Shown: piece by piece, positions 1-64,000 of the stretch
How positions within the stretch are numbered: position 1 is the first letter of the stretch
Layout: the number at the start of each line of letters is the position of its first letter
Made by a program: the position numbers and the translations under genes
Notes under the pieces: generated by a model
The model's input: only the letters and a program-made list of their open reading frames with translations
Told to the model about the DNA's origin: nothing
Databases searched by the model: none
DNA from: Octopus bimaculoides
Taxonomy: Eukaryota
Direction of reading: 5' to 3'
NCBI RefSeq assembly: GCF_001194135.2
Contig: NC_068986.1
Span: 21,581,704 to 21,645,703, forward strand
DNA: 64,000 nt

Positions 1-221
1 AATAGCATGTAAATATTGGGTTTAAAAGACCATTTGGATAGAAAAAGTTGAATGCTGTCCGTGGGACTTGAACCCACAGTTCCTGTAAACAAGACAGGCT
101 AATATTTTTAAATACCCCTAGAGGGAGTTTTTATCCTATCTCGTTAGATAATCTTGGTTGAAGTTCTTCAATTGAATATATGTGAGACCTTACCATGTTT
201 GTATTTCATAAGCAGGATAAG

Positions 222-454
222 AAGGTGGTGAGCTGGCAGAACCGTTAGCACGCCGGGCGAAATGCTTAGCGGTATTTCGTCTGCCGTTCCGTTCTGAGTT
301 CAAATTCCGCCGAGGTCAACTTTGCCTTTCATCCTTTCGGGGTCGATAAATTAAGTACCAGTTACGCACTGGGGTCGATGTAATCGACTTAATCCCTTTG
401 TCTGTCCTCGTTTGTCCCCTCTATGTTTAGCCCCTTGTAGGCAATAAAGAAATA
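222..454 (+). mobile_element. tRNA-derived SINE (family A), young full-length copy
   Basis: A box (tggcagaaccgttag), B box (gagttcaaattcc), flanking direct repeat aggataagaag (214-224/455-465). Confidence 0.85.
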
Positions 455-798
455 AGGATAAGAAGTATTTCCTTCAGCCATATTGCTTTTTTGTATGTTA
501 GGTCATTTGTTTATTCCAGGCTAGCATCAGATTTTTGCAGATTCTTAATATAGATCTTTATCATTGAAGCTTTTGTACAACACTAGTTAGATTCTAAAGA
601 ACCCATCAACAGTTAGAAGTCTTTACTCTTGTCAGACAACAAAATGGGGTTATATTTAGAGTTCACTATGTAGCCAGTAGCCGAGTATCCCATCTTCATA
701 ACCTTCATATTTTTTTATTTGTATTCTCTTTTATAAATATTTCATTTGTAATCTTTAGTCTCACATTTTTGACATTTTATTTTCTTCTCTTTATCCAG

Positions 799-867
799 GT
801 GCGAAACCATGCAATCCATGTCATCAAGAAGCTATATGAACGAGATGATATCCACAAACTAATTGAG
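799..867 (+). CDS. SYMPK: Symplekin exon (VRNHAIHVIKKLYERDDIHKLIE)
   Basis: ccag|GTG...GAG|gtatc, 69 nt. Confidence 0.9.
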
Positions 868-924
868 GTATCTGTCTTTTGTTGAATGCCATTATATTAA
901 ATATTTATATGTTCTTTTACATTC

Positions 925-1300
925 TTTCATTTGTTTGTCATTTGACTGCAGCCATGCTGGAGCACCACCTTGAAGGGTTTTAGTTGGAGAAATTGACCTC
1001 AGGATTTATTCTTTGTAAGCCTAGTACTTATTTTATTGGTCTTTTTTACTGAACCGCTAAGTTACGGGGATGTAGACACACCAGCAAGTGATGATGGGGG
1101 TAGGGACAATCAGACAAAGACATGCACACTTATATATATATATATCTATAAATGACAGGCTTCTTTCAGTTTCCATCTACCAAATCCACTTACAAGGCTA
1201 TAGTGGAAGACACTCGCCCATGGTGCCACACAGTGGAACTGAACCCAGAACCATGTGGTTGGGAAGCAAGCTTGTTACCACACAGCCATGCCTACACCTA
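925..1300 (-). mobile_element. tRNA-derived SINE (family B, core gtggcaccttgggcaagtgt)
   Basis: Reverse complement of the family seen at 50071-50450; other copies at ~2200-2570, 24975-25200, 32000-32390, 46200-46350, 48855-49085. Confidence 0.8.
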
Positions 1301-2828
1301 TATGTTACAAAGTATTTAAAACAAATTGTATTTAGTGTGTAAGTCCCACCCATGCCAGCATGGAAGGCAGACGTTAAATGATGATGATGATGTGACATGG
1401 ATTTTTCTGAGTCATTAAAGCAGTTACATACGAATTGGACACTTAATTAAAAGCACTGAATACACACTGTAAAGTCGTTGCCATTAAGAAAAGCATCCAG
1501 CCATAGAAACCATGCCAAAGCAGACAGCAGAGTTTGGCATAGTCTTCTAACTTGCCAGATCCTATCAAACCATCTAACCCATGCCAGCATGGAAAATGGG
1601 TGTTAAATGCTGCTGCTGACGATGATCAATGCTCAAGCGTCTTTTGCTGCTAATGTCTTGGGTTCACCAATGTCCTTGAGAGTGAAATGTGGTAGATAGA
1701 AATTGCAGAAGCCTCATGTTTAGAAATACAAATGAGAAAATTAGTGCTCTATACATGTAGTAAGGTTTATTTGTTTAAAATCAGTGACTCATCTACTAGC
1801 TAGGTGCTGTTTTGACACAATCTGTTCATGTTGGGCTGTTTGAATGAACACTTTGCATGAAACTTTGAGTAAATCATTGACCATCAAAAGATATAAACAC
1901 GAACAAGAAATTATTGGTAAATTAGTATGTGGAAGAAAGCAACGATTTATGGTATTGACTGCCCAAGTTGCACAGCTACTTCCTTGTCACTCTTGCCATT
2001 TGATCATCATCATCGTTTAACGTCCGCTTTCCATGCTGGCATGGGTTGGACGGTTTGACTGGGGACTGGTGAGCCATATGGCTGCACCAGGCTCCAATCT
2101 GAATATGTAGTGAATTAATGATTGATCTGTTGCAAGTTTATTCCCAGCAACACTATTATTCAGAAATATCTAGTATAGATTTAGAATATATATATCTGTG
2201 TGGTAAGAAGTTTGTGTCTCAACACTACATGATTCTGGGTTCAGTCCCACTGCGTGGCACTGTGGGCAAATGTCTTCTACTATAGCCCTGAGTTGAATAT
2301 TGCCTTGTGAGTGGATTTGGTGGAGGGAAATTGAAAGAAACCCATCATATGTGTGTGTGTGTGTGTATTTATGTGTTTGTGTGTTTGTCCCCCATTACTG
2401 CTTGACAATCAACGTTGGTTTGTTTACACCCCCATAACATTTCGGTAACACACACCAATGGAATAAGTACCAGGCTTAACTAAAAGGAACTGGGGTCAAT
2501 TTGTTTGACCAAACCCTTCAAGACTGTGCCCCAGCATCACTGTGGTCCAATGACTGAAACAAACTGTAAAAGATAAAAAAGGATAAAGATAATTTTAAGA
2601 AACTACAGAGTGTTAATGTTTTAAAATTATTTCAATAAATCTTTACAGTTTCATTCCTTTTAATCCACTTTGCTTATCACCACCCTGCAGAAATAAACAT
2701 ATATTGTTAGTGTAAAAAAGGTTGATTTAACTTCCTTTAAAAAAAAACTCATCTTTTGTAAAAGAAAAATCATTTTTAGAAAAAATATACCTGACTAATT
2801 AACCTTTTATCCATTTCTTCTTGTGTAG

Positions 2829-2910
2829 GCTCATGCATTAACTTACCTTCGATATCTGCTCAGCCCCAAACCACCACCAGAATTGTTTTCAACAACAAAA
2901 TTAAAAAGTG
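2829..2910 (+). CDS. SYMPK: Symplekin exon (AHALTYLRYLLSPKPPPELFSTTKLKS)
   Basis: gtag|GCT...GTG|gtaag, 82 nt. Confidence 0.88.
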
Positions 2911-3229
2911 GTAAGTTACTTTTAATTTAAACTTCCCCTTCTTACAATACTGCTGTAGGTTGTTTTTTGATTTATATTCTGGTTTGCAGACACACTGTTT
3001 AAGAAACATAATTAATTATTACTTTCTTTATGTATTTTGATATTATTTTTATCAGTAATATTTATAGTTTAGATATTGATAGTTTGTCCACTCTGCTGGG
3101 TGGTTGGTGTTAGGAAGGGCAAAACAGACCCAGAAGTCTGGTGCAGGCTCCTGCCTGGCCAGCTCCTGTCAAACCATCCAGCCCATCCCAGTAAGGAAGG
3201 TGGACGTTAAACAATGATGATGATGATAA

Positions 3230-4310
3230 TTTGTACTTGGAAAGGTATCACAGATGCAATCTTTCTAATGTGGCAACTACAGGAGAAATATTTGGCTAAG
3301 AGTAAACTATTTATTCTTGGCCTCAGCATGTTATCATATACAGTAATCTAGTGATCACTAAGGAAACTAGGCATTGATAAATGACTTGTGAGAGCAGTGC
3401 AAGTTAACATCAAAGACACTGTAACTAAAGAGGGAGTCACCAATGACTTCAGTGAGGAATTCAATATAAGGGTCAAAATCTATCAAGGTTCAGTTCTCAG
3501 TCCCCTCCTATTCATCATAGTCCTACAGGCCATCATAGAGGAGTTTAAGACTGGCTGTTCATGGGAACTATATGCTGATGATCTAGTTCTCAGAGCTGAA
3601 TTTATCGGAGGAATTAGGAAATTCCAAGTGTGGAAGGTAAATCTGGAGTTGAGGGGTCTTAAGGTAAACTTAGCAAAAACAAAAGTTTTAGTGAGCAGGA
3701 AAGAAGGTAGGTCCCAGGTACCCCTCAAGGAAATGGCTTTGCTTTAAATGCAGAAAAGGAGTGGGCATAAACTCCATATGTTGCACTCAATATAAGTTAA
3801 GGACACGAGATCTAGTGGAATCACAGGCTGAATAGTAAAGAACATAAATTTCATATCCAAAAGATGCACTGGAATAGTATATTCCATGAACACACCAGAA
3901 ACAGAACCCCTTAATTACCTGAGCATTTCATTAGAAGTAGTTGATAGTTTTTGCTATCTGTGAGATGTCATCAGCAATAGAGGCAGTTGCTTTGAACGTA
4001 TTTTAGCCAGAGTAAGAGTTTGTTGAAAAAGGTTCAAGGAGCTACTTCTACCACTGCTGACAACAATGGTCTTCTCCCACAAGGTGAAAGCCAGATTGTA
4101 TGATGCTTGTGTTAGTGCTGCAGTGCTGCATGGAAGTGAGACATGGATTTTGAACACAGAGGACATGAGAAGACTGGAAAGAAATGGAGCAAGCATGCTC
4201 TGTTGTAAGTGTGTTGGATGACATAGCATAAGTTTACTGAGAGAAAAATTGGTTATCAGAGAAATCAGATGTGATGTGCAAGAAAGAAGACTGCACTAGT
4301 ATGGACTGGC
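3230..4310 (+). mobile_element. Decayed RTE-clade LINE, RT and C-terminal region
   Basis: QGSVLSPLLFIIVL and LYADDL (YADD at 3571-3582); LYDACV..AVLHGSETW; frameshifts and stops. Confidence 0.88.
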
Positions 4311-4497
4311 TACGTGTTGCTATGGCACAAGCACTAGAGAGGTTGCCTGCAGAAAGACTATCAGATTTTATTAAGTATCAATACACTCATAATTAGCTTG
4401 CTTTCATTTACACATGTATGTGTGTGTGTGTGTGTGTGTACTTGTCCATCCATATTTGTATATTTATCATTTTAATGAGTTAAAATTTATTTAAATG

Positions 4498-4539
<42 letters not shown>

Positions 4540-4611
4540 GGTGTTGCTCCAGCTTGGCTGCAGTCAAATGACTGAAACAAATAAAACAATATATATTCTT
4601 TTTATTTTCAG

Positions 4612-4702
4612 ATCCTCCGGAAACCTGGGTAGAAGATTGCATTAAACTCTGCTTGTATTTATATCTTGGTCTGTTACCCAGTAATCACAAACTAATTCAT
4701 GA
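4612..4702 (+). CDS. SYMPK: Symplekin exon ([29 protein letters not shown])
   Basis: ttcag|AT...GA|gtaagt, 91 nt. Confidence 0.93.
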
Positions 4703-4820
4703 GTAAGTGTTTGATATTCATTACACAAGATTTCTTCAAGAAGTTTGTTGCTGATTACATGTAATGTTTGTCAAGTGAAGTAAAGATAACTGAAGAAATG
4801 ATTTTCTTGTTTTTGTCTAG

Positions 4821-4890
4821 GCTAGCCACTGTATATACAGCGACTTCAGCAGATATCAAAAGAACTATCCTCAGGGTTTTGGAAAATCCA
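4821..4890 (+). CDS. SYMPK: Symplekin exon (LATVYTATSADIKRTILRVLENP)
   Basis: ctag|G...CCA|gtatgt, 70 nt. Confidence 0.93.
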
Positions 4891-5310
4891 GTATGTTCCT
4901 CTTACCTTTTTTTATTTTTTTACCTTTTTTTACCTTTTTTTTTTTATTTTTGTTGTTTTTCAACTATTATTCAAAACACTTTCTATAAACCACAAGCTTA
5001 TGTATGAAATTTTTTTCATCACGGTGAGTTTTTTTAACTAATTGCCTGTAACAGTTCAAACTTCAAGACTTCTCACTTCATCCTGATGCCTCCACTCTAC
5101 ATGATACACCACATCCATTTTCTTGTAACCTTTTTTTGTTTTGCCATCCGTACTAAATGAATACTCTCCAATAGATTCAGTGACATAGAAGCAGGACTAA
5201 ATAGGGCACTAGTAACTCTTATAACCTACTTTGCAGTGATGTAAATATTACTACTGCTGCTACTACTACTACTATTACTACTATTAATAATAATAATAAT
5301 AATAATAATA

Positions 5311-5557
5311 GGTATAATAATAAAATATTCAGACAAATACATAACAAAAACACCAGGACTTACAAATATATATAACATACAGAAAATTGCACTACTGGGT
5401 ACTGCACACATTCTACGCAAAACACTTTCAATACAGTAAACATAAGAGCACCACAGCAAACCACAGCACATACCCAAGGCGCACAGAGCTGCGCTCGGTA
5501 GTGAAGTGAAAGCACGTTATAAAAATAAAACTACTGAACAATAATAATAATAATAAT
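5311..5557 (+). mobile_element. 5'-truncated R4/Dong-like non-LTR retrotransposon 3' end inside (TAA)n
   Basis: Translates to ...PGLTNIYNIQKIALLGTAHILRKTLSIQ* (stop at 5437-5439), typical of the RLE C-terminus of R4-clade elements; (TAA)n on both sides. Confidence 0.75.
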
Positions 5558-6500
5558 CCTTTCTACTATAGGCACAAAGCCTGAAATTTTCGAAGAGGGG
5601 ACTAGTCGATTACATCGACCCCAGTGTGTAACTGGTACTTATTTCATCAGCCAGAAAAAGGATGAAAGGCAAAGTCAACCTTGGTGGAATTTGAACTCAG
5701 AATGTAAAGACAGATGAAATGCTGCTAAGAATTTTGCCTGGCACGCTAACGATTCTGCTAGCTTGCCTTAATAATAATAATAATAATGAGCACTCAAAGA
5801 GCACAAACCTCCACCAAGGCAACACCAATGTCCTCTCAACGATTAGCCAGAAATGATTTTTAAAATGAGAATATCTGAAATTTTCAGAAAGGGGACTAGT
5901 TGATTACTTTGACCTTAATACTTAAAGGTACTTATTTTTTCAACCCTGAAAAGGTTGAAAGGCAAAGTCAACCTTGGTGAAATTTGAACTCAGAACATAA
6001 AGACCGACGAAATGCTGCTAAGCATTTTGCACGAAATGTTAATGGTTCTGCCAGCTTGTGGCCCTAATGATGATGATAATAATAATAATTATTATTTTAA
6101 TGGTTCTGATTTATGCACAAGGTTAGCAGTTTTGAGAGGTGGAGTTAGCTGATATCATTGACCCAGTCTTTGACTGGTACTTCATATTATTGACCCCAGA
6201 GAGATGAATGGCAAAGTTGACCTCAGCAGTGTTTGAACTCAGAATGCAAGGAGCTGGGAACAAAAACTACATAGTTTATTTTCCAATCTTGTAACAGTTC
6301 TGCCAATCCACTATCCTTTAAATAATTTCTTACATAGGTGCAAGGCCAGAATTGGGCAGGAAGGGAGTTGGTCAGTTAACTGGTTCTTCGCTGGTACATT
6401 ATTTTATTAACCCTGGAGAAATGAAAGACAAAATTGACCTCAGTGGGATTTGAGCTCAGAATGTAATGAGCCAAACTGATGCCTGACAATTCTGCTACTC
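5555..6500 (-). mobile_element. Chain of four same-orientation family-A SINE copies or fragments
   Basis: Repeated ggcaaagtcaacc...gatttgaactcagaat blocks, some separated by (AAT)n tracts. Confidence 0.7.
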
Positions 6501-6577
6501 CACCAATGTAGTCGTAGTAGTAGTAATCTTTGATAAAATTGAAACTTTGTAAAATATTGTTGTCTATGTTTGTATGT

Positions 6578-6862
6578 ATCATCATCATCATCATCGTTTA
6601 ACGTCCGCTTTCCATGCTAGCATGGGTTGGACGATTTGACTGAGGACTGGTGCAACCGGATGGCAACACCAGGTTCCAATCTAATTTGGCAGAGTTTCTA
6701 CAGCTGGATGCCCTTCCTAACGCCAACCACTCAGAGAGTGTAGTGGGTGCTTTTACGTGTCACCCGCACGAAAACGGCCACGCTCGAAATGGTGTCTTTT
6801 ATGTGCCACCCGCACAAGAGCCAGTCCGGGGCACTGGCAACGATCTCGCTCGAAAACCCTAC
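6578..6862 (-). mobile_element. Young RTE LINE 3' end with (GAT)n tail, running into an N gap
   Basis: Near-identical to 7897-8165, 26070-26369 and the reverse complement of 36592-36917. Confidence 0.85.
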
Positions 6863-7567
6863 NNNNNNNNNNNNNNNNNNNNNNNNNNNNNNNNNNNNNN
6901 NNNNNNNNNNNNNNNNNNNNNNNNNNNNNNNNNNNNNNNNNNNNNNNNNNNNNNNNNNNNNNNNNNNNNNNNNNNNNNNNNNNNNNNNNNNNNNNNNNNN
7001 NNNNNNNNNNNNNNNNNNNNNNNNNNNNNNNNNNNNNNNNNNNNNNNNNNNNNNNNNNNNNNNNNNNNNNNNNNNNNNNNNNNNNNNNNNNNNNNNNNNN
7101 NNNNNNNNNNNNNNNNNNNNNNNNNNNNNNNNNNNNNNNNNNNNNNNNNNNNNNNNNNNNNNNNNNNNNNNNNNNNNNNNNNNNNNNNNNNNNNNNNNNN
7201 NNNNNNNNNNNNNNNNNNNNNNNNNNNNNNNNNNNNNNNNNNNNNNNNNNNNNNNNNNNNNNNNNNNNNNNNNNNNNNNNNNNNNNNNNNNNNNNNNNNN
7301 NNNNNNNNNNNNNNNNNNNNNNNNNNNNNNNNNNNNNNNNNNNNNNNNNNNNNNNNNNNNNNNNNNNNNNNNNNNNNNNNNNNNNNNNNNNNNNNNNNNN
7401 NNNNNNNNNNNNNNNNNNNNNNNNNNNNNNNNNNNNNNNNNNNNNNNNNNNNNNNNNNNNNNNNNNNNNNNNNNNATATATATATACACACACACACAGA
7501 CACACATACATATATGTGTGTGTGTGTTATGATATGTTAATTGAAATTATCATTTTTTTACTTTTAG

Positions 7568-7676
7568 GTTCGTGGAATGGGCATGGACTCTCCTGAACTG
7601 TTGCTTTTAGTTGAAAATTGTCCAAAAGGAGCAGAGACCCTTGTTACAAGAGTAATCCATATCCTCACTGATAAAA
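7568..7676 (+). CDS. SYMPK: Symplekin exon ([36 protein letters not shown])
   Basis: ttag|GTT...AAAA|gtaag, 109 nt. Confidence 0.96.
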
Positions 7677-7896
7677 GTAAGAATTTGATAAATATTTTAA
7701 AGTTGAATTTGTATTATTTCTGTTTGCTTCTTGGCTTTATGTTATGGATTCTTGTTTCAGTGTTAGATTTAACATTTCCTAAATTGTTCTTTGTTCACTA
7801 TTCACAGAACTCTAATAAATTCTCACTAGACAACAAATTTGACCACCACAACTAATTTTTTCATCTAACAAGATCTTTTGACTGCTTTCAATATAT

Positions 7897-8468
7897 CATC
7901 ATCATCATCATCATCATCGTTTAACGTCCGCTTTCCATGCTAGCATGGGTTGGACGATTTGACTGAGGACTGGTGCAACCGGATGGCAACACCAGGCTCC
8001 AATCTAATTTGGCAGAGTTTCTACAGCTGGATGCCCTTTCTAACGCCAACCACTCAGAGAGTGTAGTGGGTGCTTTTACGTGTCACCCGCACGAAAACGG
8101 CCACGCTCGAAATGGTGTCTTTTATGTGCCACCCGCACAAGAGCCAGTCCAGGGGCACTGGCAATGATCTCACTTGGCTTGCTGGGTCTTCTCACGCACA
8201 GCACATTTCCAAAGGTCTCGGTCAGTAGTCATCGCCTCGGTGAGGCCCAATGTTCGAAGGTCTTGCCTCACCACCTCAGCCCAGGTATTCCTGGGCCTAC
8301 CTCTTCCACGGGTTCCCTCAACTGTTAGGGAGTGGCACTTTTTCACGCAGCTATCCTCATTCATTCTCACCACATGTCCAAACCAGCGCAATCGTCTCTC
8401 TTGCACACCACTACTGACGCTTCTTATGTTCAGCTTTTCTCTCAAGATACTTACACTCTGACGGGTAC
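7897..8468 (-). mobile_element. 5'-truncated young RTE LINE
   Basis: ORF end ERRLRWFGHVVRM...GRGRPRNTW, then 3'UTR and (GAT)n tail. Confidence 0.9.
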
Positions 8469-8501
8469 AAAAATAATTTCCTTGATTTTGTTGTCTTTTA
8501 G

Positions 8502-8602
8502 GTGTTCCTTCTCCTGAGCTGGTTGAACGAGTCCGAGATCTTTATCATAAAAGAGTTCCAGATGTTCGTTTCTTAATACCTGTGCTCACTGGATTACGAA
8601 AG
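8502..8602 (+). CDS. SYMPK: Symplekin exon ([33 protein letters not shown])
   Basis: ttag|GT...AAG|gtaaat, 101 nt. Confidence 0.96.
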
Positions 8603-10159
8603 GTAAATTTATTTCCACTAATTAGCTTTATTCTTGTTACAAGATGACATGAGATTTGGTCCCATAATTATGATTATGTCATTGGGACACCACTAAAGAC
8701 TTCTTTGCATAATGTGTTCTGGACAAGACAACCCTCTTCTTGAATGGTTTAACTAGGGCAGGATTTGTAAATGAAACAACTCCACCATAAGTAAAAACTA
8801 GCTTTTGAATTTTGTTGTCTAAAAGCATCCACACTTTCAGATGATCATATCAATAAAATTGCAAGTATAATGTACCTAGGTATATTATTAAGTGCTGTCT
8901 TTTTGGGAGAATTAGAATTTTATAGATATAAAATGAGGCCATGGAACCATGGGTGATAAAATTTGTTTCCAGCATTAATATTTAAATATAGACATTAGAA
9001 TGGCAAATAAAAGGAAATGAATGCTTATTGCATTGTTATAAAATTCTATAAATGAATTTACTAAACAAGAGTTGTGAATTTATTTATACTAGTTTATATT
9101 TCATCTCACTTTTCCCTTTCATAGGACAGTTTTAAAAATCTTTGTTATAAACAAGAAGTAGGATTGGAAATTCTATTTCACATAATTATGAATAGAAAAG
9201 AATATAATCAAATAAACAGATTTCATTCTGATTTTTATGAAAACAAAAAATATTTATATTTGGATAAATGGCGCTAGACTATGGAATACATGGTCATTAG
9301 TTCAAGCCTCTCTACTAATCGTTATATTGTGTTCATAAACATAGTATATAATTCCCTTGCTTCATCCAGTAAACCCGAATAACGAAAACAACTCCCACTC
9401 CTACATAACAGTTGTTGTTAGTAGAAGAAAGAGCGTCTAACTGTAAATTTAAAGAAAATCACCTTGTTTATATAAGCATAGGAAAGGATGTAAAACTGGT
9501 GGGAAGGCCATTATTTGGCTGCAGATGAGGAATGACGAGGGGCATTACCAAAAATGTCATAATCAAAAACAAATTAACATTTTAACAGACCTTATAGCTT
9601 TATTTCTGCTAACTATCCTTCAATCAAATAAAGATCTCTTTATAAATGGTCTGACCTTTTAACTGTTTGACCAAAAGATAAACATTCTGGATGAATTTCA
9701 AATGACAAGTAGAGGGAGTTTTTTTTTTTTTGTATGTATCGTGCAAGGGTTCTAACTGCATGCCTTTGTCATTTTGTTTTTCTACAGTAACTGCTGTGAA
9801 GTACTACACTGCTTTTCTCTTAATTAGTTTACATGTGAAATATTGATCAGTTAACTGGCAGTACACGGCATTGATTTAATGTCTTTTAGTATTGATGTGA
9901 AAAATTCCTTCATTGTTCTACAAAATATTAATCCATACATACCATATTGGTTTTCTGGGTTTGTTAAATATTGACCATTGTGTCTGCAACCATACTTTAT
10001 TCAAATTAATATTTGATTAAGCTTGATCAATTTACTTTCATATGTCTGGAATACAAATCACAATGGCTCTATGTTCCATTCAAAGACAGATTTTTGTTAA
10101 CATTCTCAACGTTTATAAAATCAATTTTCTAAGTATTAAATTATTACTGTATCTTCCAG

Positions 10160-10244
10160 AAAGAGGTTTTGGCTGCTTTACCCAAACTGATTAGATTAAA
10201 TCCAATTGTTGTAAAGGAAGTTTTTAACAGATTACTTGGCCATG
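10160..10244 (+). CDS. SYMPK: Symplekin exon ([28 protein letters not shown])
   Basis: ccag|AAA...CATG|gtaagt, 85 nt. Confidence 0.96.
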
Positions 10245-10367
10245 GTAAGTTATTGATCTTTTAATTGTTATTCTTAACTGGAAACCAATTTATAGTTAAT
10301 TTTTTTCTGATGATGTTAAAAATGATGATGATTACTCCATTCTAACAGTGTAATATTTTACTATCAA

Positions 10368-10557
10368 CCCTTTTGATACCAAACTGCCTGTGTTTTAAAG
10401 TGACCTCATGTAAAACCTCTTCTCAAAATTTCATGTTAATTTATGTTTCAGACACCTACTGAATAATAAAAAAGTTATTTTACTAAATTCTTCATTATTT
10501 TCAAACCTAACCGAAACAAAGGTAGTGAATTTCAACAGAAATATGGTAACAAAAGGG
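10368..10557. mobile_element. piggyBac-type MITE
   Basis: TCAA-CCCTTTTGATACC...GGTAACAAAAGGG-TTGA. Confidence 0.7.
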
Positions 10558-10708
10558 TTGAAGAAATGAATACTGTGTTATCATTGAGTATCTTCATCAC
10601 CGTATTGATAATCCTGCAAACAAGTACTAGGACTTATTACCAGGGTTTGCAACATTTCAGCAAAATTCACCAATTCATTATTCCATGCTCCGATATGAAA
10701 AGGCTTAA

Positions 10709-10928
10709 CCCTTTCATTACTGTTTTTATTTTGAGATGCTCTATGTTTCTTTCAATTACTTTAAATATAACACAGAATTTAGTAAAACAACTTAGTTATC
10801 ATTCAGCTAGTGCTAGGAACATAAATTGTGACTAAGGTTTGGTGGAAGATTTTAATTCAAAACTTATGAAAACAAGACATTTATACTCAGAGCCAGAGCA
10901 GGTTTCAGCCGGGTTGGTAACGAAAGGG
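10709..10928. mobile_element. piggyBac-type MITE with TTAA target-site duplication
   Basis: TTAA-CCCTTTCATTAC...GTAACGAAAGGG-TTAA. Confidence 0.8.
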
Positions 10929-11079
10929 TTAAATGAACCATCGACACACCTCTTCTTCCTAGACTAAGAAGCAGTTTAAATTCTGATCACTCTATTTCTA
11001 ATTATTGAATCATTTTAAGGGTATGTTAAAATGGTAACGGTATGTATCTCCAATCATATATGTTTATATTTTATTGTAG

Positions 11080-11184
11080 CCAATGCTGATGCTTCTTACA
11101 CCTCACCGTTGACTCCAGCTGAGCTTTTGATAGCTTTACATAACATTGATCCTACAAAATGCGATATGAAGACCATCATCAAAG
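11080..11184 (+). CDS. SYMPK: Symplekin exon ([34 protein letters not shown])
   Basis: gtag|CC...AAAG|gtatgc, 105 nt. Confidence 0.95.
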
Positions 11185-11639
11185 GTATGCATTAAATTGA
11201 TTTACTGCTTTTCATTTTGTTTTTAGTATTTAAGGTTTAGTAAGGCAGGAAGCTGGTAGAACCATTAGCACACCAGACTAAATGCTTAGGGGCATTTTGT
11301 CTGTCATAATGTTCTGAGGTTGACTTTGCCTTTCATCTTTTCAGGGTCGATAAAATATATACCAGTTGAGTACTGGGGGTCAATGTAATCAACTTACCCG
11401 TCCCTCAAAATTGCTGGCCTTGTGCCAAAATTTGAAACCAATATTTAGATTTTTAAATTTGCTAAAAAAGTGAATATTAGATTTTTAAATTTGCTAAATT
11501 GATCTTAAATACAGAATAAAATTAAGACTAAAAGAATTCATCTAATTTTTCAGTTTTTTTAAAAATTCGATTTCTTTCTTTACTGTCTGCTGCTAGTATC
11601 TCAATTCTCTCTTGAGCCAGTGTTACATAAAAAGCACTA

Positions 11640-12246
11640 TTTGAGTGTGGCTGATGCCAGTGCTGCCTGACTGGCCCCCGTGCCAGTGGCATGTGACAAG
11701 CACCAATTGAACAGGCTTGATATCAGTGCTGCCTGACTGGCTCCTGTGCTGGTGGCATGTAAAAAGCACCATTCAAGCATGGTCAATGCCAGTGCCGCCT
11801 GACTGGCTCCTATGCCATCATCATCATCATCGTTTAACGTCCGCTTTCCATGCTAGCATGGGTTGGACGATTTGACTGAGGACTGGTGAAACCGGATGGC
11901 AACACCAGCCTCCAATCTGATTTGGCACAGTTTCTACAGCTGGATGCCCTTCCTAACGCCAACCACTCAGAGAGTGTAGTGGGTGCTTTTACGTGTCACC
12001 CGCACGAAAGATGCCAGTGGTATGGAAAAAGCACCATTCAAGTATGGTCGATGCCAGTATCGCCTGACATGCTGGTAGCATGTAAAAAGCACCCACTAAC
12101 TCTTGGAGTGGTTTTAGGAAGGGCATCCTGCTGTAGAAACCTTGCCAGATCAGATTGGAGCCTGGTGCAACCTCCTGGTTTGCCAGTCCTCTGTCAAACA
12201 GCCCAGCCCATGCCAGCATGGATAGTGGACGTTAAACAATGATGAT
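11640..12246. mobile_element. Older RTE 3' end (+) with ~66-bp tandem units, interrupted by a young RTE 3' end (-, 11818-12010)
   Basis: atgcca duplicated at 11812-11817 and 12011-12016; the two arms are inverted homologues. Confidence 0.8.
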
Positions 12247-12379
12247 TATTTGTTACAATTCATATCAAATAACTGATCAACAGTGTTGTCATCTTTTACA
12301 AATAGACTGGAGAATATTTCTTCCAAAATGACAATCTTTTATGTTGTTGTTTTAATCGTTTATATTTTGTTTCTTGTAG

Positions 12380-12567
12380 CTACCAATTTATGTTTTAGTG
12401 AGAAAAATGTTTACACCCAGGAGGTTTTGGCTGTAGTAATGCAGCAGTTGATGGAATTGAACCCTCTTCCCACTCTTCTGATGAGAACAGTTCTGCAGTC
12501 TTTATCCATGTATCCACGTCTCATTGGATTTGTGATGAACATTTTACAAAGACTTATCACCAAACAG
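12380..12567 (+). CDS. SYMPK: Symplekin exon ([25 protein letters not shown]...LQRLITKQ)
   Basis: gtag|CT...CAG|gtacc, 188 nt. Confidence 0.96.
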
Positions 12568-13205
12568 GTACCACTACACCGTTGATTATCATAACGTCTT
12601 GTCTTTTTCTATCTTGATACATTGTTTTTCATTCTGCACAAACTAGTGTTGTGTGGTTTACCTTTTAACTGTCTTTGTTTTTCAACTTAAGTTACACATT
12701 TATATCATAATGCATCATCATCATCATCATCATGCCCACTTTTCCATGCTTGCATGGGTCACATGGTATTCATTGAAGCAGTTTTTCTATGGCTGGATAC
12801 TCTTCCTGTCACCAACTCTCATCTGTTTTCAGGCAAAATTATATTTCAGCATGACTGGACATCTTTTCATTGAAAATTGGCAACAAATGAAACTGCTTTT
12901 AGAATGATGACACTCTCTTATAACTGCCATGTGATGTCAAGACAAAGAAATACAAACACACATACACCCACATATATGATGGGCTTCTTTCAGCTTCTGT
13001 TTACCAAATCTACTTTAAAGACTTTGGTTGGCCCTGGACTATCATAGAAGGCACTCGCCCAAGCTGCCATGCACTGGAATTGAACCCCAAACTAAGAAGA
13101 AAACATCTTAACCACACAACCATGTCTGTACCTACTGTTAGGAAGTATTTTAGTTAAAAAAAATTTACTCAGTGACTTGAATGCATTTATTTGTTTTATT
13201 TACAG

Positions 13206-13382
13206 GTGTGGAAGCAAAAAAGAGTTTGGGAAGGTTTTATTCGATGTTGTCAAAGAACTAAGACACAATCATTTCAAGTACTTCTGCAACTTCCAGCACC
13301 ACAACTTCGTAATGTCTTTGAAATTAGCCCAGACTTGCGTGAACCACTTTTCCACCATGTTCAGTCTTTTACTCCACATCAG
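13206..13382 (+). CDS. SYMPK: Symplekin exon ([19 protein letters not shown]...QSFTPHQ)
   Basis: acag|GTG...CAG|gtaaga, 177 nt. Confidence 0.96.
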
Positions 13383-14499
13383 GTAAGATTACAAACCAAA
13401 ACATTAAATTCTTTTGACACAACTTAAAAATGACACCAAATGCATTGCTTCTTATCTTTTGTTGTCATTAATTATAGTGATATGAAATAATCACTCACAA
13501 CCACTCACACACACACACACNNNNNNNNNNNNNNNNNNNNNNNNNNNNNNNNNNNNNNNNNNNNNNNNNNNNNNNNNNNNNNNNNNNNNNNNNNNNNNNN
13601 NNNNNNNNNNNNNNNNNNNNNNNNNNNNNNNNNNNNNNNNNNNNNNNNNNNNNNNNNNNNNNNNNNNNNNNNNNNNNNNNNNNNNNNNNNNNNNNNNNNN
13701 NNNNNNNNNNNNNNNNNNNNNNNNNNNNNNNNNNNNNNNNNNNNNNNNNNNNNNNNNNNNNNNNNNNNNNNNNNNNNNNNNNNNNNNNNNNNNNNNNNNN
13801 NNNNNNNNNNNTTTTTATAGTTTTATAAACTATACATATAGCACTAAATATAAAATAAAACAAAAAGAATTTAAAAAAAAAAAGGATATCGATTCATACC
13901 TGTCCAAATACAAAGAAAATTGAATATCTGAAGAAAGAACAGAAAAAAAAATAATTTCACAAAAGGTCGATGTGGTCCAGTTGGACCCCAATGACCATTA
14001 TTTTATGCTATAACATCCATATGACTGGAAATTTTTAACTCAAAATTTGTATGTGCATACGTAAACTGTTGACAATAAAAGTCATGAGATATAAAATCAT
14101 TTAAATAAAAAATGTAAAAATTGCATAACTTTTAAAATTTGCTGGGGTCCCAAGAGACCCTGCTGATCTATGAAGGGTTAAAATCTTAAAATTTATTTAA
14201 GAACTTTTGTTTAGTTGATGAAATGCTGTATTGGTGTTTAAGTTTGAGGCTGTAGTCAGCTGCCATTTAAGCAACCCCAACTCTTTAACTGGTATTTAGT
14301 TTGTTTTTCTTCTGTGGTAGATAAAGTTGAATTTGACAGTGTGTGAGTCCAGAACTAAATTCTGCAATGCATTTAGCCTGATATTGTTTCTGCTGTTAGA
14401 CCACCTATTAACTAATGCTAATGTATTATGCTTCAGGTTAATTGTGGCATCATAAGTTTATTAATTAATTAATTTTCTTAAAAAATGTTTTTATTGCAG

Positions 14500-14607
14500 A
14501 GGGCTCATATACCTAAAGTGATTATGAATGTGTTGGAGAAAGACCCACTTGAACAGGTGAAGGCTGCTGAAAAGCTAGAGAAAGAGAAAAGAGAAAATTC
14601 TGTTGTG
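14500..14607 (+). CDS. SYMPK: Symplekin exon (RAHIPKVIMNVLEKDPLEQ...ENSVV)
   Basis: gcag|AGG...GTG|gtatgt, 108 nt; AHIP matches human. An in-frame internal donor also exists after 14556. Confidence 0.85.
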
Positions 14608-15799
14608 GTATGTATTGGTTCAAACCAAAGCTGAGGTTTTATTGTCACTGTTCCAGCAACTTTGATGAAGTCTGCTTTGTTGAAGATCTATGATAATACT
14701 GAGCCATATCTAGAGTTGTGTCATTTACTTGCTGAAATCAATTAAAATAACAAGTCATTAATCTAATATCTTATTATCACAAAAGTATTTCTAATTGGAT
14801 TGACACTCATTACATTAAATATATTAACACTAACTAAAGAAAAAAGTGTTTATAAGATTAGCTTTTTTAAAGTTTACCTTCCAAAAGTAATGTATTTTTT
14901 GTTTGAACAAGTATTTTTTTGGATAGATTTTTGTGCATTTTGTTTTTATAGTTTAATAAAAAAAACCATATCTTTTCATATGTAAGTTCTCTTGGCAATA
15001 TACCTTCTGTATCTAAAGAACATATTTCTTGAGACTGTTTCTCATTGATGAATTATAAAGATACAACCTAGAAAACTTTACCCTAACCTACATTTTTGAC
15101 AATTGAAGCCCCGCTTCCTTTTAAAGTGTTCAGATTTCAGAAAGATATAGAAAAGTGAGATTGTAATTATTTTAATGCAGTTCCTATATAATCTGATAAT
15201 AGATAGGCAAAAGGGATTGTGCTTTGGTTAAGGAAAATGTGTGTATGTATTATATAGGGCCTCTGTCAGTCAAGTCTGACCATGCATCTATAAATGTATG
15301 TGTAAACCTGAACAAGATAATTTTGAGGAATACTGGCAGTTGCTCAGGTACAACAGTACCTTCTCTCCATAATATGGATGTTTCTCTAAGAGAAAGGCCA
15401 GCAACTTGGGTTGATACAACTTCGCACCAATGTTGTTGCAATAGAGACAGGACAAGTATCCCAAAGCAACTTGCTCTGCCAATCCACTACCATGGATTGA
15501 TATTATTTCTATCTAAAGGTGACCTCTGTGGGATTTGAACTCTGAGAACAGAGGATCAGAACAAATACTACGAGGTATTCTAACCAGTGCTCTAATGACT
15601 TTCACTGGTTAAAGAAATTATAATTGATATAAATCTATTCTTTTCACAAACTTACTCTGCATAAATGTATATTCAGACACTTTAACATATATTTCTACAA
15701 CAGATGATGTCTTATTTGTAATTTGATTAATATTCCACATAAGTAATAGAATGACTAGTTTACTACAATAATAATCTTCTGCTTGGTCAATGCATTTAA

Positions 15800-16017
15800 C
15801 CCTTTAGCATTCAGATTATTCTGTTAAACGTGACGCTTATTTATTCACATTGTTTTGAATTGATCCTCCATTATCTTATAGCTCGAAGATTTTGATGTGA
15901 CTTTTTACTTCGAAGATGATATTGTAGAGTAAGGTGTAAGAGGTTAGATCTGGCCAGTGTTCACATAAAACAGGTTGAATACTTGGACCAGATATAGCCA
16001 GCTTAATTGCTAAAAAG
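15800..16017. mobile_element. Degenerate piggyBac-type MITE
   Basis: TTAA-CCCTTTAGCATT...AATTGCTAAAAAG; right end decayed. Confidence 0.5.
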
Positions 16018-16187
16018 CTAAACACTATTTAGCATTCTCTACTCAATTAAAATTAGATAAAGGATCAAATATAAATTTCTAGAAGGTCTCATTGTTATGG
16101 AAGTTGAAGACATTGTTTGTCCATCTAAAATCTTATCAATTTTTTGGTGATTTTTATTCCTTTTTTCAATTTTCTGATAAATTCTAG

Positions 16188-16607
16188 ATAAAAGTGCCAA
16201 CAGTTGAAGGTACAGACACTGCCACACCAAATCAACCAACTGAGTCCACAGCTCCTGAAAGTCAACCTAAAGCCACCGAAGAGAAACCTAATGATGAGGA
16301 ATCACAGAATCTACCTTTGCCATTAGCTGTAGTTTCTGTTCCTCTGCTTACTCAGCCCAGTAGTGTTCCATCACAACAGTTTCCAAAGACCCAAACAACT
16401 TCGGAAGTTCCTCAAGAAATTGAAACACTTTCAACTCCTGCTGTGGTTCATGAAAAAGAAGTTGAAGACGATGACAAAGATCATACAGCTCAGCCCGGTG
16501 CCAAAAACAACACAGTGCCATCGGTGCCATCATCACATCGCAGTAATTCACCATCTCCATCTCAACATCCAACTTTGTTGACTTTAACAGAAGGCGGTAC
16601 CGACTAG
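16188..16607 (+). CDS. SYMPK: Symplekin terminal coding exon (low-complexity P/T/E/S tail, ends TEGGTD*)
   Basis: ctag|ATA in frame with the 137-aa ORF; stop TAG at 16605-16607; polyA signal follows. Confidence 0.82.
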   Translation: MKVPTVEGTDTATPNQPTESTAPESQPKATEEKPNDEESQNLPLPLAVVSVPLLTQPSSVPSQQFPKTQTTSEVPQEIETLSTPAVVHEKEVEDDDKDHTAQPGAKNNTVPSVPSSHRSNSPSPSQHPTLLTLTEGGTD

Positions 16608-16700
16608 ATTTTCATATTGGAAACGGTTTCATATGTACATTTAATTACACCCACTGTAAGCTATTTACTGAATTGTTGAAGTATGAAATTAAATCTTTTT

Positions 16701-16735
16701 TGTACAAATAAATAACTGGTTCAGTGTTTTCACTT
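16701..16735 (+). terminator. Putative SYMPK polyadenylation signal
   Basis: TGTA at 16701-16704, AATAAA at 16707-16712, followed by a GT/T-rich downstream tract. Confidence 0.6.
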
Positions 16736-17335
16736 TCTTAATGTAACAGCATAGAATCACATTTGGCCAGTTTGATAAGGTCCCAGCTTACCAACCTAAA
16801 TACCAACAGTTCATATGTTGGCTTTGCATTAATACTCTTGGGCAAGAAACTTGGCTTCTACTGGCCTACTTCTCCTAATCATAACTGTCACCTGTTAGTA
16901 TCACTTTTCACCATAATAAGCAAGAGTGCCATATAATTAACAAGTACAGGTGACTCTACTGATTTTCCAGTGACTGATGATTTGGTACCTCTTTTAATCC
17001 AGACATAATTATGTGTGGTCACTTAGATTTCTCCTGGCCATTATTGATAATAATTTTGCTATCAAGTCTTTTTAACATGACTGAAGTTGTTGACAGAATG
17101 TAGGATATGAAAGCTTTATTTTTTTTTTGTTTTCATTCATATTCACTAGATACATTAAAAAAAAAAATTCCCTGTGGTATGGTTTTTATTGAAATGTTTT
17201 GTTGTTTGTGTTCGTTATTTGGTAGAAATCCTTTTCCAACAGAAATTGATTTTATCTTTCAGTTGGAGTTATTTGATTGTATTACTCATGTTTTTCAGTA
17301 CGCTAGTAATATACACACACACACACACACACACA

Positions 17336-18603
17336 TAATTAATGAAAGAGACAGAAGGTGGAAGATACGAGAATCTTTATTGATCACTAAAATCTATTTG
17401 AGCCATCTAACATTGATCCCTCACAGGTGGGATACTTAACTGGTTGAGGTGTATCCCTCGGTGTAGATGTGTCTCTTCAGAAGATCCATCAAGCCAAGTA
17501 AGATTGTAATCATGTCCAATGCCAGTGTCACGTAACTGGCCTGTTAAAAGCACCCGTCAAACGTTGGGCAATATGCTGTGCTTGTGAAGACCTTTCGAAC
17601 CGAATAAAATCATAGTCGTAGCCGATGCCAGTGCCATCTGACTGGCACCCATGCCGGTGGCACATAAAAGGCACTGTTCGAGCATAGGGCCTCATAGCGG
17701 CAGTGACAGGTGACCGAGACCTTTAGCAATATACCATACTTGTGTAGACCTGTCAAGTGAGACTGTAGCTGTGGTCGAGGTCAGTGGCACCTGTGCCAGT
17801 GGAACGTACAAAACACCCACTACACTCTCAGAGTGGTTGGCGTTAGGAAGGGTATTCAGCTGTAGAAACCTTACCAAATCAGATCGGAACCTGGTGCAGT
17901 TCCCCGGCTTACCAGTTTTTCAATCAAACTGTCCAACCCATGCCAGCATGGAAAACAGGTGTTAAAGGATGCTGATGATGATCTTGTTAAAATAAACTTT
18001 GTTTCGCACAACTTATTTCTAGATGTTTTCTTCTTGGTCTTCATATATAGAAATGGAAAATTAAGGGATACAAGCGTCATTCTTATAGAAGATCCTTAAC
18101 AAAGATGAGATACAAAAAGAAACAAAAACAATACTGCGAAAAGATTATTACATATAACCATTAATAGACATGGATGTATAAACGTCCACAATACGTGGTC
18201 TGGCACATGCACACTCGCTTGTACAAATGCATACATACAAGCATGCCTCTTGGTGAGGAATCATATACTCTGTTGTTATATGTAATAATTTTTTCATTGT
18301 ATTGTGTATTTGTTTGTTTTTGCATCTCATCTTTGTTATGGATCTTCTATAAGAATGAAGCAGTATCCTTTAATTAGCCATATCTATATACGACGACCAA
18401 GAAGAAAACATCCAGAAATACGTTGGGTTTATTTTAAAGAGACACCTCTTGAAATCATCTGAAGAGACACATCTACACCGAGAGATACATCTAAACTAGT
18501 ACAGTATCCCAATCACGAGGGATCGAAGCTAGATGGGTCAAAATGATTGTAGTGATCAATAAAGATTCTCGTTTCTTCTGTCTTCCGTCTCTCTCATTAA
18601 TTA
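17336..18603. repeat. Foldback element: long inverted repeat whose left arm is interrupted by an RTE 3' fragment (~17484-17983)
   Basis: 17336-17483 is the reverse complement of 18456-18603; 17987-18158 is the reverse complement of 18275-18437; spacer ~116 bp. Confidence 0.8.
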
Positions 18604-18694
18604 CATATTCAACAAACACTGTGAAAGGGAACGTGCTTTACAGGCAAACTTCCAGGTCTATACCATAGGATTTATTAAGTTCTAACTAACTATA

Positions 18695-18741
<47 letters not shown>

Positions 18742-18829
18742 NNNNNNNNNNNNNNNNNNNNNNNNNNNNNNNNNNNNNNNNNNNNNNNNNNNNNNNNNNN
18801 NNNNNTATATACATACATACATACATCAC

Positions 18830-19960
18830 AAATCACAAACCCCTTCAGGTTGATGGCCCTGCTTGATCTGTAGAAAAGGCTTAGGTAGAAACTCCATTCG
18901 ATGTACCCAGTGTATGCTATGGACACATAAAAGGTGCAGCAATATCAAATGAAGGTTAACCTGGAAGATGGTTTTCGTGTGTGGCAGATGCACAGGGAAA
19001 ATAAACACCGAAAATGTACAGAAAACAGATTCCATTACATGCCAGGGGGAAAAACTAAAAGTAGTTGATAGCTTCCACTACCTAGGCGACCAAGTCTGTA
19101 GGGTGGTGGTGGTTGCTCTGAGAGTATAGTGGCTAGAATAAGAATAGCCTGGACAAAGTTCAAGGAGCTCTTACCTTTGTTGACAACTAAGGGCTTCTCG
19201 CTCAGGATGAAAAGTAGACTGTATGATGCATATGTGCAGTCATGCTACACGACAGTGAAACATGGGCCATTTGAAAGAAATGAAGCTAGTATGATCTGCT
19301 GGATGTGTAATGTCAGTGTGCATACACAGCAGAGTGTGAGTGCCCTGAGAGAAAAGTTGGACGTAAGAAGCATCAAATGTGCAAGAGAGACGATTACGCT
19401 GATATGGTCATGTGTTACATATGGATGAGGAAGTGCTACACCCTAACTGTGGAAGAGGTAGACCCAGGAAGACATGGGATGAGGTGGTGAAGCATGACCT
19501 TCGAATGTTGGGCTTCACAGAGGAAATGACAGGAGACCGAGACCTTTGGAGATATACTGTGATTGAGAAGACCCGGCAACTAAAGGGAGATTGCAGCCAT
19601 GGCTGATGCCAGTGTTGCATGTTCGGCCCATTTAAAAGTATCCTTGATGTGTTGGGGATATTATATGCTTGAGAAGACCTGTTGAGTCAAGTAAAACCAA
19701 AATCGTAGCTGTGGCCAGTGCCCCCTAACTGGCTCCCATTCCGGTGGCACGTAAAATGCATCATCCGAACATGGTCGATGCCAGTGTCCCATGACTGGTT
19801 CCCATGCCACCGGCATGTAAAAAACACCCACTACATTCTCGGAATGCAGAAACATTGCCAGATCAGATTGGAGCCTGGAGCAGCCACTGACTTTCCAGAA
19901 CTCAGTCAAACCATCCAAACCATGCCAGCATAGAAAACCGACGTTAAACGATGACGATGA
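18830..19960 (+). mobile_element. Decayed RTE LINE 3' part (Cys-rich segment, C-terminus, 3'UTR, GAT tail)
   Basis: ARIRIAWTKFKELLPLL; GRGRPRKTWDEVV; shared 3'UTR. Confidence 0.85.
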
Positions 19961-20250
19961 TATATATATATATATAACTTGGAAAAGGATGCGTGGCGTT
20001 CGATCATATAATATAAATATATGCATATATCCATACATATATGTACATACCTACATCTATATGTATACATACATGCATATATGGGTACAGGACATCAAAA
20101 AAACTTTAAACACAATGAGAACCGAAAACATAAAAACGAAAACAGAAAGAAACAACGAAAGAAAAAAAACAAACAGAGAAACGAGACATGCAACATAAAG
20201 AGTATACTCCTTCGTCAGTTGTCCCTGTTCCATCTACTCCGTGTTTCGAA

Positions 20251-20793
20251 GGCAAGGACAATACGCGACTTCGTTGGAACAGTCCTTCCCGCAAAGCAAA
20301 TTAAATAAAATTTGGGGTCTTTTGCGGAGGGCGAAAGTGTTAACAAGAACAGGACAGTTAGAACAAGACAGTAAAAACAAACGGTGAGGGCTGTTGAGCC
20401 AAGATGATAGAAAAATTATTATGAACGCTAGGTAGATGAGCAATGAGAGAAGAGACAGAAAAAACACATCTTTTCTTTAGGAAGGCGGTGGACAGAAAGA
20501 GAGATCCCCTTTCGTCATGTGTCAGCGACGAGAGGGTCAAGGAGGAAAAGTTAGAGAGAGAGAGGGAATGGTGAAAAGGAGAGAAGAATAGAGAAAGGGT
20601 GGGAGAGAAAAACAGAAAGGATGAAGAACAAGAGAGGGAGAGAGACAGACAGAGAAGAGATAGTAGAAGAGTGCGCATTGTAATTATTAAGATAAAACTT
20701 ACTTGGATAACTTACTCTGCAAAAGATCCCAAATTTTATTTAATTTGCTTTGCAGGAAGGACTGTTCCAACGAAGTTGCGTATTGTCCTTGCC
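20251..20793. repeat. 79-bp inverted repeat enclosing a 385-bp purine-rich spacer
   Basis: 20251-20329 versus 20715-20793, 4 mismatches by eye. Confidence 0.85.
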
Positions 20794-20819
20794 CAACTTC
20801 TTCAATTTTGACTTTTTTT

Positions 20820-20940
20820 CCTAACACTAACCCTAAAACCCTAACCTTAACCCTAACCCTAAAACCTTAAAACCCTAACCCTAGCCCTAACCCTAACCCT
20901 AACCTTAACCCTAACCCTAAAACCCTAACCGTAACCGTAA
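20820..20940. repeat. Interstitial telomere-like (CCCTAA)n array with variant units
   Basis: About 19 units including CCTTAA, CCCTAG, CCGTAA and CCCTAAAA. Confidence 0.9.
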
Positions 20941-21174
20941 GTACAGAAATGTTTTGAAATTTTTGTCCGAATCATAATGTCCGTATTTTTCTGCATACTT
21001 AGAAAAAAAAAGAAGAAAAAAATTCTGAAAAAAGTGAAAAAATGAAGGAAATGGGGATAGGGGGGGTAATTTAGAAATGTCGATTTTTGCCAATTTTTTT
21101 GGCAGATTCGTATTCCCCGTAGCCGAAAAGTGGGATTTGTGTCGAAAAAAAAATTTAAAGGTGTTTGGGGGGCT

Positions 21175-21185
21175 GGGGCGGAAGT
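21175..21185 (+). promoter_or_regulatory. Overlapping GC-box/ETS-like motif (GGGGCGGAAGT) in the putative SCFD2 promoter
   Basis: CpG-containing patch about 190 nt upstream of a strong donor (TCG|gtaagt at 21370); motif match only. Confidence 0.35.
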
Positions 21186-21229
21186 CTTGCCCGTACCGTT
21201 TCTTTTTAAGATAGTATGATGCGTTTTGA

Positions 21230-21369
21230 GAGAAATTTAGTTGTAATTTCTAGCAAAGTCACTGGTTGCTCGAAGCTCCCACGTTGTTTCGTCTGCTATC
21301 ATTGACACATCACAGTCATATAAGAGTTATCTAACTTAGTTTCAATGCTGGAGCCATTTTAATAGATCG
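21230..21369 (+). other. SCFD2: Putative non-coding first exon of SCFD2 (5' boundary uncertain)
   Basis: Consensus donor gtaagt at 21370; the first coding exon starts at an acceptor (23470), so an upstream exon is needed. Confidence 0.5.
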
Positions 21370-22579
21370 GTAAGTTTGTTTATTATAATTTATCTGCCGC
21401 AATATTCGATTATTTTCGTCGGTTTCAAGGTTCTGTAGAATATTAGCAGTTTTAAGATCTTTGAAATATGCATTGCTATAAAGTGATTGCACTTACTTAT
21501 TCTTCATTGATATTTTAAACAGTTTATCTTTAATTTACCCTGACATCACCGTTTAATTAACCATACTTTTAATAGTGCTTGTTTAATATTTGTATATAAA
21601 TACATAAATATCATTACCAAAGGAATTGTACAAATATCTTGAATATTGAACCAAAGAATGAAATATGGAAATGTTTTGAATAAATATGATAACCATATAG
21701 CTTCCATATGAAAATTCCCAATGCATACAAAACTATATGTAAGCAAAATGAAACTTTAACCATAATTCTCAATGAAGTAAAATACCTTTAAATTTCGTGT
21801 GAATACCTTCTTAACAAAACTTGTGCATAATATATGTTGATATTAGACACCGAAATCTCTATTTCTTAGGTGAAATTTTGGTAAGGTTATTTATTATAAA
21901 AATGATGCCATATTTTAGTGTTCAATTAGGGCGTGAAGAGCGGTACTTACAAGAGAGATACTTTGCAGTTGCTAAATTTGGCCCCAGAGCTGTCTTTGGT
22001 TCATTGGAAGTTGATAAATAAGAACCAGTTACAACTAGTTCGTGTCTTTCCTACTTGAAGAAGAGAGAATTGTTGACATTCAAGTGTTCAACTTAGAGCT
22101 TAGCTTAATGATTGAGCACACCTGTAATTAAAGACGTTTGGACCATGAACGTCTCGTCTTACTCTTGAACATTGCGTATCTAAGGTTTTCTCACCTCGGC
22201 AAAAATTACGAAGCTGGGAAATGCGCACCACAAACTTAATTATAAAGCTTCATCACACAGGTATATTCTTCTACAACATGGATCTGGATTTTAGACCCCT
22301 AAAACTGTTGGCAGTGATGTAGAGTCTACTGACAAGAGCATGTCTGAATTTACTGGAAGCTTCTAATCAGGATTTTAAATGTTAGTGACACAGGGCAACG
22401 CTAGTTGGAGGCTAAATTTAAAATGGAAGCAGCTCCCTACAGGTGTATGACTAGTGTATGTAAGAACTGTGATGCTCACTCCAGTTGGGAAAGGTGCCTA
22501 AAAATCGTCCACTCATCTCACTTCCTGGAAAGGAAGCTGCACCTGTTAGGAGATTCCATATAGCAGTCGTAAAAACATG

Positions 22580-23400
22580 AAACAATATACTACTCAGGTT
22601 TGTCATGAATAATATACAAACACTGTTTGATGTTGATATAAACAATTCAACAAGCTCACACCAGCAACAACTAGCTTTGATAGTCATGAAGTTCAGGTGC
22701 TAAAGTGTAAGTATTGTTGTCCTCAGTGAGACTAGACTACTTGGAGAAGATTCTCTTAACAAGGTCGTGGTGTACTGTAGATTCTTTTAAAAGGACATCA
22801 CCAACAAGGTGTTAGGTTTACTGTAAGGAACAGGCTGCTGTTTAATTTGACTGAGATATCAGTTTGCACCAGTGAGCAGTTAATATTTGTATTTCCTTTG
22901 CAGAAGACCACTGTATCACATGACTGAATGCCTGTGCACTAAGCTTTCCATCTGTCAGTGACAAAGACAGTTCCTATCAGTTCAGGTACTAACCAAAATA
23001 GCATTCTCTAACTGTCAAACTGAAAGCTTCAGACACAATCATCTCTTCTGGAGTTGGCATGGTTAAGAAATGGTCATCCTTAAGTTCCATGGTGTTAAAA
23101 TTACTGAGAAGTAATTATTTTGACTGTGCCTTGCTCTTACTTGTACTTGCAATGGCATTCACCCTGGGGTGGATTGAGCCAGCTCTGACCAATGAGTTCA
23201 CCATGTCCCTTACGAATGCTGACCACATCCGACAGTCAACCTTAATGTTTCAGCAAGCAAAGTAATGTTTCTGCTTGCAGCCCAAATATCCAGCTTGTAA
23301 ATTTGACAAATTCCCCACCAGGAGAGCAAGGTATATTGTTCATGTTTGGATTTATTGCCTAATAAATCAAAATTGGCTTCCTTGTTGAATATTTTCTAAC
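22580..23400 (+). mobile_element. Old RTE/BovB-like LINE, endonuclease (5') region, heavily decayed
   Basis: NIQTLFD...LALI...IVVLSETRLLGEDSL; GVRFTVRNRLL; TLMFQQAK, all matching APE motifs of RTE ORFs. Confidence 0.7.
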
Positions 23401-23495
23401 ACCATTTTATTGTAAGAGTTATTTTGCTTTAAAAATACTTTTGATCACTTTTCTTTTTATTTTCTACAGATTCTTTTCATGCTAAATAATACTCC

Positions 23496-23669
23496 ATGAA
23501 CACCCTTTCAGCCAACGCAGACAGTTTATGGTCTACACTTTGTATCAAATTGAAACATAGTGTTGTATTTATTGATAATGTATCTTCTGAAATCCTCCAT
23601 TGGAATGGTGGCCTCACAAGAATTGTAAAAGCTGGAGTTAATGATGTTAGAGAGTTTTCTTCTTTTGAG
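23496..23669 (+). CDS. SCFD2: SCFD2 coding exon 1 (MNTLSANADSLW...VREFSSFE)
   Basis: Acceptor at 23469, ATG at 23496, GAG|gtatga; VVFIDNVSSEILHW resembles human VVYLDAACAESLHW. Confidence 0.88.
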
Positions 23670-24676
23670 GTATGATTATATATTCAAATAGATTACAGCC
23701 TCATTGTTAAGTAATTAATCCAAAAAGGATTTATAAATTTATTCAATATGCTTTTCCTTTTAATCAACTATAAATCAATCTTGTTGAATAAGAAAACAGA
23801 GAAGAGGGAGAAATTCTTACAATGTGACAAGGAAAAAATTTAATAACCTTTATATATTTCAGGCACAGAAGCCTATCATCAAAATAAACAGTCCAGAAAT
23901 CCTGTGGTGTCCTTGTGAGTTACGAGTACACCATTGCCCCTATTATGAACTCTGCAGCCATTAGTGGCACCATTTGAGGAATGACGGCTGTTCCTATATT
24001 CACCGATTTCAATGATATTCTTCACCCACTTTTTTAGACAATTCCATTTGACTGATTGGAAGATCTTTTTCTCATAAATAATAATCTAGATACACTCGTA
24101 TCTCAACTGCAATAGATATTATCCTTCAGAATTTCAGGATATTTACACTCAGTTCTAATGAATCTTTTGAGCTTGAAAAGGCCTTTCTCAGTTGCCCTGT
24201 TGCAGCTTGCTCTCTTTATTAAGACTTAAACACCCCTAATATTTCTTCAGTGAAATATCTCTGAAATGGAAAATATATTTACTCCCCTGACTTAGTTGAG
24301 GGACTTTTTCGTGATCTTTTCTTGTCATACAACCTCACTACTGCTGGTGGCATGAAAAAAGTCATCCGCTTTATACTATTAAGCTGTAGGTGTTAGGAAT
24401 GGCATCCAGCCATAGAAGTCGTGCCAATGCTGACGCTGGAGCTTAATGCAGCCTTGAGGCTTGCCGGATCCTGTCAAACCATCCAATGAATGTTAGATGA
24501 CAATAATGACATTAGGCTTATCAGATGATTGAAAAAGAATTCACAGGGTTATCTCATAAAATTACTTTAAAATGACAATTATAGTTTTGAAGAATGTGTA
24601 ATTTTTGACCATTATTAATGATAAGATTAATTTTGATTCTATTCTCTGTTTTTTTCTTTTTCTGGTTCATTTGTAG

Positions 24677-24925
24677 AGAGCTCTTCCTTCTCAGAAGAAA
24701 GGTGTTTTCATTGTGAGCTCACTTCTTCAAAATGTAACGGCTGCTGTCATCCAAGATATAATCCAATCCAGCCAATTTCAATATGTAATTATTATCACAA
24801 CTGTCAGCCCCTATACTCATGCCCTGTGCAAAAGCAGTATCCAGGGAGCTGATTTACCCAATTCAGCGGGACAACAAATATTTCACCAGTTTGAAGACAA
24901 TGTATTGGAGTGGCTTGGAAATCTT
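24677..24925 (+). CDS. SCFD2: SCFD2 exon (RALPSQKKGVFIVSSLL...EWLGNL)
   Basis: gtag|AGA...CTT|gtaagt, 249 nt. Confidence 0.93.
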
Positions 24926-25808
24926 GTAAGTATAACAGTTTGTTTAAAAATTAAATATAAATTTATAGGGACAGGCATTACTGTGTGGTTAAGAAGTACA
25001 CTTCTTGACCATGTGCTTTCAAGTTCAGTCCTACTGTATGGAACCTTGAGCAAGTGTCTTCTGCTATAGCCCAAAGACTTGTGAGTGGATTCGGTAGACA
25101 GAAACTGAAAAAAACCCATCATGTGCATATGTGCGCATGTGCGCATGTGTGTGTGTGTGTGTTTGTGTCTCTTTGTCTTTATGATAGTTGTAAATGAGTG
25201 TTACCATCATACAAGCAGTGACATATCTTTCCAATCTTCCATGGAAACCTGTCCAGCCATAGTGAAATGTTACCATACTTGGAAACGTGAAGATTGGCAA
25301 TAAGAAGGGCATCCAGCCATAGAGGATTTGCCTCAACAAGTTCTGTCTGACCCATGCAAGCATGGAAAAGTAGATATTAAGACAATGAGAATAATGCTGG
25401 TAAGTGTGTGACATGCATTTCATTGTAGTCATTATCACTAGAGAAGTTTGTCATGTCTTCAAAAAGACTAAAGCACCCTTCTACAGTGCATTGTATCCCT
25501 TCATTTGCTAGCTCCACTACAGAGTGAGCTGGGTGCATTTATCATGGCACTAGCATAAGAAGGGTTCCCTTGTCCCCTGCAAGACTCTATTTTCTTCAAG
25601 ACAAAAATAACTGAGGGCATGTTTCTCTTGAAAAAATGGTGGCAATGTTGAGCAATTATGTAAAATATTTTTATAAGGATTATGAAAGAAATTTACCATT
25701 ATTTTGTAAGTTAGAGAAATAATAATGATGAATTTTTCAGGATTAAATATGTATATATTTGCCTTACTTTCTTTCTTGTTTATATTCTAAATATTTCTTC
25801 TTCTTCAG

Positions 25809-25952
25809 AATTATACAGTCGAAATCACTCATGTTCCATTATCCACAATAACCGTGGGGGAAAATCTCTTCATAAACCCCGCATATACTGAGATGTTCCC
25901 TTTATCAAAAGCAGATGTGAAAGAGATTGATCTACGTATTCGAGCTGCAAGA
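25809..25952 (+). CDS. SCFD2: SCFD2 exon (NYTVEITHVPL...RAAR)
   Basis: tcag|AAT...AGA|gtaagt, 144 nt. Confidence 0.92.
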
Positions 25953-26066
25953 GTAAGTTTGATAGTCTTTTATAACAGGGTTTTGAAATTGCTAATTACT
26001 TGAGAGATTTTGAAACATTTATAGATAATAATGTTTACCAAAGTTTTTCATCATACATTTATCATC

Positions 26067-27030
26067 CTCGTCATCATCATCATTTAACGTCCGCTTTCCA
26101 TGCTAGCATGGGTTGGACGATTTGACTGAGGACTGGTGAAACCGGATGGCAACACCAGGCTCCAATCTAATTTGGCAGAGTTTCTACAGCTGGATACCCT
26201 TCCTAACGCCAACCACTTAGAGAGTGTAGTGGGTGTTTTTAGGTGTCACCCGCACGAAGGCCAGTCAGGCGGTACTGGCAACGGCCACGCTCGAAATGGT
26301 GTCTTTTATGTGCCACCCACACAAGAGCCAGTCCAGGGGCACTGGCAACGATCTCGCTCGAAATTCCTANNNNNNNNNNNNNNNNNNNNNNNNNNNNNNN
26401 NNNNNNNNNNNNNNNNNNNNNNNNNNNNNNNNNNNNNNNNNNNNNNNNNNNNNNNNNNNNNNNNNNNNNNNNNNNNNNNNNNNNNNNNNNNNNNNNNNNN
26501 NNNNNNNNNNNNNNNNNNNNNNNNNNNNNNNNATCCTCATCCATTCTCACCACATGTCCATACCAGCGCAATCGTCTCTCTTGCACACCACAATTGATGC
26601 TTCTAATGTTCAGCTTTTCTCTCAAGATACTTACACTCTGACGGGTATTCACATTGACATTACACATCCAACGGAGCATACTGGCTTCATTCCTTGCGAG
26701 CTTACGCATGTCCTCAGCAGTTACAGCCCATGTTTCACTGCCATGTAGCATGGCTGTTCGTACACATGCGTCATACAGTCTGCCTTTTACTCTGAGTGAG
26801 AATCCCATTGTCGCCAGCAGAGGTAAGAGCTCTCTAAACTTTGCCCAGGCTATTCTTATTCTAGCAGCTACACTTTCAGCTTACCCACCCCTCTACTAAC
26901 TTGGTCACCCAGATAGCGGAAGCTATCGACTACCTCTAGTTTTTCACTCTGGAATGAGATAGAAGTTGTTTCCTGTTTGTTTACAGTCTTTATTGCACCT
27001 GAACATCTGCCACATACAAAAACTAACTTC
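26067..27030 (-). mobile_element. 5'-truncated young RTE LINE spanning an N gap
   Basis: GRLYDACVRTAMLHGSETWAVT...ERRLRWYGHVVRM, 3'UTR, tail. Confidence 0.9.
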
Positions 27031-27574
27031 CTTCCTATAATAGAATTTATGATGTGGTTAATGTACAAAATAATATATGCTGAGAGACGGTGATATTTAA
27101 TATATCTTATTATAAAAAATAATATAAAAGAGACTACAACACAGTATTTTAAATAACCAGCACAGTTAACCTACAAATTCTAGTTAAATCCCTCTTGCTA
27201 AGGAGGTACAACAAAAGTGATTTCTATTAATTTTTTCCTCTCTAATGAGTTCATATAAATAGTAATTAATCTGTTTCCTGCTGGTGAAGGGATCATATAG
27301 CTGCTCCCTTGTTGACTCAAGGTATGACTGTTTTATAAAACAGAGATTTAGTGTTTTGGTACCCCTTTAATTTAGCATCTCTTTCTTCACTTTTATCCTC
27401 GAGAGAGTCAGGAATATCAAAAATTCTTAATTTTCCTTTCTACCATTTTATTACAAGATTAAACATATAACCTGCACAATCATAAAAAGTGTTAGAAATT
27501 TTGATAATTTAGTATTTTGTTTAGCAATTGTTGCTTATTCATTTTTTCTCTCTTTTTTTTCTTCTTTTTTTTAG

Positions 27575-27649
27575 CCAGAGAAAACAACGAGCTGTCTTCC
27601 AGATTTGGAAATTTCACAGTTGCCAAGAAATTTACAAACATTATACAAA
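27575..27649 (+). CDS. SCFD2: SCFD2 exon (PEKTTSCLPDLEISQLPRNLQTLYK)
   Basis: Long pyrimidine tract, ttag|CCA...AAA|gtatgt, 75 nt. Confidence 0.85.
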
Positions 27650-28671
27650 GTATGTAAATCTTTTGAGATTTATTTTTATGTAATTTAATATTGTAAAAGA
27701 TTTTATATTGAATCAACATTTCATGTAACTAGATAATTCTAACTAAAAGATGAAGATAAAGGGAAGATTAAAGCAGTATCAAATGTGATTAGTTGCTAAA
27801 TAACTGCTGTTTTTACCAATTGGAATTTCATAGTAAATTACCAAATTATAATGATCTAAAGGAAAAAAAATCATTCTTTACATTTTATATACCATCCAAC
27901 CCATGCCAGCATGGGAAATGGATGTTAAATGATGATGATGATGATGATATTCATAGTTAATTGTTGATTCTTGGCTACTATTGAAATGAATTTAATAGTA
28001 TTGTAAGCTTAGATACATTAAAAAAAAAAACTAAAACAGAATTTGATTTAAACCAATTTTTATCAAACTGGAGAGATTTCTTTTATTTTTGGCAACTTCC
28101 ATCCAGATATTCTGGGGAAGCTATGTAGGTGCTAAACAATTTTCTAATTCAAATTTATGATGCTTAACTACTGAAAAAATTTGATATTNNNNNNNNNNNN
28201 NNNNNNNNNNNNNNNNNTCTTCCTTTATTAAGAGATATTTTGTATAATTGTTAGTTTCTGACAGTAATTGATTCTAAGCTGAAAAGACATCAGTTTGTAA
28301 CCCAGCACTAGAAAACAATTTTATTCATATATATAGAATTTTAAGCTCTTAATGGCCAAATCGCTTTAGCTGTAAATAGGTGTTATGAGTTGGTACAGCT
28401 TCTTGTTGCAAGTGGGAGTACTGTAAAAGCAATGTTTTGCTACTGGGAAACAATCGCTATGATAATAGGTGCTTTGGGAATCATCAAAAAACATGCATTC
28501 AAATACATAACCAAAACCTCAAGACTTATGAATATATTGGGTTGTCCAGAAAGTTTGTGCTGATTTTTAAAGGAAAGAAAAAGGTCAATAAATACTTGCC
28601 ATTGCATTTTTAGTAGTTTATTTTTAATTTTGGAATTAATTATAAGTTGTGTTACTTGCCTATCTTTTCAG

Positions 28672-28803
28672 ATGTTTGTGTCATCATTTAATGACATTTT
28701 GGAACAACTCTCCGTAAAAGAAGACATCTATTCCGTTGGACATACCAGTCGATGTATTGCTATGGAATTAGAAAACTATGGACCTGCAAAATCTCGACGA
28801 AAA
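28672..28803 (+). CDS. SCFD2: SCFD2 exon (MFVSSFNDILEQL...PAKSRRK)
   Basis: tcag|ATG...AAA|gtaaga, 132 nt. Confidence 0.93.
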
Positions 28804-29612
28804 GTAAGAAATATATGTTTGTATGTGGGTGTGTGTGTGTGCATTTATTCATTTATTTATTAGTTGGTCAGAGGAGATGCTGGCTTTCTTCGACTGGTGT
28901 TATCGATGTGGCTAGTTTCCATTTTAAACAGCTGCAGGTCAATGACTACCTACAGGGAAAACATAGTGTGACATGTGACCGAATCAATATGATGACATCT
29001 TACTGACTGAAGGGGCATCAGTTCATAAATATACACTGATGGTGTACCATATCTATGACAAAGGCAATTGGCTCTCAAATGCAGGACTATGATTCACCTA
29101 ATCATAATTCGTTGCCCATAAAGCTGGATACAATGTTCATTGCTATAGGCATCAGTACAACTATATATATATATGTATGCAATATTAATAATAAAGAGTA
29201 TGTTATGAGTCAATCGCACAAATTTCTTTTACCTATCCCACTCCACACCAAGAGAGCCTGTATTTTTGTTAGAATTTTATTTTGTCCATATTATCATCAA
29301 TGAAGCCCAGTTCCTGAGGTCAGGTGTGCACTGCAGCATCTCTTCCCTTTGTCTCTGTTTTACATCAGCTCTCATCAGAATTGAATGATTTAAACGTCTA
29401 CTACATCTATCCTGTCTCATTCTTCCTTCATCCATCTAAGAATCTGGCTTCCCTCAACTGTTAACACAACATTTTTTTAACTCTATCACATCTTGGTAAA
29501 ATATTTAGGTTAATACTAAAAACACTAATTAATGATATTTGTGAAAAGCGTTGAAAAAACCATAGCCCTATCTTATTTTAACTAGTATGTTTTATATTTT
29601 CACCTGAAATAG

Positions 29613-29785
29613 AATTGTGCCAGTAAAGCATCGGTTATTTTTGTGGATCGTTCTTTGGACATTGTTGGTGCTGTTGGTCATCAGACAGAAACTCTCTTTG
29701 ATAAAATATTGTCAATTTTACCTTCATTACCTGGACACATCATTGACCGTAATATAAACATGGAATCCATGAGGCCAGATTCAAA
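29613..29785 (+). CDS. SCFD2: SCFD2 exon (NCASKASVIFVDRSLDIVGAVGH...RPDS)
   Basis: atag|AAT...AA|gtaagt, 173 nt. Confidence 0.94.
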
Positions 29786-31227
29786 GTAAGTTCAGAAATT
29801 ATTGTATTCAATATGAACTTGTTTGACATAGTTTGCAATGCTGACACACCATGCCAACTGTTGGAAGATGGATTTGCTTTTGTATGTTTGTATGTTTGTA
29901 GTTCTATTTCAGTTCTTATTCAAAGAAACTCTTTTTTTCCTACTGTTTTAAACTTGGAGAAACATGTTGGATAATGAAATCCATGATAAACTATGTCTAG
30001 AAAAAAAGTTGATAGTTTGATCATGTTTGGATTGTTTTTGTTCATGGGCTGGTTGAGTGAGGCTTGCCTTGGGGCAGAATAACAGCTTTAACTATTTCCA
30101 GATCACAAATCATTCATGTTGATGGTGTTTAACAGCAGTTTCTGAATTGCTAAGCAATGAGTTATATTTTTGATGGAGAGAATGTTGTTATAAGAAGTGT
30201 TTAAAAGACAAATCTACTGTTACCAATTTTCTTGCCCTTGTAATATGCAAATACAGAACTAAAATCAAAAGTAGAGTCCCAAATGAGTATGAAACAATAA
30301 CTGAAAAGTACAACTAATTGAAGAGTGCCACTTATTTAAAATCAACCAAACCTTCTAAAACATTGATAAATTTAAAAAAGCTCAACATGATTTTGTCTAC
30401 AGTTAAGAAATTAAAGAATGGAAATATATTGAAAGCAAAATAGATTTGATTGTTTATACAGCAGTAAACAAACAATCCTCCCTAGCATGGTCAATGGCCA
30501 GTGAAATCAATCACAAGAAAAGTATCCTTTTTTTCCTTATATGTCTAGAATTATAAGATTTTGCATTATTTAGTACACATTAATTAATTGTAGTATACAA
30601 TGCTGTAGATCAGTTAGTTTATATTGTATATAATTATGTATAATTATTAGTTTTTCTTAAATGTCTTCATAGCTCAACTCACCACCACATTGTTCTTGTT
30701 ACTTCTTATCAAAAAATTATATCTGTATTAATGATGTTATACACACATTGTTTTTACTTGTCTCTCATAATTTCCAATACTTGTAAACTTTAGAAAATTT
30801 TAAAATAAATTTGATAAACTGTACAAGTCAGAGCTACTTTTCATATAAAGTCCTGTCTCCTATTCAAAATCTAATCTCTATTTCTTAAATTGTCATTTAT
30901 CAAATATGATCATTTAAGTGGCCACATCATATTTTGATTTTGGATTTTGTTCACTCCATTCTGTATGACATAGCTGGAATGATAATTCATGTCACAAATT
31001 AACTTCATATCTATTAAACAAGCTTCTCTATTACAACTCCTAACTTCTGCATACACTATGACAAACTCCTTACAGCATACATAGGACTCCTCACAAATTC
31101 TTTACCAAGTTTCTATCTTAGCTTATTTGAAGTATCAAGTGTATTACATATGAATACTTCACATTATCTCACATTCCTTACAGATCACTTTTAAATAGGT
31201 TGTTAATAGATGTGCAATTGTCATTAA

Positions 31228-31463
31228 CCCTTTTATTGTGGAAATCAGAAAAATCCTCTCAAAATTTCATTACTTTTAACTGTGGAAAGCAGTTTATATA
31301 CCACACTATGTTTTGTTGAAGAATGTCATGTTTGAAATTATTTTCTTGATGAGACATGTCAGATTTATTGAGGCAATTTGTAGAAAATACCAATTCTATT
31401 GTTTGGTAGATATTTAACATCATTACTAGAATAATCATCAAATTTAATTTTACAATTAAAGGG
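31228..31463. mobile_element. piggyBac-type MITE with TTAA target-site duplication
   Basis: TTAA-CCCTTTT...TAAAGGG-TTAA. Confidence 0.65.
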
Positions 31464-31717
31464 TTAATGGTAATAACAGAATCTCATTTCTTTATAATTC
31501 ACTATCTGGCCATGTATTAATGCCATCACCTCTTCCAAAATAAACTGCATTGACTTCACTGAATCATTCCAATTCTTATCTACTTGGTCTCTGACATCCA
31601 CCATTTGTCTCTGGAATTACAGATATATATATTTATAGTCAAATCAAATCTCCACTATCTTTCAAATCTTTAAGAAAATTTTAAAAGACTTTATCAACAT
31701 TTTGTTTATTTCAATAG

Positions 31718-31835
31718 TGTTTCAGAAAAACCAGTATCTTCTGATGAACCTGCCATTGCTCCAGGATGTTTGGTTTCTGCTTATGATGAGAATGAAAGGG
31801 ATCTCATTAATATTCTTATAAAAAATAATCAAAAG
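31718..31835 (+). CDS. SCFD2: SCFD2 exon (VSEKPVSSDEPAIAPGCL...NNQK)
   Basis: atag|T...AAG|gtatt, 118 nt. Confidence 0.88.
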
Positions 31836-32833
31836 GTATTTGAACAGCCTTGGTTGTTCTATTTCTATTTTCTGTTGTTCAATTAGTAAATGTTATAATC
31901 TAGTGTCCATGTCTTAATTTATGTTTTGTAAATTAGAAAATTACCAATATCTGCTAATATTAATTTGCAGATATTATTTTTGTTTCTTTTTACTGGCTTC
32001 ATTCAAGGGAATGTGGCCATGCTGCAGCAACACATTAAAGGGTTTAGTCGATCACATTGACTCCAGCGGTTATTTTGAGTTTGCTACTTTATTTTGTTGG
32101 TCTCTTTTTTGCTGAACCCCTAGAATATGGGGATGTTAACAAACCAACACAAGTTGACAAGCACACAGATGTGCAAACAAACATGTGCACATGGACACAC
32201 ACATACAAAGTTATAAATTTGGTGAGTTTCTGTACAGTTTCCATCTACCAAATTCACTCACATGATATTTGTTGGTCAGTTTAAGGCTATAGCAGAAAAT
32301 AGTAGCCCAAAGTACTGCACAGTAGGACTGAACCTGAAACAGTATGGGTGCAAAGCAATTTTTTAACAACACAACCATAGCTGTGCCTAAATGTTGGTCA
32401 TAGTTTTAGAATTATTTTATTCACAAATAGTTGATAAGTGACCTAGTATTTCAAAGAAGAAATACATAAAAAAATGAAATTAAATATAAATATATATATA
32501 TATATANNNNNNNNNNNNNNNNNNNNNNNNNNNNNNNNNNNNNNNNNNNNNNNNNNNNNNNNNNNNNNNNNNNNNNNNACCATTACGGCTGATCTTACTA
32601 ATCGGTTTCACACTAGGGGTTCAACGGAATATTAGATAAGTCTGATTATGTAACCCTGCACTCTTCAGAGGTAGCCATTATGGACTGAAATATGGCATTG
32701 AATATTAAAGCAATATATTAAGAGGATTAGGTAAGGTCTTTTTTTTTTTTAAAAAAGAAATACAAAGAAAGATATTTGGAAATATATGTTTGTGCATTTG
32801 TACTATATATTTTTTGACTAAATTTCTCCACAG

Positions 32834-32955
32834 GAAGCAATGTCAGAAATTAACGCCAGTGTTCTTCAAGCTGCAGTGGAAGAAAAGCTCCCCGTTAAAG
32901 TCGCTGTGAATCGAAACATTGTTGACAGTATAAAATCAACACTTAATTTGTTCAA
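32834..32955 (+). CDS. SCFD2: SCFD2 exon (EAMSEINASVLQAAVEEKLPVK...NLF)
   Basis: acag|GAA...AA|gtatgt, 122 nt. Confidence 0.92.
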
Positions 32956-34278
32956 GTATGTTTTAAGCTTTTTTTTGCAAATAAATTAGCTCCTTACACA
33001 TCCTTTAGATCTACTGAAGAGTCAGGGGAGGTAATCATCGCTAAACCATTAAAAAAAGATTGTTAGTTGTGCATTTGAACAATATATACAATAAACTCAT
33101 TATTATTAGAATCAGACAAAAAAAATTCAGTTCATTTGGGGTTTACATAAAGTTAACTTTGAAAGATTAGCAGAAAGCTTTCATAAATGCAATATATAGT
33201 TTAATTAATATTTATTTATTCATTTCAAAGGACAGAATTAGAAATATGGTTGCATAAACTGATCCAAACATAATTTTTGTGTATTTCACTCCACATAAAC
33301 TAAACCATGCAACATGGTGAAGTGGTTGTTTGCATGTCACACGTTATTCTTTTCAGTACCATCTCAAGACATGGGTACACCGGGCCAGTTGCCCAGGAGC
33401 TTCTATGTATGTTGTGGTTTGCAGTCAATGCATAAGTACAATAGAGCCCAGAACATTCTTCTGCCTAGGGATCTATAATACTGTAAAATGACCCTGATTC
33501 TTTCTTAGCTAATAATTGTCTTTAAACTCAATTGATTACCTCTCTATGATTCTTCAAAGGATCTTAATAGTTGATGAGTGTCATGATTTAAAAAAAAAAG
33601 GAAAAAAAAACAAAGTAATATTTACACAGAGAACTTTTAACATTAAAAATGATTTCTTTGTTTATTAAAAAAATAAAGTAGTTAAAAAAACTATTCCATT
33701 ATTTTTTTGTAACTCATAGCTAGAGAAAAAAAGTTTAAATCTAATTTATTAATTACATTAGAGATTTCTTTTTCTTGTTTTATTTATTCTGGTCATCAGA
33801 AATAATTATTTTGAAAATAAGCAAAAGATCACACATATAAAGAGGTGGTTATAATTGATTAGATTTATTTGATTACTTAAACAGTTCTTATTTTACCAAC
33901 CTCCACAGGAAATTGGTAAAAATTGGGTCATGACCAATTACTAGCATCTACTTTTTTTTTTTCTTTTTCCTCAAGCTGTAGGACTGGCTTCTTCAGTGTA
34001 TGAGTGACTAAGATCACAACACTCACTTTGAATAAGACGCTGGTCTGTTGCAGAGTTCAAGGCGAACAGTTTTGAATGGAAGGGGAAAGCCAAGTATGTT
34101 GACCCTAGCGTTTGACTGGTACTTTATTTCATTGACCCTGATGGGATGAAGGGCAAAATTGACCTTGGCAAGGATTTGAAATCGGAACATAAAGAGCCAG
34201 AAGAAATGTCACTATGAATTTTGTACAACATGCTAATAATTGTGCCAGCTCACTGCCTCCTACATAATTTGTCATAAT

Positions 34279-34492
34279 CCTTTGTACTAGAAGCACAAGG
34301 CCTCAAATTTTGGGGGAAGGGATTAAGTTGAATACATCAACCCCAGTGTGTAACTGGTACTAATTTTATCGACTCTGGAAGGATGAAACGCAAAGCTGAC
34401 CTCGGCGGAATTTGAACTCTGAATGTAGCAATGGGTGAAATATTGCTAAGCACCTGATCCAGCGTGCTAGCGATTCTGCCAGCTCGCTGCCT
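34279..34492 (-). mobile_element. Family-A SINE with 18-bp target-site duplication; an older copy lies adjacent at ~34075-34260
   Basis: tacata(a/t)tttgtcataat at 34261-34278 and 34493-34510. Confidence 0.75.
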
Positions 34493-35238
34493 TACATATT
34501 TTGTCATAATGAACCATTTTGAAAAACCACTGCTGCTAGAAACATCTTAAATTCAGCCTCACATTCCTCTTGAAAAGTTGCAAATCAATAACTGCAGAAA
34601 AACCTACACTGCAAAAGAATTTCAGGAAGTCAATATTCTGAGAAGGAGGCCTAAGACATAGCATTCAGTACAAGGCCTGGTGGATGGATACAGTATATCA
34701 TGTTTTATTTTTATGCATTCAGTTTTCAACAATAACATGGATACTGTTATGAATTAGAATATTTACATATTCTTGAAGTGATTGTTTTTTGAAGCTCAGT
34801 GCTTACATTTTCATTTATGATATAGCTATAAAGTAGGAATGAAACTGGTCTGTCACTAATAGAAACTGAAGCTAAGAAAATGGGAGAATTTAACAGAAAA
34901 ACTGTTTGTCCTAAATGTTTTATGTACTTTCTTGCAACTTCATTTTAATTCAATAAGTTTTCACTAGGATTTACATTGAGCACAATGTTACATGTGGCAG
35001 TCATTGCGAATGCCATGTAATACCATGCACTTTGTTCTAATTAACTGATGACAACTTCTGTAAAATGTATGATTTTTATTCACAAAATTACATGTAATAT
35101 TCTGTTCTTTTTCCAAACAAATAATATTGTAAAATGTGGGATTATGTTGTAAAGCTGTAAAATTCTTGAAGTTTTATTGCAGAAAGAGAGAAAAAAAAAA
35201 AAAAAAGAATCTCTATTTTTTCTTTTTTTCATTTCCAG

Positions 35239-35460
35239 GGGAAGATATGATGTGATTCAAAAACATTTGGCAGCAATACAAGTTGCTTTGGCTGCTGTAC
35301 AAATGTCAAACCATCCATCTAATAGTCATTTTAAACATCTTCAAGGAATGGAAAAAGTTATTTTACAAACTACTGCTGAAAAGAATGTCTCTCCTTTGAG
35401 TGAAATCTCTGAAATATTACGGATGTGTCAAAGCGAACGACATAAACCTCATGAAGGAAG
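35239..35460 (+). CDS. SCFD2: SCFD2 exon (GRYDVIQKHLAAIQVALA...HEG)
   Basis: ccag|G...AG|gtaatt, 222 nt. Confidence 0.9.
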
Positions 35461-35744
35461 GTAATTTGTGATAGAATTTATATTACCATATGACAAGTTT
35501 ACTTTGTTTCCATTTCATTCCATATGTTTTTGTATGTTTCACCAAACCGGAATTTTCTGAGGCTCAAATGAAATGCATTGTTTTTGTTCACCAGTTGAAT
35601 CTTAATCCAGCAGATCTATAATTGATAGTTTTTCAGTCTTTTTAGAAGTATCCAGGGCTACATTATTGAATGCTACACTATTTAATAAGTCTCTTTTAAG
35701 ACTCTAAGACAGTCATTCTCAAGTAGTACTTTATAAGAAATATC

Positions 35745-36917
35745 TAAAAGGCAGACTGTATGACGCATGTGTACGAACAGCCATGCTACATGGCAGTGAA
35801 ACATGGGCTGTAACTGCTGAGGACATACGTAAGCTCGCAAAGAATGAAGCCAGTATGCTCCGTTGGATGTGTAATGTCAATGTGAATACCCGTCAGAGTG
35901 TAAGTATCTTGAGAGAAAAGCTGAACATTAGAAGCATCAGTTGTGGTGTGCAAGAGAGACGATTGCGCTGGTATGGACATGTGGTGAGAATGGATGAGGA
36001 TAGCTGCATGAAAAAGTGCCACACCCTAACAGTTGAGGGAACCCGTGGANNNNNNNNNNNNNNNNNNNNNNNNNNNNNNNNNNNNNNNNNNNNNNNNNNN
36101 NNNNNNNNNNNNNNNNNNNNNNNNNNNNNNNNNNNNNNNNNNNNNNNNNNNNNNNNNNNNNNNNNNNNNNNNNNNNNNNNNNNNNNNNNNNNNNNNNNNN
36201 NNNNNNNNNNNNNNNNNNNNNNNNNNNNNNNNNNNNNNNNNNNNNNNNNNNNNNNNNNNNNNNNNNNNNNNNNNNNNNNNNNNNNNNNNNNNNNNNNNNN
36301 NNNNNNNNNNNNNNNNNNNNNNNNNNNNNNNNNNNNNNNNNNNNNNNNNNNNNNNNNNNNNNNNNNNNNNNNNNNNNNNNNNNNNNNNNNNNNNNNNNNN
36401 NNNNNNNNNNNNNNNNNNNNNNNNNNNNNNNNNNNNNNNNNNNNNNNNNNNNNNNNNNNNNNNNNNNNNNNNNNNNNNNNNNNNNNNNNNNNNNNNNNNN
36501 NNNNNNNNNNNNNNNNNNNNNNNNNNNNNNNNNNNNNNNNNNNNNNNNNNNNNNNNNNNNNNNNNNNNNNNNNNNNNNNNNNNNNNNNNNNGTACCGCCT
36601 GATTGGCCTCCGTAGGATTTTCGAGTGAGATCGTTGCCAGTGCCCCTGGACTGGCTTGTGCGGGTGGCACATAAAAGACACCATTTCGAGCGTGGCCGTT
36701 GCCAGTATCGCCTGACTGGCCTTCGTGCAGGTGACACGTAAAAGCACCTACTACACTCTCTGAGTGGTTGGCGTTAGGAAGGGCATCCAGCTGTAGAAAC
36801 TCTGCCAAATTTAGATTGGAGCCTGGTGTTGCCATCCGGTTTCACCAGTCCTCAGTCAAGTCGTCCAACCCATGCTAGCATGGAAAGCGGACGTTAAACG
36901 ATGATGATGATGATGAT
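35745..36917 (+). mobile_element. 5'-truncated young RTE LINE spanning an N gap
   Basis: MLHGSETWAVTAEDIRKLAKNEASMLRWMC..., 3'UTR, (GAT)n tail. Confidence 0.9.
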
Positions 36918-37920
36918 CTAGGTGCACCTTAGATTTTTAAAAATTATCTTATGAGTGAATTTGATTGGGGGAAACTGTACAAAGCCTGTCACATGTGTGT
37001 GTGTGTGTGCATTCATCTATGCAAATGTTTACTTCCTGCGTGCTTTGCATGAGAAAACACCGAACTACAAGTGGTGACACTCTTATTTCCCTGTCAACAA
37101 ATCATCTGGTTGTGCACCTTTTAAGATGTTTGGAATTGGAGCTTGATTACTTGAAAAACAGGTACGGGTAAGTGATAGGGAGGGCATCCAGCTGTAATAT
37201 AATGCTTTGATATTATATATTTATCTAACCCATATTAGCATAGAAAACAGATGCAAAAATGGATGAGCAAGCAAATTTAAGGCTTTAGAAAATCTTTACA
37301 CTGCTTGAAGTTTAAAAAAATTCTCACCTATAATTTTGTTATATATGTGTACAATTAAAAATACAAAGACATAGTTTTCTTTGTTATCAAATTTTTAATT
37401 TTAAAACAGTCCTTTTTCTAATTTTCCATGCAATGTGTGCCATAATAATTTTTTTGTTTGATCTTGAGTGTACTACCACAAAATTAAAAAGACTAATAAC
37501 CATAACCACTCCTCTAGAGTATAATTTGAGGAGATTTGGTTGCTATTTCTAGTAGATTAAGTGACTACATATCAGTTAGCTTAAGCAGAATATTATGTTT
37601 TAATAACCAGTGGCACGTAAAAAGCACCATTCGAGCATGGTTGATGCCAATACCACCTGACTGGCCCTCATGCCAGCAGCATGTAAAAAGCACCCACTAC
37701 ACTCTCGGAGTGGTTGGCATTAGGAAGGGCATCCAGCTGTAGAAACCTCGCCAGATCAGATTGGAGCCTGGTGCAGCCTCCTGGTTTGCCAGTCCTCAGT
37801 CAAGCCGTCCAACCCATGCCAGCATGGAAAGTGGACGTTAAATGACGATGATGATGATGATCACTAACTTAATGATTCAAAAATTCCAGGTTCAAGTTTT
37901 CTGTATGTCTTATTTTTCAG

Positions 37921-38020
37921 ATTATACAGTCTAGATGACATATGGTGTCTCCTTCTTTATTGTTATTCATTGGCTGGGAAAGATCGTTATTTATGGACAA
38001 AAGAAGAACAAGGCTTGCAG
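37921..38020 (+). CDS. SCFD2: SCFD2 exon (LYSLDDIWCLLLYCYSLAG...QGLQ)
   Basis: tcag|A...CAG|gtaatt, 100 nt. Confidence 0.9.
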
Positions 38021-38466
38021 GTAATTTTTAATAATTATTTACATTTCTTTGTTTTGCTATCAAAAATATCCTAAGTAAATATAGTAATATTTACTCATAT
38101 GTAAGTCATACCCCTAATTTAGTGTTAAATCTGGGTACAAAATCTTTTCCTTTCATAGTTTATGTTCCTAACACTAGCTTAATGATAACTAAGTTAATTT
38201 TACTAAATTCTTTGTTACATTTAAAGTAATTGAAAGAAACACAGAGCATCTCAAAATAAATCCAGTAACGAAAGGGTTAAATGTAGCATCAAATGTTTAG
38301 CATTGATAAGAATTACTTTCCATATTCTAATAAAGATTTATTGAAGCTGACAATCTCCATAAGAAATAAAATCATTTATTTCTCTTTCTTTTTACATAGA
38401 AAAATAAAATGTGAAACCAATTGAACCATTTAATTCAAAAATATTTTTTTCTTCTATTTATTTCAG

Positions 38467-38530
38467 GCAGGCATTGTGAAAGAAATCCTGATAGAGTTGA
38501 AGAATTTACCTCCGATAACAAAAGCACTTG
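38467..38530 (+). CDS. SCFD2: SCFD2 exon (AGIVKEILIELKNLPPITKAL)
   Basis: tcag|GCA...TTG|gtaaga, 64 nt. Confidence 0.85.
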
Positions 38531-38824
38531 GTAAGATATATTCCTTCTTCAACCTTGGGTATATCAAGCAAATGACACTGGACAAGCATAAAAATGTCTG
38601 TCTGTGTTCATATCATATTTGTACTATATATACCAGTGGTGGCCAAGCTACAGCCTTGAAAGCTACTGTGTATATGGCTCATGAGAAAATATTTCGTTTC
38701 AGTGCTATTTTTTGTAAAACAGCTTTAATATCCTATTGACCAGGTTTTAAAGTATTAACAGCAAAAATGAAGACTCAATGAATGAACCTTCAATGAACAG
38801 TGGTGGTGGCAGCAGTGGTTCCTT

Positions 38825-38827
38825 CTT

Positions 38828-38859
<32 letters not shown>

Positions 38860-39260
38860 TTTAATGTCTGTTGTCCATGCAGGCATGGGTTGGACGGTTT
38901 GATCAGGCTGGTACGCTGGAAGGCTGTGCCAGACTCCAGTCTGATTTGGCATGGTTTTCTATGGCTGGATGCCCTTCCTAACACCAACCACTCCAAGAGT
39001 GTAATAGATGCTTTTACGTGCCACCGGCACAGGTGCCATTTGTGTAACACCAGTATCTGCCACGTCTGCAGTTTTGCTCAGCTTGATGGGTCTTCTCAAG
39101 CACAACATAATGCCAAAGGTCTCAGTCATAGCCTCCGTGAGGCCCAACACTCGAAAGGAACTTGGCTACTTTGCTTCCATGAGGCCCAACACTTGAAAGG
39201 AACTCAGCCATTTCGCCTCCATGAGGCCCAATGCTTGAAATGAACTCAGCCACTTCATAT
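38825..39260 (-). mobile_element. RTE 3' end with an internal ~41-bp unit repeated three times
   Basis: (CAT)n tail; atgaggcccaacacttgaaaggaactc-like unit x3 at 39121-39255. Confidence 0.75.
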
Positions 39261-39364
39261 CAGACTTTTCTTACCAATCAACTTGGTCACCTTTGGCATA
39301 TAATAAGGTGATCACGACTCCTATGGTTTTAACAGTTTCAATAGTAATATATCTGGAGTGCAAA

Positions 39365-39560
39365 TGCACATAGCTTAGTGGTTAGGGTGTTTCATTCACA
39401 GTCACTAGATCATAGGTTTGATTCCCAGACCAGGCAGTACATTGTGTTCTTGGGCAAAACACTTCATTTCACGTTACTCCAGTTGACTCAGCTGTAAATG
39501 GGTAACCCTGTGATGGATTAGTTTTCCAGTCAGGGAGAATGTTGGCCTGTTAACCTAGCC
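39365..39560 (+). mobile_element. tRNA-derived SINE (family C); second copy at ~51827-52030
   Basis: gcttagtggttagggtgtt head; shared core acacttcatttcac.ttgctccagt..ac.cagctgtaaatg.gtaaccctg. Confidence 0.65.
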
Positions 39561-40323
39561 AGCAAGGTGGCATCATTCAAAAGCTAAAATAATGCAAAGT
39601 GCATTGTGACCAGTGATGTATACCAACATCTGATAGTCTGGTCAATCACATGATATCTGGGAGTAAAACAGTTTGACATAGTCTATCTATGTCCAAACTG
39701 TACTTACAGGAGTAAGAATATGTTTATAAAACATTTGCCAATATAGTTTGAGTTTTTTTTTGTATTGTCAGTCTTTATGTTCTGAGTTCAAATGCTACCA
39801 AGGTCCACTTTACCTTTTATTCTTTCAAGGTTGATAAAATAAGTACCAGTTGAGCACTGGGGTCAATTTAGTTGATTAGCTCCCTCCCCTCAAACTTACT
39901 GGCCTTGTGCCAAAATTTAAAACCAATTATAGTTTAAGTTTTGATAAATTCATGTCCTGGAGAAAACAGAAAGATTACATTGTGAGCTCATCTCTTGTCC
40001 TCTAGTGAAATGATGGCCCCCAAACATTAGCTTTCACTTTTCCCTACAGCATACAGAATCAGCCATACCTACAATGTTCATTGTATAATTTTTTTCCAAT
40101 ACTGGCCACCACCACTTTTTGCACAGATTCTGCTTTTGTTTATCAGTTAGTTTAACAAAGGGCTTCTGCTGCTTTGAATTATACAGAAGTAAATTGTGCA
40201 TGAAGCCTTGAAGTGTTTTAGTCAAATAAACCAACCCCAGTGATAAGGCGCAGAATGGGGTGGAGCAAACATAGACACACACACAGACACACACACACAC
40301 ACATCAGGCTTCTTTTAGTTTCT

Positions 40324-40551
40324 TATTTCTTTATTGCCTACAAGGGGCTAAACATAGAGGGGACAAACAAGGACAGACAAAGGGATTAAGTCAATTACAT
40401 CGACCCCAGTGCATAACTGGTACTTAATTTATCGACTCTGAAAAGTTGAAAGGCAAAGTCGACCTCGGCGGAATTTGAACTCAGAACGTAACGGCAGATG
40501 AAATACTGCTAAGCATTTCACCCGGCTTGGTAACGTTTCTGCCAGCTCACT
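40324..40551 (-). mobile_element. Young family-A SINE nested in a family-B SINE
   Basis: Perfect 17-bp duplication ggcttcttttagtttct at 40307-40323 and 40552-40568. Confidence 0.88.
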
Positions 40552-40890
40552 GGCTTCTTTTAGTTTCTGTCTACCAAATCCATTCACAAGGCTTTGGTTA
40601 CTCCAAGGTGACACTTGTCCAATATGCCACACAGTGGGACCAAATTAAAAACCAAGTGGTTGCAAAGCATCTCTGTACCAAATAAACAGTGCAACATTAG
40701 CAGTGGGATATGAAATATCACCCTTTCATTTTATAAACTCTACACCCAACTAACTACATCAACTGTGTAGCCATTGATATAATTTATATTAAAGATGTTA
40801 ATTCTTTCTTCTATAGAATTTGTAATTTAAGAAAAAAAAATTTATCTTGTATGTTATCTGAAAATGTAATATTTGAATATTGCCTTTTAG

Positions 40891-40993
40891 TTAAAGATAA
40901 CCATACTGAAGGTACAGTGTCTGTGATAGTCCAAGGTGTGTGGGAAAAATTGAAAGGCCTTGGTGATGCAAGAGAAGACCTCAAGCAGTTTAG
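40891..40993 (+). CDS. SCFD2: SCFD2 exon (KDNHTEG...GDAREDLKQF)
   Basis: ttag|TT...AG|gtatat, 103 nt. Confidence 0.9.
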
Positions 40994-41999
40994 GTATATG
41001 TCTTTTTATTTATTTATTTTTCTTTATGTTTGACTACCAGAATAAGATTATTTTTCTCTATCAGAAGTAGAGAAACCTAAAGGCATTAGCTGATATATGC
41101 TGTGGTTTTGGACATGTAATAGTGATCACATCTCCACCCTTGTTCCATTTGCTACATTCACCTCTACACAAATTTCTAACCTTCTGTCATGCTCTTTTCA
41201 CACCTTAGTGACCTTATCCACCCACCTTTCCTAATTCTTTGTATTTTCTCTTGTGCTCACTTTCTTGTATCTTGAAAGTATGCTCTGATACTTTGTTGCC
41301 ACCATCTTTGTCTTCTTTCCAGCTACTCCCATCCACCCTTATATAATATCTCCTTTTGTAACAAGACACCTGTGCCCGTTCCTCTATCATATTTTAACCT
41401 CTCAACACCTGGCATATGCTCATCTCCCTGTCTGTGAAGGGTCTTTTCTTTGTCTTGCAAATTCCTTGTGACCTTGCTAGTGCCAGTGTCAGATAAAAAA
41501 AAAAGCACCCAGTACACTTTGTAAAGTTGTTGTATTAAGAAAGGCATCCAACCACAAAAACCATGCCAAGGTAGACACTGGAGCTTGATGCAGTCCTCTG
41601 GTATGTTGGATCCTGCCTAAGCATCAACTCACAGTATAGAAGATGGGTATTAAATGACGATGGTGGTGGTGGAGGTATTGCTGCCACCACCACAACCACC
41701 TGCTGTGTACATATAAATAGATAGTGGCCATAGTAGATGAGGATCAATGAAGATATGGGGGGATGTGGTGTAATCAACTCTGAGGATGTTAAGCCTCAGA
41801 AACAAGATGATGGTAAAGTATGGTGCTATGCCAGATTGATTATCTATCCAATCTATGACACCATTGTTAAAAAGTGTTTTTAAAAAATATTCTTTACTGA
41901 ACAGTAAATTGTTTTTTAAAAAAATGCAGTGAGGTTGCCTACATAAATGGATACAATGTTGTTACTTAATTAAAACAAAATTTTCTTCTTTATTTTCAG

Positions 42000-42155
42000 T
42001 TCTGTTCTTAAGGCAGGAGATGAAAGCAGTCCCCCTCATTACAAATCCATCTTGAGACAAATAGTTGAATTAGTATTTGATCCAAATAAAGTTGACTTGG
42101 TTGATGTTGAATGTAAAACTGGTGGCCTCAAAGATCTTCTGAAAACTGGTTTTGG
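42000..42155 (+). CDS. SCFD2: SCFD2 exon (SVLKAGDESSPPHYKSILRQIVELVF...LKTGF)
   Basis: tcag|T...GG|gtaagg, 156 nt. Confidence 0.94.
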
Positions 42156-42194
42156 GTAAGGAAGTAACTATTACTTAATGAATACAACCCCATA

Positions 42195-42225
<31 letters not shown>

Positions 42226-42511
42226 NNNNNNNNNNNNNNNNNNNNNNNNNNNNNNNNNNNNNNNNNNNNNNNNNNNNNNNNNNNNNNNNNNNNNNNNNNN
42301 NNNNNNNNNNNNNNNNNNNNNNNNNNNNNNNNNNNNNNNNNNNNNNNNNNNNNNNNNNNNNNNNNNNNNNNNNNNNNNNNNNNNNNNNNNNNNNNNNNNN
42401 NNNNNNNNNNNNNNNNNNNNNNNNNNNNNNNNNNNNNNNNNNNNNNNNNNNNNNNNNNNNNNNNNNNNNNNNNNNNNNNNNNNNNNNNNNNNNNNNNNNN
42501 NNNNNNNNNNN

Positions 42512-43219
42512 CCAATAAAATTATCATTGGCTTCAACCATGGCTGCCAGATGACTTCAGAATCTCCTGCAACTCTTCTGAACAGTCTCCTTGTTTAAGTT
42601 GGCGAATGCTGCCATAATCCTTTCCTTCAGTTCATCTTTGGTGTTACAAAGAGTTTTGCACCCCTACACATAATAACGAAGGGGATTGCAGTCTGGGGAG
42701 TTAGGTGGCCAGATGTTAGGGGTGATATGGTCGCAGAAATTGTCTGACAGCCATGACTGGGTTCTCCTGCTTGTGTGGCATGATGCAGAGTCCTGTTGCC
42801 AGACACAGGGTTTTCCAGTAGCCACCCTCTCTACCTCCTCCAGGCACTTGATGTATGTCTCTGTGTCTGGGGCTGTGTGGGAAGATGAATAGAGGCATAA
42901 CGTTGCCATCACTAGTGATCACTTCAAACACCATGATGTTGACTGGATGTTTGGTTTTTATCACTCTTCGTACAGATCCTCAGATTGACACCCAAATACT
43001 ATGAAATTTTCATATTGGAGCTCCCAGCGCAAATTCCAAGCAGTACAGCATGTTGTTTCCAAATTTCTGGCAGAGTGAATTGTATCGTGATACTGTTTTT
43101 CTGAGAGATGGTGCTCAACTGACCCTACTATTCTGTGTAGTTGACGAAATCAAAAACAAACAATGCGCTTGCATGAAATTCAAAATATAAAATGGCAACA
43201 ATTTATCCATTGCACCCTG
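42512..43219 (-). mobile_element. Internally deleted Tc1/mariner relic, maT (DD37D)-like
   Basis: WQQDSASCH...WPPNSPDCNPL(R)YYV with 37 residues between the second D and the third catalytic position; terminus ...CACCCTG|TA; other end lost in the N gap. Confidence 0.8.
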
Positions 43220-43238
43220 TACATATATATATATATAT

Positions 43239-43270
<32 letters not shown>

Positions 43271-43358
43271 TTAATGTCTGCCTTCCCTGCTGAAACGATA
43301 TATATGTACACTATTTTATTAAAGTTGAAAAGTCATCAGCCATTTGTCCACTCACTCG

Positions 43359-43405
<47 letters not shown>

Positions 43406-43605
43406 GCATGTTTGTGTTGTGTGTATTCGCTTGTCTTGACATCACATGATCGGTGTAAATGAATGTCACTATCATACAAGCAATGTTGTTTCAAGTCTTC
43501 TGTGAAAAACTAGTTTGGCCATGGGGAAATTACTGGCCTTGTGCCAAATTTGAAATCATCACCATTATTATTATTATTATTATCATTATTATTATTATTA
43601 TTATT

Positions 43606-43747
43606 AATATAGAAAGGATTGAGGTAGCTCCTCCTGAAGATATTGAGTCAAAATTAAAAGAAGAGTACCATTGTTATGCAGTGAACGATATTTCGACATC
43701 TTGTGTGTCTTCAACTGGTTCAGGAGGAGTTATCTCAATCCTTTCTA

Positions 43748-43751
<4 letters not shown>
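43606..43751. mobile_element. ~145-bp MITE-like hairpin with 33-bp terminal inverted repeats inside (ATT)n
   Basis: aatatagaaaggattgaggtagctcctcctgaa versus ttcaggaggagttatctcaatcctttctatatt, 2 mismatches. Confidence 0.75.
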
Positions 43752-43799
<48 letters not shown>

Positions 43800-43985
43800 G
43801 GTCAACTTTGTTTTTCGTCCTTTCAAGGTCAATAAAATAAGTACCAGTTGAGCATTGAGGTCAATGTTATAAATTTTTCCTATTGTCTAAAATTGCTGGC
43901 CTTATGCCTGAATTTTACAGTTCTTGTTGTTGCTTTTCCTAAAGAAAAAAGGTAATTATTATTATTGTTGTTGTTGTTGTTATTA

Positions 43986-44230
43986 AGGTGACAAGCTGGT
44001 AGAATCATTAGCACACTGGACAAAATGCATTTTGTCCATCTTTACATTCTGAATTCAAATTCCGCCAAGGTCGACTTTGCCTTTCGCCCTTTCAGGGTCG
44101 ATAAAATGAATTACCAGTTGAACCCGGGGGCTGTCGGTGTAATCGACAAACCCCTCCCCTTAAATTTCAGGCTTTGTGCCTATAGTAGAAAGGATTATTA
44201 TCATTGTTGTTGTTGGTGTTATTATTATTG
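43986..44230 (+). mobile_element. Family-A SINE whose (ATT/GTT)n tail abuts an SCFD2 acceptor
   Basis: A/B boxes and core; tail ends about 11 nt before the AG at 44240-44241. Confidence 0.75.
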
Positions 44231-44241
44231 TTATTTCGTAG

Positions 44242-44374
44242 GCTCTTTATGAATATCTCAAAACCAAGACCCAATGACCACCCCCTCTTGATAATATACG
44301 TAATTGGAGGAATCACCACAACTGAAGTCAAACAAATTAAAGACATGATGGCATCTCTAAAGACAGATACAAAG
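44242..44374 (+). CDS. SCFD2: SCFD2 exon (LFMNISKPRPNDHPLLIIYVIGGITT...TDTK)
   Basis: gtag|G...AAG|gtaaag, 133 nt. Confidence 0.94.
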
Positions 44375-44990
44375 GTAAAGATTCCTATATATGTATTGTT
44401 TTGTTTTTGTTTTTGTCCTCCATATTACAACAATGAATTGAAATCAGCAGGTTCTTGGTTACTTAGGTTAAAAAACTAGATTCCTCAAAATCGCATGAAA
44501 AATAAATGTTTTTAATTCCCCCTCAGGTGGATAATGATGCATTGCTACATGTGAAAATTTAAGAGGTAAATGTTATTTTTGAACTTATAACAGTGAAATT
44601 ATTGTTATAGAAAAAGAAAAAAAATTTTTTTTGTTTTTTTTTGTTACAACTTATTAATAGTAAGGAGTTTGTCTAATTTAGAAAATGGAATTTTTATGCA
44701 CTGTGAAAAACCTGTCTGCTCATGAGGTAATATTACCTTACTTGGCAACAGTAAGTTGAGGGTTGGTGACAGGCTTCTGGACATGGAAAATCCACCTCAG
44801 CAAATTCCATCTGACTCATACAAGCATGCGGAGGTGGATGTCAAAACACTGAAGATGATGATGATGATGATGACACACACACATATGTGTATATGTGCAG
44901 GCATGGCTATGTGGTTAAGAAGTTCACTTCACCGTCATGTGGTTTCAGGTTCAGTCCCACTGCACAGTAGCTTGGGCAGGTGTCTTTTAT

Positions 44991-45100
44991 AATTGTAATT
45001 TCAAATTAGAAGGGAAATAATTGTAATTTCAAATGTGGTGGGGGGAAGATAATTGCAATTTCATGTGCAGAGGGGAAACAATTGTAATTTCAAATGTGTT
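44991..45100. repeat. ~29-32-bp minisatellite, four units
   Basis: aattg(t/c)aatttca(aat)...gggaa repeated four times. Confidence 0.75.
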
Positions 45101-47036
45101 GCATAAAGAAAAAAATGTTCTTGTAGATTTCTACCAATTGAATATGACAGATTGTTTCCACAGTATTTTCTAAAAAAATTAATATCTATGTATAGAAGTG
45201 TATATATGTGTGTGTATGAGTAATATGTGTATGCGTCTATGAGTAATATGTAAGAACCAAGCTTTAATAAACATTCACATAAGAGTCACAGTTGCTAAAA
45301 ATAATGATAGACTCAACCAATATGTTGTATGCTCTGGCAAGATGACAGTTGACTATTCAGAAACAAGCTCCACTGGCACTGTTAAGTAGTTAGTAATAGA
45401 AATGACATCCTGCTGTGAAAATTATTATTGCATCAATGTGCAGAATATACAAATATCTAAAATGCTTCTCCTTTGTGCTGGCATGAGAGAAAAAATAGAT
45501 GTTGAAAAGAAAATTCTTCATAAAAGACAGCACAACTAAATTTTGACTTTAATTCTTGGTTTCAAGTTTTTGCACAAAGCCTGCAATTTTGGGGAGAGAT
45601 GGGTTAAGTTGATTCCATCAACCCCAGTGTTTAACTGGTACTAACTTTATCATCCCCGGCAGCATTTGAACTCATAACTCATGCCACTTAGCATTTTCTC
45701 TAGTGCAGTATCAGTTCTGCCAGCTTGCAGCCTTAACTTTAACTTTAATTATCAATAATCAGACGTAGGGTTGTGCGCTAAAGAAGTTCACTTTGCTACC
45801 TTGTGGTTCTATGTTTGATTCTGCTTTGCAGTACCTTGGGCAAGTGACTTTTCATTAGCTCCAGGTTGACCAGTACCTCGTGAGAGGAAGTTTGGTAGAT
45901 AGAAACTATGCAGAACCATATCACTGAATTTATTTGCTCATGTGGGATTGATTGAAACCTGGAAGATAAAAACAGCAATCCTATTCTGTAATGTACCACA
46001 AAAGCATTGTGAGTGTTTCATAAAATCCCCGAAGACATAAAGGACTTTATCATCATCATCATCATCATCATTTTAACATCCACTTTTCCATGATTGTGTG
46101 GGTCAGACAGAATTTATTGAGGCAGAATTTCCTGTTTCCAAGCAAGGTAATATTTCCACATCAGCAGACATATTTTCACAGAATATTAGAAATAAACAAC
46201 ATTCTTTTATAACAATCGTGTGTCAAGACAAGGAGACACAAACACACACACATGCATATATACAACAGGCTTCTTTCAGTTTCTATTTACCAAAATCCAC
46301 TCACAAGGTTTTTTTTGGCCTTGGGCAATGGTAGAAGACACTTGCTTAAGGTACCAATGATTTAAAATTTAGAAGTGTCACATGAAAAATAAGATGAACA
46401 ATGAATCATTTTCACATTTTTCTTTGATTAATTTCAAACCTGAAGTCACTATGTAGTCACTCAACCTGATAGTAATAGCAGCCAAATCTCCCTTAAGTAA
46501 CAGATTTATTCTCTTAAAAGAAAAAGAGGACACATCAAATCATATGTTCCTAGATATGGTGTCTGAAACAGAAAACAAGAGAAAAAGACTGGATGGTCAT
46601 TACTGGAATGTCTTTGATTATCGATCTCCTTGCTCAGGAATGACACAGCTTTCCATATAAAACAGTCAGAAGACCTTGACATGTCACTTTATATAATTTC
46701 TTCTGAGGGTTTGAATCTAAATATGTAACATTTTTACAGCATATGGAATTGGTAAAATACACTTTTGTAAAGAGTGTGATGATTTCAAAGAAATACTCAT
46801 TCTCTCTCTGTCTGTCTATCTATCTACCCATCCATTCATCCATCCATCCATCCATCCATCCATCCATCCATTCATTCATTCATTCATTCATTCATTCATC
46901 TCTCCCTATTCTTTATTATATATTAATATTTTTGCAGCTACTTTCCTCTTTTTCTACCTTAGCAATTTTATTAATTTTCCCAAAGATTTTGCTAACTTAA
47001 AATGTTTCTTTCTCTCCCTTTATTGAATATTTACAG

Positions 47037-47123
47037 ATTTTATTTGGGAGTACACAGCTTGTGAATCCACTCAGTCTTGCGATGTCAGTCTTATGTGAAA
47101 ATAGAATGAACCCTTGTATATAA
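47037..47123 (+). CDS. SCFD2: SCFD2 last coding exon (ILFGSTQLVNPLSLAMSVLCENRMNPCI*)
   Basis: acag|ATT...TAA; aligns to the human C-terminus (STRLLKP...DRLHP); AATAAA at 47135 and 47184. Confidence 0.88.
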   Translation: MLFGSTQLVNPLSLAMSVLCENRMNPCI

Positions 47124-47577
47124 AAAAAAAAAATAATAAAGGAAGAAATTTCTAAATACATATACACATATATGTACATGTGTAATAAAACAAAAGGTAT
47201 TGCTCAGCATTTTGATTTTTGTATTGTTTTATGTTTGTGATGGATGTCTGGTGGAATGTAGTCTTCTTGAGGTCCCTTTTTATACCCAGTTGAAATTATG
47301 TCCTTCACTCTTAAGAATTATGTCTGTGACTACATTATCCAATGTGTCCATTCCTTATCCAATCCTTTGATATCAACCTGCTTAAGGATGCCCTTGGTTA
47401 TATCATACAAACTTCCTGTTTTAAAGTAATTTAAATTTGCATCTTCCATTAAAAACTCATGTTAATTTATTTTCTGAATACCAGCTTAATAGTGACAAAG
47501 TTGTTTTATTAAATTCTTCATTCCAAATCTAAACTCACCTATGCTAGTGCCATGTAAAAAGCACTGAGTCCACTCTG

Positions 47578-47999
47578 CATAGCTGACCGCCTACACTTTT
47601 TTCTGCAAAATGGGGGTAGTTTATCCTGTTCAGGCTATATTATTAGCATTATCCTGCGATTGAGAATTTAAAATCACTTCTTTAACTTTCTAAGACATCT
47701 CAATGCTTCTAAAAGCAAACTTTGTTTGTTTGTTTACGTTCATCGTAATTTGAATTTAACATATGATAGCGTCTCGTAAAGCGAGATTTCTATACATCTT
47801 GAATTTGCAGGAAAACTTGTGGTGGGGCAGTTTAGTTTAATCAGTCTAAGAGCACCGCTACGCGTAATCATGGAGGTGTGAGTTCGTGTCTCATAGCTGG
47901 CCGCCTACACTTTTTTCTGCAAAATAGGGGTAGTTTATCCTGTTCAGGCTATATTATTAGCATTATCCTGCGTTTGAGAATTTAAAATCACTTCTTTAA
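47578..47999 (+). repeat. 108-bp direct repeats with 314-bp period
   Basis: 47578-47685 versus 47892-47999, 3 mismatches. Confidence 0.85.
47826..47902 (+). pseudogene. tRNA-like sequence (decayed tRNA gene or SINE head; CGT at the anticodon position, Thr-like)
   Basis: Acceptor stem GGCAGTT/AGCTGGC (6 of 7 pairs), T-arm GTGAG-TTCGTGT-CTCAT, T6 at 47911-47916; anticodon stem is broken. Confidence 0.5.
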
Positions 48000-50070
48000 T
48001 CTTCATTCATTGTTTTCAAAATTAATTGAAACAAAGGAAGTGTGTTTTTCAACAGAAATATGGTAACAAAAGGGTTAAGGTGGCAGAGTGTGGTTTTGAA
48101 GAAGATTGAACTGCTATTTCTAGTCGGTTGAATAACCATGCAGAGGCTTTTTTGTTGGCTTGCATATGAGTGTATGTGTGTGTGAGTGTGGCAGGGAGGG
48201 GGATAACTCTCTTTATCACTAATTACTTTTATTTATCATTTGATTAGTTAGTAACCTCAAGATGTAAAAATAAAAAAAAAATACTCTTCCAAGCAAATGT
48301 GTTAAAACATACCACGTATACTGGGATTTAAAAAAAAAATGAATATAAAGCAGTGATACCACCTGACTGGTGGCACGTAAAAGCACCCACTACCCTCTCG
48401 GAGTGGTTGGCATTAGGAAGGGCATCCAGCTGTAGAAACTCTACCAAATCAGATTGGAGCCTGGTGTAGCCATCTGGTTCGCCAGTCCTCAGTCAAATCG
48501 TCGAACCCATGCTAGCATGGAAAACGGACGTTAAACGATGATGATGATGATGATGAAAATATGAACAAGCAGTTGCAAAGCATCAAGCCATTTAAAACAT
48601 ATTTATAAGGAAAAGAGTATAAAAATATATAAATTTAGCTAAATTTATGTATTCTTGTACTCTCTTCTATATATACATGTTATAAATGATTTGATGCCAT
48701 GCAACTGTTTGTACATATTTTATTCTAATACACTTACATCAGCTTGACCTGTACATTGTCTATAGTCAGCTCTTATTTCTACATATCCTGTATTCCTTCA
48801 CTTAACATTGGTTTTTAAGCAGTTGGTCTGATCTGAGCATTTATTGTGCGTATATATTTTTCGGCATTGTCTTACCTATTATTCTTTTACTTGTTTCAGT
48901 CATTTGGCTGCGGCCATGCTGGAGCACCGACTTTAGTCGAGCAAATCGACCCTAGTACTTATTCTATCAATCTCTTTTGCCGAACCGCTAAGTTACAGGG
49001 ACGTAAACACACCAGCATCAGTTGTCAAGCGATGTTGAGGGGGACAAACACAGACGCACAAACATACACACACACATACATATATATATATATATTACTT
49101 ATAAAGCAATAGAAAAATACATGCACACATGTATATCATGACTCATACACTGTTCATTTTCCTGGCTTTTGTACATAATTCTCTGTACTGTCCATGCACC
49201 TTTGATGAGTTGTAGTGCACCTGAGCACTACACAACAATTTCATTATTATCATAATATAAAATTAACACTTTCTACCAATAGATGATTGATTGTATGTGG
49301 TCTGATGTTCATAGATACATCTATAAAAATACATGTTCTTTTTTTTTTTTTTTTGGCTTTGATCCCATTCATCATTATGCAACTGATAATAGGAATATCA
49401 TACAACTGTATTTCGTTTATTATAGCAATATGCTAATTACTAATTTATTTGTTTTAAGGTCTGGTAACGATTACGCTCAAATGGTGCTATTTACATGCCA
49501 CTAGCACAGAAGCCAGACAGCTGCTCTGGCAACGATCACGCTTGGACGGTGCTCTTAGCACTCCACTGGTACAGGTGCCATCACGATTTCGCTTTCATTT
49601 GACCCAACAGGTCTTCGCAAGCCGAGTTTAGTGTCCAATGAAGGAGACGTTAGCATGGATGCCAGTTGTCGCCCAAAATGCCATGCTGTGGGATCAAACC
49701 CAGGACCTCATGATTGTGAAACTTCTTAGCTATTCAGCCATAGTGTGCCTCCATAACAATATGCTATTATTACATGCTGTTAAAGCAGCAAGTTGGCAGT
49801 ATTGTTAGCAAGTCAGATATCATACTTAGCAGTATTTCTTTTGTCTTTATACTCTGAGTTCAAATTCTGCTGAGGTCGTTGACTTTGCCTTTCATCCTTT
49901 TGGGATCAATGAAATAAGTACCAGTCAAGTACTGAGGTTGATGTAATCGACTACCTTCTCCCCAAAAATTTCAGGCCCTGTACCTATAATAGAGAGGATT
50001 ATTACATGCTATTAAAAGAATCCCTTATTTCCAAAACCAGCATATTTCAGCATAAAAAAAAACAACTTTT

Positions 50071-50450
50071 AGGAGTGGCTGTGTGGTAAGTAGCTTGCTT
50101 ACCAACCACATGGTTCTGGGTTCATTCCCACTGCGTGGCACTTTGGGCAAGTGTCTACTATAGCCTCGGGCTGACCAAAGCCTTGTGAGTGGATTTGGTA
50201 GACGGAAACTGAAAGAAACCTGTCGTATATATGTATATATGTTTGTGTGTCTGTGTTTGTACCCCCAGCACCGCTTGACAACCGATGGTGGTGTGTTTAC
50301 ATCCCAGTAACTTAGCGGTTCGGCAAAAGAGACCAATAGAATAAGTACTAGGCTTCCAAAGAATAAGTCCTGGAGTCGATTTGTTCGACTAAAAGGTGAT
50401 GCTCCAGCATGGCTACAGTCAAATGACTGAAACAAGTAAAAGAGTAAAGA
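50071..50450 (+). mobile_element. Full-length family-B SINE
   Basis: tRNA-like head (gtggctgtgtggtaag...ggttctgggttca), core, TA/TG tract, 3' tail. Confidence 0.85.
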
Positions 50451-51464
50451 GTGAACTACATTAGAATGAATAATAACTCAAAAATAATCATAAAACATTA
50501 TAAAATGAGCAGTTGTTCACATTCTTTTTTTTTATAGGTCTTTCTAGAGTGAGATTTACCAGAAAATACTTACTAAAGGATTCAGAAATGATATGCCATC
50601 ATATGTGTATGATTAACTTTCTTCCATTGCTTTTATATCCTGGGCAAATCCTTTTCCTTGTTCTTTGCTTAAATCACCAATCTTTTGTGGAAAGTAATTA
50701 AAAAGTGATTATGGAGCTAATGACACCTGATGCTCCACGTTACAGCCAATCTTATTAAAATTGGAGAGCATACCCTTTACTGATTAACTCTTTTGATACC
50801 ATCTCTCTGTTGAAATATACTGCTTTCTTAGTTGTACATTTTGAGGTGGATTTTTGCTTTGTTTTTGTGGATGTTATATAATAGATGAGTTTTTGTGGCT
50901 ATAGGAAGGATGACAATATTATTTCAATGTATTTTGAGATTTGAGGTTTAATTGGTGATAGGGGATGGTTGATTTCCTAATTCTAAATATGCATTATTAG
51001 GGTCTGTTCATGCAGTTGCTCAAAGGATTTTATGAGGTGAGCATATAATTAATTTTGATGAGTTGTTCATCATTATTTAAGCTGATGTTTAGAACATGAA
51101 TTAATAAGAAATTTTGATGGAAAGTTTTGATTTAGATCACTTTAAAACAATTTTGTATTAATGAACTGGGAGGTGGTGTCAGGTAGGATGGTATCAAAGG
51201 ATTTCAGTAACTTATTGCTGCAGGATTACCAAGAAATTGTTTGACAAGACTCTCAGTATTGCCCACTGAATCTATGAAATATGAATTTTTTTATAACATC
51301 TCTTATATGGCACCATCAAAAAACATTGTTTCAAATTTTTCTGTGGGTCAGTCTATGGAATTTACTGCAAAAGCAAACACTGTCTTTGTTCATTACCTTT
51401 ACTCTTTGTGCTGAAAATAAACTGATATAATAATAAATGGTTTTAGTAGAATGTAATAGTTTAA

Positions 51465-51810
51465 TAATAATAATAATAATAATGAAATTATTGTGTATAG
51501 TGCTCAGGTGCACTACAACTCATCAAAGGTGCATGGATAGTACATAGAATTATGTACAAAAGCCAGAAAAGTGAACAGTGTATGAGTCATGATATACATG
51601 TGTGCATGCGTATGGAGGTGGGTGGATATCAGGTGTAGTGTTGGTGAATTTCAGGAACCATGGACGTTTTTAAGGATGCAGGTAGTTTGTTCCATGCTTC
51701 AGCAACTCTGAGTGTGAAAAAAATGTTTCTGAAAGTCATGGGAGCTGTGCTGTTTACTTACTTTTTAGGCATGCCCACATGTGTTAGACACATGGAGCTC
51801 AAAAAGGTGC
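51465..51810 (-). mobile_element. CR1/L2-type LINE 3' end; shorter inverted copy at ~49125-49260 (+)
   Basis: Reads QKHFFTLRVAEAWNKLPAS (one frameshift), then 3'UTR and (ATT)n tail. Confidence 0.7.
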
Positions 51811-53992
51811 TCAAGGTGGTTGTTGGTGCATGGCTTAGTGGTTAGGGTGTTGCACTCACAATACCAAGATCATGGTTTTGATTTCCAGACCAGTCGACGC
51901 ATTGTGTTCTTGAGCAATACACTTCATTTCACATTGCTCCAGTTCACCCAGCTGTAAATGAGTAACCCTGCAACAAACCGGTGCCTCATCAGGGAGAAGG
52001 TTGTGGTCTTGGTCACTTGTGCAACATGGAAACCAGCCCCAGGAGTCTTAAGACTTGAGACAGCAATATTTAGGACGATATTTGTCCATCTTATCCAAAT
52101 TTTAATGATTCATATTGCTAGTTATGTATCAAAGTAGTATATCATTAATTAATTAGAGTTAATAAGGCAAAATTGATGACATTTTTGGAATCAATCTCTA
52201 AAAATTTACTCAAGAATAGATTCAACTTCTAAGGTCCCTGAATGCAAGGTGCAACTGTAGTCTCCAGTTTCAACATAAGATTGGATACTTCAGCATATAA
52301 AGATGTAAGCTGTATCTACAAAACTAGAACTGATAGGATAGGACCGATGGTACCTAAAATGTACCCAAAGATAGGATTAATATCTAAGGGACTGAAATAT
52401 GTTGTGTTACAGGACAGTATTAATACAATTGGGTACTTTCAAAGATAATCATTAATAAAATGGAAGATGTTGTAAAACAAAAACAAAAAGCCTGATATAA
52501 TGGGTGAAAATCAAAATGATTTTTAGGTTCAGCAACCTCAAATTAGCCAAAACCATGTCTGAGATATGTCAGTAAAAATTGTATGACCCAGTTTTCCCTT
52601 TCTGAGTTGAACACTTTAACTTTTTGATGCCAGCCTGCCTGAGATTTCCTTTGTCCTGACATAAAATTTCCTATTTTGAAGTGATCAAGATTTAAAACTT
52701 TCCACCAAAATTTCTTGTTAATTTATGCTTCAAACATCAGCTTTAATCCATTTCTTATATTTCCATTGAAATATGATGTCAGGAAAGTAACTTTGTCTGG
52801 AACTTAAACTGGCATTGAATTTTGATGAAAGGTTTTTATTTAGATCACCCCAAAACAGTTTCTTTGAAAAGGTGTTAAATATAATAGTTATTTTTCATTA
52901 TTTACAAAATTAATTAAAAACAAAGGTATATTTGAACAGTAATATGGTAACAAAGGAGTTAATTCTGACAGCATTTGCTTGTAGTCTTTATGGTATTAAT
53001 CAACCAAATATTTTCAACTATAAACATATAATTTATTTGTATACNNNNNNNNNNNNNNNNNNNNNNNNNNNNNNNNNNNNNNNNNNNNNNNNNNNNNNNN
53101 NNNNNNNNNNNNNNNNNNNNNNNNNNNNNNNNNNNNNNNNNNNNNNNNNNNNNNNNNNNNNNNNNNNNNNNNNNNNNNNNNNNNNNNNNNNNNNNNNNNN
53201 NNNNNNNNNNNNNNNNNNNNNNNNNNNNNNNNNNNNNNNNNNNNNNNNNNNNNNNNNNNNNNNNNNNNNNNNNNNNNNNNNNNNNNNNNNNNNNNNNNNN
53301 NNNNNNNNNNNNNNNNNNNNNNNNNNNNNNNNNNNNNNNNNNNNNNNNNNNNNNNNNNNNNNNNNNNNNNNNNNNNNNNNNNNNNNNNNNNNNNNNNNNN
53401 NNNNNNNNNNNNNNNNNNNNNNNNNNNNNNNNNNNNNNNNNNNNNNNNNNNNNNNNNNNNNNNNNNNNNNNNNNNNNNNNNNNNNNNNNNNNNNNNNNNN
53501 NNNNNNNNNNNNNNNNNNNNNNNNNNNNNNNNNNNNTATATATTATATATAGTGAGTAACTTGTTTGATGAGCAATTACCCAAAAAAGCTCATCAAATTT
53601 TAATTTGGATTAACAAAAGGATTATTTTTAAGGTGAATACATGCTTTCAAATGTTCATGAAAGACAGTAGTGTAAGAGTGTAAGTGAACTACAGAAGCAG
53701 GATTATGCCTCAAAACAGATCGAAAGGCATTGTATACAAATTCCCCATCAAAGAATATGGCTCTGAGGAGCAACTTACAATACAAAACTTTGTTTTTCTT
53801 TCTTTTCTTTTCTTTTTTTTTTTTTTTGCATTGGTAAGTTGCAAGAACTCAGTTTTGAAACCTTGATGCAGTTATATCACTCCTGCTCAGTAGATTAATA
53901 GATGAGTGGTGTTTATATTATGTATTATTGTTTTTCTTATATACATAGTTATATACACATACTTATACATACATATATTTATATACATACAC

Positions 53993-54040
<48 letters not shown>

Positions 54041-54590
54041 ATATACACACATACATACACATACACACACATATATCTATGTAATGCATATATGTATGTA
54101 TATACACACATAATCACACATAATTTAAATGACATTTTGTGCTGTTTACCTTAACTTCCATTGAAGTTTTTATCGTTCACTCGATTTAAACTCAGCAATT
54201 AAATCATTATTGGCAGGAGTTGCTACTCTTGGTTTGAAATTTTCGTTTCTCTGACAGGAGCAGCTTCTAAAGAGAATTTTCACCTTTTTCCCTTCATGAC
54301 AGAAATTATATTTTACTCCAGAATGGCTACACTTTATTTGCTGATTATTTACATCATTTATTCAGTTGAACGGGATTTGATTTTATGTTCGTCTATCATT
54401 TCTTGTTTGTTCCCCTAAAAGAATCGCAAAAATATTTCAAAGAAGGCATTCTTACTGATGAAATATGTGAACTATTTGAACATACCCTGGTATATAGAAT
54501 ATATACATACATATGTGTGTTTGCATATATATATATATATAGGTGAGAGCTTTTTCTGTGCAGAAGTTATTTGTCCACAAAAATTCCATG

Positions 54591-54625
<35 letters not shown>

Positions 54626-55664
54626 GATTCATTTTTCACTGTTTGGGTCTGTAATAGAGTAATTAATTAGTATTAATCAAGAATGATTGGTTATTCGCTT
54701 TCGTGAGACATTATTAATATTCCTGTATAAATGCTGTATAAATCCAGCAATCTTTTAATTGTAAAACAATTAGTTATTTTAATTATTTTTATCCATGAGC
54801 CAAATAATTCTGGAAAGGGGTTTACCGTCATTATTTTATTTTTACCATTTAACAAGTTTAGCAAATTTTCTTTGTTTTGATTTTCGTTTAGTGATATGCT
54901 CAAAATGGTTTTTATTAAAAGAAGAAACAAGACTTCTGTTTGAAATTTGGATCACAAAATAGCATTCTGGTTTAGGCAATTTCAAAGATAACTTAATTTA
55001 CTTGTTTTTGTTTTTTTCTTATCCATTTTGCACATTTCGTTGAAATAGTATATCAATAAAAGAACAATTGGTGTTATTCTAGGATATGCAATAATCCAAA
55101 GGTATATAATAATTGAAAATTAAATGAAAGATTAAATGTAGACTTTAGAGGTAGCTATGAATAAAACTTGATTGATTGAATCTGTAAGAATCACAGATCA
55201 CTTCTCTTACTGTTGTTGCATCTCAACGTTATAAAACGTTTGTGTTTTGCAGAGAGTTGAATCAAGTAAAGCAACAGGGATTGAAACAGCACAAAAAGAA
55301 ATAAATATTCAAAATGTGAAAAAAAAAATATGTAAAAGAATTTGTGGTGGGATGGGAGAAATATTATTTCGGTAACAATGGTGAAGCTGCTTTAAACGTC
55401 TGTTTGGTGCTAATATACTAGGTTTACATAAGTTACATAATCACAGATAGTTTGCAAAAAATAAACTTTTAATAATAAACATAATCTTAATTATTCAAAA
55501 AAAAAAAAAAAAAAAAGCAAGCAATATATATAGTTTTTGTTATGGCTTTGTTTTCTTCTAGTTTGAAAGAAAATGTCTTTTTTTTTCCTTTCATGTTTAA
55601 TGTATTGGGCCCCTATAACCAAGATAAATTAAGAATGTGATTCTAAATAAAATAAATTAACAAC

Positions 55665-58600
55665 CTACTGTCCTTTCCAGGGGTCAACTTGCATTTTAGC
55701 ATACATATCGAAAAAACAAATTTGATAGTTTTTATCACCGTTATTGTCCCAAAAGACATTATCACCAGCTTGATAACAAACCGCAAACTGCATTTTAGTA
55801 TTAAAAACTGTCGGTACATTCATTTCAAAGGTGTACGTTTCATATGGATATGTGTATTCTGTATTAGACAAGCTAGCAGGTACATCTATGCAAGTCTTCC
55901 ATCCATCAAAACTGCACCGTATAAATACGGTTTTCTTTACATTTAAATTTTTAACTTTGATGCTACCAGTTAACATGAAGTCCTTATTAAAAACGTGTTC
56001 TAAAGCTACAAAGTCTCTCTCAAGGCGGCTTTTAAAAGTGACATAATCAGCAGCAGGTTTAGAAACATTCAAGCAAATAGCTGATTTTCTAATATGTTTG
56101 GTTTCTTTTATAGATGAAGCCACATCCCAAGAGGAATTACCTGAGAAAGATGTCACACCTTTCTTCAACACACTTGGGTAGCATTTTGGTAACACAGCTT
56201 CAGTTTCACTTGAACGGAATTTGGAAAGCATTTCTTGCTGAATAGTATGGGTTGATACTATTTCATAGTTTTTATTGTCATTGTTGTCCCAATAAGTCTG
56301 ATCATCACTTTTGTAGCAAACTGCAAAAACAACATGCATGATTTCTTCGAAGGACACTGGCATGGTTAAGGCAAAGCTAAAAGTTTCATATTGATTCGGG
56401 AAGCTGCTAGGAGTATGTGTGGCAGGAATATCTACGGCTGTCTCCCAAAGATTAAATGAGCAACGGAGAAAAACAGATTTCTTATTCCCCATTGGTTTTA
56501 TTTTCACAGTTCCAAGAATTATGTTATTTCGAAGGAGAACATTTTCAAGTGAAACATATGTCGTTTCAAGTCTGTTGCGAAATGTGACATAGTCAGCAGC
56601 TGGTTGACGGAAGCGTAGAGAAAAGATTTGTTGAGTTGCCGGCGCCTCTTTATCAGTTGAACTGGACAAATCTATCTGAGAACTTCTAGGTGATGATGAT
56701 GATGTTGTGGATCCATTTGGTGATGTCATTACAATCTTTGGAATATCTGAACTGATGGAACATTTGGATCGATCTGCTTGAGCATCTGAGCTGAGTTCTT
56801 CCTGTAATTCCTCCATCAAAGCCATCGAAAACATTTCACTAGTTTTCAAGGTTGACTGACGTCTAAGCTTTGGTGATGGCAAAGGTTCATTGTCATCAGT
56901 TTCAATTTGATTTTCATTTTCTTTCAAAGATTTAGCAAGAATTTCTTTTGTTTCTAAAACCTCTTTAATTTTGGAACTTTTATCTATTGAACAACTACTG
57001 TCTTCAGCCTCTTTGTCTTTGTTTTCTGACAGTGTGCTTTCAGTTGTTGGATCCTGAAGTTGTATACATGAAGGATCACTGGTAGAATCCCTTGATGAAG
57101 CTACAATATTTTCTTCAGTAAATTCATGTTTGATATTGTCTGTGGTTTCATCGCTTGGTAATTCAATGTCAGACTTTGCTTCAGAAATTTCTTTTGTTGG
57201 TCCTTTCTCTGGCTCTGATTCTTGCCTTTGTAATGCATCAGTTTTGGTAATAGGATAACCAAAATCAGGTTCAAGTATCATTTTTTTCTCTTCAGGATCA
57301 CTTAAGCTGAAACATTCAAGTTCATGTGACATCATTCGAGGTAATTTGGTTTCAGTTTTGCTTTCATTATTTGAATTATTTTGTTTCTGAGATGAAGGGT
57401 GCCTGACTTTACTCAACAAATCAACTCTTACGTCTGATACAGGTGATGAACATGAGGCATCAGTATCACTATTGAGGGAAATGTCTCTTTTAAATGTCGA
57501 TAAATCTTTAGCAATGTCTTCAAATTCAAAGGATCCACTCCTGTTAATTATTGGAGCTGAGTGTGGTGTTTGAGGTTTCTTTTTAAATGATGAATGTGTT
57601 GTGCCAGTTTTAACATCACCCTCTGTTACCTCGTCTTGGCTACTGTGACCACTGGATCCTTCTAAAACTGCAAATCTTTTTTCATTGCCTTTCAAAGAGA
57701 ACTGAGAAAATTCAGAAAAATGTTGATCTCTATCACCAGATGAATAATAATCACTTGTAATTGATTGATCTAATAAATCATTATCATATGAAACATGTCC
57801 TCCATGCTGGAAGGAATCACTGTCATAAGATGCAAGAAGGTGTTCATTGTTGTCTAGGAGGGAAATTCGCTCATTCTCTACGGAACGATCATCGTAACCA
57901 GATGAATGAGATATTGCTTCTTCCAGGAAATGCGACTCATTCAGATTTGCAAGCAAATTAGTATCTTCACTAATATCTAAAGAATGAGAACCATCTCTCT
58001 GGAAATAAATATTTTCTTCATGCAGATCCAATAATTCACCTCCTGTTTCACTGACACTCATAAATTCTTCCTTGCTGAATCCTTCTTTTTCAAGAAGTTC
58101 TCGAAATTCAAGAAATTCCTCAGGAGGGGACGGAAATTCGTTATCGTTTTCATTTTCTTGCTGATCGTTATTATCCGGTGTAGCTCTGTTTAAATGGTTT
58201 CCATTTTGACTATCTTTTCTGTCATCCTGTGTTTTTTCTACATCTCCATCATTATCATATGGAAATGTAGAAGAAGAGCATTCACTGGGTGAAAAAGATG
58301 GGGCATCATTTTCAAATGATGTCTCTCTCTGGATCTGTTCTTCGGGGGGCAGGTCAACTGAATCAGATGTGGTGTCAAAATTAGTAGAAGCATTATTATT
58401 TACTAGTTCATCTTCAAATGACACTTTTTTATCAAGAATATATTTTCCAAAGGATTTCAGTGGATATTCTCTGAAACTTTCTTGGGTTGTTTCATTTTGA
58501 GAAATACATTTTTGAGCATTGTCAATGCAGGTTGACACAGTCTTATCTGCAAAATCTGATATATTTGTGGGAGAAGAAAATTCCATCAATTTATTCTCTG

Positions 58601-60002
58601 GTGTCGGGGAATCATGGGAACTGTCAGAATCAGGAAGGAAAAGGTCTGTAGAACACACAGTTTCTGAATCAGTAGATAGCTGGCAATTTCTTTTACTTTG
58701 TATAGGTGGTGTAGACTCAAGGAATGTTTCTTCATCATCAGCATCATGTTCATCATCATCTTCCCAAAGGTAAGTACGTGAGTCTTGAGGAAGTAATTGT
58801 TGTTTTTCTGGGACATTATGATAGCCTTCAAAAGAACAAAGATCATAAGATTCCTCTGAAAGTGGATTGTCCACAACACGCACTTGGACCATTTTGTCTT
58901 CATCTAATGCTGTATAAGAACTGTCTGTGCTGATTTGGAATTTTGGTTCGCTTCTATTATTAGCTGATTTGTGATATGGATAATCATCATAACCTGGAGT
59001 CATATCCCATTTATCTGTCAGGGACTGAGAACTGTCTGTAAATGCTTCATTGTTGTGTACCAAAGTAGAAACAATGCATTCCTTGAAAACCTTATAACCT
59101 CCATTTGAATCTCTTTCAATAATTGTCTTCTCTTCTTTATGCAGTGAGCCAGAGCTATGTTTAAAACCCTCGTTAATATAATCTAATACCTTGGGTTTAT
59201 CATTGGTTTCGTCTTCTTTAACATTGAAAGATTGATTTCGGAGACTATCCAGGACACTTCCGTTTGCAATGTCAACAAGGACTGATTCATGAATCTCCTC
59301 TGGTGGATCAACATTGGCAGTGTTGAGACGTTTGGGCTGTTCTAAACAGACACAGTTTTGTGAGACTTCCGGCTTCGTTTCTATTATTTTAGCAACTGTG
59401 GGAGTAAGTTCAATAACAGGTGACAACCTTACTTCGATAAAAGGAGGGGTCTCCTCTCTGGCAAAACGGGTACAAAATTCATCATTTGGTATCTTTTCTC
59501 TAATGAAATCTGGTTGGTCTAATTGTTCAGTTGTATAAGATACATAAGCTTTCAATGGTGTTCCACCACACTTTTTCGAAAGGATTGGTTGACGGTCATT
59601 GATATCAGGGCTGCCATCCTCGATGGACATGTGCTTGGAAAGAGATCTGTTTTTAAATCGTTCTTTCAGTTCTTTTATCATAGGATCCTCGCTATATCCT
59701 GCAATAGCAGTTGGAGGTTTCGTGTAGACCGGATGAATTAGTGGATTTGCATTGGAGTTTTTATTAGAATGTGCACAAATTTTTGTCGGCGAAGCAAGGA
59801 GCACGTTAATTTTCTCAAAACTGTGCGTCTTTTCTTCATTACTCGATTCAGGCTGTCTTTCAATAATATGGAGATCGTGGGGTTTTAACGAAGCAGCGAT
59901 CGGTGTCTTCTCCTCCAGGGGCTTCGCCGCTGCTTTTGAAAAGTCACCGCGTTCATCGTCATCAGCATGACAACATCCCATACGAGAGAAATAATTCCCC
60001 AT
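55665..60002 (-). CDS. Protein phosphatase 1 glycogen-targeting regulatory subunit-like protein (PPP1R3 family), 1445 aa, two C-terminal CBM21 domains
   Basis: Uninterrupted 4.3-kb ORF; two FxQP/SKP-AADY...G-x-(V/I)-K...W...FAVCY...WDNN...NY blocks; KKVSF at aa 525-529; in-frame stops just upstream of the ATG; strong Kozak context (aagaATGG). Confidence 0.9.
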   Translation of the reverse strand: MGNYFSRMGCCHADDDERGDFSKAAAKPLEEKTPIAASLKPHDLHIIERQPESSNEEKTHSFEKINVLLASPTKICAHSNKNSNANPLIHPVYTKPPTAIAGYSEDPMIKELKERFKNRSLSKHMSIEDGSPDINDRQPILSKKCGGTPLKAYVSYTTEQLDQPDFIREKIPNDEFCTRFAREETPPFIEVRLSPVIELTPTVAKIIETKPEVSQNCVCLEQPKRLNTANVDPPEEIHESVLVDIANGSVLDSLRNQSFNVKEDETNDKPKVLDYINEGFKHSSGSLHKEEKTIIERDSNGGYKVFKECIVSTLVHNNEAFTDSSQSLTDKWDMTPGYDDYPYHKSANNRSEPKFQISTDSSYTALDEDKMVQVRVVDNPLSEESYDLCSFEGYHNVPEKQQLLPQDSRTYLWEDDDEHDADDEETFLESTPPIQSKRNCQLSTDSETVCSTDLFLPDSDSSHDSPTPENKLMEFSSPTNISDFADKTVSTCIDNAQKCISQNETTQESFREYPLKSFGKYILDKKVSFEDELVNNNASTNFDTTSDSVDLPPEEQIQRETSFENDAPSFSPSECSSSTFPYDNDGDVEKTQDDRKDSQNGNHLNRATPDNNDQQENENDNEFPSPPEEFLEFRELLEKEGFSKEEFMSVSETGGELLDLHEENIYFQRDGSHSLDISEDTNLLANLNESHFLEEAISHSSGYDDRSVENERISLLDNNEHLLASYDSDSFQHGGHVSYDNDLLDQSITSDYYSSGDRDQHFSEFSQFSLKGNEKRFAVLEGSSGHSSQDEVTEGDVKTGTTHSSFKKKPQTPHSAPIINRSGSFEFEDIAKDLSTFKRDISLNSDTDASCSSPVSDVRVDLLSKVRHPSSQKQNNSNNESKTETKLPRMMSHELECFSLSDPEEKKMILEPDFGYPITKTDALQRQESEPEKGPTKEISEAKSDIELPSDETTDNIKHEFTEENIVASSRDSTSDPSCIQLQDPTTESTLSENKDKEAEDSSCSIDKSSKIKEVLETKEILAKSLKENENQIETDDNEPLPSPKLRRQSTLKTSEMFSMALMEELQEELSSDAQADRSKCSISSDIPKIVMTSPNGSTTSSSSPRSSQIDLSSSTDKEAPATQQIFSLRFRQPAADYVTFRNRLETTYVSLENVLLRNNIILGTVKIKPMGNKKSVFLRCSFNLWETAVDIPATHTPSSFPNQYETFSFALTMPVSFEEIMHVVFAVCYKSDDQTYWDNNDNKNYEIVSTHTIQQEMLSKFRSSETEAVLPKCYPSVLKKGVTSFSGNSSWDVASSIKETKHIRKSAICLNVSKPAADYVTFKSRLERDFVALEHVFNKDFMLTGSIKVKNLNVKKTVFIRCSFDGWKTCIDVPASLSNTEYTYPYETYTFEMNVPTVFNTKMQFAVCYQAGDNVFWDNNGDKNYQICFFDMYAKMQVDPWKGQ

Positions 60003-61109
60003 TCTTCTTTATTATTACACAGAAGAATCTAAAAAAAAAAATAATAAACACAATAAAAATTTTGCGACAAACAAAAACCACGTTCGGCAATGCCGAAAAT
60101 AAACGTCCTTGAGGTAAACTACACTGCCAGGAAGCAACGTCAAGGTCACTGATGTTTTTCTCTACAACACTAACACAGCATCGCTAGCGCAGGCATGTGT
60201 TTATAATAGACCTATTGAACGGCACCAGTAGGCACAATCATCCTTCCCACACAATTAAAATTAAAATTTTGATGAATATTAATAATGATGTTGAGGGGGA
60301 AACATCATATCCAATAGAGATAGCGATAGTGTAATTTTATCAATGAAATTACTACCTTGAAAACGGAAAAGTAATCGATAAAAAATGTGAAACGGAAATT
60401 GTTCGATCCACAATTTACGTACATAAAAGCGTATTTTTTCTCTCCCTAATTATATCGTTTTAGTTTTAATTTTACATTCCTTCACTGTCAATTTTTTTTT
60501 TACCCGTTAGTATTATGTAAAGCAATGTTTTTATTATCATAATTAGTAGATTCCTCAACACATTCCTATTGAGCACCCGTATAGCTTTACCTAGTAATAT
60601 ACCCAGTCGGGCTCTCTCTCACTCACTCACTCACACTCACACACACACACACACNNNNNNNNNNGCTCTCTCTCACTCACTCACTCACACTCACACACAC
60701 ACACACACTCTCTCTCTCTCTCTCTCTCTCCCTAGTGTTCTTCTATCAATGACCGTGATGAGATTATAATTAATAAATCATACATGCAGTAATATAAACA
60801 AACAACGTTATTACTGCAGGGCGACATTAAAAGAGTTACTGGTATAGAGTCGGTCTTTATTTTTTACGATGTTGAAAGTTCGATGACGGTGATATGAGCT
60901 CAAGATACACTGCACCACTTTAACCCTTCGTCTCTCAGACACTGACCAAAAACTCATTAAAATAATTTTTTTTTTAAATGCCATATATCTAGCCGGAGAG
61001 AGAGAGAGAAGAGCACGCATAGGAAAAAAAGAACAACAACAAAAAAAACCTACTGCAAGATTCGATTACTAACTGGAAATGAATGCACTGTCAAAATTCA
61101 GTTACTTAC

Positions 61110-61230
61110 CGAGGGTACTTCTCGTTGGTAAATAATGTCGCATGGTTAACGGTGACAACGGCGACCGCACGATATATCCGTGTCTTTTTTTGGCATTTAG
61201 TAAAGCAGCAATTAGACCTGAAATGCGGTT
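61110..61230 (-). other. Putative non-coding first exon of the PPP1R3-like gene (far boundary uncertain); intron 61109-60029
   Basis: Minus-strand donor CG|GTAAGT at 61109 and acceptor (T)n-AG ending at 60029, 26 nt upstream of the ATG. Confidence 0.5.
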
Positions 61231-61666
61231 TGTTCGGTTCCCATCTAAGTTGCTCTTTCTGCTCCTCTGCTCTCTCTTCCTCTTTCTCTCTGTATACCCG
61301 TCTCTTCGAGATTTCAGCTTCAGTTAATTGCCCAGGCTGTCTGCTGTGATCACGTGACCCGCAAGCAGCTGATAGTTGCCACTCAGTATTTGGCAATAGA
61401 GCCGAAAGCATCCTAACTTTCACTTTTGGTGCATTATGTTCGGTTCCATCTGAAGTTGCTCTTGCTTCTTCTCTGCTTTTCTCTCTTCTTTGCCTCCGTA
61501 TATCCCCTCTCTCTCTCTCTCTCTCTTTGAGATTTCAGCTTCTCTTAATTGCCCAAGCTGTCTGCCGTGATCACGTGACCCGCAACCCAGCTGATAGATA
61601 GTTGCCACTCAGAATTTGGCAATAGAGCCGAAAGCACCCTAACTTTCACTTTTGATGCATTATGTT
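61231..61666. promoter_or_regulatory. Tandemly duplicated ~206/226-bp unit, each copy with GATCACGTGACC and CAGCTGATAG
   Basis: Units 61231-61436 and 61437-61662 align throughout; CACGTG at 61351 and 61572. Confidence 0.6.
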
Positions 61667-61746
61667 AACCACATCGATAAAACAATACAAGTGGGAGGAA
61701 AGTGTACTTCTGTAGCTGCATAGTTTTATCTCAAATGTTGCGTACT

Positions 61747-61785
<39 letters not shown>

Positions 61786-61962
61786 GATACTGTATTTTAT
61801 TGAGGAGAGGGAAGCAAAGAAAGAAAAAGAAAAGGAATAGTTATTTATTACATTGCATTAAGAATGAGATAGGAGGAACGGAAAACATTTCCAACACTTT
61901 GGAATTATCACTAAATTTTAATATAATACAATAAATATATTTACATGACATATACAAGGTGA

Positions 61963-62006
<44 letters not shown>

Positions 62007-64000
62007 CGATTTAGATGTGTGGATCACTCTCTATCTTTCTGATAGAAAGATAGATAGATAGATATGATGCGCAACACAGCGACGATATGTATTCAAACGC
62101 TCACACAGACACATAGCATTTGTCGAAATACTACAACAGAAATTTCTTAATGGAATTTCTATAACTACACAACACTGAAAGCTGCGTGTTCCGTACAATT
62201 CACTGCGTTAACCATACTACTTACACACATTGCTCCCAAAATATTTACTTGATTGTTAGCACGTTAAATATCGAGTTCTTTCGAATCGAGAGAGAAAAAC
62301 AATTGCTATTGTGGTGATCATGTATGTCTCTTAAAACAACAATGAAATGAAAACAACAGTGTGCCAGTGGAAACCGAAACCGAAACCGGTTCGCTATGTT
62401 AACTTATAAAACACACACACGTACGTACGCAAAGAAAACATTGAGCTATTAACCCTTCATCTTCCAGTGTAATTCCATTCACATTTTTTTTAAGGAATAT
62501 TAAGTCAGTGCTGCACTTAACTAGTAATTTAGTTTTTCACTTTCCGGAAGAACGAGTTTCAAAATTTACTTCGGCAAGATTTGAACGCTGAACGGAAAGG
62601 GTCATGACTGAGTAAATGCCACTAAAGTTCGATGTTCTCGCCATTCAGCTGATCCACTGTTTTATGTTTCAAGAAAAACAAAAAAACAAAAAAAAAACTG
62701 GAATAGTTTCAACTGGGAATCGAAACCTTGATTGCTTATCTTGGCAAATTATTTGCTGTTGTAATAGAATTAAAAAAAATTAACAGATAAAATTAGAAAA
62801 TGCTTTATGGACGTTGAGACATTTCACCTTGCTATTCAATAATAATTGTGATTCTCTCGAAACGATTCTCTTTGAAATTAACTTTACGACAGCATTTCGT
62901 AATAATACGACTTGTAGATTGGATTGACCTCGACGAAATAAAGGAAAAGTCGATCTCGAGAACTGACTCCTTTCTTTCTTTATTGTTCAATTGTGATATT
63001 GCGCGCTCAATGATTATAAACGAGGTCGGAAGATTTGTTGAATCGGTGGAGTGACAAACAAAAATGCATTGCAGTATTTAATTACATCTCTCTGTTCTGA
63101 GTTCAAATCCTATCATGACCAGAGCTGCCTCTTATCCTTCTAGGTATCGATAAAATAAAGTGGCACTCGCGTACTATGTTCAATAAAGTCGACTGAATGT
63201 CGAACAAAATGTCTTTAGTTTATGGATTGTTACATTCTGAGTTCAAATCCTGTCGAAGACAACTTTTGCCTTTTATTCTCATAGGGTCGATAAAAACAAA
63301 CTAACAATGTACACAGTTGATTTAATTTTCGTATAAATAAAGCAATTGTTTCTAGTCTTCTAGCATTCGTGAAAAAAAAAAAATTACTAAGTTTGCACGG
63401 GAAATATAACCGTTTTAAACTTATATATTTTTTGGGTGGGGATGTAGAGACCTATTGCTTATTTTTTTTTTTTTTTACTTCTGTATAACAGAATTATTTA
63501 TAAACGAATTTTCAAGGCGTTCAAGCATTAATATGTATTTTCTAAAGTTTTAAATTATATATTTAAAAATCTGTGATGCACTTAGATACTACCCGTTCTA
63601 CAGCGCACCGAACTACTGCTAAAAAGCATCATAGAAGTGAAGTGAATGGAATTATGATAGAAATAGTAATAGAATGACTTCTCTAAAAATGTGAGTCCTT
63701 AAGCCTGTGCCAGAGATCAATATGGAATAACAATACTGTGTTTATACTGTCTTTATAACTACTACTTCTATTCACCGGCACCAATTTTGAATGAAGTACT
63801 ATTCTGACTGAGAGACTAAACACGGTCTTAATTCAAACACTGAGACAACACCGATTGTTTTTAACTTTGTGAACAAGTTAAATACAGAGCATGTATGTGA
63901 TCAATGACAGACCTACTAGAAATAGGAGATAAATCTCCTTCAAATCACACCCAGTTGAGTTAAACGAATTGAAAAACAAAGCAAAAAAAAAAAAAAAAAA

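Follow-up and report, generated by a model that had tools for sequence, protein, structure and literature searches.

Coleoid cephalopods possess a genuine protein-coding gene, restricted to this group as far as detectable, for a giant protein that is related to the PP1 glycogen-targeting subunits and carries two complete CBM21 domains at its C-terminal end. By its sequence, the protein is a highly divergent PPP1R3B-like paralogue of this family, and it probably no longer binds glycogen in the usual way, because both domain copies lack key sugar-clamping residues. The gene was analyzed in a 64,000-nucleotide stretch of the Octopus bimaculoides genome (contig NC_068986.1, positions 21,581,704 to 21,645,703), hereafter called the window, in whose coordinates all positions are given. 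The complete CDS (55665-60002, minus strand) is a single unbroken open reading frame in one exon, with an ATG start, 1445 codons and a stop, which at a GC content of ~36% is impossible by chance; an in-frame TAA TAA TAA lies immediately 5' of the ATG. The same architecture and intronless CDS were found in Argonauta, the cuttlefish Acanthosepion, a sister Octopus species and a decapodiform assembly from ENA. No published description of the protein was found, and databases hold an automatic prediction named 'uncharacterized' or 'PPP1R3B-like'.

The two CBM21 domains and their glucan sites

The Pfam model CBM_21 gave two independent matches, not one, the first at aa ~1145-1248 (83.0 bits, E 2.4e-23), the second at aa ~1327-1428 (86.7 bits, E 1.6e-24), both above the gathering cut-off of 28.9 bits. 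When the family-specific N-terminal strand and helix are included, copy 1 spans aa 1127-1250 (56253-56624, minus strand; AF2 pLDDT 75-93; dN/dS 0.06-0.10) and copy 2 aa 1309-1430 (55713-56078, minus strand; AF2 pLDDT ~71-86; dN/dS 0.00-0.03), in good agreement with the complete blocks that the first-pass annotation had placed near ~56257-56612 and ~55700-56066. They begin with RQPAADYVTFRNRLE and SKPAADYVTFKSRLE, respectively. Among the PPP1R3 CBM21 structures matched by sequence, copy 1 is closest to 2EEF (PPP1R3B, E 6e-29) and copy 2 to 7QM2 (PPP1R3C, E 4e-24). The AF2 model shows two separate immunoglobulin-like beta-sandwiches with PTG CBM21 as best PDB match (Foldseek TM 0.89-0.91, rmsd 1.5 A), and the best sequence and fold matches overall are PPP1R3B/C/A. 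Both modelled copies also contain the additional beta0 strand and alpha1 helix, which among starch-binding domains have been reported for G_M and G_L only (PMC6235537). Hence, Pfam, PDB sequence and fold matches agree with the initial view of a giant PPP1R3-family relative with two complete PPP1R3-type CBM21s, and also its inverted architecture was recovered, i.e. CBM21s at the C-terminus here and at the N-terminus in PPP1R3A. Weak scores on both copies were also obtained with Pfam CBM53.

The linker between the domains (aa 1251-1308; 56079-56252, minus strand), a stretch of roughly 55-60 residues, is predicted to be flexible (AF2 pLDDT 32-49, model residues 143-198) yet conserved (dN/dS 0.09-0.11), and it aligns weakly with the canonical post-CBM21 tail, the hhalign match reaching SSWDVAS. 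Together with a pTM of 0.48, the low linker confidence points to a flexible geometry of the two modules. The domains are followed by the C-terminal tail FFDMYAKMQVDPWKGQ (aa 1431-1445; 55668-55712, minus strand), which is near-invariant in cephalopods and modelled with low AF2 confidence.

The two copies share 44% identity (E 2e-41). Their similar starts had been taken as a sign of internal duplication; however, this motif mostly corresponds to the family-wide consensus QPASDYLAFREKLE. The domain phylogeny did not group the copies as sisters either, since a neighbour-joining tree of 158 domains united them in merely 26 of 200 bootstraps. In the mutual ranking of nearest relatives they took places 26 and 11, and no excess of rare residues shared between them was found. 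The duplication or fusion that brought them together is older than the split of octopods and decapodiforms.

Residues of the two glucan sites were mapped in PTG numbering for five cephalopods and 148 relatives. Site II is the sole cyclodextrin-binding site in solution for G_M and the dominant one in PTG, and the roles of its residues N177, F180, E181, K182, Y203 and D214 have been described (PMC6235537, PMC9582199). The relatives largely preserve them (N177 in 142/148, an aromatic residue at 180 in 140/148, K182 in 147/148, Y/F at 203 in 133/148, D214 in 132/148), but neither copy has an intact site II in any of the five cephalopods. At these six positions copy 1 shows P/S, N/G, K, K/R, H and E (P1170, N1173, K1174, H1196 and E1206 in O. 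bimaculoides), and copy 2 shows N(H), V/G, K/E, K, L and E(K) (V1355, K1356, L1378 and E1388, with N1352 retained). In contrast, the site I residues R187, W193, W246, N248 and N253 do not vary in either copy among all five species, corresponding to R1180, W1186, W1238, N1240 and N1245 in copy 1 and to R1362, W1368, W1418, N1420 and N1425 in copy 2; residue 196 is A/S in copy 1 and C/F in copy 2. Judged by residue conservation, the WDNN..N surface for glycogen synthase recruitment is thus kept, and N253 is equivalent to N228 of G_M, whose exchange in N228A abolishes GYS1 recruitment. The site I tryptophans are found in 148/148 and 145/148 relatives, so that their retention may reflect a constraint on the fold rather than ligand binding.

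It might be asked whether the protein truly targets PP1 to glycogen, with both CBM21s binding glycogen and providing a bivalent, high-avidity attachment to the particle; the first-pass annotation had suggested bivalent binding of glycogen or of two partners. Both folds are complete and under strong purifying selection, both copies retain K182 and copy 2 also N177, and duplication could offset a weak affinity of the single site. Moreover, site I is intact; in PTG crystals this site touches cyclodextrin, and in the CBM21 of Rhizopus it serves as an ancillary glucan site (PMC9582199), hence some residual glucan binding may persist. Nevertheless, we consider bivalent glycogen binding rather doubtful, because the aromatic clamp of site II, for which alone glucan binding has been demonstrated in G_M and PTG (PMC6235537, PMC9582199), is gone from both copies: in every cephalopod orthologue, N/G/V stand in for its buried Phe and H/L for the partner Tyr. 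Furthermore, N-x-x-F-E-K, Y and D are all retained in P0011, the canonical paralogue of cephalopods, which indicates that a classical glycogen-targeting subunit with intact site II already coexists with the giant protein.

The N-terminal region and PP1 docking

The N-terminal 1130 aa are rich in S (13.6%), E (10.7%) and D (9.0%), with D+E amounting to 19.7% versus 10.3% K+R, and a charge-hydropathy comparison classes residues 101-1100 as disordered. The AF2 run gave a mean pLDDT of 31 with 1078/1130 residues below 50, a signal that is merely supportive given its shallow alignment of four sequences. Composition, charge-hydropathy and AF2 hence all agree with the earlier description of a long acidic, Ser-rich and probably disordered part, and we regard the region as predicted to be disordered. 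It has no sequence matches in Pfam, NCBIfam or PDB, and profile and word searches of protein collections detected no homologue of the N-terminal 1119 aa outside cephalopods.

Within this region, some short islands are conserved. The protein starts with MGNYFSRMGCC (aa 1-11; 59970-60002, minus strand), a candidate motif for N-myristoylation (G2, S6) and Cys-palmitoylation, which fits the established myristoylation consensus. The start MGN(Y/H)FSRMGCC is kept in octopods and decapodiforms and is in frame in the Acanthosepion genome. This conservation suggests lipid anchoring; a transmembrane helix is not predicted anywhere in the 1445 aa. The most confidently modelled element of the N-terminal region is a short conserved helix, FPSPPEEFLEFRELLEK (aa 624-640; 58083-58133, minus strand), where F623-P627 and F633-L637 are invariant and AF2 predicts a helix at 628-640 with pLDDT up to ~70. 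The cephalopod alignment further revealed the invariant island LRRQSTLKTSEMF (aa 1046-1058; 56829-56867, minus strand), which contains an RRxS basophilic-kinase consensus.

For PP1 binding, the candidate element is KKVSF (aa 525-529; 58416-58430, minus strand), the only strict match to the RVxF docking motif in 1445 aa, the position of which is kept in all five cephalopods. However, ~600 aa separate this motif from the first CBM21 downstream, compared to ~55 aa in canonical PPP1R3 members including the invertebrate PPP1R3B-like proteins, and the canonical elements that follow RVxF (PhiPhi strand; G..L..V[RK].M.EPSD.PP; SALK in PTG) are absent. SALK, SILK and MyPhoNE motifs were not found in the protein, and profile-profile alignment with 36 canonical members covered the CBM21 only, with no homology upstream of it. 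As regards PP1 docking, the protein has one conserved putative RVxF; the canonical docking module adjoining the CBM21 did not turn up.

These observations, together with the missing MPVDF..SSSPPGF N-terminus and C-terminal PYW of PPP1R3B-like proteins and the N-terminal region without counterparts outside cephalopods, could also mean that the protein does not regulate PP1. Its CBM21s would then have been co-opted as generic protein- or glycan-interaction domains in a cephalopod-specific scaffold with a fortuitous RVxF. This appears quite unlikely to us, because a strict RVxF is expected by chance 0.057 times in a shuffle of the N-terminal part with matched composition, and this motif sits in a 13-residue island, K-x-I-L-x-K-x-V-S-F-E-x-E, kept across the octopod-decapodiform split. 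In addition, KKVSF-E-D resembles the KKxVSF-A-D of the family, and decapodiforms possess a second motif, KRVSFDN.

Gene structure and distribution among coleoids

The single-exon nature of the CDS, noticed from the beginning, is confirmed by unbroken reading frames in at least four genomes plus the ENA-assembly ORF, but it is probably unremarkable, since the CDS of the canonical, 304-aa PPP1R3B-like protein of Argonauta is intronless too and this organization is likely the family norm. Upstream, a candidate non-coding exon 1 (61110-61435, minus strand) may represent the 5' UTR and perhaps also include the proximal promoter. It is 84% identical to Argonauta compared to 43% in the flanks, and the 4 indel columns in this alignment indicate that it is not coding. 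Its 3' end forms the donor CG|GTAAGT, with GT at 61109-61108, and it includes a palindromic E-box, GGTCACGTGATC, at 61348-61359. The candidate intron 1 within the 5' UTR (60029-61109, minus strand) ends with a polypyrimidine tract and the acceptor AG at 60030-60029, both kept in the sister Octopus and Argonauta; its length is uncertain due to a 10-N assembly gap (60655-60664) inside a microsatellite. Synteny with a Sec1-family gene is also preserved in Argonauta.

The reading frame is intact in five independent assemblies from both coleoid superorders. Whole-ORF dN/dS values of 0.15 and 0.22 indicate purifying selection; the N-terminal region gives 0.18-0.26, the CBM21 copies 0.00-0.10. An artefact (an ORF open by chance or in decay, a pseudogene, an assembly joined wrongly) is effectively refuted by these five frames, dN/dS well below 1 in every segment and the conserved exon 1, splice signals and synteny, despite the fact that the Logan contigs turned out to be genomic and that the window has 10 assembly gaps, none of them inside the ORF.

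When 1.84 billion representative proteins or clusters were scanned exhaustively, two entries, both from cephalopods, matched across both domains, with 703 and 572 bits compared to 123 bits for the next match. The rest of the best 150 matches are single-CBM21 proteins, and the seven matches with two matched stretches all contain one CBM21 split by an insertion. Profile and word searches of 5.8e9 clusters returned the same four clusters only. The tandem architecture is therefore not common, and the question of its lineage restriction is answered in part: it occurs in Octopoda and Decapodiformes, with no counterpart detected elsewhere in the searched protein collections. The nearest relatives are PPP1R3B-like proteins of 300-400 aa from oyster, clam, annelid and Argonauta.

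A possible membrane-proximal scaffold and its relation to known systems

Taking the sequence features together, we see about an even chance that the protein acts as a membrane-proximal PP1 scaffold for glycogen-metabolizing enzymes instead of a classical anchor to the glycogen particle. Its N-terminus would be myristoylated and palmitoylated, forming a membrane tether that might be a functional analogue, at the opposite end, of the C-terminal membrane anchor of PPP1R3A. The single conserved KKVSF would dock the PP1 catalytic subunit, with KKxS as putative phospho-acceptor as in G_M. The two CBM21s could mainly serve as a bivalent recruitment platform for a site I ligand; the most plausible candidate is glycogen synthase, recruited by G_M via the equivalent Asn. 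Glucan binding would be at best weak, occurring via site I with avidity from two copies.

Several known systems can be set beside this organization. With the invertebrate PPP1R3B-like or G_L-type proteins (Crassostrea PPP1R3B, Argonauta GAB1604902.1) it shares the PPP1R3-type CBM21 including the extra strand and helix (43-50% domain identity), a KKxVSF-type RVxF, the intronless CDS and the WDNN..N site I surface. However, the cephalopod protein has 4-5 times their length and two CBM21s where they have one; it lacks the G..L..VR.M.EPSD.PP extension, and the N-x-x-F-E-K / Y / D of site II is degenerate in both copies. G_M is likewise a giant protein (1109 aa) of mostly disordered sequence and is, as proposed for the octopus protein, membrane-tethered; it has one RVxF, the Ser of which is a PKA site controlling PP1 binding, and its CBM21 site I (N228) recruits glycogen synthase. 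In G_M, however, RVxF and a single CBM21 are N-terminal, the transmembrane anchor is C-terminal and site II is intact and binds glucan, whereas the octopus protein has a putative N-terminal lipidation and a C-terminal CBM21 pair; the long regions of both proteins show no sequence homology to each other. The long insect Gbs-70E-like PPP1R3 proteins (P0093, P0099 and P0144; 620-830 aa) also place a low-complexity N-terminal region before a C-terminal CBM21, but this domain is single, adjoins a canonical RVxF/docking region and has an intact site II; HMMER splits it into two stretches because of a loop insertion. Finally, tandem starch-binding arrays such as the three CBM53 in starch synthase III or CBM25/CBM20 in amylases resemble it in repeated beta-sandwiches, flexible linkers and presumed multivalency, but they belong to other CBM families, sit on catalytic domains from plants, algae and bacteria, keep their glucan aromatics and are not PP1 regulators.

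The PP1 glycogen-targeting subunits are a textbook case of specificity acquired by a promiscuous phosphatase; to our knowledge, all characterized members have a single CBM21 whose glucan site is intact. Two CBM21s without the clamp but with a kept substrate-recruitment face would represent a natural separation-of-function variant, which could reveal the role of site I alone, whether a CBM21 can become a pure protein-binding module, and how PP1 targeting works in cephalopod tissues. The gene is also a clear addition to the coleoid-specific gene innovations. An even more specific scenario, which at present seems improbable, is a lipid-anchored giant PP1 scaffold of coleoids in which the CBM21s have given up carbohydrate binding and become a bivalent device for recruiting proteins, such as one that clamps oligomeric glycogen synthase at membranes. 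If true, the G-subunit family would include a naturally occurring tandem 'pseudo-CBM', and glycogen metabolism would be organized in a lineage-specific way in these energetically unusual animals.

Two CBM21 domains and their glucan sites

The ORF on the minus strand at window 55665-60002 (CM046606.1 of GCA_001194135.2, ~21.63 Mb, Octopus bimaculoides) encodes a conserved and selected PPP1R3 paralogue restricted to coleoids, in which site II is missing from two flexible CBM21 modules and site I is retained, and which has one conserved RVxF motif and a conserved MG...CC start. The window consists of AT-rich eukaryotic DNA (GC ~0.23-0.39; N-runs, n=10), and the ORF listing confirmed the uninterrupted frame of 1445 aa reported in the first-pass annotation, as a single ORF that starts with ATG. 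Pfam CBM_21 matched twice, as had been expected there, when the segments were scanned separately: copy 1 (aa 1127-1250) scored 83.0 bits (E 2.4e-23) and copy 2 (aa 1309-1430) 86.7 bits (E 1.6e-24), the gathering cut-off being 28.9; NCBIfam gave no match on the whole protein. The copies are about 43-44% identical to each other; among solved structures, the best sequence match of copy 1 is human PPP1R3B (2EEF, 6e-29) and that of copy 2 is PPP1R3C/PTG (7QM2, 4e-24). The AF2 model of aa 1120-1445 contains two beta-sandwiches (pLDDT ~75-93), and crystal structures of PTG CBM21 are their closest fold matches in the PDB (TM 0.89-0.91, rmsd 1.5 A). Both carry an additional N-terminal strand and helix, which among starch-binding domains have been described only for G_M (PPP1R3A) and G_L (PPP1R3B) (PMC6235537). 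Packing between the domains is not predicted with confidence, because pLDDT is 32-49 over the linker (roughly 55 residues) and the pTM of the two-domain model is 0.48.

Site II comprises N177, F180, E181, K182, Y203 and D214 in PTG numbering (PMC9582199, PMC6235537). In PTG it dominates glucan binding, with F180 buried in the cyclodextrin ring (PMC9582199), and in G_M it is the only cyclodextrin binder in solution (PMC6235537). Five cephalopods were compared with 148 relatives, and residue mapping onto PTG was gap-free in this region. Position 180, aromatic in 140 of the 148 relatives, is N or G in copy 1 and V or G in copy 2, and position 203 (Y or F in 133/148) has become H and L, respectively. 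N177 (N in 142/148) is replaced by P or S in copy 1 and is N (H) in copy 2, E181 (E in 89/148) is K in copy 1 and K or E in copy 2, and D214 (D in 132/148) is E in copy 1 and E (K) in copy 2. The canonical cephalopod paralogue retains an intact site II.

Site I (R187, W193, Y196, C235, W246, N248 and N253) is regarded as ancillary for glucan (PMC9582199, PMC6235537). Its role in G_M is the recruitment of glycogen synthase, and the N228A exchange, corresponding to N253, abolishes the enhanced dephosphorylation (PMC6235537). Neither copy departs from R187, W193, W246, N248 and N253 in any of the five cephalopods, which suggests that selection preserves the CBM21 fold and the site I face; the tryptophans of this site do not vary in the family at large and may have a structural role as well. 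Classical bivalent glycogen binding by both domains would fit the intact folds and position 182, which is K or R in copy 1 and K in copy 2 (K in 147/148 relatives); given the exchanges at the other site II positions it is possible, though unlikely, and we infer that neither module would bind glycogen in the classical manner.

N-terminal region, candidate PP1 docking and candidate lipid anchor

The region preceding the CBM21 domains had been described as acidic, Ser-rich and probably disordered. This description agrees with its composition (Ser 13.6%, D+E 19.7% vs K+R 10.3%) and with the charge-hydropathy plot, in which it falls on the side of disordered sequences. The AF2 run (mean pLDDT 31, except for a few short helices) is supportive only, because it used a shallow alignment of 4 sequences. 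Pfam and PDB sequence searches gave no match for the N-terminal 1119 aa. Invariant islands occur at aa 623-637 (FPSPPEEFLxFRELL, helical in AF2), 751-761 (DYYSSGDRxQH), 823-830 (GSFEFEDI), 893-912 (HELEC..DP.E.K.ILEP), 1046-1058 (LRRQSTLKTSEMF, with an RRxS site) and 1092-1100 (MTSPNGSTT). The decapodiform orthologues (L001 and the proteins P0003 and P0004) have a long poly-Asp/Glu expansion, aligned at aa ~415-420 of the O. bimaculoides protein.

The canonical invertebrate layout starts with MPVDF..YLLSSSPPGF, followed by KKxVSFAD..G..L..VR.M.EPSD.PP.L, ~25 aa, the CBM21 domain and W.EFS.W...PYW. None of these CBM21-flanking elements was detectable in the 1445-aa protein by profile-profile alignment. 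The segment IP(K/R)I(V/T)MTSPNGSTT upstream of copy 1 was considered as a vestigial V[RK].M.EPSD.PP docking segment, and KCSIS as a decayed RVxF. This idea found no support, since the profile-profile alignment does not reach past the CBM21 domain on its N-terminal side and the KCSIS segment is deleted in decapodiforms.

The strict RVxF pattern has exactly one match, KKVSF at aa 525-529, compared with 0.057 matches expected per composition-matched shuffle. It lies within the conserved island K-x-I-L-x-K-x-V-S-F-E-x-E, its position is kept in five of five cephalopods, and its KKxS context resembles RRVS67F of G_M, which is PKA-regulated (PMC6235537). The lack of the extended docking region next to CBM21 would suit a scaffold that does not act as PP1 regulator; in view of the single conserved RVxF motif this alternative seems rather improbable. 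Decapodiforms possess a second RVxF, KRVSFDN (L001; P0003, P0004), ~40 aa past the conserved one (aa ~560-566 in O. bimaculoides), which in octopods is decayed to RETSF.

The N-terminus MGN(Y/H)FSRMGCC is conserved across the cephalopod orthologues, including Acanthosepion, where it is encoded in frame and the deposited annotation begins at the second Met. The myristoylation consensus consists of G2 plus S/T at position 6, and adjacent Cys residues may be palmitoylated. Hence, the motif looks like a candidate dual lipid anchor; a transmembrane helix was not found in the 1445-aa protein.

Coding constraint and gene structure

Orthologues built in the same way come from Argonauta hians (1423 aa, 76% identical), Acanthosepion pharaonis (1556 aa, 47% identical), Octopus sinensis and O. 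vulgaris (1442 aa), a sister Octopus in its Logan assembly (1453 aa) and a decapodiform ENA assembly, where the protein as called has 1594 aa. In four of these sources (Argonauta, Acanthosepion, the ENA and the Logan contigs) the gene covers exactly 3 x (length + 1) nucleotides, which means that the ORF is uninterrupted; the single-exon CDS claimed earlier is upheld in this sense by genomic DNA. By the Nei-Gojobori method, dN/dS of the whole O. bimaculoides ORF was 0.15 against the sister Octopus and 0.22 against Argonauta. The corresponding pairs of values were 0.18/0.26 (N-terminal region), 0.06/0.10 (copy 1) and 0.00/0.03 (copy 2); therefore, coding constraint acts on all parts of the ORF. 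An annotation artefact can practically be dismissed with such values. The Logan contigs L004-L007 (6.1-6.6 kb) were rejected as transcripts, since they are genome-colinear over 6.6 kb and have microsatellite ends; they are genomic DNA from the sister Octopus and served for dN/dS only. Within the ENA contig (ERZ21867824, L008 3001-7785), the deposited P0003 continues beyond ...WKGQ for 40 spurious residues at its C-terminus, which are not obtained by retranslation of the locus. Evidently the gene caller read past the true stop, probably due to a non-standard genetic code.

Three in-frame stops are found directly 5' of the ATG, and a polypyrimidine-AG acceptor (AG at 60030-60029), kept in octopods, lies directly upstream of it. 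About 1.1 kb further upstream, a conserved non-coding block of 326 bp (61110-61435, minus strand) is 84% identical to Argonauta, with indels, its flanks being only 43% identical, and terminates in a consensus splice donor, CG|GTAAGT. This block probably represents exon 1 and the proximal promoter. The most economical reading would place the whole CDS in a single exon, preceded by a non-coding exon 1 and one intron within the 5' UTR. The length of the putative intron (~1.08 kb) is uncertain, because a 10-N assembly gap (60655-60664) falls inside it, within a (GT)n/(GAGT)n microsatellite at which the sister-Octopus contigs also break. The block contains a palindromic, USF/MITF-TFE 'CLEAR'-like E-box, GGTCACGTGATC, at 61348-61359. 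Rfam gave no match over window 53.5-62.5 kb. The intronless CDS is probably no peculiarity of this gene, because the canonical Argonauta gene, encoding a 304-aa PPP1R3B-like protein, is likewise a single ORF.

Convergent with the CBM21 gene are 3' exons of a Sec1-family gene on the plus strand (~41974-42156, ~44240-44380 and ~47019-47150), assigned by a weak PF00995 match on one exon (E 0.008). Synteny is conserved, since Argonauta (L002) has the same neighbour in the same orientation. Transposon-like repeated ORF fragments, MLHGSETWAVTAED.RKLA.NEASMLRWMCNV...RLRWYGHVVRMDED, and a second repeated unit, QSNLAEFLQLDALPNANHSESVVGAFTCHPHE, occur at 26239-26808 (minus), 35783-36049 (plus), ~6650, ~26136, ~36835 and ~38900; most fragments adjoin assembly gaps, and the one scanned had no Pfam match. 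A Pro/Ser/Thr-rich ORF of 137 aa at 16194-16607 (plus), also without Pfam match, may belong to an unrelated gene as an exon or may have arisen by chance.

Distribution, origin and proposed role

An exhaustive phmmer search of 1.84 billion representative proteins, with the two-domain region as query, gave 2095 matches at E<=1e-3. Among the best 150 of these 2095, on which the census rests and beyond which a very divergent tandem could escape, both domains were covered by two clusters only, one octopod (703 bits) and one decapodiform (572 bits); the possibility raised at first pass that the tandem is common across metazoans was thus not borne out. Below these clusters the score drops to 123 bits, with proteins of 300-400 aa matching one copy. 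Seven of the matches listed had two stretches and were rejected as other tandems, all being a single, insect Gbs-70E-like CBM21 split by a loop insertion. Two word-indexed searches of a 5.8-billion-cluster collection, with the two-domain query and a full-length profile, revealed no further tandem or distant orthologue. Within the protein collections searched, the two-CBM21 paralogue thus appears coleoid-restricted; Nautilus and squid genomes were outside the DNA-level comparison. The sequence itself is not new, because databases contain unreviewed predictions of it (XP_029637411.1, 'uncharacterized'; CAI9724299.1, 'PPP1R3B-like isoform X2'). In the literature we found no description of LOC115212818 or of cephalopod PPP1R3, and the titles and abstracts of papers matching tandem or double CBM21 yielded no tandem CBM21 protein, one of these papers being on a single-CBM21 fungal protein. 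Lineage restriction, tandem arrangement and double site II loss appear to be undescribed.

The common start (Q/K)PAADYVTF(R/K)xRLE had been taken as a sign of internal duplication. This argument is weak, because the 148 single-domain relatives have the consensus QPASDYLAFREKLE over the corresponding columns. NJ analysis of 158 CBM21 domains placed each copy in a clade spanning octopods and decapodiforms in 200/200 bootstrap replicates, so the two-domain state is older than the split of these lineages; the two copies are sisters in only 26/200. Their best outside relatives are 47-51% identical, exceeding the identity between the copies. Only 3 rare residues are common to both copies vs a null mean of 3.0-3.5; for copy 2 the highest number of shared rare residues (10) is reached with the PPP1R3B-like canonical protein of Argonauta. 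Internal duplication finds no support here and, with a short domain and the NJ method, no refutation either. The tandem may have arisen by such a duplication or by fusion of paralogues. Past copy 1, the profile alignment continues weakly into the linker, where it pairs with the tail that follows CBM21 in canonical members; this is a hint at an ancestral 'CBM21 plus tail' unit behind each copy.

Judged by its sequence, the protein descends from the PPP1R3 family and would work like it; it is filed as a divergent rather than an ordinary member, because two family-defining features, the extended PP1-docking region next to CBM21 and an intact site II, are absent. In its overall logic it comes nearest to PPP1R3A, in being giant, disordered and membrane-tethered with one regulated RVxF, the tether being predicted and the regulation assumed by analogy; however, its polarity is reversed, in line with the inverted architecture proposed earlier. 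Collectively, the most likely role of the protein would be that of a membrane-tethered scaffold that docks PP1 via RVxF, and its two CBM21 modules would bivalently recruit a site-I ligand, most plausibly glycogen synthase, with glucan contact being at most weak and avidity-dependent.
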